Shown here in pieces: positions 1 through 63,970 of a stretch of 63,970 nucleotides of DNA. Positions within the stretch are counted from its first letter, which is position 1. Each line of letters begins with the position of its first letter. The position numbers and the translations under genes were made by a program. A model generated the notes under the pieces. That model saw only the letters and a program-made list of their open reading frames with translations, searched no databases and was not told the origin of the DNA. The stretch is from Rhina ancylostomus (Eukaryota), in contig JARFYF010000112.1 in NCBI GenBank assembly GCA_030265395.1, forward strand, positions 51,567,701 to 51,631,670, in the 5' to 3' direction.

Positions 1-675
1 AATTCCCCCCATTTTCACATATCCCTCATACCCACCACTGTTCCCTTAACACACTTCTTTGTTAATTCTCACTCCACTTCGTTCTTTAACATCTTCCTTA
101 GTCTTAACTCCAGCAACATTTCTCAGCTCTATCGTTCATCCATTCATCATCATCTGTTCCCATCAGCCTTCTCCGTTCTTACGCCCTGACTGTATATCCA
201 CAGATCTTCTGCCTCCCAAAGCCAACTGTAGCAGATCCGGCTGCAATATTCAAATGAAGGCACTGCTTTGTCGAGCCAATGTTATATTTCCCGTCTGCAC
301 CGCAGTGTGTGAATGAACAACAGTGTTTTCCCACATCCTGGTGCAAATGCCATTTTGTATTATATAATTGTAAGCAGACATTATGATGACAACTGTATAC
401 ATATACCAGTTTTGAAAGGATATTGAGAATTCTAATGCTGATAATTTGAAAATGTAAAATATAGCTGCATGGGTCATTTTTAAGGATTCTGCATGTGCAC
501 TTGGTTTTCAAACAATTATGTTCATTAATGAGAACTAGCATCCGGTGATGTCTTTAATGTTACAGATTGTGACTGTATGTGTATGATTGTTTGGATGGGG
601 CACCTGTATGACATAGGGAAGTGGGAACAAAGTGCGAATGTGCCTTTCCATGTAGAGAGAGGGGATTTGTTATGG

Positions 676-677
<2 letters not shown>

Positions 678-732
<55 letters not shown>
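678..732. repeat. (TG)n microsatellite
   Basis: Uninterrupted TG run followed by a short CG/TG mixed tract. Confidence 0.95.
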
Positions 733-735
<3 letters not shown>

Positions 736-1315
736 GCGCGTGTGTGCGCGCGCACACGTGGGGAGGGAGCTGGTAAAATATAATGGGCGGAATACCATTT
801 AGTCGAAAGTACGTGGGCATCTAAACCTCCAGATATTTGTAAAGGTCATGGTCGAAAAAGTTTAATGGCGAATATATATTACTGCAAAAATAAAGCAGCG
901 CGCAGACGAATAAATACATTTAAATTTTCTTCAGCCTGTTGTGCTCTGCGATTGTGAGAAATTATACTAAGGTAAAGGACCAATCTTCAGTAGGTGTGGA
1001 CAGTAAATAACAGGTAATTTAACAGAATGTCGTGAAAACAAAACTAGGCTGACAAAGACATGGCGGAAGTGTTTCTAATGGAGTAGAATATTTCAGCGAC
1101 CTTGGCAGACCGAATGTTAAGATTCTACCTTGCATCGACCATAAAATTCTATGTGAAACTTACGTGGGTACAGCTATTCAAGGTACAGCTGAAAATGACT
1201 GTTAAGCTGTAATTAAACATGTTTTACTTTGGCTGAACAATCACAAATTATTGCCTTGACGAATGAGCTGAATGTACGTTCGAAGTTTAATTGAATATTG
1301 ATTGTTTTCCAACAG

Positions 1316-1630
1316 ATAATTTGAAGTTACGGCTAGCCGACGGCGGAAGTTCATGTGCGGGACGAGTGGAGATATATCATGCTGGATCTTGGGGTTCAGT
1401 TTGTGGCGATTCCTGGGATACGACTGACGCTGCTGTGGTTTGCAGACAATTGGATTGTGGGGATGTTTTGAAGACGAATATGGCTGATGATTGTGGAAAA
1501 AGCTCAGGCCCAATTTGGTTGGATGAAGTGAACTGTACAGGAAAAGAATCTTTTATCTGGCAGTGTCCCTCAGCACCTTGGGGTAAACACGATTGTGCTC
1601 ACAAAGAGGATGTGATGGTTATGTGTTCAG
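1316..1630 (+). CDS. Gene A: group-B SRCR domain exon (CD163/WC1/DMBT1-like receptor)
   Basis: ttttccaacag| acceptor and cag|gtaaag donor, 315 bp, phase 1-1. Translation LKLRLADGGSSCAGRVEIYHAGSWGSVCGDSWD...VVCRQLDCG...IWLDEVNCTG...WQC...HDCAHKEDVMVMCS has all 8 group-B Cys plus one extra. Confidence 0.93.
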
Positions 1631-2549
1631 GTAAAGATTCGCTTATTTTTTGAAGTGTTATGTGTGAAATATCACCCAGGAAAATTTAGGAATAAGCTTA
1701 TCTAAACAGCATTGCCGTCCATGTATCCTCCAGCGCTATTTAAACAAGCGGCCGTTCCATTATTTTTCCGCCTATGATTCTCTTTCATCATCTCTTTGGC
1801 ATCCATGTTATATGCATCTACACTGTACTGCCAAGATCCATATTCAAGCAGGTCAAAGTAAAATATATACTTATCAAATATGGACTGCATTTATTTGACA
1901 TAGCATTGTGTTTATCACTCTAGTTTTGAAGTCCTATTTTTGTACCATTCTCACTTGGAGTCTTGAGGTACTAATTTAGAGACATTTCTTTATGCACATG
2001 CAAATGGACATGAAAGTTTTTTTTCTCTCAGATTGCCAGATTTCAAAAAATATTTCATGCAAATATGAAAAATGATATCGAATGACACTTAGCAGATTGT
2101 GTTGAGTCCAGAGATGAGAGTTATTAGTGCACAATGGACCACTTTAGCCCAGCCGACTAATTACCCACTACATTTACAACACCCTGTACGTCAGCTAGAA
2201 CAGAGTATATTTGTTCTCCCAGTCAAATCCCAAACTGGTGACATGTGTGGAATCTCCTTTCACCCTTAACTCCCAACAGTAGAGGCAGCAAAAGAATGTA
2301 TTTTACCGTTCAAAATCTTCAAATCCAAACAAAATTTTACAAGCTGATAAGTCTCAAGTGACCAGTGCTGTGTTAAATTCTCCATGCTCTTGGTCTTCCC
2401 AAATTGTTACTTTCGCCCAGCAGTCCAGCAGTGTTTGTAATATCAGTTCCGGGATGTATTTTAAACAATATTTTGTACAGTTAGCATCTTACTATATTTT
2501 CATAGTTTTCGCTCATAAAATTAGCAATTCTCCACGACTAAAATAGAAG

Positions 2550-2772
2550 TAAAAACAAACTGCGGATCCCGTAAAGCTGAAATAGTTTCAGTAAATGCTA
2601 AAATCAATCCACAGAGCAGGCAGCGTCAGTGGAAAGGAAACTGAGCTAACGTTTCAAGTTGAAGAATTTTCGTCAGAACAATCATATCTTCGGCATGAAA
2701 TGTTGTCTCTCTTTTCTTTCAGTAGATGCCAAATGACCTGTGAAGCAATTCCTGAGAAATTATGTTATTGTT
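2550..2772. mobile_element. Degenerate palindromic non-autonomous repeat (Penelope-associated type)
   Basis: Imperfect inverted arms (aaatgct...gcaggcagcgtcagtggaaaggaaac / ctctcttttctttcagtagatgcc...tgacctg). Related fragments at ~22390-22600, 32190-32290, 33330-33400, 43550-43610, 46395-46540. Confidence 0.45.
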
Positions 2773-3009
2773 TTAAACAATTAATGATTCAAAACAATCA
2801 CGGTCTTCTGATACAACCATGATTAATATTCAATAAGGCAAAAATAGAGCCTCCAAAAACTTCCTACCAAAGACTTCCTACCAAACTCAGAGAAGCTCCA
2901 TAACAAATATAAACATCCACAATTGTGATTACATTCTCTCATTTTACCGGGTCAAAATTCTTAATTGTTCAGAAAACATGTGGCTGTCTATAGCTCAATA
3001 TTATATGTT

Positions 3010-3080
3010 TTTCCTATGAAGAGCTGCGAGCTGTTTTGTTTTATTTCCTATGAAGAGCTGCGAGCTGTTTTGCTTTATTT
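3010..3080. repeat. Direct tandem duplication, ~34-bp unit
   Basis: ttcctatgaagagctgcgagctgttttg(t/c)tttat occurs twice in tandem. Confidence 0.9.
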
Positions 3081-3477
3081 CTGTCGTATTTTTATGTTAT
3101 ATATTGCTCCCTTGCAATTCTCACACGACTTTGGCCATACAGCTGCACATGCACTTGACAGATAATTTACGTTTATTCTAAACCTTTCATTTCCTCGCCA
3201 AAACTTAATGGTTATGATGCACAATCAAGATTCCGACATGACTCTTGGTTGCCGTTTCTGCACTTTCTTCAGATTATTCCATCAGCTTTGGCAAAATTTA
3301 TCTAGCATTCTTTGAAATAAATATCGTGTTTTCTCCCTGTATGTTTCAAGTGCTTCGAAGTGATACTTTTAAAATAAGTTATCAGTGAACATAACGGGTA
3401 CCAATTGAAATGCGCAGTGTTAAAGCGCAACAAAAATGTCGTCCGAGACTACCGCAAATGTCCCGTTTCGTTGACAG

Positions 3478-3795
3478 GGCACAAAGACTTACGATTAGTG
3501 AATGGAAAACATCGCTGTGAGGGAAGAGTAGAGGTATTCTACAATGGGTCCTGGGGAACAGTGTGCTCGGAATCACTGGACCCAATTGATGCTGAAGTTA
3601 TCTGTAAGCAGATGCATTGCGGTCCCCACGAAAGGATTCAATATGATGTTCAGGAATTTGGAGCAGGATCGGGAGATATTTGGCTCGATGATGTGACATG
3701 TACTTCACACGAGTTGAGGCTTTGGCAGTGTCAGTCAAACCCGTGGGGTGAACACAACTGTCAGCATTCGGAAGATGCAGGTGTTATTTGTTCAG
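3478..3795 (+). CDS. Gene A: group-B SRCR domain exon
   Basis: ttgacag| acceptor and cag|gtaaca donor, 318 bp, phase 1-1. [29 protein letters not shown]...VICKQMHCG...IWLDDVTC...LWQC...[14 protein letters not shown], 8 Cys. Confidence 0.93.
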
Positions 3796-3877
3796 GTAAC
3801 ACAACGAACAACTCAGATGATAGCATCATTTCAAATCATGATGTTTAAGTAACCTACGTCATTTCCTTTCTCAACAG

Positions 3878-3955
3878 AAGCCAAGTTGCCAGAGGGGCAG
3901 TTCAGTTTAATGGACTGCTTTCGAGAACCTGGTACTGTGCCCAGGCATTCGACAG
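3878..3955 (+). CDS. Gene A: inter-domain linker exon
   Basis: tttcctttctcaacag| acceptor and cag|gtagat donor, 78 bp, phase 1-1, open (EAKLPEGQFSLMDCFREPGTVPRHST). Conserved with the same splice sites at 23416-23493. Confidence 0.75.
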
Positions 3956-4044
3956 GTAGATTAGTTATTCCGTTCACTAACCCACCTATCTGGTCTGTAT
4001 TCCTTCTATTTTACTCGAAACAATAACATAATTCTCTTTGATAG

Positions 4045-4370
4045 AATCCGGGCAACAGATTCGTCTTGTAAAAGGTAACACCGAATGCTCAGGGAGGGTT
4101 GAGATATTACGGAATAACAGCTGGAACACCGTGTGCGATGACTCCTGGGATATATCTGATGCTCAAGTTGTCTGTAGACAGTTGGGTTGCGGCCCTGCTC
4201 TATCGGCCCCGGGAAGTGGCGCCTTTGGGCAGGGTGACGGTGTGATCTGGCTGAATAAATTGAAATGCACGGGAAGTGAATCTTTTCTTTCCGACTGTCC
4301 TTCCTCGCCGCCAGGGCTGCATGACTGTGACCACAAGGAAGATGCCAGTGTGATTTGTTCATCACGTTTT
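4045..4370 (+). CDS. Gene A: membrane-proximal group-B SRCR exon
   Basis: ctctttgatag| acceptor. [46 protein letters not shown]...[14 protein letters not shown]. The |gtaagt donor at 4371 is phase 0 and matches the phase-0 TM exon. Confidence 0.9.
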
Positions 4371-5126
4371 GTAAGTTATCAGAATTGAAAATATTTTTTT
4401 TGAATGGGTGGCTTTTCTTTCAGTCACATTTTTCAGCTTGTACATTTCGGGTGGCAATGTGAATATTATCCAACATTCTGTACCATGCCCGCGTTCCTAC
4501 CATTCCACAAAATTCCGTCCAAGCTCATTAATTTAGCCGAGTGTAAAATTTCTTCTCCATTTTCGCTTTCGCTGTTAATATACCCGACGTAAGCTGGACG
4601 AGAGGTCTTGGGATGTATTAATTTGCAAGGTGGCCACCACTTTTGTGCATACCCGTGGTGAGCATTCCCAATGACTAGGTTTCGTTGTTCACAAGAACGC
4701 GTGGCCATGGTAACTGGTTCCTCTCTCGTGAAGACGAAGCGTTGAGAATAGCTCTGATATACATATCAACCGGAATTCATTATTTTTGATGGTCTTCTGT
4801 GAAATGGGTTGGCTACGGATTTCCGCTGACAATATTCACATTTGCCAATATTTTTAATCATTCGTGCGGTCTGTCCTTTTCATAGAATTCCCTTAAAACT
4901 TATTATTTCTGGTCATGTTTTACATCAGAACTACTAAAGGTATTTCGGCTACAACGGTCACTCGTTCTGTCACAACAGATATTGGGGGATATCCACTGTA
5001 TGACTTCCTGCACTAGCTGGTTGCTATGCTAATAGCTGCGTTTAAAGTAATTGATCATGCAAGGCGTTTGCAATTCTGTTTTTATTAAACAACGAAAATA
5101 ATATTAACCGTTGTTCTTCTTAACAG

Positions 5127-5238
5127 GGACGAACTGCTATCTCTATCCCTGTTATTGTCTGCTTTTTACTCGGATTTCTTTTCGTCTGTGGATTGTTCGC
5201 ATTGATCTTGGTAACGTGGAGAAAGTCAGAAGGCAAAG
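5127..5238 (+). CDS. Gene A: transmembrane exon
   Basis: ttcttcttaacag| acceptor. GRTAISIPVIVCFLLGFLFVCGLFALILVTWRKSEGK is a hydrophobic helix followed by basic stop-transfer residues. Ends at aaag|gcaagc (GC donor, phase 1). This frame is not in the ORF track. Confidence 0.82.
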
Positions 5239-5730
5239 GCAAGCGTCTATTTATGTCTTTGAATTAACACTGATTTTTAGAAGTTGTTTCTTATTCAGTT
5301 GCGACTCCCTGCTCTTTGCTGTTTTCCAAGTATGGTGGAGATTTGTTATAAGCATACATGAGGCAGCGCCTGGCGCTTTATTCCAAATCATTTACCAAGG
5401 CACCATCATGTCATTACTCTGCTTCTAAATTGATGTCGCTCGACCAAGTCCACTAATATCGCCCAAATGGATTTTATGCCCATTGTCCGGCAATTCTTTG
5501 TAACTAAGCTTTCCATCTACACTCACTTTTCTTCTTGGATTTAACTTGATCGAGAATCCATTCTGGGCTAACTTGCAAATGCGCACGCGCGCTCACAACA
5601 CAAATCATCCATATACAGTCGACCTAAACCTTGCACCCGATTGAATGATTAAGAACCATAAACAGATCACGAGCTGTTAATCATGCGTCATATAATTCAA
5701 AATGCACTACATCTGCCTTCTCTCCATCAG

Positions 5731-5838
5731 ACGTTGTCGCTGGCCGGTGGGTTTCCCGCGCTGGTTTGCACCAAGTTGTTTATGAGGAGATTGAAGATAA
5801 TCCTCGCGATACTCAAGTTGTTCAGACACAAGGTTCAG
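5731..5838 (+). CDS. Gene A: cytoplasmic exon with VVYEEI tyrosine motif
   Basis: ccttctctccatcag| acceptor and cag|gtttgc donor, 108 bp, phase 1-1. DVVAGRWVSRAGLHQVVYEEIEDNPRDTQVVQTQGS. Confidence 0.82.
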
Positions 5839-6881
5839 GTTTGCTTTACGTTACTTTCGAATTTTCACCTTGCAACTGCCTTATCTCTTTATTAACCGCC
5901 TTAATCGTTGGTGTACTGACCAGGTGTGAAAAATAATCTACTTACTATATTCAACGGTGCTCCTGCGCCTAATTGACAAACTCAGAGCGTCGTGTGAGTT
6001 TTGAGAGGGGACGTACTTTTTGGGCATATGGCTCGGAAAAAATGTGGTGATTTTCCCTTACTTCACCGTGCAAGGAAAGGACGTTTATTTTTATTTTGCT
6101 GCGGTGCCCGGCATCCCATGTGTATGTGACACCATGGAAGATAGGCAGTGTTTTTGAGATAATTATCTCATACATGCAGCCTCCACCAAGTCTTGGTGTT
6201 ATTTTTATCGGTTTTCATCTTTCATAAATAGATTGATTACCTGAGTGAGATTCTCAACAGCAAATAATTTCAAATGTTTAACAACTCAGCCGAAGGTGGT
6301 TGTGCTCTGTGGTCTCATTTCCAAATTATTCAACGCATAAATAATCAATTTCGCTGAACTTAGCAGTATGTTCGGAAAAAAAAATCCATCAATTACGCGA
6401 AATCTGTCATAGGATGGGGCATGTATATAAAGAAAATGTGATCAGAAATCCCCCAGTTGAGTACTCTAAGTTTCATTGTGCTTTGGTTTTCTTTCTCCCC
6501 ATCTACATCTCTTCTGCTGAGGGCGGTTGTTTTTTTGTTCAAATAAAGATATTATACCATGAAAAATATAAAATGAAAATTAGCAATGGAATGGGAGAAT
6601 GATATATAAACTGAAACAACAGAGATTGCATTCAGCAATATTGTTCTATAAGAGTTTATTTGCGCCGTCATATATCTCAAAGCTCAAGTTGGCCAAAGAT
6701 GTAAATCACCTAAGTATTTGATGGATGAGTTAAAGGCGTACGTGAAGTTAAAGCGCAATTTAATCTTTAGCCTGGCTAGTGAAGATTGTTGTACAACTTT
6801 CTTCTACCTTCCAATGCAACAATACCGCGAATCCTGTCTCCACATCTAATTTTAGCTAAATGAAATTTTGTTCCTTTCAAG

Positions 6882-6938
6882 ACCTGTGTCTTGACAGTGA
6901 CGGTGATGCTCACATGGCAAACAATGACTGGTTTGATG
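6882..6938 (+). CDS. Gene A: candidate further cytoplasmic exon
   Basis: tttgttcctttcaag| acceptor and gatg|gtaatt donor, 57 bp, phase 1-1, acidic DLCLDSDGDAHMANNDWFD. Homologous acceptor at ~24808. The 3' boundary is uncertain. Confidence 0.4.
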
Positions 6939-7222
6939 GTAATTTGGTGATGGTCAGTGAGAGACCCATCAGGCATCTTTTCAAAGCTGTGTTGAAACAC
7001 AGCGTTTAGCCATCGATAAACAGTGTACACTCATTTAAATGAAATGCACATGTGTATGTAAAATCACTAATCTTACAACCACACACATCCGTCGTCAACC
7101 TATTAAACTAATAATAGTCTATCAAGTGAGTCCCTNNNNNNNNNNAGAACCCAGGCAATGCCATCCATTCCCTTCATTGTGACAATGGCTATATTCATTT
7201 TGACATGTGTATAAATTTGCAG

Positions 7223-7257
7223 ATTCCGCCGCTGAGAGACACAGAGAGACGGATTGA
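7223..7257 (+). CDS. Gene A: candidate terminal coding exon
   Basis: aaatttgcag| acceptor, phase 1, DSAAERHRETD-stop. Supported only by splice phase. Confidence 0.25.
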
Positions 7258-10064
7258 AGGCATTACCTTGCCTGCATATTGACCGTAAGAGGACATTTTG
7301 TCATTATTTTTTAGTTTCATATATTTCCTGACAATGTACATGAAGGGTATGACAATCCAGGAAAATAACAGTTGGCTAAGACAGGCACAATGACATCAGT
7401 ACTTTAGAGCTTCTTGAAAAGAATATAAAATGTAGAGGGATGACATCAAACAGAACATAAAGATACAACATAAGAGTGTGAAAATAAATTCTACCAAGGA
7501 AAATTACAAGGAAAATTACTTTTTTGCATTCACTTAGAGCAGAAAGAAAACTGGGGAACAAGTCGGAATGATAGAGTATCTGCAAAAATGTATGGAACTC
7601 GATCGTGTTCTTTAGGTTACAAACGAATCGATTTCAGTAAAACTGACAACATGAAGGGGGGAGGGATTGACACGTACCTAATGGTGCTCGGGTTCCTGAC
7701 ATTGAAATAGCCGAAGAATAGTGTAAAATTGTGAATGGATAAGCACAATTAAAGAAGGAAAATCAATAACCTCAGGATATTTTGAAGGACATATATCAAC
7801 AAGTTAGGATGAAGCAAGCCAAATCTGTCATAACAAACCAGGGAGGGAATTTCCAAAGGCACTGACTGTAGCTCGTCCCCGCCTCCCGCCGTGCCCGGGT
7901 CTGGGAGAGTTGTACCATAAATTTGGTTTACTGATGACATTGTGCCATTGTTTAAGGAGGGAGGAATAAAAGGCGAGTGGTTTTAACTTCAATGACGAGT
8001 AATTTTTCATTGGAAAGAACTGTATGCATCTGTGTAAGTCAGAAAGACACCGTTCAGTCAAGGACAGCGAGGGCTAATGTGTTGTGAGAAATCACTACCT
8101 TTATAGTCTGATTGAAGGAATGCAGGAAAAGACATACAACATTCATTCTGCTCACAAGAGTGCCAGGTAATACATTTAGAAAAATACAATTAGCCAATCC
8201 ATAAAGAACGGTGAGCTTCATAAATGTTTTTTTCCATAAAAGTAACAGAAATAAAGGTTTGTCAAATTAGATAAGAAGCATGGGGATTGCCGTTATTAAT
8301 TGACCGAAAGAAAGGACTTAAGAACAGGAACTTATGTCCAAATGCATGTAACCTAGCCTGGCCAACATACGATCACTGCTGAAAGTTCTGGTGCCATATA
8401 ATTTTAAAAACTGCGAAGGCAAAAGGAGGGCTTTTGTAGAATTAAACGAATATTGCCAAAATGTTACAGTTGTAGATTTTCGGCAAATATTCGATTATTT
8501 GAGTATGTTTTCTTTGGACCAGAGGAGTTTGAGGGGAAATTTAATTCATGAAATGTGGTTGAAAAGGACGTTTTCACCCAGAATGTGATCGGGGTCTCGA
8601 ATTCACAGTCTGAAAGGATGGTGGAGGCATATCATTAAATTTACCAAAAATGAATGTTCTCTTCAAAATTATGAACATGCAGGAAAATGGACCAGGTGCT
8701 AGTATTGCTTAAGGTTGGGCTGCTCTTTACTACTTCGACGTGCACGAAAGTCCAAATGCCTTTTTGTATTTTTTGTGATTTCATGTGTTTCACTTCTGTC
8801 TTTGATTGCAGTGATTGCATTTTCCATAACTGCAAGAGAAAACATGCTGAATTTTGCGTTAATATAATATAATTATTGATGGGAACATGCTGAGAGCCTG
8901 TTACGATCCCTGGTAAACATCATGCATTTCAATGGCTTGTGTCTTTAATTTATATCTCAAGATGGATCTTTATATTTACTTCCAGGTAAATGAGAACATG
9001 CAGTCCGGAGTGCATTTTCAAAAAGCGCACCACTGATGAGAGTAAACATTTGAAATTACATTAACAGATATTGTTAATTTGCTTATTGTCCAGCAGCGTA
9101 ACTGGACTGAATCTGCATTCCTTTGCAATATAAACACTTGTGGATCTCAATTTCCGTTATTATCGCCTCTGCTACATTTACTACGTGGATTTTCTCAGCA
9201 AATTGTAGAAAATTATGTTTCGTGTATTCAAACATTAAAAGAGGATTTAACGCATCATATTTACTGCCCGTTTTATTCTCGCAAATCATAGACAGCTAGC
9301 AAATGGGAGGAGGAAAACGCCACACAGTTTATCGAAAGTGATCACTCATGAAAAAGATCAGGGTATTTAATACCACATTTGTTCTCTCTCCCCAACCTAT
9401 TTCATGCGCTTTAAATCTTGAAATATATCGTCCTTTATGGATTCCCTTGTTACATATTATAAACAAAATGACGTCTTAATTATTCAATGACTTTGATCTG
9501 CATCTTTTAAGTTACTATTCAAATCATACAGTTGTACTGACAAACATCTTTCTGCATCCCTAATAAAAATTACACCGTCCGCAACTACGTTTCGTTGTCT
9601 CAACTACCTTCTACAGCTTCTTGTGCTGCATTTTGTTTGTTCATCCTTCCCTTAATCGCACAGTTGTCAAGGAGGCTGAAATAAATTCCCATTTATTGTT
9701 AAAGTGCGTGTTCTGGGGCTTCCTCAACACCATATCTGAATTTTGCTTAAATGCTTCACCCTTCTCCTCAACCCTCTCCTTGTTACCCCGTTTCCATACA
9801 CACCCTGTTGTTAAATATGCAATCTTAGAGGCGTGGCTCCTCCTGGAACAAATGTTCCAGGTAACCTTCTCCTTCCGCGAGTAATGCTTGTTGTCTGGAC
9901 TCCAACTCATCATCATGGTGCCCAAATTACATGAATAATCGCCATTTACAGCAGTTCAAGTGTCCTCGCACGAATGCGTTCACGAGCTCCCATGGACATC
10001 CAGTTTACATTGAATACGTTATCAAATTTAGTATAGTAATTTGTATTTTTTAAAATATATGTTC

Positions 10065-11785
10065 AGAGGATCAAAAGATAAAGGAACATAATCAGGCTAT
10101 TTGGCCCATCGAGTCTGCTCCATGAGCTAAACTAAAAACTATTCCATTCTAACCCCTAATTCCGGCCTTATCCCCATATCCATTGATAACACGACTAATT
10201 AGATACCTATCTATCTCCTCCTTAAACGCCCACAATAACGGGGACTCCACAGCTGCAGTTGGCAAAGAATAACATTATTTCACTACCCTCTGGCCAAATA
10301 AATTTCTTCTCATTTGTGTTTTATACCGGTACACTCTAATTCTTGGATTGTGCCCTCTCGTACTGGACTCACCACCAAGGGAAACAGCTTAACCACATCT
10401 ACTCTGTCCAGTCTTTTGAACATTTTGAATGTTTCTATGAGGTCCCCTCTCATTCTTCTGTAGTGCAGTGAGAACAGTCCAAGAGCCGACAAACGTTCTT
10501 CATAAGTAAGCCCTTTTTTTCCGGGAATCATCCTCGTAAATCTCTTCTGAACCCTCTCCAGCATTAGCACATCCTTCCTAAGATATGGGACCAAAACTGC
10601 ACACAGTATTCCAAATGAGGCCCCACCAGTATTTCATAGATCCTCATCGACACTTCTCTACTTTTATTCACTACACCTCTCGAAATGAATGCCAACATAG
10701 CATTCGCTTTCTTTACCGCCGATCCGACCTGGTGGTTGACCTTTGGGGTATCCTACATGAGAACCCTCAAGTCCCTTTGTACTTCTGTACTTTGAATGTT
10801 CTCCCCATCTAGATAAAAAATGCCAGTTCATTTCTTTTTCCAAGGCGTACAACGACATATTTCTTAACATTGAATCCTATCTGCCATTTCTTTGCCCATT
10901 CTCCTAAGTCGCTCTGCAACCTTCTTCTTTCTTCAATACTTCCTACTCCTCCACCTATCTTGATGTCATCTGCAAACCTAGCCACAAAACTGCTTTGGCC
11001 ATCATCCAAATCATTAATGTACAAGTAAATATAAGTGGCCCCTAAAACGACCCCCAAGGAACATCACTGGTAACCGGTAGACAACCAGAACAGGATCCCT
11101 TTATTCCCACCCTTTGCTTTCTGCCTACCAGCCAATGATCAACCCATTCTAATATCCTACATATAATTCCATTACCTTTCAGCTTATTAATAAGCCTCTT
11201 ATTTAGCACCTTGTCGAAGGCCCTTTGGGAGTCTAAATACACAACATACACACCTGCTTCCTTATCCATCCTACCTGAGATTTCATCAAAAAACTCTAAT
11301 TGATTGGTCAAGCAGGACCTTCTCTTCACTTAACCATGCTGGCTTGGACCTATCTTGCCTTGCACCTCAATGTATTCCATAACCACATCCTTGAGGATCG
11401 ATTCCAATAACTTTCCCATCACAAATGCCAAACTAATAGGTCTTAAATTTCCTTTATGCCGTCTCCCACCTTCCTTATACAGTGGAACTACACTTGCCAC
11501 CCTCCAGTCATCCGGAACCATGCTAGAGTACATTGATTCCTGGAAAATTGTCACCAATGCCTCCGCAATCTCTAAAGCTACCTCCTTCAGAACTCAGGGG
11601 TGCATCTCATCCAGTCGGGAAACTTATCTGATTTTAGTCCATTTAGATTTCCTAGCCCTTCTCTCTCGTGATCTTGAATGAACACGGTTCTATCCCCTGA
11701 AACACCTATCAGGTATATTGCTGATGTGTTCCACAGTGAAGGCTGATGCAAAATATTCATTTAGTTCCTCTGCCATCTCTCTGTT
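10065..11785 (-). mobile_element. CR1-clade LINE, 3' part (degenerate RT ORF2 and 3' UTR)
   Basis: Minus-strand fragments DWRVASVVPLYKEG, SQHG, SCLTNQLEFFDEI, VVYLDSQRAFDKV, YINDLDDG...FADDIKIGG, LERVQKRFTRMIPG...RRMRGDLIETFK. Frameshifted. Confidence 0.92.
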
Positions 11786-11885
11786 NNNNNNNNNNNNNNN
11801 NNNNNNNNNNNNNNNNNNNNNNNNNNNNNNNNNNNNNNNNNNNNNNNNNNNNNNNNNNNNNNNNNNNNNNNNNNNNNNNNNNNNN

Positions 11886-11965
11886 AGGAAGTATCCTGAC
11901 TCCAGTCTTGTATCAGTGTGCCGCATTTGGGTTCTCTGTGAGTTTGCTCCGGATCAACACTGACA
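11886..11965 (+). mobile_element. 3' end of ~406-bp LTR family (next to gap)
   Basis: Reverse complement of 56801-56882; ends in ...actgaca. Confidence 0.8.
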
Positions 11966-12374
11966 AAACCACTGATTTAGTGCTTACAGTACAAATATTG
12001 GCCAATACAAGTGTGTCTTTAGGGTGTCTTTTTGTCTTTTTGTTACTAAATAACTTTGGTTTTGTTAGTGCGGTTAGATTCTGTTTAAAAAAATCCAATT
12101 TGTTAACATTCAATATGTATTATTTCTGTTTATTAATATAATGTATTGCGATTTCAAGTGTAATTCAATACAATGTATTTTGTGACATTTTGTGCTTAAT
12201 TTCATGTTTTTTATATTTTCCATTTGGAATTCATATAAATATTGAGTAAGAAAAAGAAAAGAGTCTGTCGCGGCGGTAATCAATGGGTACTTCTGTCGGT
12301 ATTCATCAATGCGAAGGTCTTCGAGGTCAGTGAACGCAGAATGTCGCATGTAATGTACTGGATCATTTTGAAAT

Positions 12375-12632
12375 TCAGGAGGAGTTAGTGCTGATCCTAC
12401 TGAAAAGCATTAATTTGGATAAGTCCCCTGGTCCTGATGGATCATGTCCCAGAATACTGAAATAAGCAAGTGCTGACATTACTGGTGCTTTGACAACGAT
12501 CTTTCTGTCCTCGTTAACAACAGTCGAAGTACCAGGGGACTGGAGAGAATCAAATGTTGTGCCTTTGTTCAAGAAGGAAATAGGTATATCCGGGTTACTA
12601 CAGGCCAGTGAACCTCACGTTAGTGGGAGGAA
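12375..12632 (+). mobile_element. CR1 ORF2 fragment
   Basis: Encodes DKSPGPDGSCPRILK...VPGDWRESNVVPLFKK. Confidence 0.85.
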
Positions 12633-14125
12633 AGAACTTCGGAGGAGTCGAGACCTTCGGGTCGGAGGATTTCGGATCAGTTAAGTTTTTCTTTCTATCT
12701 TTTTGATTAGGCCTTGAAGCATAAGGGTTTGTGTCTAATAGGGTTACAATTCTAAGGGTTAGATTTAAATAAGTGACTAGTTTAAGGGTTTTAAAAGTTT
12801 TCTTACCTGGCCGAGTGGGGACTTGACTGCAGTCGCAGCGCGGAGAGTTTAAAAAAGCAAACAGCCTATCGATCGAGCATCAGCGGAGCGGGCAGCGGAG
12901 TGAGGGGGAGCATTGTGGTCGGGCTTTGGCTCAGGGGGATTCAGCTTGAAGAGGCAAGGAGGGTAAGTATCTGGTAAGAAGGTGAAGTTAAAATGTCCTT
13001 ATCTATTATAGAGGTGTAGGTGGTATTAACGGGGGGGGAGGTTGTCAGATGTTGGACAAGGTCATATGCTGCAGCTGTTTGATATGGGAGTCCGTGGCCC
13101 TTGCTATGGTCCACGATGACCACATCTGCAGTAAGTGCCTGAGACTGCAGGAACTTCGGCTCAGAGCAGATGAACTGGAGTCCCAGCTCCAAACACTGCG
13201 CAGAATCAGGGAGAGGGATAGTTTTGTAGACATGGTACATCAGGAGACAGTCCCCCCCCCCACCTTAGAGCAGGTACTTCTGGGGTTCAGGTGACAGATA
13301 GAATGGTGACTGTCAGGAGAGGGAAGAGGAAGAAGAAGTCAGACAGGCAGGCGGAGCAGGGAACCCCGGAGGCTGTTCCCCTCAGAAACAAGCTTTCCAC
13401 TTTGGAGGCTGTTGAGAGGGGTGACCTGCAGGGGCCAAGCTGCAGTAACCAGGTCTCTGGCACTGGGACTGTTACTGCTGCTCAGATGGGAAGGGTGGGA
13501 AAGAGGCATGCAGTGGTGATGGGGAATCGATAGTCAGGGAAACAGATAGGATATTCTGTGGCAGTGAACATGAGTCCCGGATGGTACGTTGCCTCCCAGG
13601 TTCCAAGGTCCGGTATGTCACTAGTCTGGTCCACAGGATTCTTGAGCGGTAGGGAGAACAGCCAGAAATCGTGGATCATGTTGGCACCAACAACATAGGC
13701 AGGAAGGGGGGTGAGGTCCTGAAGAGTGAGTTTAGGGAGTTCGGTAGGAGACTGAGGAACAGGACCTCAAGGTTCGCAAACTCGGGATTGCTGCCGGTGC
13801 CACGGGATAGTGAAGGCAGGAACAGGAGAAGGTGGTAGTGAAATGTGTCGCTGAGAAGTTGGTGCAGGAGGGAGGGTTTTAGATTTCTGAATCATTGAGA
13901 TCCCTGCTCGGGAAGGTGGGACCTGTACAGAGAGGATGGGTTACACCCGAACCAGAAGGGGGCCAATTTCCTTGTGGCTAAGCTAGCTTGGCTGGTTCGG
14001 GACGCTTTAAACTAATTAGTGAGGGGGGAGGGAAACGGAGGAGTAGGTCGGGGAAGAAAGGGATGGGAAAAAATGACATCAAACAGGTAGAGAGGCTTTG
14101 GGGAAGGAGAAGCAGAGCACAGGCT
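12633..14125 (+). mobile_element. CR1-type LINE 5' UTR and degenerate ORF1 (Zn-finger/leucine zipper plus SGNH esterase)
   Basis: ICCSCLIWE...HICSKCLRLQELRLRADELESQLQTLRRI, then esterase blocks VVMG(D)SIVR, HVGTNNIGR and DGLHPN. Frameshifts and stops present. Confidence 0.85.
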
Positions 14126-14224
14126 NNNNNNNNNNNNNNNNNNNNNNNNNNNNNNNNNNNNNNNNNNNNNNNNNNNNNNNNNNNNNNNNNNNNNNNNNNN
14201 NNNNNNNNNNNNNNNNNNNNNNNN

Positions 14225-14330
14225 NCAGGACCATATTCGAGGATTCATCCATGGATCTGAATGAATATGCTACAGTCGTCACCAACTTCATCCAGACCAG
14301 AGTGGACGAGTGTGTGCCCATAAACACATA
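14225..14330 (+). mobile_element. Rex1/Babar-like LINE fragment
   Basis: TIFEDSSMDLNEYATVVTNFIQTRVDECVPI resembles the region upstream of the RT in Rex1-type ORFs. Confidence 0.55.
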
Positions 14331-15520
14331 ATGAGTTTTGCAGAACGAACCAGTACAGCCACAAACGTGATAATATCTGCACTTGTGTGGCTGACTGAGG
14401 ATTCGATCTCCTTCAGACACTCTGGATACCTAATGTGAACTTCTTTAAAATATGTATCGTTGCAATATTTCTATCCACTTGGGGATCGGAGTACACACTC
14501 AATTCGGAGAAGCAGTTACTGGGCAGTTACTGTAACACTGATTTCTCTCAATTTGAAGACAATTCATACCAATCTTAACTTCCTTCCAACTCACTTTTCA
14601 AAATATTTATTTTACACAATGTTGATTATTCTGCATTTACTTCCACAATGCATCTCAGTGCACGTGTTTGAAAATATGTTGTCTTCCCTATTTTTTCTCA
14701 TGAACATATTTTGCGTCTAATCTTTAGCTATCTTTAAAAATCTCTGCCTCAGAAAGATTAAACGACTTGCTGAATTGCAGATGTGATATGAGTCACCAAT
14801 AAGTTTGTCTTTTCAGTTGAGTTTAATTTCTTGCAACGGATGACTGCTTAATTAATAGAACCACAATAAAAATTCTTTGGAAGCAATATTGATACTTTAG
14901 ATTACATGAATAGATTAAGTAAAATATTAAGTGCTGCATCTTTCATCCCTCTGTTGTTGCTTGCAATGGGAAGGGTGTGTGGAGAACTGGGTGATTCATG
15001 GAAAGGTCAGAATATTTCGGAGAATGCATCACAGCACAGTCTGATTACGAACGGTGAGTAGTTCAGAACTGATCTGTGAATGGAATGAGTTGCACTTTTG
15101 TTGATAGAGGAATGACAACTACCATAAATGTTAGTTCCCCGTATTACCGGTGGACGATATGAACCATCTCCCAATGTTACTCAACTAAAAGTATCTCCTG
15201 AACGTGTGATATCTGTCACCAGAAAGGACAAGAGCAGCTGGTGTATGGGAAGACCACAAACTTCAGACCCCATTCCAATATTCACACCGCCATTATTTGA
15301 AAATGTGTCGCCGGTACATCATTGTTGCTGAGTCCAGATCCTGGACACTCTCTTTGAAAACATTATGGAAGCATATTCAAGGAATCGACTTGGATGACTC
15401 AATAATTTGGCTCAACACTATTTTCACAATGACAGTAGGGTCGTCCAATAAAGTGTGGCCTGAGCAGGGGCATACATTTCCCGAAAATGAACAAAAACAA
15501 CATCAATTTGAATACGAATA

Positions 15521-15612
15521 ATAATACCACTATCAACTACGATTACTACGACGACGACGACTAGTACTACTACTACCACCAATAATAATAATAATTATAA
15601 TAATAATAACAA
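15521..15612. repeat. Compound trinucleotide microsatellite (ACT/ACG/ACC/AAT)
   Basis: actacgacgacgacgactagtactactactaccaccaataataataataat... Confidence 0.85.
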
Positions 15613-16934
15613 TGTTTTGCTGTGTCCAATGTTCCCAGTTTTTTTGGGGGTTCTGCGAATTGAATCAATTTTTTTGTGAAGTTCGGAATTTCATAAGGAA
15701 GATGTGAGATCTGGTAAAATGTTGAATTCCACGTTGACATTCACATGGTCCTTGAAATAAAATTTTATGATTTAACTGCTTCATAAAATTTGGCACGGCT
15801 TGGGCCTTCGACCTTTCATTTACAATTCACAAATCAAACACTAACTGGGTACATTTTTGCTACTGTTCTGGGAAGATGGAGACAAAATGAATGGGAACAA
15901 AAATCTCTGTTTTTTAATCAATATACAGTACGGAACTATCACGAATTATGAGCAATTGTGATAAATAGTGAGCAATTGCCCAAGAGTAAACAGTAGGAAT
16001 CAAGTCACGATTCAGAATTCTTACTTGCAATACAAAAACAAGGTCTAAGCATCCTTTGGTTCATTTATTCAAAACTAAACCTTCGGACCTAGAAATGGAG
16101 ATCAGCAGAGAGAGCAGTTAAGTTCTAAATTCATTTCCGGTTGCGAATAGCACTGGTAACCACTTTAATATTGTCATTTCAGAAATTGAATGTCACCACG
16201 GACATTCACCGTGAGGTTCTTCATACATATCTAATATACAAACAGGAAAACTGACTCCAGTTTATAAGGCTCATGGCAACCAGTCGCACATTTGAGAATC
16301 TTCACAATATTACCGCCACCCAACTTGATTCAAAGTACAAGTGTAAAACAGCACTTCCAACTGTTTCGCGTTCATTTTCAACTGAAGTTTTTAAAAAATC
16401 CTGCCAAATGATTGCCCGAGTTTATACAACGCGGGCTATGCGATTATCAAGAGTGAGATTTAAAGTGTTTAAGTTATGTATTTCAGCTGTTTATTCTATT
16501 TTTCCCCATGTGATGGAGAGCCGTCGTGGTGCAGACCTGAACCGTCGATTGGAATTAATTTGTATTTGAGAAGACATTTTTTTCTTGAATTCGTTCAATG
16601 ACGATGCACTCCGTGACTTCACATAAAAACTGCAATCCACACGTTCTCTCAGTTTGCATACTAATTAATCTTCATATTTGAGGCCGACGTCGGTGCATCC
16701 CACAAGTGGGCGAACCCAAGAATGGCTTCTGGTCGAGACAGCATACTTCGCCGAACACAATATCTGTGTGGACTAGTGAGTTGGAGCGTTTGCAGATCTA
16801 TCCAACTTCTCGATTCTGTGGTCTGAGGTACCCACTTGTTTCAAAAAGATATATATTGTACTGATGACCTGCCTCAATCACTATCATCTGGTAATGCTTA
16901 CATAAACAGGAATGAAATGTTTCGAGAGAATAAT

Positions 16935-17062
16935 TGTCATGTTTCTGAGTTCAGGCCCTAAATTTGGCTCCTTCAATGCCTTATCGTCCAGCACATGGAT
17001 TCCATGCTGAACTGATTACATAACGACACACACCTGTGCCCCATCAGGAGCCTAGCATAAGT
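16935..17062 (+). mobile_element. 5' end of ~406-bp LTR family (runs into gap)
   Basis: Starts tgtcatgtttctgagttcaggccc...; matches the reverse complement of 57077-57206. Confidence 0.8.
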
Positions 17063-17164
17063 NNNNNNNNNNNNNNNNNNNNNNNNNNNNNNNNNNNNNN
17101 NNNNNNNNNNNNNNNNNNNNNNNNNNNNNNNNNNNNNNNNNNNNNNNNNNNNNNNNNNNNNNCA

Positions 17165-17860
17165 GAAACGCTGTACAATGATCATTTGAGGTAAGGGAAA
17201 ACCTACAACAAACCATTGAAATTTAGTGACGTTCATCATCACTGGGTTCCCAACCGTCAATAACATGGGGTGCCTTCATATCAGAAGCTCAAGTGCACCT
17301 GCCACAACATGCTGTAGCTACAAGTTCAGTTCTGACACGTATCAGTAGCAGAGGATGGGCCTTTAGTCACCCCAATGTCTTTCCATCATCCAAATGGCAG
17401 AAACGTGTGATGGAGACCTCTCCAATTGTTTTGATGCGTGCAGCTCGAACAACATTCAAGCTGCTGGACACTGACCAGATCAGAACAACCGACTCAATTG
17501 GTACCCAATTAACCAACCTATACATTCATTCCCTCCATTGCAGCCACATAGTCACAGCAATGTGCTCCATCTACAACGTGCACTGTAGTTAGCCATGAAA
17601 TTTACGCCTTGAAGCATTTTCTAACCTCGGCCACCAAGGATGAAAATTAAATATAACCAGCTGCATCTTTAATTTCAAATTACAACCATCCTGAATTGGA
17701 AATGTTTCACTGGCGTTTCATTTCCACTTCCTCTAAGTCTAGAAGCTCGCTATTCACCAGGACTATGGGACAAGATTCACCAGAACTGCAGAGCTTCAAG
17801 AGAGAAAACAAACATCACAAGGGCAAATGAGAAAGGGCAAGAAATGGTGATTTTGCCGAC
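17165..17860 (+). mobile_element. Old non-LTR LINE 3' fragment (L2/CR1-group)
   Basis: VMETSPIVLMRAARTTFKLLDTDQ...IGTQLTNLYIHSLH resembles the C-terminal ORF2 region. Related degenerate copies at ~57540-57760, 59300-60150, 62900-63400. Confidence 0.5.
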
Positions 17861-18713
17861 GATGCCTCGATTCACATCAAATGAATACATCAAACCGTCA
17901 TCATGTTATAGTCTCTCTGAATCTTACGTTCCACTTGTTTGTCCTGTGCTCTAAATACAGAGAATATAGAATTAACGTGTCTAATAATTCCGCATAAGGC
18001 TTTATTTACCCAGTTAAGGAATCCGTGTAGTTTGTGTTCTCTGAGCTATTTCCATTTATTCCCTGCTTCCTTAACTAAGGAGATCAATTCTGCACCAATA
18101 ATCCAGATGTGGTCTCGCCAATTTTCAATATAACGGAAGAATTATCTCCTACTTCGTATTCAGTTCTCTTACGGAAGAGTGAAAACACTTTGATTAATGT
18201 CCCGATTACCTGCTACATCTGAATACAAATCTTTGCAAATCTTGTAGTACGACACCCAGATCTATTTTCACCTCACCCTCCAATCGCTGGTCATCTACAT
18301 ATCACTAAAAAAGGATAATTGCACTCTTTCTTGCAACAGTCTCCATTTATCAGTTTTTACCCATTCAACATTCGCAGAAATGTTGTACCATATTTATTTC
18401 CTCTTCACAATATACTTCCTTGCTTACTTTGGCGTAATAATTTTGTAAACATACATTTAATGCCTTCATCCAAAGCATTTCTTTAATTTATAAAATATTC
18501 AACCTCCACCACTGGTTTCGGCAGCATCCAAATCATTACGTTTTTTTTCCCAATCGGAATAAAGCCAGATTGCTGCCTACTTTCTGTTTCTTAACAACCA
18601 ATTTTCTTTACATCAAGGATCTATCTAAATGTTTCCAACCTGAACTTCGACTCCGTTTCCCTTTCCACAAATGATACATACCCTACTGTAAGATTCCTGC
18701 ATGTTCTGCTCAT

Positions 18714-18717
<4 letters not shown>

Positions 18718-18762
<45 letters not shown>
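18718..18762. repeat. (GT)n microsatellite
   Basis: Pure GT run. Confidence 0.95.
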
Positions 18763-18763
<1 letters not shown>

Positions 18764-19273
18764 TCATGCCATTGACTTCACTAATGCCCGCAATACCCGA
18801 ATAAATTCCTTCAGCAATCACATTTAAGTAAAAGTAGCTCATGAGCAGGGTTCACCCCAGATTTGATATTGATAGCGGGTCAAGGTAATGCTTTTCATAT
18901 ATAAGCGACAGCGTTCGGTCTTTGTTTCCTGACCCGATACTATTTGACAACGTATCTGTTACTACCTCAGATTATTTGCATTCTCACATGAATTATTCAT
19001 CTGTGTGGCTGATCTTCCAGAAACAGTTTTGGAAATCGAAACAAAATACATCCTCCACATTTCGGCTGCTCACTGTTAATACACACCTTCAACGAGTAAA
19101 CGGAGGACTGATAAGCCAGGCAGTTTTGCTGAAATCCATGCTGAGTATTTATTCAGATATCTTTCATGGACATAAGAAAAATAGTATTAACTTCAATCAA
19201 AAAATCATTATGGTATTCCACATATCAGTTCTGAAATATGTACGCTTGATTTTAGTAGTTGTTATTATTACAG

Positions 19274-19591
19274 CAAATGGAAGTTTGATTCCGAGATTGA
19301 TAAATGGAACAAACCGCTTTGACGGGACAGTGGAAATATTTCAAATACCGTACTTGGGTAAGAGTGCAGCGAAAAAATTGGGACCCAAATGAAGCCAGCG
19401 TGATCTGCGGTGTGCTGGGCTGCGGCTTTACTGTATCTTCGCACGAATCTTCAATGTTCGGAGAAAGCGAAGGAAGCTTGTGGGTCTCAGTGTCCCCTGC
19501 AACAGAAATTAGTTGTAACTGAGGAAATCCAGATTAAAGACATTTGCGCCATCTCCCAATGATAGTCTTAGTGTTGGGGTCCTGTGATCCA
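19274..19591 (+). pseudogene. Gene B: disabled SRCR exon
   Basis: ttattacag| acceptor. NGSLIPRLINGTNRFDGTVEIF, then a frameshift to TWVRVQRKNWDPNEASVICGVLGCGFTVSS...FGESEG. The terminal Cys codon is replaced by TGA (gtcctgtgatcc). Confidence 0.85.
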
Positions 19592-19759
19592 GTGAATCAT
19601 TAGTTCGATATAATAGAATCCTAAATTTAATCTAAAATTAATTGATAAACATTTCCAATTATATCTTAGATGTTCCACGAAACGGTTAATCCAAGGTTCA
19701 AATCCTAATTTAATGGTTGTTTCGAATAATCCGACAGTCCAGCATCTGATAGCAGAGCC

Positions 19760-20050
19760 TTAGAAGAAAGCGACGTCCCGTTACTGACGTCCCATCTGAG
19801 ATGAGCAGAAATTTCTTTCGCCAGAGGATGGTGAATGTCGTGTATTCTTTGGCACAGAGGGCGGTGGTGTCCAAGTCACTGGGTGTATTTAAGGCAGAAA
19901 TTGATAGGTTCTTGATTCCTAAAGGGGTTCAGAGTTAGGAGGAGTAGGCGGGAGAACGGGGTTGAAAACAAACCATTCATGATTAAATGGCAGAGTCGAG
20001 AGACCCAATAGTCTAATTCTGCTCACAGAGATGATGGTCTTATTGTCTAA
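19760..20050 (+). mobile_element. CR1 LINE 3' end fragment
   Basis: gagatgagcagaaatttctttcgccagaggatggtgaat...gtatttaaggcagaaattgataggttcttg..., the typical CR1 ORF2 end and 3' UTR. Confidence 0.75.
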
Positions 20051-21285
20051 CGACTCTCTTGTCGTCCCCTTCCATCTCCTACTTCTATCGTCTTCACTCC
20101 ACTTTGTTTCTATCTATTCCCCCTCCGCAAAATATTGCCCCCGGCTCTCCAAATTTTACCCCTCCCATTTTCACAGCAGATCTATTCATTAGTTTCTTTC
20201 ACTCATCATCGTCAATCTTCACTACACTTCGTTTATGCCATCAACAGCCTTTCTCAGCTCCATGTTCCTTCATCCACCCTCATATCTTCCCGTCAGCGTC
20301 GTCCTTTCTTTCAGACTCTCGTTTCCTCCGCAGATTTTTAGTCTCGCGTCGCTAACCAACTCAGATCCAAATGAGGCCGCTAGTTTGGATAGACACCGCT
20401 TTGATTTCTAGAATGCACTGCACTGCGTAAGTAAACAACCGTACTGTGCCATACACTGGTGAAGTTTCCCATATGTATTATATAATTGCGAGCAGATATT
20501 GCGACGCGAAGNNNNNNNNNNNNNNNNNNNNNNNNNNNNNNNNNNNNNNNNNNNNNNNNNNNNNNNNNNNNNNNNNNNNNNNNNNNNNNNNNNNNNNNNN
20601 NNNNNNNNNNNNNNNNNNNNNNNNNNNNNNNNNNNNNNNNNNNNNNNNNNNNNNNNNNNNNNNNNNNNNNNNNNNNNNNNNNNNNNNNNNNNNNNNNNNN
20701 NNNNNAACATTGTGCAGGCCGAAGGGATTACGCTTGTTAGTCATTTACTTACCAGTTTATAAGATAAGATAAAATTTCTTTATTAGTCACATGTACATCG
20801 GAATGCATCTTGGGCGCAGAGTGTTTTGGAGGGACCCGCAAATGTCACCAGGCTATCGGCGTTCAGCACAACATAGTGGACTGAGGGGCTTTTTTTTTCT
20901 GTGCACTACTGCTCGTTGTTTCCTGTTAAATAATGGTGGTGCTGGACTGAGGTGTGCTACAGATCCGGAGAAGGTCGAGACAACAAAACTGGAATAATCC
21001 AAAAGAGTATTTTGAAATAAAACTGGGCCTGAGAAAGCATGGATGAGGTATCGGATAGGAAGCATTATATTTGCACGGTGTTCGAAGGCCGAATGTTCGT
21101 ATTCTATGTTATACCACTAATAGAAGTCTGTCTAAAATGTACACGGTGACAGCTATTCGGATTGAAGCTCAAAAATAAACGTTAAGGTGCAATGAAGCAC
21201 GTTTTACTTTGGCTAACCAATCATAAATTATTGAATTGATGAAAAGGTTGAATGTACGTTAGGAGCTTTGTTTGTTAAACAACAG

Positions 21286-21600
21286 AATATTTGAAGTTAC
21301 GGCTATCCGACGGTGGAAGTCCATGTGCGGAACGAGTGAAGATACATTATGCCGAAGCCCGGGGTTCAGTCTGAGGCGATTCTTGGAATATGGCTGATGC
21401 TGAGGTTGTTTACAAGCAACTAGATGGTGAGGACGTTTAGAAAACAAATCTGACTGGTGATCGTGGACAAATCTCAGGACCAATTTGATTGGATGAAGTG
21501 AACTAATCAGGAAACGAACCTTTTCCCTGGTAATGTTCCTCTGCACCTTGGAGTGAACACGACTCTGCTCAAAAAGAGGATCTGATGGTCATGTGTTGAG
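21286..21600 (+). pseudogene. Gene B: disabled paralog of SRCR exon 1316-1630
   Basis: Clear nucleotide similarity (ttgaagttacggctatccgacggtggaagt...) but several Cys/Gln/Ser codons have become stops (e.g. TGA 21372-21374, aactaa, tggtaa, tgttga). Confidence 0.92.
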
Positions 21601-23415
21601 GTGGTGATCCGTTTATTGTTTCATGTGTTGTGTGTGAAATACCCCTCAGGAAAGCGAACGGGCAAGCTTATCGAAACAAGTTTTTTTTTCCGTCAAAGCC
21701 TCCTTCTTTGCTGTTTCAACGAAAGGCAATTCCACTGATTTCTCCCGATTCATATTTCTTGTATCATCAGAGTGACGACCCTGTGACATGTCTCTACGCT
21801 GTGCTAGCAAAATCCATGTTCAAACGTACTCTTATCATATCTGAACTACATTTATTTGACATTACTATGTTAATCACTCCTAGTTTTGAAGTTCTATTTT
21901 GGATCATTCTCACTTGGATTCTTAAGGCACAGATAAATCAAACAGTTCTGAAAGCGATATGAATATGCAAGAAATATATCTCTAGTGGGTTCTCCACGAT
22001 TNNNNNNNNNNNNNNNNNNNNNNNNNNNNNNNNNNNNNNNNNNNNNNNNNNNNNNNNNNNNNNNNNNNNNNNNNNNNNNNNNNNNNNNNNNNNNNNNNNN
22101 NNNNNNNNNNNNNNNNNNNNNNNNNNNNNNNNNNNNNNNNNNNNNNNNNNNNNNNNNNNNNNNNNNNNNNNNNNNNNNNNNNNNNNNNNNNNNNNNNNNN
22201 NNNNNNNNNNNNTCAAGTTGTTACTTTCGATGAGCAGTACAGCAATGTTTGCAAGGTCAGTTCAGTGAGTTTTAAATGCTCAGGTATATTGTAAACAATA
22301 ATTTGTTCAGTTTGGACCTTGGTATATTTGCATCATTTTGCGTGTACAATCTGCAATTCGCCCATGGCCAAAAGTAAAAGTTAACGGCAAATTCTGTAAA
22401 TCTAAAATAAATTTAAATAATACTGGAAGCAATCGACAGATCACGCAGAGTCTGCGGAAAAGAACAGACTTAATGTTTCAGATTTTTTTTAAATGTTGTC
22501 AGAATCATCAGATCTTTTACACGATAAGATAGCTGTTTCTCGTTCAATAGACGCTGCATGACCCGTCAAACAGTTCCTGAACATTCTATCCTTGTTTCGC
22601 ACAAACAATCTCTTCTGACACAAGCATGGTTGATATTATTTTAGAAAAAAAGAAAGGCTGGTGTTCTTCGCTGGTGTATTGCTGAGGCTTGCTTGTCTCC
22701 TAAACTCAGCCAAGCGCAATAACGCATATCAACATGCATAATCGGAAATACAATCTCTTATTTGACTTGGTGAAGTTTCTTCCTGGAAGATATGTAGATA
22801 TTAATAGAGCAGTGTCATATTTTTCACTAGAACAGCTGCCATCTGGAATTTTGTTTACTTTTATGTTGATTTTTTAAGTAGTATTCATCGCTCCCATGCA
22901 ATCAGTATCGTCTTTGGTCATGCACCAGGATGCACACGCAATCCACGTGTCAGTTACATATATTCGAAAGCGTACATAGAATCGCGGAGATGAAACAGTT
23001 ATGATGTACCATAAGGATCCCCACCGTGAAACACAGAAACCCCTACTTACAATGCACTGAAGCAGTATATTCAACGATTGCATCAGTTTCTCGTATCACT
23101 ACCACTTCGTTTTATGAGTCTACTCACTCAATATGCATTTCCACGTCATACATTATCATTATGATTTTACAGACTATAATATCGCTCCGCGCTCCAAAAC
23201 CAAAACGTTATATTGAATAAATGCAGCATTAATCCGAATTGCTACTTCTACACTTTATTCAAACAATTCAATTTACTTTATCAATATTTATCTCTAATTA
23301 GTCAAAAAATCATTACCTGTCGGTTTCAAATGTTTGTGAAGGATGCTTTAAAAGAAAACAACATGGCCAGTGAACACAACGGGTAAATTTAGTCATTTCC
23401 TTTCTCCCTCTGCAG

Positions 23416-23787
23416 AAGTCAATATGCCAGAGGGTTCCGCCAGTTTAAAGGAATTCTTTCGAGAATGTGGTAATGTGCAAAGGTATTCTTCAGGTAGATT
23501 AGATGCCCTGTTCACTAACCCATCTTTCTGACCCGTATTACCTCTTATGTTCACTGGAAATAAACACATGATTCTCTTTGAAAGAACGCATGAAAACGAA
23601 TCGCCTTGTCGGAGGTAATACCGGATGCCCAGGGAGGGTGAAAATATTGTTCAATAACAGCTGAATCTGCCCATTATAGAAAAATGTTACCGGCCGATGA
23701 GTTACCAGTACTGGTTTGCACTAAACTGTTTAAAAGATATTTAAGGTATTCCACAGCGCGCGCATGTTATTCTCACACACAGTTCAG
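23416..23787 (+). pseudogene. Gene B: linker exon (23416-23493), truncated SRCR exon start (23585-23663) and disabled cytoplasmic exon (23680-23787)
   Basis: Homologous to 3878-3955, 4045-4123 and 5731-5838 respectively. The cytoplasmic copy has stops and has lost YEEI. Confidence 0.85.
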
Positions 23788-25449
23788 GTTTGCTTTCCGT
23801 TTGCTATCGAATTTTCACGGCATGACTGTCATATTTATTTATTGTCCGCTTTAATCTTTGGAGTTCTGACCAGTGAGGAAGAACAATTTGCTCACTACGT
23901 CCAGGGGAACTCCAGCATTAAATTGGTAAAATCAGAACGACGCATTCATTTTCAGAGGTGTAATCCTTTGGGGATATTTCTCCCTGGAAATATACCGCTC
24001 TTCACTTGTCTCACACGGGAACGAAACGATTTTTATTCTTCTTTTGTGCCTATGCACAGGCTCCCAATAGTAATTGATTTCATGCATTAGAGATAAGTCT
24101 TCTTAGCTGTCTATCCCATGCATTGAATTACCGTCTAGTTTTTGGTGTTTTTTTATTAGTTTAAGAAATGGATTTATTAAGTGGGTGAGTTTTCACGACG
24201 ACAGTAAACAAGTTCAAGCTTATTGTAACGCAGACGAAGATAGTTGTGTTCTTTGGTTCAATTTCCAATGTATTCAATGCATGAAAAATCCATTTTACTT
24301 CGTTCCATAGCATGTTCTATTGGATCCATTAATTAAGCCGGATGTGAAAATTGAAATAGGATGAGTCATGTGAAAATTGGGATCAGAAAATCCGCCAGCA
24401 AAGTTCTTTAGTTTTCAATGTGCACAGATTTTATTTCTGCCCAACTCTGTCATTCCCGCTGGACACCAGTTTCTCCAAGCAAGGATATTACACAAGGCAA
24501 AATTACTTTAGGAATTGGATGAGAGAATGATATATACCTAAAGAATAGCAATGAATTCAGAATATTGTTCAATAACACCTTATCTCCTAAGTGCTTGATC
24601 TCATGGCTCAAGATGCCTGAAAAGCAAATGATATAAGGGTTTGCTGGATGAGTTAAAGGCTCATAGACAGAGAAATCTCTATTTCAACTGGAATGTCACT
24701 ACGGTAGACTGTTATACAGCACCCTGTTTCTGTGTTCGAATGTAAAACACTATGAATCCTCAGCTTCCGCATCCGTTTACAGCTAAATTCAATGTTGTTC
24801 CCCTCAAGACCGGGTGCTGACAGTAACAACGATGATTGATATTATTTTGCTGATGTCCGTGAAAGTAACACCTGGGAAGTTTGGAATCGTTCCATAAAAA
24901 ATAATTAAGTCAACGACATTTATTCATTGATCAACAGTGAAAACCCTTTCCATTGAAATAAATGTGTGAATGCAGCATGCACTAATTTGGCAAATGCATA
25001 CATCGCTCGTCAACCTAATACTAGCCTATCAACTGACGCCCCACAGAATGCAGTCTCGGACGTCAAAGCACACATGCAATTCCATTCCTACCTTTATTGC
25101 AACGCTATCGACATTCATTTTGACATTTCTACAAATTTGCAGATAGCAGCGCTAAGAAAACTAAATGGCGAATTCAGGATTTTTCTTTGCCTACAAACTG
25201 ATGGTAAGAAAAATCTTTTCATCTTTTAGTTCAGCGACTTGCCTGTCAACGTGCAAGGATCATAAGACTATCCAGTTTGATTACGGACAGACATGTCAGG
25301 CATGGAACTCAGTACTTCAGGGAAACCAGAGGGATATAAAATATATGGGAACACCGTTAAACTGGAAACAAATGAAAAGAAACAACATGAGAGCGTGATA
25401 ATATGTTTCTGGAAGTTAATATCAATGAAAATTATATATTTTTTTATTT

Positions 25450-25848
25450 ACAGCGTGGTAACAGGCACTTCCGACCCAACGAGTCCGCACCGCCCATTTT
25501 AAAGACCAAATTAACCTACCCGTACGTCTTTAGAATGTGGGAGGAAACCGGAGCACCCGGAGGAAACCCACGCAGACACGGGNNNNNNNNNNNNNNNNNN
25601 NNNNNNNNNNNNNNNNNNNNNNNNNNNNNNNNNNNNNNNNNNNNNNNNNNNNNNNNNNNNNNNNNNNNNNNNNNNNNNNNNNATTAACCTACCCGTACGT
25701 CTTTAGAATGTGGGAGGAAACCGGAGCACCCGGAGGAAACCCACGCAGACACGGGAGGACGTACAAACTCCTTACGCACAGCGACGGGAATCGAATCCCG
25801 ATCGCTGGCTCTGTAATAGCGTTGCGCTAACCGCTGTGCTACAGTGCC
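25450..25848 (-). mobile_element. tRNA-derived V-SINE (HE1-like)
   Basis: Minus strand reads GGCACTGTAGCACAGCGGTTAGCG...GGGATTCGATTCCC (A/B boxes), then the V-domain GGAGTTTGTACGT...GCGTGGGTTTCCTCCGGGTGCTCCGGTTTCCTCCCACA. Confidence 0.85.
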
Positions 25849-26499
25849 TTTACACGGACATGTGGAGCAGAAAGAAAAACGAGGAACACGGCCGAATGAT
25901 AAAGTATCTGCATATACTCTATGGATCTCGACTTTGTTGGTTAGTTTACAACCGAATCCATTTCAGCAGAGGGGAATATATGAAGTGGTGATGGAATGAT
26001 ATGTAAATGATGGAGATGGGGATGCTGACACTGCTGCAAGCTAAGAAAAGTTTGAAATTGTGAATGGCATAAATAGAATAAAACAAAGGACATTAAATAT
26101 TTTAATATATTTGAAAGTAAGTATATCAACAGGCTGGGAAGCAGTACATCAAGTCAGTGATAACATCCACGGGAGGAAATTGCAAAGTACTTGCACCTTC
26201 TTCCCTGTCCAGGAATGTTATACCATAACATTGGCTTACTGCTAACACTGGACAATAATTTCAAGATGAAGGCAAAAAGTCTAATGATTACTGGCGAGTT
26301 TTAATTTAAGTGAAGAATGTTTTTATTTGAAAATAATTGAACGGATCTGTTGAAAATATCATTCAGAAATATACAGGCCAATTAAGGGCAACGGGCAATA
26401 ACGTGTGAAGAAAATCAGCGCCTTAATAATCTGATAGAAGGCATGCAGGAAAAGAAAGTGAACATTTACTCAGTTCAGAAAAGTGTCAGTTGATACCTT

Positions 26500-26574
26500 T
26501 GTCATGGTTCTGAGTTCTGGCCCTCAATTTGGCTCCATTAATGCCTTGTTGTCCAGCACATGGATTCTATGCTG
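26500..26574 (+). mobile_element. 5' end of ~406-bp LTR family (runs into gap)
   Basis: tgtcatggttctgagttctggccctcaatttggctcc... Confidence 0.8.
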
Positions 26575-27904
26575 NNNNNNNNNNNNNNNNNNNNNNNNNN
26601 NNNNNNNNNNNNNNNNNNNNNNNNNNNNNNNNNNNNNNNNNNNNNNNNNNNNNNNNNNNNNNNNNNNNNNNNNNNNNNNNNNNNNNNNNNNNNNNNNNNN
26701 NNNNNNNNNNNNNNNNNNNNNNNNNNNNNNNNNNNNNNNNNNNNNNNNNNNNNNNNNNNNNNNNNNNNNNNNNNNNNNNNNNNNNNNNNNNNNNNNNNNN
26801 NNNNNNNNNNNNNNNNNNNNNNNNNNNNNNNNNNNNNNNNNNNNNNNNNNNNNNNNNNNNNNNNNNNNNNNNNNNNNNNNNNNNNNNNNNNNNNNNNNNN
26901 NNNNNNNNNNNNNNNNNNNNNNNNNNNNNNNNNNNNNNNNNNNNNNNNNNNNNNNNNNNNNNNNNNNNNNNNNNNNNNNNNNNNNNNNNNNNNNNNNNNN
27001 NNNNNNNNNNNNNNNNNNNNNNNNNNNNNNNNNNNNNNNNNNNNNNNNNNNNNNNNNNNNNNNNNNNNNNNNNNNNNNNNNNNNNNNNNNNNNNNNNNNN
27101 NNNNNNNNNNNNNNNNNNNNNNNNNNNNNNNNNNNNNNNNNNNNNNNNNNNNNNNNNNNNNNNNNNNNNNNNNNNNNNNNNNNNNNNNNNNNNNNNNNNN
27201 NNNNNNNNNNNNNNNNNNNNNNNNNNNNNNNNNNNNNNNNNNNNNNNNNNNNNNNNNNNNNNNNNNNNNNNNCACGTACTTCTCGATCTGTGATTGCGGT
27301 GACTGTACTTTCCACAGCTCCAGTAACGTCAACAGTGAACATGCTGCACATTACCTCAACGCAAATATTGATGGACACATTTGGAGTGAATATTATGATC
27401 CCTGCTAAACATTCATTTCAGTGGGCTTTATCCTTAATTCATATCTCAACATGGATCTACAACCTTTCCTTCGGGTAAATTTGAACATACAATCCTGAGT
27501 AGGCTTTCCCAAGGCACAGCGCTGATAAGCGTAAATATTACCTTTTGCATCTGGAGAGATAGTTAACTTTATTTATTTTCCGGCAGAGTAACAATACTAA
27601 TTGCGCATTCCTTCGTAATATAAACAACCATGAGTTAGGCTTTCATCATTCTCGCCAATGCTCAATTTATTGCTTTGATTTTCACAACAAATTTTATAAA
27701 AATGTGTTTTGTGTATTCAAACAGCAACATTAAAACAGGATTTAATGAATTCTATTATATGTATTTTTGTATAAATTGGGGAACCCTAGAAAATCGGAAA
27801 TCTCCGTGTATGTATTCCTAGTTACATTCCATAACCAACCTGAAATCGTAACAATTCAACGTTTCTCATCTGTATCACCATAACATTTCTACTCATACCA
27901 TTGA

Positions 27905-28555
27905 GTCTTTGAGACATACACTACAGAAGCTGGCCCGTCAGCGCAGCATTCCATGCTGACGATCAGTTACCATTAAGATTTTCTGCATGTTGATACTAAC
28001 CTAAAACTCATTTGGAACCCTTTTTTCAAGGGAAAATCATGGTGTTCTTTACCGCAATCAGATTTCTCCTCTGCCTTTTCTGATCCAAGGAAAGCAAACA
28101 CAAATTGCCAGTTATTCGTCAGAGTTAAAGATCCCCATCACAGGCAAAAACCTGTTAAATTTCTTCTATCCTCCATCCAGAGCAATTGCGTTTTTTTCGA
28201 CAGTGTGACGAACAGTGCAGAGCACTGTACTCCAACAGTGGCCGAAAAATATTCTGTAAAACATACAGTATATCCTCTCTGATTTAAAATTATTTGATTC
28301 CGTATTGGAAGCAAATGACTTGAATGCCTTCTTAACCACTTGAGCTTCTTGTGCTGCCACCGTCATGGATTCTGCGACATTAAGATCAAATGAATATTCC
28401 ATAAAATTGCATAAAGACTGTCATTCACTGTTCCTCATTGTAGTAACCGCTCAACCTGAATTACGCCACACGTGACAAGATAAAATTTCATCTGACACTG
28501 CTCTGTCCATTTTAACTCAGCTCGATCATGTTATAGCGGATAACAGCCTTCCTCA
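27905..28555 (-). mobile_element. Old degenerate CR1 3' fragment
   Basis: Minus-strand VVKKAFKSFA...GHCWSTVLCTVRHTVEKNAIALDG-type remnants and a CR1-like tail. Confidence 0.55.
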
Positions 28556-28559
28556 CGAT

Positions 28560-29880
28560 CATCAGAACACAGAACTGTACAGCATAGGAAGAGGTCCCAC
28601 GGTGTTGTGCCGAAATAAACTAAACTGATTAAGTCCTAACTAAACTAATCTCTTCTACCTTCACATTCTTTTTACCTCTGCATTATTTGCACATTCATGT
28701 GCAAATCTAAGAGCTTATTTAAAGACCTGTATCGTATGATCCTCCATGACCAATCTTGGGAAAGCATCTAGGTACCCACTACTTTCTGTGTAAAAGAAGC
28801 TAGCCCCTCACACCTCCTTTGTACGAAACTCCCCACCTTAAATGCATGCCCTCGAGTATTAACCATTTTGGACTTAGTAACTCCATACTGGATAACAACT
28901 CTATCTATTCTTCTCCGAATTTTATGTATTTTAATCATCCTCCACCTTGAAAGTGAAAATAATCCAAGGTTTTCCGACCTTTTCATATAGCACATGCCCT
29001 CTGGTCTAGACAGCGAGCAGGTAAATTCCTGCACCTTGCCAAATGCTTCCACATACTTCCCATGATGGGAAGACCTGAATCGAATGCAATATTCCTGATG
29101 CGGCCTGACCAAAGATATAAAAAACTGAAACGTAACTTCCTAACTCTTGCATTCAATGCCTTGATTAATAAAGGCAAACATACCATACGCCTGTCCACCT
29201 GTACAGCCGCGTTCAGGGAACAGTGAACTTGGACCACAAGATACCTATATGCATGAACATTGTTAGTGGTCTGGCCATTATCTGTGTCCAGTCCCTTTAC
29301 AGATGGTCTCACAAAGTGAAGGACCTCAGATTTGGCCGGGTTAAACTCCATGTCCTATTTATACGCTCAAATTCCGCTGTATACTTTGGCAATCTTCTAC
29401 ACTATCCACAACGTCACCAATTTTTTTAAATCTGCGAATTTACTAATTCACCTATCTATGTTTTGATCGATATCATATATTACAAATATCAGAGGTTCCA
29501 GTATGCATCGCTGTGTTACACCACTAATCACAGACTTCCAACCATAATAAACAGATCGACCACTACCCTCTGTCATCTTTGGGCAGGCCAATTTTGAATC
29601 CGAACGCCTAATTCACTGTTGGCCCCATGCATCTTAATCTTCTGGAGGAACGTGCAATGAGGGACCTTGTCAAATGGCTTGCTAAAATCCATGTAGACAA
29701 CATCACAGCTCTTCCTTCATCAATCATCTCTGTCAACTCCTCAAAATACCTAATGAAGTTGGCAACACATGACTTGGCCCTCACAAAGCCATCCTGACTG
29801 TTCCTAATTAGCCATTGGGTTTCCAAATAATCATAAATCCTATCCCTGAGGGTTTTCTCCAAAATATTCCCTGCTGCTGA
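28560..29880 (-). mobile_element. CR1 LINE 3' part (degenerate RT)
   Basis: LRDRIYDYLE...SQDGFVRAKSC, MEFNPAKSEVLHF, VRPHQEYCIRF and a 3' tail. Confidence 0.88.
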
Positions 29881-30639
29881 CGTCAGATGCTCATCACCGA
29901 TTTCCGTGTTATCTCTATCTGACTGGCAGAGCTTATCACATGCAAGGTTACTAATGCATATAGCAAGTGTATAACAAAGTATAGGTCAAAGACCTATCGA
30001 TATGGAGTACACTACTCAGAGGTTTCCAAACGTCAAACCAACACCCCACCTTCAAAACCTGTATAGTAATACCAAACTCGATTTATATTTCCCATTGTGC
30101 GCTTGATCCCATCGGTTTACCTGCTTCGAGCAGGCTCCAATGTATGTTATTTTGAAAGGCCTTTCTATAGTTCGTGAGCATCACCTTAACCACATCATTT
30201 TAATTGTTCAATCTGGACCACTTTGTAACACAGCCTTACACAAGACCTTAAAAGTCCTGCCTCTCAAAGGCAGGTTAATTCTGTCTTCTACAATTTTCTT
30301 CCACTATGTCTTTACTGGTGCTATTAGATTCTCTGGTGTGCATTTATATATTTTGTCCTTGGTGTTCATCTTGAGCAAGTGTACCAAATTTCGCTGGTAA
30401 CTTCGCAGACAAGCAGTAACTGATTGGCATCTGGGTCTCGCAGTACAAATTGTCCAGAGGTTCGGTGATATCATGGAGTCAGAAGATATGAGCATAGCCG
30501 GTCCATATCTTGAGTCCACATCGATCACCAAGAAATAATTAACGCTAAATCCTACTGGATCCGCCTTTCCGTCAATCTCCAACAACCACAAACCAAAGCT
30601 TGCACCAGTATGATGCTATCCGATTGTCCATTGATACTG

Positions 30640-30790
30640 GTCAATTAATCTAACAACTTGTATGTCTTTGGTTTGAGTGAGAAAAACGGAGCATCAGAAG
30701 GAAAGCAACGCAATATCAATGCGAAATGCATCAACTCCACGCAGACAGAGCCGGAGTTCAGGATTGATCTCAAATTTGGTGAAGCTGTGC
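30640..30790 (-). mobile_element. Degenerate V-SINE
   Basis: Minus strand ctctgtctgcgtggagttgatgcatt...gatgctccgtttttctc...ccaaagacatac, a V-domain remnant. Confidence 0.55.
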
Positions 30791-31859
30791 GGAAGTAGAA
30801 TTTTCTATTTGTGGCGCTGAGCTTCCACTGATCTAATTCCTTCTCCTGCACTTTGAAGGCAGGATAACCTTGTAATTCTGCTTGGATTGATTTGTATCTA
30901 CATCCCTCATTACAGCGGCACCATCCATAACTATGTTACTTTACCTCCATTATCTTGTTGGACTTCCTCTGCTGCAGTGCCAGTTTGCTCGTCCTCTACT
31001 TAACCCCACATTTGTCATGAAAGTATGAATTAAATTCTTATTTATTGTTAACGTGCTTGTTTTCAAGTTTGATCAACACTATTTCTGGAATATTGGTGGT
31101 CCCAACCCCAATCCCCATAAGCATCATTATATTAAAACTTTTATCTAAGAGGTTTGGCACCTCTTCGAGAAAATGTTACAGGTAACTTTCTCCCTACCAG
31201 AGTGACTTCTGCAGAAGGGAGTCCAACTCCTCTTCATGGTGCTCAGGTAATAGGAACACAACTATTTACAGATGATTGAGTATTCTCGCACAATAAGTTC
31301 AAGCATCTCTCGTTTTCCAGCAGTAACACGCCTTGAGTCCTCCCGTTATTTATATGTTTGATTAATTAGTTGTCACTGCATTCAGTTTCACCCATGACAA
31401 TGAGTTTAATTTTTAATATTTACTTAAGTATACGTTAGCTAGAAATATAGGCCAGGTCATTACCATTCTCTTCCCTGCTGTTCGATATTATGTCGTTGCT
31501 TTAATTTATTGATGTTTTAAATCCCTGGGTGGTAATGCTTGGTTATGAACTATCAAAGGAAAAGATGGTGCAGACCTGTTCCTAAAATCCTTCTCCTGTC
31601 TCCAAATCATGACCTCAAACTAAGCTGCCAGTCCCTTTCATAGACCGCTGCTTCCAAATCATGAATCTGCACGGATTAAGCTGCACTAAAAACAAGATGA
31701 AACCCCACAGCAGTCAATCATAGCTTTATTACATTTCCATATTTTTTGCATTTCCGTACTGCTGTCTTACTTTGCACACCACCAGCCTCCATATTCAAGG
31801 AATTGTAGAGGCTAGCTACGCTGAAGTAAAATACGAGATGATGGTTTGAAGTCGAAGAG

Positions 31860-32136
31860 TCGAATAAACGACCGGGGCGCGCTGCCGCTTTAATACTCAC
31901 TGTTCCCGCGCTGACGTCAAGCGAGAGTCACGTGACCTTCCCGCGCGTGGGCTTTCTAACCCNNNNNNNNNNNNNNNNNNNNNNNNNNNNNNNNNNNNNN
32001 NNNNNNNNNNNNNNNNNNNNNNNNNNNNNNNNNNNNNNNNNNNNTCTAACCCAACGAAGAAGTAGGAGTGTCCAGCGCCATCTTCTGGGCCTCCGACGAA
32101 TCTCGCGATCTGGGAGCCGGTTCGTTAACGGTAAGT
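31860..32136 (+). promoter_or_regulatory. CpG-rich promoter-like region with putative first-exon donor
   Basis: CRE TGACGTCA 31912-31919; palindromic E-box GTCACGTGAC 31927-31936; YY1-like CGCCATCTT 32076-32084; TCTCGCGA 32101-32108; donor acg|gtaagt at 32131. CpG density is locally high. Confidence 0.6.
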
Positions 32137-34127
32137 CGCTACAGGATCATGATTCTGAAATACTCTAGCCTGATTTGTTTCTCTAATCAAAGATCCCTCA
32201 TCTGAAAGTTTAACTGTTGCTCTTTCCACAGCTGCTGTCTGACCTGCTCAGTTTGTTCCAGCATTTTCGTTTCTTTTTTTCTGTTTTTTTATTGGAATCA
32301 ATAGGTACCGCGAAGAGCAAAGCATATTTTCGGTGGATGGTTGTGAAAAGAAATTGAAATTAATTCAAAAGCAATTCAAAACAAAGCAGATCATTAATAT
32401 ACGAAATAAAACCTGATAATGCTAGTCGGCACATCAACCATCATCAATAGAAGAGGAGCAGTGGCACCGTTTCAGGTTAGCGACACTTCATGAGAAACTG
32501 AAAATTGAGAAAACGTACGAGTTTTAGTTTGCAAAGAGCTGAAGAACTGGACAGAACAAATGGAATGTTTGTGATCCGCTGCAACGCACAATTCTCAGGG
32601 CAAGAATTACTTGCAGTAAGAAGGACAGAAGAAGAGACAAGTCGGGAAGAAAATCAATGAATTAGAAACGAAATGCAGGAACGTTTGTTGAGAAATAAGG
32701 AACTTTCCTGAAATTATTTTAAAAAATATTAAATTCAGATAACTGCAACATATCCAGGCAGAAGATAAGCTGGTGTCACTCCATCTGCCTTTGAGCCTCA
32801 GCAACGCAATACAGGTGGCCGGAGGCACGGAGGTCGGAGTTGGATTGGAATGGGAAGTTAACATTACATGTTAGGGTCACCTTTTGCGCTTTCGATTGAG
32901 TGTTCTGTAAGGACTGTTTCGTTACCTGTGTTATGGGAAAGGAAGAGATAAGGAGAGAGATTTCGCATAATGTTTGGTGGTACGCTGCCTTGCACTTTGC
33001 TCCGACTCTGTCCAGGGTAAGTTAGAGGAAGAATACTGATGTATCATCAAGACATAACACAACTTCCAAGATTTGTTTTAACAATTTTAACAAAAGCGCC
33101 TTCTTGTCGGTCTCTGCATATTTGGTTGTACCGTTCAGTTTCCATTTACGTACACCTAATTTTATTTCCTGCGTCAAAACGTTGTTTATTGAAATAATTG
33201 TTAAGCTGACAACTTTGGTCTGTATCCGATCACTGACATGTCCTTTGTTCACTCCACTTCTTCTTCGCTCTGCTAATTCAAACCGGCCGATTCACTCGCT
33301 TTCCGGTCATAATTTTCGGTCCTGAACCGAATATGTGATACCTCCTTGTCTCCCCTTAGATGCTGTTTGACGATGCGTGTTTATAACATTTGTTGTTTTA
33401 ATTTGGGATAGGCGTGAAACCTGTCGGTGTTTTTGACCACTTCACGGGCAGATGCGTTTCAAGAATATTCGATTGCTCAAGGGTGGAGTGGAAAGTTTCT
33501 TCAACAACAGTGTTTGGACATCCTCCAGTGCAGCTCAGGTCCCTCTATTCTCTTGGTCAACTTTTGTTTCCAGAACCTTTTCAACTCATGACAACTTATC
33601 TAGGACCAATGCTCACAAAAAGCGCAGGGAAATCTCAGTCCACCTGTTAGTGGAATTCGAGAAATAATAGCAGACAGTAGGAGCTCATTTGTGCCACCAT
33701 GTTAGTCATATTTAATAACAAGCCAGATAACCAGTTCCTGGTCCCATCGCTCAAATGGTTTGCATTTATACATCTCATTTTCTGTCGTGCAGACACATTG
33801 CTTAAATCTGTAAATTCTGTTCACACTCCACCTTCTTCAGGAGCAATGCAGCTCTAATTTGATAATATTGCAGACTGGTAGCCAGAGGCTAACTAAGTGC
33901 ATATATGGGTGAAGACTCCCGGAAATTAAAGCCTTTCTCGTGAAGCAGTGAGTAAATTCAGTCTGAATTCACTTTTATTTACAAGATTTTTAATTAGTTA
34001 ATCTGTTCAGGATATATAGTGTCCAATCATTCAAGGAATCAATCCACGGTATTACCACGGGCATTTTCCACACTAATCGAATATAAATTCTCATCTTGCG
34101 CACATACATGGATAAATAATACCGTTA

Positions 34128-34670
34128 AGAACATAAGAAATATGAGGATTAGACCATATGGCCGTTGAACCTGTTCCGCCATTCAATAAGGTCATGTCTG
34201 ATCTGAAAGTGGACTCAGATGCACCGACATGCCTTTTCCCCATAATCCTTAATTCCTCTATTATACAAAAATCTATCGAATTGTGTCTTAGGCATATTCA
34301 ATGAGGTAGTCACTACTGCTTCACTGGCAGAAAATTCCACAGAGTCACTTGTCTGGCCGAAACATCTTCCCCTCATCACCGTCCTAAATATATTGCCCTG
34401 AATATTGTGGCTCTATCCCCCAGTTCTAGTATCAACTACAGTGGAAACGACATTCTGGCCTCTGTTTTATCTGTCACTTGCATTATTATATTTGTTGCTA
34501 TGATACCCTCTCATTATTCTTAATTCCAGAGAATATAGTCCCAGGCGAATCACTCTCTCCTCATATGCTAGCACTCTCATCTCTGGAATCAACCTGGTGA
34601 ACACGCTCTGCACAACCCCCAAAGCCAATATATCCTTCCTCAAGTAAGGAGACACAAACTACACGAAAGT
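34128..34670 (-). mobile_element. CR1 LINE 3' end
   Basis: SPYLRKDILALGVVQSVFTRLIPEMRVLAYEERVIRLGLYSLE and an (aagaacat)-type tail. Confidence 0.85.
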
Positions 34671-34770
34671 NNNNNNNNNNNNNNNNNNNNNNNNNNNNNN
34701 NNNNNNNNNNNNNNNNNNNNNNNNNNNNNNNNNNNNNNNNNNNNNNNNNNNNNNNNNNNNNNNNNNNNNN

Positions 34771-34879
34771 TAAATTTCTTTACTGCTTCAAGATTTAGCC
34801 CTGCAGCAATGTTCAGCAAATAAATCTTCCTCATCCCCAGCAATCCCTCAGGATTAGGCTTTTTCAAAAATGCCTCCAT
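34771..34879 (-). CDS. Gag N-terminus of a Gypsy-type (Gmr1-like) LTR retrotransposon, cut by gap
   Basis: ATG ~150 bp downstream of the PBS. MEAFLKKPNPEGLLGMRKIYLLNIAAGLNLEAVKK resembles, from recall, the F..P..E.L...RK..LL.IA N-terminal pattern of fish Gypsy Gag proteins. Confidence 0.55.
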
Positions 34880-35047
34880 TGTTGCTAGTTTCTACACACA
34901 CAAACCAACCAAAAAGAATTTTATCAGACCAACAATCAGTCGTCCAATAAGACCCCAATTTGTTCAAACCCAGACCACTAGCATCAGTCGTGAGTTCGAT
35001 TACAGGCATCCTCGTCAATTTTGGGATCGATCCCGGACGTATGATTC

Positions 35048-35121
35048 GGGCTATAACCCGAGGGGTATGATTTTCGCTTGGGGTGCAAGAGGCCCCGGGT
35101 TCAAATCCCGGACGAGCCCCA
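35048..35121 (+). pseudogene. tRNA-Pro copy (anticodon GGG, 5' end replaced) forming an extended PBS of the LTR element on the minus strand
   Basis: 35061-35119 matches vertebrate tRNA-Pro positions ~14-72 (AGGGGTATGATT.TCGCTT GGG GTGC.AGAGG.CCCGGGTTCAAATCCCGGACGAGCCC), followed by CA. The minus strand reads TGGGGCTCGTCCGGGAT 4 nt after the LTR end. Confidence 0.85.
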
Positions 35122-35125
35122 ATTT

Positions 35126-35802
35126 TGTTACGAATCAACAACAAAAAGAAACACACCGAGTTATGTATATGTGTTAGAAACTATTTTATTATTAACTACT
35201 TATAATTATAAGAAAAATGTTAGATATGAAACGTTAACACCCAGAACTAATCCCGAAGTGTATGTGGCAAATTCCCAAACTCTCAGTCCAAGAATAGCTC
35301 GCAAAGTTCAGTTCAGCAAGCTATAAGGTGAAACATGAGCAAAGGCTTTTGCAAAACCGCCGTTAACTGAAGAGAAATTGCGAAGAGAATATAACGAGAA
35401 GTTACGAAATTAAAATGTTCCATGATGGAACCCATACGTCAGCTCAGTCACTAATGATCTCCAATGTTTTGTTCCCAAATTTCTGCCACCCTAAAAGGGA
35501 TTCGAGACTAGCCGTCTACAGAAATACCTGTTTCCTTCTACAGATTAACGACAAAGTGGGCTCCACTGGGTTATTCCAAAAACACATGCGTGGATTGGAG
35601 TGACAGACACATTTATTGTTTTTCATCCATCGATACAGAGACCATCAAGCAATATCTCTCTCTCTTCCTCTCTCTCTTTTCTGACTGCCAAAACTTCAGC
35701 ACGTCGTTTCCTCCTACAGTTGTCGAAATGACGCCACACACACACACACACCTGCACGATGTCTTAAAAGAACATTCACCACTATTAACCTAATCCGAGA
35801 CA
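35126..35802 (-). mobile_element. 5' LTR of Gypsy-type retrotransposon
   Basis: Minus strand begins TGTCTCGGAT and ends ATTCGTAACA (7/10 inverted match). AATAAA (35185-35190) is followed by a GT-rich tract before the end. It is directly followed by a PBS-Pro and has no matching TSD, so it is not a solo LTR. The far boundary is less certain. Confidence 0.65.
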
Positions 35803-35949
35803 GTGCGTTTGTGGAGTAAAGTCAAAAAGACTGATACTTCAAAATATCGTATTGAGCATGGATCTCAGGATTGCAAACGACCGCCAGAGCGGGTAATGCT
35901 GTAGCTCGTTGTTCTTATGAGCCTGCTTAAATACTGTGTAGCAGTGATG

Positions 35950-37640
35950 AAGTGTTGGCTTTGCACGTTCTTCCCATTGCAGCGTATATTTCCCCCGGAT
36001 TTTGTACATTCCTGCTTCTTCGCCAATATGCTTTGCTATTTCAATTGACTGTGAAGAATTTTCCCCAGAGTAGGTGGACGATTGGACAATCAGCGTGGAG
36101 TTGGTGTGCAGGTCAGAACGAATAGGTTGCAGGAAATATGTGTGGGACAGGATTGTTTGCAAAAGGATGGTTGAGCCAAGTTTGTGCAGAGACAAAATCT
36201 GGTTTCATTAAATTCATACTATTCAATTGAGTATTATGTACTAAAATTTGAAACTGTCTCAATAGAATATTACTCAGGCGGCGGTAGGAGCACGTTGCCG
36301 AAGCCAAGCAAATGGGAGTGGGAATGGACGGAAAAACTCAAGTAAATAGTGACTGGACGTTGGCTTGCAAATACGATGCTAGTACTATGAAAGAACAGGA
36401 TGTTACATATGTTGGATGCTGAGAAGTGATGAGGAAAAAGGCAGCTTTCACATCTTCTCTGTCTAGCTGGTAATGTTTCCGAAGAAGGGGAGAAGTGAAT
36501 AGAATCTGACGTGTCCGTTTCCTGCCTACTACGTTTCTCCAGCGTTGGCCAATATAAGCTCAACGAATAGCAACCATCTTCCATCAACTCATATAACGTG
36601 ACTGTCACAGATGAATGTTACATATAATAATTTCAGGCAACATGCCAGTTATCGATTTCCACTTCTGCGGCTTCGGCTTTCCGTTTCAATATGATTATTA
36701 TTGTCTTCTCTCTCCAACTTATAATTCTTCAAATAATTGATAATTTCAGAACTATGTCCTATGGGACATCTCAGTAATTCCCTCTATTCTATCCTCTCTG
36801 CTACTTAAATGGTGCCTCTGTACGCACGTCTCCCGTTACAACGCAGGATTCTTAACCTGATATGCTGATCCTCATTGCACCGCCGTAGTTGCGCATTGGC
36901 CTGCTGCGCATTTCCAATGTTAATACTTTATACGCGTGCAGCTTGTCCAAGGTTTTTCACTACAACCTGAACATATATTTGTGTCCACAAATCGTGGGAC
37001 ATAACTCTTTCAACTTAGTTACTGGAGCTTCCTCTACTTCAGCTCGATTTCACCAAACCAACCACCCCAATCTTCCAGAAGAAATTCACATCCTGACACA
37101 TGACTAATTCGGGAACACTTTTCTTGAAACAGTGTTCGCAGACACCCCACAAAGCCAAGGCTTCAGTGTAATTATTCATGGAACACTCGACTCCATATCG
37201 GATAATGATCAACCATTATACCATTGAATGTCACCAAAGAGCTTCAAAACCAACACCACCTTCGCGGAAAACCCGTAATTCATAACTTCTCAAAAACAAA
37301 CCGAATTAATCGTTAAATGTGATGCGGAAATTTGCCTCTACATACGTTCAGATCCTGAGCTCGGGACGCCTACGATCCTCTGGACGAGTGCATTTCCTTT
37401 ATCTCCACCGTAATCATTTTTACAAGTTCTTCCCTGAGATATCTGACATTCTGTGTGACGACATCCAGCTTTGTTCATGGGCCTGGGTGACCATCAGTGC
37501 GGAGGTCGGTGATGCAGACACTCTTACCTTGCTAGCCTCAGGATTGTCCCAAGCATCACTGCATACTGCTCCATGCAGCGTTGGAGAGGGTTTCAAACGT
37601 TGAAGCAGAACATTTTGTAGATCGACTGCGTTCAGTAATT
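35950..37640. mobile_element. Highly degenerate Penelope-like remnants
   Basis: Scattered faint similarity only; no clean ORF. Confidence 0.25.
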
Positions 37641-40600
37641 GTCAAAATATCAACTGTTGTCTCCTTCACAGTGCTTTTCTATTGGCCAGCGGAATAGAGG
37701 GCGGAATCCCAGCGGAATTCAGCTTGAAGTCTCCAAGTGATCATTGATGAAACATAAGCTCCCCAACATGCTCATCTGCACATTCATATGCAAAGCTGCA
37801 ACCGCATTAAGAAATAAATCCTAGTCCAGTCACTCAAATACCAATTCACATTTTTTGGTGTCTGAAATCTGGTATTGTTTACCTTCCACAGACAATATTT
37901 ATACTGACACGACATACGAAATGATTTCGCACTCCATTTTACTGACCTACAATCAGCATCTGAGGCCATGCAGCCGAGAGTTATTAACTTTGTGACCTGT
38001 TGGACAGATTGGTAAGCAGAGGCGAAGAAACTACAGCCATGGGCGAACACTCCTGCGAAATGAAGCATGTTAATCAGAAGTGCCGAAGCCTGCTTGATTC
38101 CGCTTTGATTTCTAAATTTCTGTACTGATTTCACAGTCCAGAATCCGTAATGGGCAACTGGGGATAGCTGCTATTGTCTAGCATTATCACTGGCATTATT
38201 CGGGGGCAATCGGACGTGAAGGATCACTTGAATACATTCCTGAGCAAGGAATAAATTTAGTTTGACACAACCTAATCTTTCTATTCACTTTTTAGGAGGA
38301 AAAATACCACCTTGTAGGATGGAAATGGAGTTTATGCAGCAGCTGGCTTTGTATCTTATTCAGAGTCTTCCCTTTTTTATATGAATTTCGTTTTCACACA
38401 GTGGGATTTCTCGTAAGTGCAGCTCTTGGAGAACAGGGAGAGGAATTTAGGGAAAATAAGAAGGTGGAATTCAGACATTGTAGGATCGATTACTTCACAC
38501 CCCTGAAGCGGTATAAAGTGGGCGTTATACAGTACGTTTATGAACTGAAACGGATTGTTCAGCATCAATCGCTTTAGCCTAAACGGTATTTGACGTTAAA
38601 CATCTGTTCCTTGTCCCTTAATCAATTAGATGCGGCCTAGTCAGTTGTAGCGCCGTCATCTGCATGACTACAGTAACAGAGTAAAGCATTCTGAGAGGTA
38701 ATATGGGGCGATAAGGAAAAGAATTACCAATAGTAATTGACGTGAAAACATCATTATAGGGAACAACATCATCCAAAATGTTCAAGAAGATAATATTTTT
38801 TCATTTGTATTAACTCATCTGAGTCCCGATCTTTGGTGAGCACCGGGTGAAAGGACTCCGAGGCTCAGTGCTACATTACGGCAATCCCGATTCAGCAGTG
38901 GCAGCTGCCTTCCTACAACAATCTGATTGAATGTCTTTGGAGATACAAAAGACCGTGAATGCTGTAATCAGGGCAAAAGTAAAACTGTTCGAAGAACTCA
39001 ATGGGTCAGTCGAAATAGATTAAATATTCTATCTATTTGCATTACTGTCAAGACAGGCTATCAATTGTCGTAGTAAGTCTCACGAACTGTGAGCCGAGTT
39101 GTGTTAATTATCTGTTGCCACAGAGGAGTGTGAATGATGAAGGAACGCAAACCATTTGAGAAACCGACTTGGAATCACCTAGTCTCTAGGAGGGGTCGTA
39201 AAATTTCAATATCAGTGAAGAGCATCGGGGAGATACGTGATGCGATCCCGATAAAAACTTCGAAAACCGAATCATAACACTTCGGTTTGAAATCAGCATT
39301 TACTGTCCACATCAATTTAATGTTCAATTTTAAATCAAAGAGATTATATAAAAACGAGATTACGTACAGAAACCAAAGCTCGCATGTGTATTGTTATTTC
39401 GAAATAGATCGTTATTAATTGGTGATATATGGTCTTTTGGAAATGAAGAGATAATGCACTGACAAATAGTCTATAATATTCAGAACGCACTACTTGTAAA
39501 GGGTTGAATAACTTACTTCAATGTTGTTCGACTCAAATGGCAGTCTGTTTCTTTGTTCTGAATACCAGTTCAATGACTCATTTCCTTTGCGAGCTCAGTC
39601 TTATCATCAGCAGAATGCAATAGAAAAACGTAAGACAGGCCTGTGGTGTCCAGAAACGAGCACATTCAATCTCATTGGTGAATGCGATTCACGCCTTACA
39701 TTTAAGTAACAAAATCTACGGGTGTTTTCGAGCAAAAAAAAGTTGCTATAGAAAAAATCTGTTGTCAGAAGTTTACTTCCAGTTTGGTAGAAGTCTTTCA
39801 AGAGTTTGAAGGGACAACTCCATATCTGCAAACCGTGTTCACTTACTTTTCGGATTCCATCGCAGTTACCGGTCTCCCAAGTGATGCTGCGGTCGTTGGT
39901 GACGCTGATTCTTATGCGGTTTTGGAGCTGTGAGTTGTTGACCATTTGAACTATTTGGCTGATTTGATGTATTGGTTATTTTTGAAATACATATTGATAA
40001 TATTGTGGATTATTTACTCAACACTGAAAGGGTATGGAAAGTCTCTGTTTATTGTTTTTTTGGTTTAAAGTGGTTTATATGGGCGTCACAGAGTCATAAT
40101 CAGAGTAGGGTCGTCCAAAACGAGCTTATATTATTTTAAGTCTTTTTTGGTGGGGAGTGGTTTTGCAGAAAGTAGTCTCTGCAGTGTGAATTTAACACGC
40201 ACATTTAATATGTCTGTAACTTGGCTTGGATGAGTTCTTTTCTATTTCCATTGTATTTGAATAAACAAAGAGACACGTTGAATCCATTATATTTCTAACT
40301 AAATTACCTTTCTAACAGGATTTCAGTTGAAGTGTTCCTTAAAAATACTGCATTGTTAACTTTTGCAAAAGAAACTCTTGTAAGTTCAAATTCGATATTT
40401 CTCAGTAACAGCACTGTCTACTTACCATCTGATACAATTAAATAAACGATTGAAACGTATTTGTTTTTATAACATTGGAAAGGTGTTAGAAAAAGTGCCT
40501 ATCAAAATTATCCCGATGCACAATCAGTATGGCATAAAGGAAGGCTGATTATGGTATTAGTATCATGTACCGTCTTCAGAAACAAATAGACGCTGAAATC

Positions 40601-41018
40601 TGATAAGAGGCTGTGCGATTTGATTTGTTAAAAAATACGCTTTAACGTGAATTTGTGTTTTTATTTCATGTTTGATGTGCACAAAGACAAGCAAATAATT
40701 CCATTTATATGTAATCAAATATCAAATTCTATGGTTACAGACAAAGAATGTAATGGGGTATTTGAACGTGTCACTTAATTTTATTGTGTCTTTTTTAAAA
40801 TTCACTGGGAATATCAATGTAGAATATACTGACATTGTATTCAATCCCTTTTCAAGAACTCCGTGTGATTAGTACAAATTGAGCTGGTGTGATGTGAGAT
40901 ATTTGGATTTTTAAAAACATTCTTACATTTTTAAACGTTAAACCTGCTGATAGAAGATATCATTAGCGAAACACTGAGTCCCTTCAGTTCGAGTTCATAT
41001 TTTCATAGATGCCTACAC

Positions 41019-41131
41019 ATGTTTGGCTATGTTTCATGAGATAATGGAACTGAGGAGTGTACCCTTGTACAGGCTCCATATTTCATCTTGTCTTCATTGT
41101 TGACTTCCTTTATTTCTTCTCCATACACGGG
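41019..41131 (+). other. Gene C: candidate signal-peptide exon (apparently disrupted)
   Basis: MFGYVS*DNGTEECTLVQAPYFILSSLLTSFISSPYT has a hydrophobic core followed by |gtatat. There is an in-frame TGA at 41037-41039 and the donor is in phase 2 rather than 1. Confidence 0.3.
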
Positions 41132-42839
41132 GTATATTTATTGATGGTAATTTACCCTTTGTGTTCTATTGGAGCATGCAGAAATTGCTGGTTTATTGGA
41201 AAGATGTAAAATAACCTTCAACTTGTGTTTCTGACATTAAAATCAGACTAAAGCTGAACATTTAACCAGAAATGTTGCACTGTGCCTGCGGAAGCTGAGA
41301 ACGAAACACAAAAAGCAGAGCGTTTCTGGGGTGGACGTACATTTATTCAGTTGGACTGATACTATCCAAATTCTTCAGTTCTGGATTTGTAAACTGAAAT
41401 ATTCCACATAATTAGTGATACTTGATTTTATGCTCGTCAAAATCTGAAGTAGAATTAATTCTTCATTATCATCAGCATTTATGTAAAGGCTGCACGGAAT
41501 ATTTTCCATCTTATTAACACATCGCTTCACTGCCTAACCTATCAATGACCTTCATAAAGTATCTTATTAATATTGATGTCTTTGATAAGATCGTATCTGA
41601 CTAAGCTAAAGGCTTGGAAATTTGGAAGTAAATATGAGAAAGCTACTTTTTTCTCACAGGGTTGGTGGTAGGAAATTGATGGCATGGTGCATGCAGGCAC
41701 TGTCTCCAATTTTATGAAACATTTAGATGAGCAATTGAAACACCATGGCAGAGACTGTTCCAGAGAGAGTTTTGGAAATTGCGATCCTTCTAGATGGATA
41801 CTTAATATCCCGCACAGTCCTGGTGAACCAAAAAGTTCTGCTTCCTTGATGTTTGCACCTTTCTCTTTGGAGAATAAATTCCGCCCAATCAACCTCAGTG
41901 CATTCTTTGATCACGTTCCCGTCGGTGTTATCAACACAGAGAACTTCTACATTAAATAACTAATTGGATAAATAATACGACCCTAAGTAAAGACCGAGGC
42001 ATTGTTGAAATAGAGAGAACCAGAACACAAGGGTATACATTCAGCGAGTGTGGAGTATCAGTCAAATCTACACCTGCTACTGAGTGAAGCTACACATTCG
42101 TGACACCGATATTGAATATTGAATGCGCTTTTTACCCACCAAATGATGTAGTGAAATAGATTAGTTAACATAACATATTCAGTAGTAGTTCAGCTTTATA
42201 GAATTGTATATATTGTTGCAAACAAATTATATTTCCATCAAAAGTTGTAATTGAACACTTACTTCTTTAATAATTGACAAATCAGTATTCTCCTTTCTCC
42301 CACGTTAAAATACAATCAATTTGTATAAAATTGAAATACTCTTTTCAAAGTCCTGGATGTATAAAAGCATACGATATTTTTTAAAGACTGCATTCGCATC
42401 TCCTACATTTTTTTGTAGAAAGGGAATGAGGTATTAGAGCATTGTTCCAAAATGTCTTTCATTTTTTCAACGCCTTTAAAATTCTTAAGCAGAATTTCAG
42501 TTCTGCAACCTATTCGTCTGGAATTACTCGACAGGGCAGGCAGAATCTATGTACAGTATACCCAGGCTAGCGAATTAGATCCAACTTTGCCACTGCCTTC
42601 TACATATTGTTACTTTTTCAAGATATCGGTTTTATATTTGGAGTGAATTCCACTTCTCCTTCCAAATGCCCCAATACTGAGGGAGTGGTGACAAGTCACA
42701 GTTTTGCTGACAAATTGTATTTTGCTCGTAAGTGCTTTAATATTTGCTTATCACGGTGTTTCATCAGTCGAGAACTCAGTTGAGATTATAAATGTATGAT
42801 AGTTTTCATTAAACATGAACGTTATCCAGGAGTTTTTCG

Positions 42840-43130
42840 GGTGAAACTTTCGGCCTTCTTTCCAAAACCTCCATATTTTCCTGTAATGTGGCGTCTGGAA
42901 CTGCACACAGCACTCCAAATGTGCTGTCGCCAAATTTTTATACCTCTACAGCATAACTTGTTGACTTTTACACTCAACTACCCGATCGATGAAGGCAACT
43001 ATGCCGTACTCCTTATTTATCAACCTATCTCCTGGTGTTGCCACACTCAGCGAGTTGCGAACTTTCATCCCAAGGTCCCTCTGAGTAGATGGTGTTTCTT
43101 TAACCATGTTAAGGTGAAGCCCTTCTGATG
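42840..43130 (-). mobile_element. CR1 fragment
   Basis: QRDLGMKVRNSL...YGIVAFIDRVVECKSQQVML and HLECCVQFQTPHYRK. Confidence 0.75.
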
Positions 43131-43809
43131 TCATGTCGCGTCAAGGAATGGATCTCATTTAATTCCAGTTTTGCTGTAGGTGTTATTGAAAATGTACGAC
43201 ACATTTACTTCGATGGATACAGCCACTGAGCTTGGATGCCTGTGAAGGAAAAATACGGAAAGGGAGTGCACAAAGAACGCACAGATGAAGTCTTGGATGT
43301 ATGTGGGCAATTTCGGACAGACTATTCAAATATTTTCTCAGTGTGTTACAAGAATTAACTGGATATTTGTGAAATATTGTCTATTATTGGAGCGCGATTG
43401 TACAGAAGCTGTTTTGGAGCGGAAGCAGCTCATGCCCTGTAGTATACCAGGTGCACAGAAAAAAAAGAGCGGGTTAATTTACAACGCAGTTCAACAGTCG
43501 AAAATACTAACGAGTCTAGCTGCAGAGTCACCATCCGAAACATCGACTATTCTTTTGCCTCCTTAGATGTTTATCGACACACTGAATTCCTCCAGCAGTT
43601 TCCTTTTCTAAAAATAAATTTGATGATAAGAAATGGGGTCAATGTTTCAATAATCTGTAACATAAAAATCCAGGGGAACTGGCGAACACACCAGCCCTCA
43701 GGAGGTCTGGGTTCTGCTCATTCTGCCAAATATAATGAACAGTATTAAGCAACGCAACTTTTCTGGATATTTCCGGAGGGTGACATCTTCATGTTGACAC
43801 CCATGAACT

Positions 43810-44730
43810 TAAATTTTACTGCAAAAGATGTTATCGTCGATCCATACTGACTGTGCTCTCCCGATGAGGATGTCAAGGATCCAGTTGCAAAGGCAGGTGC
43901 ATAGGCCGAGGCTTATAATCATGGTGCTTAATAATGAAGGAATAGTGGTATTGAACGCCGATGTGTTATCGATAAACTGCAGCCTGAGGTATGTTTNNNN
44001 NNNNNNNNNNNNNNNNNNNNNNNNNNNNNNNNNNNNNNNNNNNNNNNNNNNNNNNNNNNNNNNNNNNNNNNNNNNNNNNNNNNNNNNNNNNNNNNNNNNN
44101 NNNNNNNNNNNNNNNNNNNNNNNNNNNNNNNNNNNNNNNNNNNNNNNNNNNNNNNNNNNNNNNNNNNNNNNNNNNNNNNNNNNNNNNNNNNNNNNNNNNN
44201 NNNNNNNNNNNNNNNNNNNNNNNNNNNNNNNNNNNNNNNNNNNNNNNNNNNNNNNNNNNNNNNNNNNNNNNNNNNNNNNNNNNNNNNNNNNNNNNNNNNN
44301 NNNNNNNNNNNNNNNNNNNNNNNNNNNNNNNNNNNNNNNNNNNNNNNNNAAATGGAGAACAAGTGAGAGCATAGGTTTTCAGTACCCGGACAACGTACAG
44401 CGTCAGGGCTCAACCGCACTTTGAGGCTTCATCTTCTTGAAATATGTCTGACATCTGCCTTGAGACTGAGATCACAGGGTCAAAGGATGTTATGGGGATT
44501 CACATAAGTGTAGTGTTAATCTCCATTTGAAAACATGCATAAAATGTGTTGAGCTCATTGGGGAATGAGGCCTCACTGAAATTTATGTTTTTAGGTTTCA
44601 CCCCGTAGGAACTAATGTCAGGAAAACGCAGCCGCAGCGCTCTGCATATGAGTCTGTCTCTAATTTAACATGGAATTGCCTTTTCATTTTCTCCACGGCC
44701 TTCTGTTGGTCGTACCTGGACTTCTTGCGT
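43810..44730 (-). mobile_element. Rex1/Babar-like LINE RT fragment spanning a gap
   Basis: TYLRLQFIDNTSAFNTTIPSLL...LGLCTCLCNWILDILIGRAQSVWI is a Rex1-type RT motif. The extent right of the gap is less certain. Confidence 0.75.
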
Positions 44731-45195
44731 GATTCTCAAGTTTGACTGTTCTGATGATCGCTGGATTTCTTTTAAATGATTTGAAACAACGTTACTTACG
44801 GCAGTGTTTGCGGCTACAGATTACAGCAAACAAGAATACTTCAGAGCTGCACAATAATCACACCTCTACGGCGCAAATTTTGGATAATAAACAGGAGAAG
44901 TTCACTGATATGGATACCAAACAAGAGGACGACATTTCGTATAAATCGGAATCAAGATCAACACAATACCATGGGCCGAACGGCCTGTCCAATGCGTTAC
45001 TGCTCTATGTTCGATGTTAATTTGCTCTTTCTCCTTAGCGAGACAGTAATCCAACTTTCGATTCCTGTTAACGAAGTGCATAATTTATGCAAAGTTTGTT
45101 TTGTTTCCATGCCTATGCTCTTGACCTTTTGACAGTTCACTTTGTTTCATGACCACTATCATCAACAAACTCTAAATCTCAGCTTCTACTTTCAG

Positions 45196-45228
45196 GTAGC
45201 CTCGTGGATTGTCAGGGTGACCCATCAG
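45196..45228 (+). CDS. Gene C: 33-bp mini-exon (end of leader / N-terminal spacer)
   Basis: cttctactttcag| acceptor and cag|gtaacg donor, phase 1-1, open GSLVDCQGDPS. Lies 700 bp before the first SRCR exon. Confidence 0.55.
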
Positions 45229-45934
45229 GTAACGTCGTTTTCTTTTATCTGTTACCGGTGTTGGGGACTTGGCAGCAATTGTCATTGAAGTGCACTGTTT
45301 CAAGGCAAGAAGTAGCTGATGTCATCGAGCAGAGTGACAATCAGTGTCGAGCTGTTGTCGGGACAGGATAGACTTTTTAGTTCNNNNNNNNNNNNNNNNN
45401 NNNNNNNNNNNNNNNNNNNNNNNNNNNNNNNNNNNNNNNNNNNNNNNNNNNNNNNNNNNNNNNNNNNNNNNNNNNNNNNNNNNGTTCTGAGGTGAAGACT
45501 GTGAGAAGATCCTGTCTTGCTCTTTCTCTGTTCGGCCTTCCGTTGCGGCTGCCATCCTCAACCTTCGGCCGCTGAGCTCTCATTGTCCGGTTGAGCAATT
45601 CCGATTGCAGTCGATCGCTGAATAATGTACGCGAGCATACCGTTCGCTCTCTGTAGATTGAAAATTTGCCTGTCGCCCAATCTGGCGTAGTCCGACCCAT
45701 CATAAATCAGAAGGTGGTTGATAACTCCCATTTGACCCGACCTTTGTGAAGATGAGCAGATCCCAGACCCCTATTATTTAATATTTCATTGGAAGTTTGG
45801 CCATCGCCTAATAATTCCATAGATCATCAAACAGACTATGTTGCATGCGAAATGAGTGGAGGCAAAAGTCAGGGTTGCTGCGGTGTGGGTCCATTGTTAC
45901 CAGCAGGCGTCCCGTTTTGTGTGTTCTTTTACAG

Positions 45935-46204
45935 TAATCGAGAAGATCAGACTGGTGAATGGGGGCAGTGTATGTGCCGGAAGACTGGAGATTCAAGACA
46001 ACGGGCAGTGGGGAACTGTGCCACATTTTGTCTGGCAAGGGGTAGACGCAGCTCTGCTTTGTAAAGCACGGGGTTGCGGGCCTGCGCTGGTTACACCGGA
46101 CGGAAATTACTTTGGGAATGGGTTGTTATCTACTATGCTTACAGCAAGCATTCCTGATGGCTTTTTCGGAACAGACCACTCTAATGCCGGCATTATCTGT
46201 GCAG
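45935..46204 (+). CDS. Gene C: shortened SRCR domain exon (4 Cys)
   Basis: gttcttttacag| acceptor and cag|gtaaaa donor, 270 bp, open. KIRLVNGGSVCAGRLEIQDNGQWGTVPHFVWQGVDAALLCKARGCG...DHSNAGIICA. Confidence 0.85.
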
Positions 46205-48316
46205 GTAAAATACCTACCTTTTCTTCCTTCCCTCCTGTTGCTTCTACGGAAGTAAACCAATTTTGCACGGTCCGTCTGCCGAAATTCTGAATATAGCTGC
46301 TGTGTCTATGGTTGATGTGAAATTACAATCACTGCTTGTTTATCAAAATCCATTAGTGCGTTCATTCAGTACCTGCTACTCGTTATACTGAGAATGTCGA
46401 GGCAAAAATAGCATCCTTGGAGAGATAAACAAAATTAACATTTCACGTTGTTAATGTTTCATCAGAAATGATGATGAACCTTTCATGATAGGCGATTGAA
46501 CCTTAATATTAACCCTGTTATCCTCTCCCTCAACCGATACTTAGGTTAGTGGTACCATGCTCCCATTGTTATTGGGATTTCGTTCACATTCGCTTTATTT
46601 GCCGTATTGTGCGTTTGTTCCTGCTGCAGAGTTGACCGGAAATCGTAGGTGTTACTCTGAACAGCAGGAAATTTCAGAATATCATTCATTCTCAAGCACA
46701 ACAGATCTGTCGGGCATGTACACTGAACTCTGTAATTGGTCAAAAACTTTCAGAGTCATGCATTATTAGCAATGAAAGGACGGACAATTAATGTTAGCTG
46801 TGGAGATGAAACCCAGATCCTGAAGCGCACGTTTAGTTACCCAATCAGGGTAGTCTTTCCCAGTAGGATCCTCAATATATTGGTTCAGGAAACAAACCCA
46901 TCGGTATATTCTACGACTTAGCCTTCCATATTATCACAACAAATTTGATTTGCTCAGTCTATGTGCCGTTTAATGTGAGAAGCTGCGAAGTCCTAATAAG
47001 AAACAAAATGTTGATTGGTATGCACAAGTGAATAGAGTTTGCTCATGAGTCAAGAACAAAAGCATCTACGCCATCGTGTGCATGAACGAAAAAAAATGGA
47101 AGGCAGGTGTTCTAGCAAATTGTCAAGAAGGCATATAACATATTGATCTTCATTGAAAGGGGGTAAGCAAACTAGTACTGGATTGTTTCCAGTTGTAGCG
47201 ATGGAGATCTACGAAGAAATAAAGAGGGTTTACCTAAAAGCAACTTTAATACATATATACCATTCTCCTGTCCTGCTAAATATTGCAACCACTGGGAAGT
47301 TGGTGAGCGAGGGAAGCTTCAGAAAGCTTCACTGCGGCAGCATGGATCAAGGCCACAGAGAAACATTTCATGAATATTTCATTCCTTTAACATTTTAGAA
47401 CAGGATTTCAGGAAAAAAAGACCAAAGGAATAGAAAGACACGACTGTTNNNNNNNNNNNNNNNNNNNNNNNNNNNNNNNNNNNNNNNNNNNNNNNNNNNN
47501 NNNNNNNNNNNNNNNNNNNNNNNNNNNNNNNNNNNNNNNNNNNNNNNNCTGTTACATTAAACAGCAAGATGCTATGAAACAATTGACAACAACTCAAAAA
47601 TTTATATGTGGGCAATTATCGGCGAAATTTCTGCAGCGATCGCTTCAGACATTTCGTCTATGATTGTTCACGAGGGTGATCCAGTCTCTGATTTGTTTTC
47701 TTGTTTACTGCCGCTGGTGTCAATAAATTGTTGATACCGACAGTCTGATGAATTAACGTAAAATGTTATAAAATAAAACATGAATATTTTGAAACATCTT
47801 TCCTCGCAAGCAATCCCTACACGGGAATATACTGATAAGAAATATCCACAGGAGTCTCCATATACTGAATATCCTGTGTCTATCCCACTTACTTTTCGCA
47901 GACTAACATATAATTCCACGATGTATTTACCGAATTGCACACATTATTATCTCCTTGTAACATTTCAAAACGCTAAAATAAGTTACTTTATGTTCATTAA
48001 CATTTCGTCCTGAGGATTACACACTATTTCTGAATTAAGTCTGGGAAGTAAGAAAGAGTTGACCTATCTTTAAAAACGTTTGTCCTAAGTTGAACGACAA
48101 TATGGTAAAACTGGTGATGTCCAAAATTTCTTTCCCGTGGATCACCCAATATTGCACCATCCATACCCATACCAGGAATCAGGCCGTAAAATGTTGCTAG
48201 TCTATCTTGAAGCCTTCGATAATCAAATTGTTTATAAGATCCCAGCAAATCGCTACTTTAGTATTACTCATTTTAATACATGAAAATAGTATTTGTTTAT
48301 TTTTATTAATGCACAG

Positions 48317-48571
48317 GACATGAAAAACCCAAGCTGGTGAATGGAAGCAGTCCTTGTGGGGGTAGACTGGAGATTTACGAGAATGGAACTTGGAGGACAG
48401 TTTGTGGTCATGAGTCCTGGCCCATATCCACTGCTCACATTGTTTGTAAGGAATTAGGCTGTGGCACTGGAATCGCAATGTCGCTTTCGGCTCAGTTCGG
48501 AAAAGGTTCAGGGCCAATTATTGGTCCGCCTGGGTGTGAACACGAGCGGGACCTTGAAGTCATTTGTACAG
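48317..48571 (+). CDS. Gene C: shortened SRCR domain exon (6 Cys)
   Basis: taatgcacag| acceptor and cag|gtacaa donor, 255 bp, open. HEKPKLVNGSSPCGGRLEIYENGTWRTVCGHESW...IVCKELGCG...FGKGSGPIIGPPGCEHERDLEVICT. Confidence 0.87.
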
Positions 48572-51238
48572 GTACAATCTCCAAAATGTACAAAAACAAA
48601 GCATAAAACCTACTAAAAAGCACAGCCACCTCTATGTGGATAGTAACAGATTACAAAGATCCACATACCCATGAAAGGGTGTTTTTAAACAGCAGTTTGG
48701 ATTGAAATTTTGCCACTTGCCTAGAAACTAACGGAACTTAAAACTAGATTTTTGTCTGAAACCATTCCGTTTATAGATAGAGTTCCCCATGAATAATCGT
48801 CATAAATTGCAGTTGACCTTAGGTGACATTTGAAGATCTACTTTGTTTACGCATTAAAGTTGGTCACGAAAGCAGGAATAAGTAGGAGAATGATTGTCTG
48901 AATTTAATGTCCGAAAATTGCTTGTTAACACGCCGAACAAGAAAGTTTCTTAGAAACCACTTTATGTTGGCCTTTGCTGCTGCTCGGTCTTTCACTGCCA
49001 TGCCAAAGTTTGTAGGGAAGTTGTTTCAAATGCTGATCACTGCAAGTGGATTTCAGTAAAGTTGTCGCTGAGTGTATTTCGACGGGGAGCTTCCCTTTGT
49101 TCGAATCTTGTCCCGATATATATTTTCGATGTGTCTTCCATTCAGTTCCGACGTATTTGTTCTTATATTTTCCCCGATGCTCAAGAAAAGTAAGGATCAG
49201 TTATGCATGTCAGATTGTTCCATCTTTTTTCATGATGTTCCGTTTGCATCATAGATTCTCGGCGAATCTCTATGTTCGTTTGCTTAATTTGTAGGAAAAT
49301 GTACACATCCCGGATTTCAATATTGCCTAAAAACTTTTCTCGGTAAGAGATTATGAAAAAAATCACGATCCGCCGTGTCAGGAGGATAAATAAATTATCT
49401 CAAAATTTGATAAGAATCCCTTAAGATAATCTATGCTTTTTCATGTTAACTTATTTACTGGCAAAAGCAAAAAAAAACAAACTGGTAAATTTTATTTCAT
49501 CAAAACTGAACTTTAACAATATCGCTGCTGGTTGGTATTTTCTTGCTTTATCGGCTTATTGATGCAATGTTCCAAATAAATCCCAGTTTACAAGATGGCA
49601 AACTGCATTCAGGAAAGTTTCAAGTGAATCTAAACTATACCAGTTCCCAAATACACACTTTGCTCTCTCTCAAGATCGCAGTTGCATTGATGTACACATG
49701 TTATCTTTGCAAATTTTCGAACCATGGATGCAAACGTTTTCGTTGGCATTGAGGTTTCCTTGCATTATGACGTGGAAGCCCGTTTGTTTAACAAACGCAT
49801 GTTCTTCATGAATTGTAACATTACAATCATTCGCTATAACTAATTCCCCTGTATACCAGTCTTAGATTATGTTGCATCTCTTAAATTATTCGATGTCTGT
49901 ACCCTCCAGTAGCAATGAAAACAAATTCTAAATTTCCGTTATTATCTCCCTTTTGTGACGTTCGTATCCACATTTCTAAATCCATTTGCATCGTTTTATG
50001 GTTATTTATTAATTTGAGGTGAATTTGACACCTTTTATATCAGAAGGAATGAAGATAATGATCACTTCTTTTGTTTCGGCATTAGTAAACGTTGCAGATA
50101 ACTGACAGGCAATTAGCTGATATATGACAGTATACTGGACACAGACTTTTAACTTGAAAATGTCAAGGTTTTCCTCTGTAATTAGCCACATAAACATTTT
50201 CAATATGCCCAGTGAGGATTTATTTGATGCAACAACGATGCTGGTGCCGTCTTGTAAAATCTCTGTAGTAAATGCATAAATTTAGGAAAAAAATGTCAAT
50301 TAAGAAGACAGGCATATTCGCTTGGATTGAAAAGAATGAGCAGTGATCTCAAAAAAACTAAAAAAAATAATTGTTGTGCGTGACATCGCATATGGAAGGA
50401 TGCTGTTTTTCTTCCGAGGATTTCTAGAAATGGGTGTTACAGTTTCAACGTAGTATTTCACTACTCGGCTCTCAGATCAAAAGAAATTTATTTATTTAGA
50501 GCATTGTAAGTCTTCGAAATTGTTTACCCAAAGTTAAGTGCATGCTCAGCTGCTGCGTATGTCATGAGAAATAAAGATTTTTGTACCCGACAAACCAACA
50601 TTGTTAACATTCTAACAGATGAACCAAACAAGGGCGATTGACAGATATCGATGTTGAATGCATTATTTAGATCTGACCTATTGCAAATAATTGTTTGAAT
50701 TAAGCAATGCAGCAAGGAAAGGGATAATTTAATTGCTAATCCCATTAATCACATTCCTTCTTTCCATTTGCTTTTAACCAGTCAATGTTTCTGCCAAATG
50801 CCCACCAGCTCAACTATACTTTGATATTCCATTAATAGAGCCCAAGTTTCCGCTTTGCTTCACGGAGCTGCCTGTGTACTCAATTTTTGGGAAAAACGCC
50901 ACCATAAATGGTGCATTGAAACGCAAGAGTTTACGTTGAGCTTCAGGTCAACATGTGCATGATCTAACCGTGTTTTTTTCTTGCAACATCAATTAGTGAA
51001 CAATAAAACGCTGTGAATGATTCAAAGGTCGGGGGTAAAACTGACATGTAGAATTCCTAAGATCAAATACACCTTCAAAGCCAACATATTTCAAAGCAAG
51101 CTTATCTAACTGGTCCATGCAGAATTTTATATCACTGCCCATTAAAAAATGACATAAATAACATAGCAGCCATGTCTCTTTTGAATTACTAATCACTAAT
51201 AAGATTTAAGTAAATATAATGTAATCATGATTATCCAG

Positions 51239-51553
51239 GCCACAAGAACCTGCGACTCGAAGGTGGGGAGAGTCGGTGTTCCGGACGTGTTGAAATTCTG
51301 CAGGGAGATACATGGGGAACGGTCTGCGATGCTTACTTTGATTTAGAAGACGCCGGTGTTGTCTGTGAACATCTTCAATGCGGGCCAGTAACAGAAATCA
51401 AAGGAGGAGCTCACTTTGGGAAAGGAACCGGACCAATGTGGAAGCAGAAATACCTTTGCCAGGGGAACGAATCCCGATTGTGGGATTGTCCTATTTCATC
51501 CTGGGAGCAGTTCAGCTGCACAGATGGAAGCGCTGTCAGTGTCCTATGCTCAA
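51239..51553 (+). CDS. Gene C: full-length group-B SRCR exon (absent from ORF track)
   Basis: ttatccag| acceptor and caa|gtaagt donor, 315 bp, open. [48 protein letters not shown]...YLCQGNESRLWDCPISSWEQFSCTDGSAVSVLCS, 8 Cys. Confidence 0.92.
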
Positions 51554-54500
51554 GTAAGTCCTCCCTGTTTGTTCAACTGAAATGAAAAGTTAATGATGGA
51601 GTCATGTAGCATGTAAAAGTTTCCTCAGGTTATCATATCAACGACATCTATCATAAATCCACCTCAACAAATCTTATTCCTGATGAAAGGTCTCCTCCTG
51701 AAACGTCGAATGTTTATTTCNNNNNNNNNNNNNNNNNNNNNNNNNNNNNNNNNNNNNNNNNNNNNNNNNNNNNNNNNNNNNNNNNNNNNNNNNNNNNNNN
51801 NNNNNNNNNNNNNNNNNNNNNNNNNNNNNNNNNNNNNNNNNNNNNNNNNNNNNNNNNNNNNNNNNNNNNNNNNNNNNNNNNNNNNNNNNNNNNNNNNNNN
51901 NNNNNNNNNNNNNNNNNNNNNNNNNNNNNNNNNNNNNNNNNNNNNNNNNNNNNNNNNNNNNNNNNNNNNTCACAGTAAAGGTTGCACAGTCTGCAGAAAC
52001 ATTGCAGGATTTCAGGCTCACTTGAGCTCCGAGACTGCATCATTGACTGTTGTGCAAATTTGCGCCCCATGTCCTTATGTATTTCTTTCCACAATAACGA
52101 TGTCTTGTAACTCTTATTGACAAAAATTCTTCCAAATAAGTACCACTTATTTATTGCTAGTGTTCACAGGACTCGGTAACGTGAAGGGCAAAAACTGAAA
52201 AAAAAGGAATTTTTACAGTGCTCCCAAGAGAAATTTCTTGATTACACGTCTCCAGCCCGAACAGAGGCAGACTATCTTGCAGGGCTAAAAGGGTGGAGAC
52301 CGAAATATAGCAGGATATAAATGTCAGGTACTGGTTCTTAACAAGAACCACTGAGGTGATTTTCCGAAAATTCAGAAGGGATCTAAAACATTTTTAGACA
52401 TAACAGAGAGGGTCAGTGTTCAAAGTACGATTGATTTCATTGACATTCCGAAGTGCCACATTGTAAACATGCCCTCGGGATTGAAAACTATGGGAGAAAA
52501 GGACGTCTATCTCTATGGGTAGATAACTAGCACAATGACAAGAGACAACATGGGAACCAACAGTCATTTATAGGATTAATATAAGTACTTAATGAAGTTC
52601 TCGATGGAATCGTGTCATCCCACTGTATTCTACCACTTAGTGATTGGGCTTTTGTGTATCAACACATGTTAAGCCATATGAAGTACAACAGAGTTCGGCA
52701 TTTGTCTCAGCCAGCAGCTGTGCCACATAAGATCATGATTATTCTGATTGCCATACCGCCATTGCATTCTCCTTTACCAGTTGTAGCCTTTCATATCTTG
52801 TTATTCCAGTATGTTTCTACTTGTTGCCACAGACATATTGATATTTCCCCTTTCTTACTTCTGAAAGAAAATTTCAAAGCATCACAACGATCTCCCCGAA
52901 ACGAAATTTAATCCACAGTGAAATAGATAACTCCTTATTTTAAAACAATGATCCATAAGCTTCTGAAAGCAAGAGCTATTCTTTTTGCAACCACATTGTC
53001 AAGATAACTCACCATGTTATGCGGTTCAATCAAATACATCCTTTCACGACCAACTGGTAGTGGTTTTAAGCCTAGCCTGTACAACATTTCTTCTTCAGAC
53101 GCTTCAGTCCTCCATGTACTGTTTGCTAAATATCATTTGAACTTTTTTTCCATTCCCTTCACACCTATATTCGCACATAGATATCTGCGCTATAAACAGT
53201 TGGCCAATATTACATGCAGCATAACAACCACATTTGTAGATGACACCTCATGTGGATCAATGAGAACAACGCAATAGGCTTCAAGAGATATGGGCAGGTT
53301 ACTAGAATGAGTCCATAGGTTCCAGATGAAAATAACTGGTCTAAACAGATAGTTTTGTTGGAAGGTTCAGAAGAGACGGTAGTTTCAGGAATGAAGCATA
53401 CCTGAGGGTGCATCAAAAGACAGATAACTGGGTGTGTACACACGTAGATCATTCACGTCCCCAAGCAAACTGACAACATTTTCAAGCAAATTTAAAGGCT
53501 GAAAGTGGCGCAGTGGTTAATTTTCCAGAAAATAATCCAGAGATCAGCACTAATAATCCAAACGCCAGAGTGAAAAAGCAATCATGACACCAACGGATAT
53601 TTGATGTCATTTACCAATCTATCCAGAAAACAATTTGTAAATAGAAACACCTGTTTCAACAGTGTTCGTCAGTGGGTAAATTCGGCCATTCTGTAGATGA
53701 TATCAGATCATGCACCTCATAGCTGACTCTTAAAATGTTCAAATACACCAATTGAATGTCACCTTCTCAAGAGAAGACAGGGAAAGAAAAAAGACATCAA
53801 TGTTGCCAGTCAGGATCAGGTGCCAACAAGAATTGCATCCTCCGTTTTATAATAGGACCAAAACGTACTAAAGAATGTAACACATCTATTCAGCTTCAGC
53901 TGGAATATTATGTGTATTCTCATACGGTAAAAATCGGGGCACGTGCGCATATTAAAAATGACCGAAATAATTTATAGGATGGGTCCTCTGAGTTATTTAA
54001 TTGGACTGGAGTGAAGCAATTATTTACCTTGGAAGAGGAGATGTTGAGAAGGAACTTGATGAATATAATTAAAATTAGCAAATGTACAGGCACAATAGGT
54101 AGAAATAAGTTGTTCGAAAAGGTAGAAACGTGCAGGAAAATGAGAGATATGATGAGTGCAGTGCTAAAATCGAGGTCATTGGAGAATCACACCATTTTGT
54201 TCAGCGAATGCTGGTGGTGTGAAATGCGTTACAGGGTGTTAATGGAGGTAGTATGAATTGCAATATTCAGCTGGGAGCTGGATGCAAATTTGAATGAATA
54301 AAATGACGGCAGTTAGGGGAGTCCAGTGGAATGGGACTAACCTGATTGACCTTGTATATTCTGTTGATATGGGCATAATTATTCGCGTCTCCTGCCTTTC
54401 GAAACCCGTTTGTGATAATGTGATGTGAACAGCGTTCTATGGAGGGGAAAGGTTTAGAGGAGATCTGAACAGTTATTTTTGTCACAAAGGGGTTGCTGAA

Positions 54501-54674
54501 TATCTTGAACGAGCTGGCAGGGGAGGAAATGGAAGCAGATGCAATTACAATGTAAAAGATACATTTGGCCAGGTATTTGGATGGGAAAGGAGCATAAGGA
54601 TGGTAGCCTAATATGACCAAACGTGATTAGGGTGGTTGACGTGACGAAGTGGGCAGTGAAGTATAGATTATTTG

Positions 54675-54862
54675 TGTCATGGTTCCAAGTACTGACTCTC
54701 GATTTGGCTCCTTTGATGATGCCCTGTTTAACAGCGCATGGATTCCATGCTCGACTGATTACATAAGGACACACACCTGAGCCCCATCAGGGACCTAGCA
54801 TAAGTACCTGACTTTCTCTTGCACGAGTTGCCAGAGTATTGGTCAACCTTTGGGTATACTTG
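54675..54862 (+). mobile_element. Truncated copy of ~406-bp LTR family
   Basis: Starts tgtcatggttcc; matches the reverse complement of ~57020-57206. Confidence 0.8.
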
Positions 54863-56305
54863 ATCTTCAATTCAATGACGTGTAGAACTGATTGGTTCAA
54901 AATTCCAACAGGCTTTTACAGTTATCCAAATATTTCATCGAGTTCAAGAAGGCAAGTTGATTCAATAGTTTGTGCAATTAATAAAGCAGAAGTCACAAAT
55001 TGAAGATCACGGTTCATAAAACCAGGATGTAATGCATGATGAACGTCCGGTCAGAGTGCTGCATGGTTACGTATCACATCGTGGCGTAGAAAATGAGTTG
55101 GAGAGAAGAAAACAAACATAGGAGACAGAAGGTGGACCAGGAGATTTGGTCCAGAGATTGCCAAATTAAAGCATGATTATTCATCGATATCATCAACATA
55201 ATGCCCTGTTCCTTATCCTTTTATTTTTCAAATATGCAATAGTCTGTCAAAATGGAACTTGAGTCGAAAGAACGCCCATCCCTCCGAGATATAGAATTCT
55301 AAATATTCACTATTCTCTGAAAAAGGAAGGTTCCCTTCAATTCCGTCTTAATTCTCCTTTCTGTCATTCTGAGGCAGTGACCCTGAAGTTCAGATTCATT
55401 GACTGAACATTATTTTGGAAGTTAAGCTGTCAAGCTCTAAAATAATGTTGATTGTTTCAATGGGATCACAGTCGAAGTTGGAAAAGAATCTACTCTTTCT
55501 CTATTCAAATGACGGATTCGCCATTCCCGTCAACAAGGCGAAGGCTTGCCGAAATACGACTCTGGCAAATTAACCCTTTAAAATACACGAATCTTCTAAA
55601 TTGTTCGCACCAAATCACTATATAACGATCGAATTACAGGAAGACTGCGTTATTTCTGTGTTCGAATAACTCAAGCACAAGTAGGAACGTAGAGTGCCCC
55701 TTTTTAATTCTATTTTGCTCCAACATTTCTATTTCCTGATATTTATACACACAACCCCTCAGGTACCTTGAATCGTTAAACAATCCGCACTTCCTCACAT
55801 TCCAAACTGTGCACAATTTCTATATTTTTTTTCTTTTGGCTTAAATGAATAGACTCACATTTTTCCTCATCACAGTTTATCTGACGTTGTTTATTGTCCA
55901 GTTGAAAGCCTACGATATCGTTACTACATCATTGTATTCAAGGCCGAGATGTGAATGTTTTGATGCCTCTTTACATCCACACAGTATTTGGAATTCCATA
56001 GTTGAAAACAGATGGGAGAATATTGAATTCTCTCCCTTCAACCACTTTATCGGATTATAATGAGAATAATTAGCGCGAACGCACGATCACTATAGAATTC
56101 CGTGAGTTATTTCCTGCAATTCTAAGAAAAGCCCTACATTCCGAGTTTTTTTTTTGCTAACCACCTCTCAATCCACGAAATTATACAACATACAGTTCCT
56201 CTAATCTCGATTAACAACATCCTGCCAAGTAACACACACATGACTTCCAATCCATGTTCTCCTGAACGTCTAGTATCTTCATTTTTATATCTCCTCGAAT
56301 ACCGC

Positions 56306-56372
56306 AAAAATATTATGCATACGCGATTAACACTTTCAAAAATACTATGCATACACGATTATCACTATCAAT
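56306..56372. repeat. Imperfect tandem duplication, ~32-bp unit
   Basis: aaatattatgcatacgcgattaacactttcaa / aaatactatgcatacacgattatcactatcaa. Confidence 0.8.
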
Positions 56373-56800
56373 TTGCAAGCTGAATATGCTCAATCTCATT
56401 GTTTTTTTTATGCGGCTACACATTGTTTATGACATTGTTCAACGTTTTCCCAACGACTTGCTGTTACGTTAACTGAGTTATGGTGTCGTGTTTTTCGTCT
56501 CCGCCTTTGCTAAGTGGAGCGATTACATATTTTATTCTTTAATCTGCAGTAAACAAGTCACAATCAAAATATTTTTGGAATGTAATAACGATAGCATCAG
56601 TTTTATTTATATCTGCCACTTTCAAAATCAGACCATAGCATGTTACTGGTCGTGAATTGATTTTGAGAGCAAAATTGTTGCATTTTTGGGAGTGTCCTTT
56701 GCAATCTAGTGTACATAATTGCTCCACTTAAATTTTGATGAAATAATATATTTTTCTGTGCTCCTGCTTTGAGGTCCTGAACAGGAGTTTAAAGCCAGAA

Positions 56801-57206
56801 TGTCACAATGTCGATCGAGAGCAAACTCACAGAGAACCCAAATGCGACACACTGATACAAGACTGGAGACAGGATACTTCCTCAGGACAAACGCAGCCAG
56901 TAACTGGAAGGAATCTTGCCTCGGAGATCAGAAGAGGAATCCCAACACAAACTGGATCTTCATAAAGGAATGGAGAACACAGGACTGCTCTAGAGTAAAC
57001 CTACTCTAAGCAACTGGAACCAAAGTATACCTAAAGGTAGACCAATACTCTGGCAGCTAGTGCCAGAGAAACACAGGTTCTTATGCTAGGCCACTGATGG
57101 GGCTCAGATGTGCACTGTTATCTAATCAGTCCAGCATGGAATCCATGTGTTGAACAACAAGGCATTAATGGAGCCAAATTGAGGACCAGAACTCAGAACC
57201 ATGACA
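56801..57206 (-). mobile_element. Complete solo LTR, 406 bp, with 4-bp TSD
   Basis: TGTCA...TGACA inverted termini, flanked on both sides by AGAA (56797-56800, 57207-57210). Five other partial copies in the window. Strand is inferred. Confidence 0.85.
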
Positions 57207-60200
57207 AGAAATCTGCATACGGCCCCGGAAAACGGACGGAATTTCCTCACGGACGTGACTCCTGCGTCGCAGATGTTGCAAAGGCTTTGGGATGCCGAAA
57301 GGCAACTCGATTTCTATGAATACACTGCTCCTGAACTGCACTTGTCTCCACAGCACTGTATGGGTAGTTCATTTGGGTGTCTGGTCAATGGAGACCCCGT
57401 AATGCTGATGCGGCAGTCGTCAGTGATGCTGAATGCCATTATATTTCAACGATATCTGTCTCGGTTCTCCTTTATTTGAGTTGATCGTAACCTCGCATTA
57501 CTGCACGTAATTTAACAGCCATATTTCAATGTTCTGTGGCACATGCTGCATTGACGCATGAATTGTTTCATTGATCTACAAGTTGTCAATTGAACTGAAC
57601 ATGGTGCGATTATCAGTGAGTCCGCCACTTATGATGTTGGGAGTGTCAATGATGAAGCAAAACTCGAGGAGGTTCGGTCTCGGACATTACCCTGCAGAAC
57701 TCTATAATAATGACCTGGAGTGGCATAATTTATTGAACTTCAAACATTTTCCCTCACACGAGTAATGACTCCAAACATCGATTCTTTCCTCCAAACACCG
57801 CAGTCATTGAAATGTTCGTTTGAGGGCAGGTGCTATTGAACGTTCAAGTTTACGTGAAGGTTTGCTCTGGTTGGAAAATCTAGAAGCCGGTGTCGCTGTT
57901 TAAAAATAGAAGGTTGGCCCATTTCAAACAGGGATGAGCTAATCACGTCTTTTCTCTCTGAGGGTCATGTGTATTTGAAACTTTCTCCACAAAGGGTCTA
58001 CCAGGAGAAATCATGCATCTTTCAATGCAGAGCTAGATAGAGCGTTAATACGCAAGCAGGTGAAAGTTTGCCATCGTTAGAATTATTTAAAAAAAGCTTT
58101 TCGAGTATGGGCGCGACCTCAGTATTGTTTGACAGTACATGGAATATGTGGGAAATCAAGCGGGGTGGAAATGGAAAGGAGTAAAATTGTGCTACACCCG
58201 TACCATACCTTGGCTGGCATACCCTTATTTTACTGGTTAAAATTCAGCTTCACTCGTCTAGTCTGATATAGTTAAATGAGGAAAGGCGGGGGTAGAATAG
58301 AACGGAGGATCGTTAAACCTTATTAATTATTTATAATTGCTCACATGCTCTATAAATATTATGAACTTCAGTCTCCATGAACAAGACTGGCTTTGTTCCA
58401 TGAAATCTGGTTAGGTTTGTAATACATTATTGTCAAGAAAAAAATCATTTTCATATAGTGAGTGAACCAGCACAAGGTATAAATTAGTTTGACCTTGTCC
58501 TCAGCAATCCATTCGTGGCAGGATATACTGACCCCTGTGGGAAAACGAAGAAAAGCGTTGTGCATTGATTGTGGAGACAAAGATTCGTATTCACATTAAG
58601 GACACTATTCATCATTTCTTGTGCAGTTGTATAATCGTGCTAAATTTAGTAGATTTAATGCAAAAGTAACAGCTCAAATTGTCTATCCACTAGATATTGT
58701 GGACCAAATATTTACATCATCCTTACATGTAAACTCATGGTCCCACATATTCTTCGCGCTGTCGTTTCTGACAAACCAGGATATGATTCTTGACTCAAAG
58801 GGAAATGTAGGGAGCTAAACAAGGAAAATAACTGAGCATACCCTGAAGTTCCGATCTTGTGAAGCTACAACTCAAAACTAACCTGCAAAATTTGCGCAAA
58901 TACATTATGTAATAAAGACGATCACATATTAAGATTTGCAGCTATACACAAGGGAGACAATTAAATCGAGGGAAAGTGAATGGGTCTCCAAAGATATCTC
59001 TATATGCATCGAAGGTGTTGTGCAGCAGGTGCGTGGTAAAACAACCCTGGAGTTTATAAAACCACGTTAAGCAAGCAGTTCTGAACAACCGATCCAACTT
59101 TCCATCCTATTGGGAGTCTTACCATCAGAGAAATAGATGGTTAGCCAGCTTTATCCGCTCTATATTGCCAGAAGTATTGGCGCAAAATGTGTGAGACACC
59201 AAGCGCTAAAGGACAGTCAGCAACCCAGCAGCAGAACTGAATGCCGGCATCCTCGAACTAGTACTGCATCCAGTCAATCTATTGTTAAAATGATCATGTA
59301 AATTAGTCTGTAACTTGGTCTGTCAACATGGAACTCTGGTAACGCCATGGGCATCAAAGGATAAATATAACAAAGGCAGGAGATACATCTCCATGAAAAC
59401 GACGGTCACACTTCTGGAAGTCATCTTCACCAGTCTAAGGATGTCACAACAAGAGTGACTCAGGTACAACCATGTTCATCTGCATCATTATTGGACGTCC
59501 TGCCATCTTATGTTCAAAACTGTTGCTATTCATTTACGGTCGCACAATATGCCAATCCATTCACACTCTTGATCAATATCATGAGCATCACTGTTAATTA
59601 GAAATTCAGCTGCATCAGCCACCAAAATGCCATGTTGGACCAGAAGATGTGCATATTCAGAAAATGTCTCCGTTTCTGACAACCAATTCTTTTTAGCCAT
59701 CGATAAGGCACATTTCACGAGGAGGACGTAATATTTTTCACCTCATTAAGTGCAGCTCCAGCAGCATGCAACAACCTTGAAAGCATGAATTTCAAAGTAG
59801 CCTACAGGATTGTCCATCAAACATCCAAAACGATAATTCACTTCACCACTCGCCCTCAGTTGCTGTCGTTTATAGTATCTTCCAATTCAGGCCGTTACTC
59901 TGGCCGACTACTCTGATTTTAAATTCAATCATGCAATTTCTATTGGTAAAACAGAAAAGGCAACAGAGACGGTGGACAACACGACCTGCATTTGCCCTTC
60001 CAAGTCACGCTCCATTATTATTTGTAAATATCGTCACAGGTTGTCAATTCTGGACACCATATCTCCTCCACCACCAAGAACACTGTGGTAGTATCCTCAT
60101 CAGAACGACGTCACACGCTCATTTCTGGCTGCTGAAACTCAGTTGTGGTATGCAATAAATTATATCCTGTAAGCTATGTCCAGATCTCGAAAAGAGAAAT

Positions 60201-60329
60201 TCAGCCAAAACAGGTCATTTTTTGTGTCAGCACTTGAGTAAAGCAATTGTATGTACTTTAGCTGTCACGATCTCTCCTCAAAAGATGTGTGTTCCTATCA
60301 ATACCGATCTTAAAGCGACAGTCCCTTTA

Positions 60330-61060
60330 TTTCCTGCAAATTGTGGGAACGATAATGTAACTACTCTGTTTAAGAAAAAGAGAGCGACACTTTCCAAGAA
60401 GGTACCAAGCTGTTAGCCTGAAATCGGTGGTTCATAGAAAACGGCTGAGGACTATGGTAACCTGTGTGAATTAAGACACATAGAAATTAACAATATGATT
60501 GAGAAAAGTCGATTTAAATTTGTGAATGCGATGCATATAACATGTTGAGGGATTTGAGAATGCATTTGATACAGTAAATAAGTGAGTAGAATGAACGTGA
60601 CAAGATGTATTACCTGAAGACTTCTATGAAGATCCTAAATGGGTAGTTGCCGGGTAAGATAAGAGCATGTGCAATTTTCTATAATGTACGACTGTGGATT
60701 GAATTTTGGTCAACAGATGTAAATAAATAGGAGCGTAAGGGTTTTTCTAGGGTTAGCAATGATTTATGGGATGCCATAGGATATCTGTGCTTTTGTGGCA
60801 TTGATTCGCAATTGAATTTGAGTAGAAAAACAGACGGAAGCAAGTTACATATTGTTAAATATGCTGATGTCATGAAACTACATGGGAACTGGAACGATGG
60901 TGCGGATAAAAAAAACATCGCCGCTGTTGAATTTCAGCTTTTGATTCAATGATGATAGATGGAGCATCAAACTACAGAAGCCGATGAAGTGGAAAACCAT
61001 TTGGCGAATGGATTTCAATGAAGGTAAAAGCGAGTTCGTATCATTTTCATAGAAAAAAGA
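60330..61060 (+). mobile_element. Old degenerate CR1 RT fragment
   Basis: gataatgtaactactctgtttaagaaa...aaatatgctgatgtc...tggcgaatggatttcaatgaaggtaaaagcgag remnants (NVTTLFKK, YADV, WRMDFNEGK). Confidence 0.6.
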
Positions 61061-61115
61061 AACAAAACTGCTCAATATTTTCAAATAAAGGGTATTGGAG
61101 ATTTAGAGGACTCAC

Positions 61116-61430
61116 CTGAGCAAATGACGCTGGCGGCACTTCCATGTGAGCAGCTGAACTGCTCCCAGGATGAGATAGGACAATCCCATAATCTGGATTC
61201 ATTCCCGCGGCACATGTATTTATATTTCCAGAATGGACCGTTTCCTTTCGCGAAGTGAGCTCCTCTAGGGATTCCTGTTACTGCCCCGCACTGAAGGTGT
61301 TCGCAGACCACAGCGGCGTCTTCTAAATCAAAGTAAACGTCACAAAGCTTCCCCGGCGTATTTCCCTGCTGGATTTCGACACGTCCAGAGCATCGGTTCT
61401 CCCCAGATTCGAGTCTCAGAATCTTGTGAT
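61116..61430 (-). CDS. Gene D: group-B SRCR exon, inverted paralog of 51239-51553
   Basis: Minus-strand ttgatacttag| acceptor and cag|gtgagt donor, 315 bp, open. HKILRLESGENRCSGRVEIQQGNTPGKLCDVYFDLEDAAVVCEHLQCG...YMCRGNESRLWDCPISSWEQFSCSHGSAASVICS. Confidence 0.9.
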
Positions 61431-62213
61431 CTAAGTATCAAAAACCACCTTAATATTTCTAGAGGTGTAATTAGTGCATCGTAATTAGATCACACGCAAC
61501 ATTGACACCATGTCAAGATTTCAGAGACGAACGTGCTCAATTCTTTATGAATCGTCGTCAGATGGTTCTTCGGAAGCTCTTATTTTCCATAAAGTAGTTG
61601 ACCTGAGGAATTGTGCACGCCAATATTGCTCCTGAACACTGAGACATTCCCAGCATTTATCTAGTGCACGAAAGGATCTTTAAAGTTCTTGCTGAATCTT
61701 GCTCATTCTTTTCGGTGACTCACACTCCCTTCCCGAATTTCAATGCCTCATTTGTGGCTGTGCTGTTATGAATTACTTACTGCTACCCGCATCTCATGAA
61801 GCACTGCACTCCATAGGTGGCTTCAAGTAGTTAGGCGAAGAGAGTTCATCCCTTATCCACCCATCAACCTCAACCCCCGCTTGAGCCACCTGCAACAGAG
61901 CCCAGGAATCACATGGTCTTCTGACGATATATGTGAAGAAATCCATTAACCACTGCTTCTCAGTGTCTATGATGCTTAGATATATCATAGAAGCATAGAG
62001 TAATACAGCACAATACCGGCCCATCGGCGCACCATGTTGTGCCGCCCATCAAACCACACCTCACACTATCTAACCTTTTCCTCCCGCATATCCCTCTATC
62101 CCACATTCCTCCANNNNNNNNNNNNNNNNNNNNNNNNNNNNNNNNNNNNNNNNNNNNNNNNNNNNNNNNNNNNNNNNNNNNNNNNNNNNNNNNNNNNNNN
62201 NNNNNNNNNNNNN

Positions 62214-62289
62214 CCAGCATGGAATCCATGTGCTGGACAACAAAGCATTAATGGAGCCAAATTGAGGGCCAGAACTCAGAACCATGACA
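62214..62289 (-). mobile_element. 5' end of ~406-bp LTR family (next to gap)
   Basis: ...ggagccaaattgagggccagaactcagaaccatgaca, same as 57130-57206. Confidence 0.8.
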
Positions 62290-63970
62290 CAGAAGCTATT
62301 GCATACGTTTGTTGCCCTTTGGATGTCGGTTACGGATAACTGTATTCGTAAACCAGTAGAGGCCATCTGATAAATATACCCCTACAGTGCTGTGGGATGA
62401 AAATTCCAAAAGTTAGAAACAGCGGCAAACAAGGACTAAGAACATATTTCAAAATAAGAATTCTATGTGATTGGATGGCAAAACGAAACAGTGGTGTTGC
62501 ACTGTATTTGGTTTACTTTGTATTCTTACTGGTAGAGATTTGGGGGTATGATCAGAATAGTGCACCTGAGTAAATTCCATGCAATTGCAGATGGTAGAAA
62601 CAACATGTAAATTGGGGTCGTGGTGAAGATAGTAATTGATTGTTGTCGTTAATAGAGCTCAATTGATGTGGCCCTTTGTCCTTCGTATTGTCAAGTTTCT
62701 TCTAATGTTGTTGAAGCGGGACTTAACTGAGAAATTGGAACATTTTCCGTCAGGTTTCACATTAGAGATGTTAGACAGTCTTTGATGTGTTAGGAGGTGA
62801 ATTGCTGTCTGAAACATATGCATCGATTTTAGCAAGGACATTTATGTGTCAGATCCTGCTGAGTTTCCAGTCAATTTTGGTTCCAGGATATGTTTGGCAG
62901 TGTCTTCCATGATTGTAACGTTGCTTCATGTCAATCATAATTTTGGACTATCTCTTTCGTGTGAGAGGAACTTTTCTTAATATTTTGTGACCAACCAATG
63001 ACTGGATATTGACCAAGTCTTGCGGCAAGGTGAGTCATACTGCTGTATTTGTTGAGGATTTGTGAATGCCATCGGAAATTATGTTGAAGATATGACTCTG
63101 ACCATTCAGTGATTTTCATTGATGCCCATTAACTAATTTTACCGGGACTTCATTATGCCTCATTGAGTCAACTGACATCTTAATATCATGGACAATCACT
63201 TTCAACAAGGTTGAATTGTTTTTGATGAACTTAAACTGGGCACCATGAACATGCAATTAGTGCGTATATGTTCATTCGTATCAGTATTTATGACACATTT
63301 TAGCAATGATACCTTCCATTATAGTGATATTCATTTCCACTGATTTATTAGGTGGTAGTCAACTAGACTATTTGTATTTATTTGCGTTTGAGAACGGCAA
63401 ATCATTACAAATTTCCACGTTATCTGCTGAATAATAGTGTTGCAATAAAGTTGGAACAGCTTGACATTGTTAATGGACCGTTAGTGTTAGATTTACAGTT
63501 CTGAGAGAGTATTCAATACTGTGAACTGGATATTGATGTTTCCTTCGCACCACCGTTATTTCGTATTGTCAGCCACTGCTTGATACCACATGAAGTAAAC
63601 TTAGTTAGATGAAGATTGGCATCTGTGATGTCAAGAATCTTGCGAGGAAGACCATATGGATAATTTGTTCAGCATTTCCAGCAAAGCTTTGTCGTACATG
63701 TTGCTGTTCTGTCTTTTGCATAATATACTGGTCCAAGCTATCATTCCAGATGAGGATTTTCTTTGAGTCTCATCCCTATTCAGCATTTTCTGCGTTTAAT
63801 GTCGTACTATCCTGCCAGATTAATGGGCGTCGCTTCACGTCAACCAGGTCGAATATATTCTGACCAAATATGTACCTAAGAAACCGTTATAAAATATTAT
63901 GTTTTATAAACTGTGTTGCTGGTGCACATTGATGCCAAAATCTTATTTGGAAATTTATCGTTGCCTCTCC

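Follow-up and report, generated by a model that had tools for sequence, protein, structure and literature searches.

The DNA of Rhina ancylostomus examined here holds a Gmr1-like Gypsy retrotransposon with a copy of most of a mature tRNA-Pro attached at its 5′ LTR. We put the probability of this reading at about 85%, and include in it that the copy was likely made by a reverse transcriptase which had passed the m1A58 stop, and that the G at tRNA position 34 likely stands for inosine. The stretch of DNA analysed, referred to below as the window, is 63,970 nucleotides long. The piece found in it is not a one-off, and dozens of such chimeras are present in the genome.

On the minus strand, the window element reads in the order LTR, spacer, tRNA complement, linker, 10-nt partial site, leader, gag start and assembly gap, with its other end lying beyond the gap. 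The features are as follows.

35126-35803, minus strand: 5′ LTR of the Gmr1-like Gypsy element, 678 bp, with TG...CA ends
35122-35125, minus strand: 4-nt spacer from the LTR end to the primer-binding site, matching the family's ordinary 5′ LTRs
35105-35121, minus strand: tRNA-Pro primer-binding site, positions 59-76 including CCA, here one G short
35061-35104, minus strand: probable primer tRNA run-through copy, positions 58 back to 14
35080-35082, plus strand: anticodon GGG, its G34 a probable copy of inosine 34 of tRNA-Pro(IGG)
35040-35060, minus strand: scrambled linker of 21 nt, a 14-nt hairpin followed by a re-copy of tRNA positions ~18-25
35030-35039, minus strand: second, partial primer-binding site (its last 10 nt), by comparison with 30 leader loci
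34880-35029, minus strand: 5′ leader of the element, with 289 first-look candidates in the genome
34771-34879, minus strand: gag start, cut by the assembly gap at 34671-34770

L026, an intact tRNA-Pro(AGG) gene which ARAGORN called in this genome, served as reference for the window copy; 35061-35121 corresponds to it from tRNA position 14 to the end. The initial annotation had started the piece at 35071, whereas the match to L026 begins 10 bases further left. It had also described an anticodon loop of TT-GGG-GT, with GGG at 35080-35082, and a 3′ end, GAGCCCCA (35114-35121), carrying one C fewer than a gene end plus CCA; both are read in the window. Apart from the lost C, the copy differs from L026 only by four substitutions: C27T at 35073, A34G at 35080, G41A at 35087 and T47C at 35093. 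Of the mismatches outside the anticodon, the change at 35087 is CpG decay, that at 35073 is non-CpG, and that at 35093, in position 47, which we take to be a dihydrouridine site, is absent from every other copy. A58 is retained (35104). A functional tRNA-Pro(GGG) gene was considered for this copy and rejected, positions 1-13 being missing; ARAGORN and Rfam, applied to the window, left the copy uncalled as a tRNA because the 5′ acceptor strand is missing. The linker at 35040-35060 is unique among the copies retrieved and is covered by no other scored match, and at 35030-35039 the strand returns to normal element sequence. The gag start is homologous to that of another copy of the element, L074, and a Pfam search with the 34-aa gag piece of the window gave no match. 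Elsewhere in the window, 286-9738 and 20404-31087 share collinear blocks which are 70-85% identical and lie ~18-21 kb apart; these are an old tandem duplication.

The 678-bp repeat has ~2532 first-look candidates in the 2.2-Gb genome, and the best relatives of the window LTR are 81-85% identical to it. Exact 4-bp target duplications were found in 9 of the 14 relatives with both ends detected, out of 29 fetched, and 35126-35803 is therefore an LTR on the minus strand. The ordinary primer-binding site of the family is an 18-nt match to tRNA-Pro. Among 30 loci holding the leader, 21 of the 22 which could be scored have ordinary 5′ LTRs with a tRNA match of only 15-19 nt; in the remaining one, L087, the match extends towards the anticodon. 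L074 encodes a SCAN domain in the frame downstream of the gag start (E 2e-10). The pol order is integrase, reverse transcriptase and RNase H in L166, a locus tied to the LTR via L024, L129 and contig C5213, where pieces of integrase or reverse transcriptase occur together with LTR or leader; no protease was located. The placing of integrase before reverse transcriptase and RNase H is described as defining Gmr1 (PMC2582038), and SCAN as frequent in Gmr elements (PMC4131045), in whose gag it is not universal. By its pol order, SCAN-bearing gag, TG...CA LTRs, target duplications and tRNA site, the element is classed from sequence as a Gmr1-like Gypsy LTR retrotransposon. A defect in RNase H as the explanation of the run-through is unsupported, the one copy inspected keeping its four acidic residues.

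The leaders of some relatives show features of their own. Just after the primer-binding site, L065 and L079 carry a short sense-strand piece which resembles the anticodon arm of tRNA-Pro and holds GGG, as if a sublineage had inherited a run-through product. Leaders in L073, L080-L082, L084, L088 and L137 contain tandem units of ~33 nt, each holding part of the primer-binding site, which were possibly generated by repeated faulty strand transfer.

The case for inosine is built on base 34 across the genome. DNA and pattern searches recovered 71 distinct tRNA-Pro-like copies, a lower bound, all of which reach well past the 18-nt site. Nine that lack both CCA and LTR make up a gene-like class, a small set drawn from tRNA arrays which may be incompletely assembled, and the remaining 62 are nearly all joined to the Gmr1-like element. 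L092 was classed with the genes, L136 and L137 were taken as element-linked on the strength of element repeats seen by eye, and L153 is counted in the 62 though it is a fragment with neither detected element sequence nor CCA. Base 34 of the gene-like copies is A in five, T in three and C in one, and the earlier expectation that tRNA-Pro genes would include no GGG gene is borne out in all nine. Among the other copies base 34 is G in 42, T in 10, C in 5 and A in 3 (with an indel adjacent in one of these three element-linked A34 copies), two copies stopping before it. G34 is thus present in 42 of 60 informative copies as against 0 of 9 gene-like copies (Fisher p ~8e-5). A pattern blind to the anticodon matched at 47 places, and at none in a reversed control. 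Base 34 is G in 32 of these places, T in 9, C in 3 and A in 3; four of them are gene-like, and G is found in none of the four.

Since the AGG, CGG and TGG genes are identical except at base 34, the closest parent of a copy is undecidable from the rest of its sequence, and the argument is a statistical one. Inosine is reported to be read as G (PMC4446420), and A-to-G changes at other A sites in the copies amount to 3/476. Because G stands at position 34 in 42/60 informative copies while the background change is below 1%, the window G34 is very likely derived from inosine, and the proposal of the initial annotation that it records an A-to-I edit gains support. It might instead be a point mutation of A, C or T, or come from a real tRNA-Pro(GGG) gene missing from the assembly. 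The three other substitutions and the lost C of the window copy are in keeping with mutation, and the apparent under-assembly of tRNA arrays with a hidden gene. Both origins are nonetheless very improbable against the low background and the 42/60 versus 0/9 split, and G34 tRNAs are described as absent from genomes which code the A34 form (PMC4446420). Simple point mutation, which the initial annotation had allowed for, is therefore a poor explanation.

A CCA-like end is found in 48 of the 53 non-gene copies which reach the end, and in 0 of 9 gene-like copies. Together with the G34 count, this upholds the earlier view of the piece as a cDNA of mature tRNA, but not as a free retrocopy: it is better read as the over-copied primer of an LTR retrotransposon. 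Some retrotransposons target tRNA genes for insertion, and an element of this kind might simply have inserted beside genomic tRNA-Pro genes. The LTR does adjoin the tRNA, and several chimeras are called as tRNA genes by ARAGORN, which reports a tRNA-Pro(GGG) gene at 7 of 31 loci scanned. Such targeting would leave unaccounted for the CCA, the truncated 5′ ends, the position of the target duplication outside the tRNA and the identity of the spacer with the normal LTR-to-primer spacer, and can be given hardly any weight.

The chimeras appear to have arisen many times over. Sixty distinct 5′ flanks are seen among the 62 copies, and one junction is common to three of them, L024, L129 and L150. These three have an identical leader-to-tRNA junction in inverted arrangement, with anticodons TGG, CGG and TGG; either shared descent or a recurrent microhomology join may lie behind it, and they are probably related. 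In what is a length-biased set, 37 of the 62 copies start at positions 7-10. A pattern combining T-arm, CCA and an LTR-like TGT returned 179 rows against 14 for the control, and among the matches listed (100 of 179) at least 31 are Pro-type. Sixteen Pro-type copies were new, 12 stopping short of the anticodon and four reaching position 34 with G, G, G and T; their starts were read from the listing, as the automatic 5′-end walk mis-scores copies mismatched near 48-49.

One locus, L181 (G000:C1:141490200-141492200, ~960-1020), carries positions 38-76 of a tRNA-Phe plus CCA on the same LTR and spacer, and from position 38 on is identical to the tRNA-Phe gene L239. Phe sequence cannot be templated by an element whose site is Pro, and what was copied was therefore a physical, mis-annealed primer. 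The copy in L181 stops at G37, presumably the wybutosine site of tRNA-Phe. Over-long tRNA-Ser pieces ending in CCA were also observed in a second LTR-like family (L178 and L179), that in L178 reaching position 38 with the anticodon not covered, and run-through copying is probably not limited to one family. ARAGORN further called a tRNA-SeC(TCA) at L235, but this has an ordinary body length and is probably a mutated copy of another tRNA.

These junctions also bear on the idea that the copies form a SINE-like or TRIM-like family with a tRNA head, all going back to a single master or a few, with G34 fixed in one of them. Some propagation is indicated by the junction shared by L024, L129 and L150 and by the GGG fragment shared by L065 and L079, and in a tree of 23 copies (first 200 LTR bases), mostly unresolved, the window copy is grouped with three other GGG copies. 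Descent from masters is highly improbable all the same, given the 60 different junctions, the four anticodon types, the Phe version and the 4-bp duplications with TG...CA ends; on the LTR tree, moreover, G34 is unclustered beyond shuffles (6 changes versus 6.8, with 175/500 as low). A tRNA-derived SINE or a Helenus-type TRIM was likewise rejected, since those junctions, anticodons and the Phe version do not fit a single inherited tRNA head shared by all copies.

Further marks of the primer can be sought in the mismatches of the copies, counted without L129 and L150 (likely relatives of L024) and leaving out positions after 52 in five copies which switch to element sequence. At A58, 11 of 52 copies carry a mismatch (nine G, one T and one C), compared with 10 of 476 at other A sites (p 5e-7). 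This excess is as expected from copying through m1A58, since m1A is reported to cause both arrest and misincorporation (PMC4787781). Starts at 38-39 are seen in four of the 16 new Pro copies, in the Phe copy and in one Ser copy. G37 of tRNA-Pro, which we assume to be m1G37, is mismatched in just 2 of 58 copies, a lower count than one would expect had a blocking base been read through. At positions 48-49, mismatches are present in 6 of 9 T34 copies (L015, L024, L029, L111, L128 and L130) versus 2 of 40 G34 copies (p 1.5e-4); possible causes are an isodecoder gene missing from the assembly and a modification specific to the UGG tRNA. Finally, changed sites make up 92/562 at CpG and 62/2584 elsewhere, an excess which shows that the copies have been ageing in the genome as DNA and did not arise as chimeras in assembly.

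Beyond the tRNA, 10 of the 62 copies have a U5-type LTR end and 9 an inverted U3-type end, and the occurrence of both speaks for template switching as the explanation. An exact 4-bp target duplication was found in five of the six copies with both outer LTR termini seen (L013, L027, L028, L149 and L186, chance 0.005 each), L181 being one base off. Among the 10 copies whose tRNA borders directly on host DNA and whose far end was detected, one has an exact target duplication and one a near match. One could suppose that the primer stays on the minus strand as an RNA flap through integration, to be ligated by host repair and copied later by a host polymerase; G34 would still record inosine, and only the copying enzyme would differ. 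The short direct U5-end duplication just before the tRNA in 10/62 copies, several of them with exact target duplications, agrees with such a flap, as does L015, where the target duplication lies directly against the tRNA. However, it would serve the U5 class only, explaining neither the nine inverted U3-end copies nor the window copy and L087, whose tRNA stands between 5′ LTR and leader; we regard the flap, and with it copying by a host enzyme, as unlikely.

Under run-through by reverse transcriptase, the reading we prefer, plus-strand synthesis would pass the usual m1A58 stop and copy the primer tRNA, in the window copy back to position 14 before removal by RNase H. Being too long, the end would fail to pair with the minus strand, and a few short template jumps would produce the linker. 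The end would then re-anneal to the final bases of the primer-binding site, from which it would continue into leader and gag, and the resulting product would be integrated. In other copies the run-through end may have gained a new integrase-type end by switching to an LTR template, or may have been joined to host DNA by repair. Run-through with template switching would in this way account for all the end classes, including the window copy, with the rescue step presumed. Points which weigh against this reading are the A58 retained in the window copy, the three element-linked copies with A34, the rarity of G37 mismatches and the scarcity of target duplications at tRNA-host junctions.

The Rhina copies provide a count, made in vivo and in the germline, of which primer isoacceptors were used and of how often the m1A58 stop was passed, with RNA modifications likely written into genomic DNA. 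The chimeras also pose an annotation risk, since they can yield false G34 genes such as those called by ARAGORN, and they supply the tRNA plus LTR intermediates reportedly proposed in an older idea on the origin of SINEs. On slightly better than even odds, some LTR retrotransposon families rescue and integrate run-through cDNAs often enough (here for roughly a few percent of LTRs) that a fossil tRNA-seq builds up in the genome. Were this true, such a record would report germline primers (here ~70% IGG, with UGG and CGG making up the remainder and a wrong tRNA being rare) along with I34, m1A58, stops at 37 and perhaps a so far unrecognised mark near 48-49 that is specific to UGG. Annotations in general would then be liable to take up false G34 tRNA genes from run-through copies, and these copies would also be raw material for tRNA-headed elements.

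A number of parallels can be drawn with known systems. The element resembles other Gmr1-like Ty3/Gypsy elements in its pol order, gag SCAN domain and TG...CA LTRs, and appears unusual only in the frequency of kept primer run-through copies, no other tested feature setting it apart. In HIV-1, for which run-through products and stops of plus-strand strong-stop synthesis have been reviewed (PMC13191261), the run-through products P1 and P3-P5 and the sequence of primer over-extension likewise reflect copying past m1A58, with further stops described close to position 37 or where the tRNA reaches its 5′ end (PMC13191261; PMC11251516; PMC8599865). The HIV-1 products described there come from in vitro work or from mutant cells, the longer among them being characterised as unusable for strand transfer, whereas the Rhina counterparts are fixed in the genome. 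HTLV-1 reportedly uses one UGG isodecoder, while anticodons beginning with G, T and C all occur in the Rhina element. In repair-deficient cells, abnormal provirus-host junctions similarly have primer-derived bases at the 3′ junction and microhomology, yet those described hold only 2-15 nt of the site (PMC2797772); the Rhina junctions hold up to a whole tRNA, and unlike them carry an anticodon and modification signatures. Helenus TRIMs share tRNA-derived sequence in an LTR element and, in animals, 4-bp duplications, but are described as having one inherited tRNA-like part inside the LTR (PMC10886601). In Rhina, by contrast, the tRNA is outside the LTR, ends in CCA and varies from copy to copy. 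No report of a genome-wide fossil set of primer run-through copies was found in the literature searched, most subscription papers lying outside its scope. The chemistry of run-through is known from HIV, and the genomic fossil set appears to be the new aspect.
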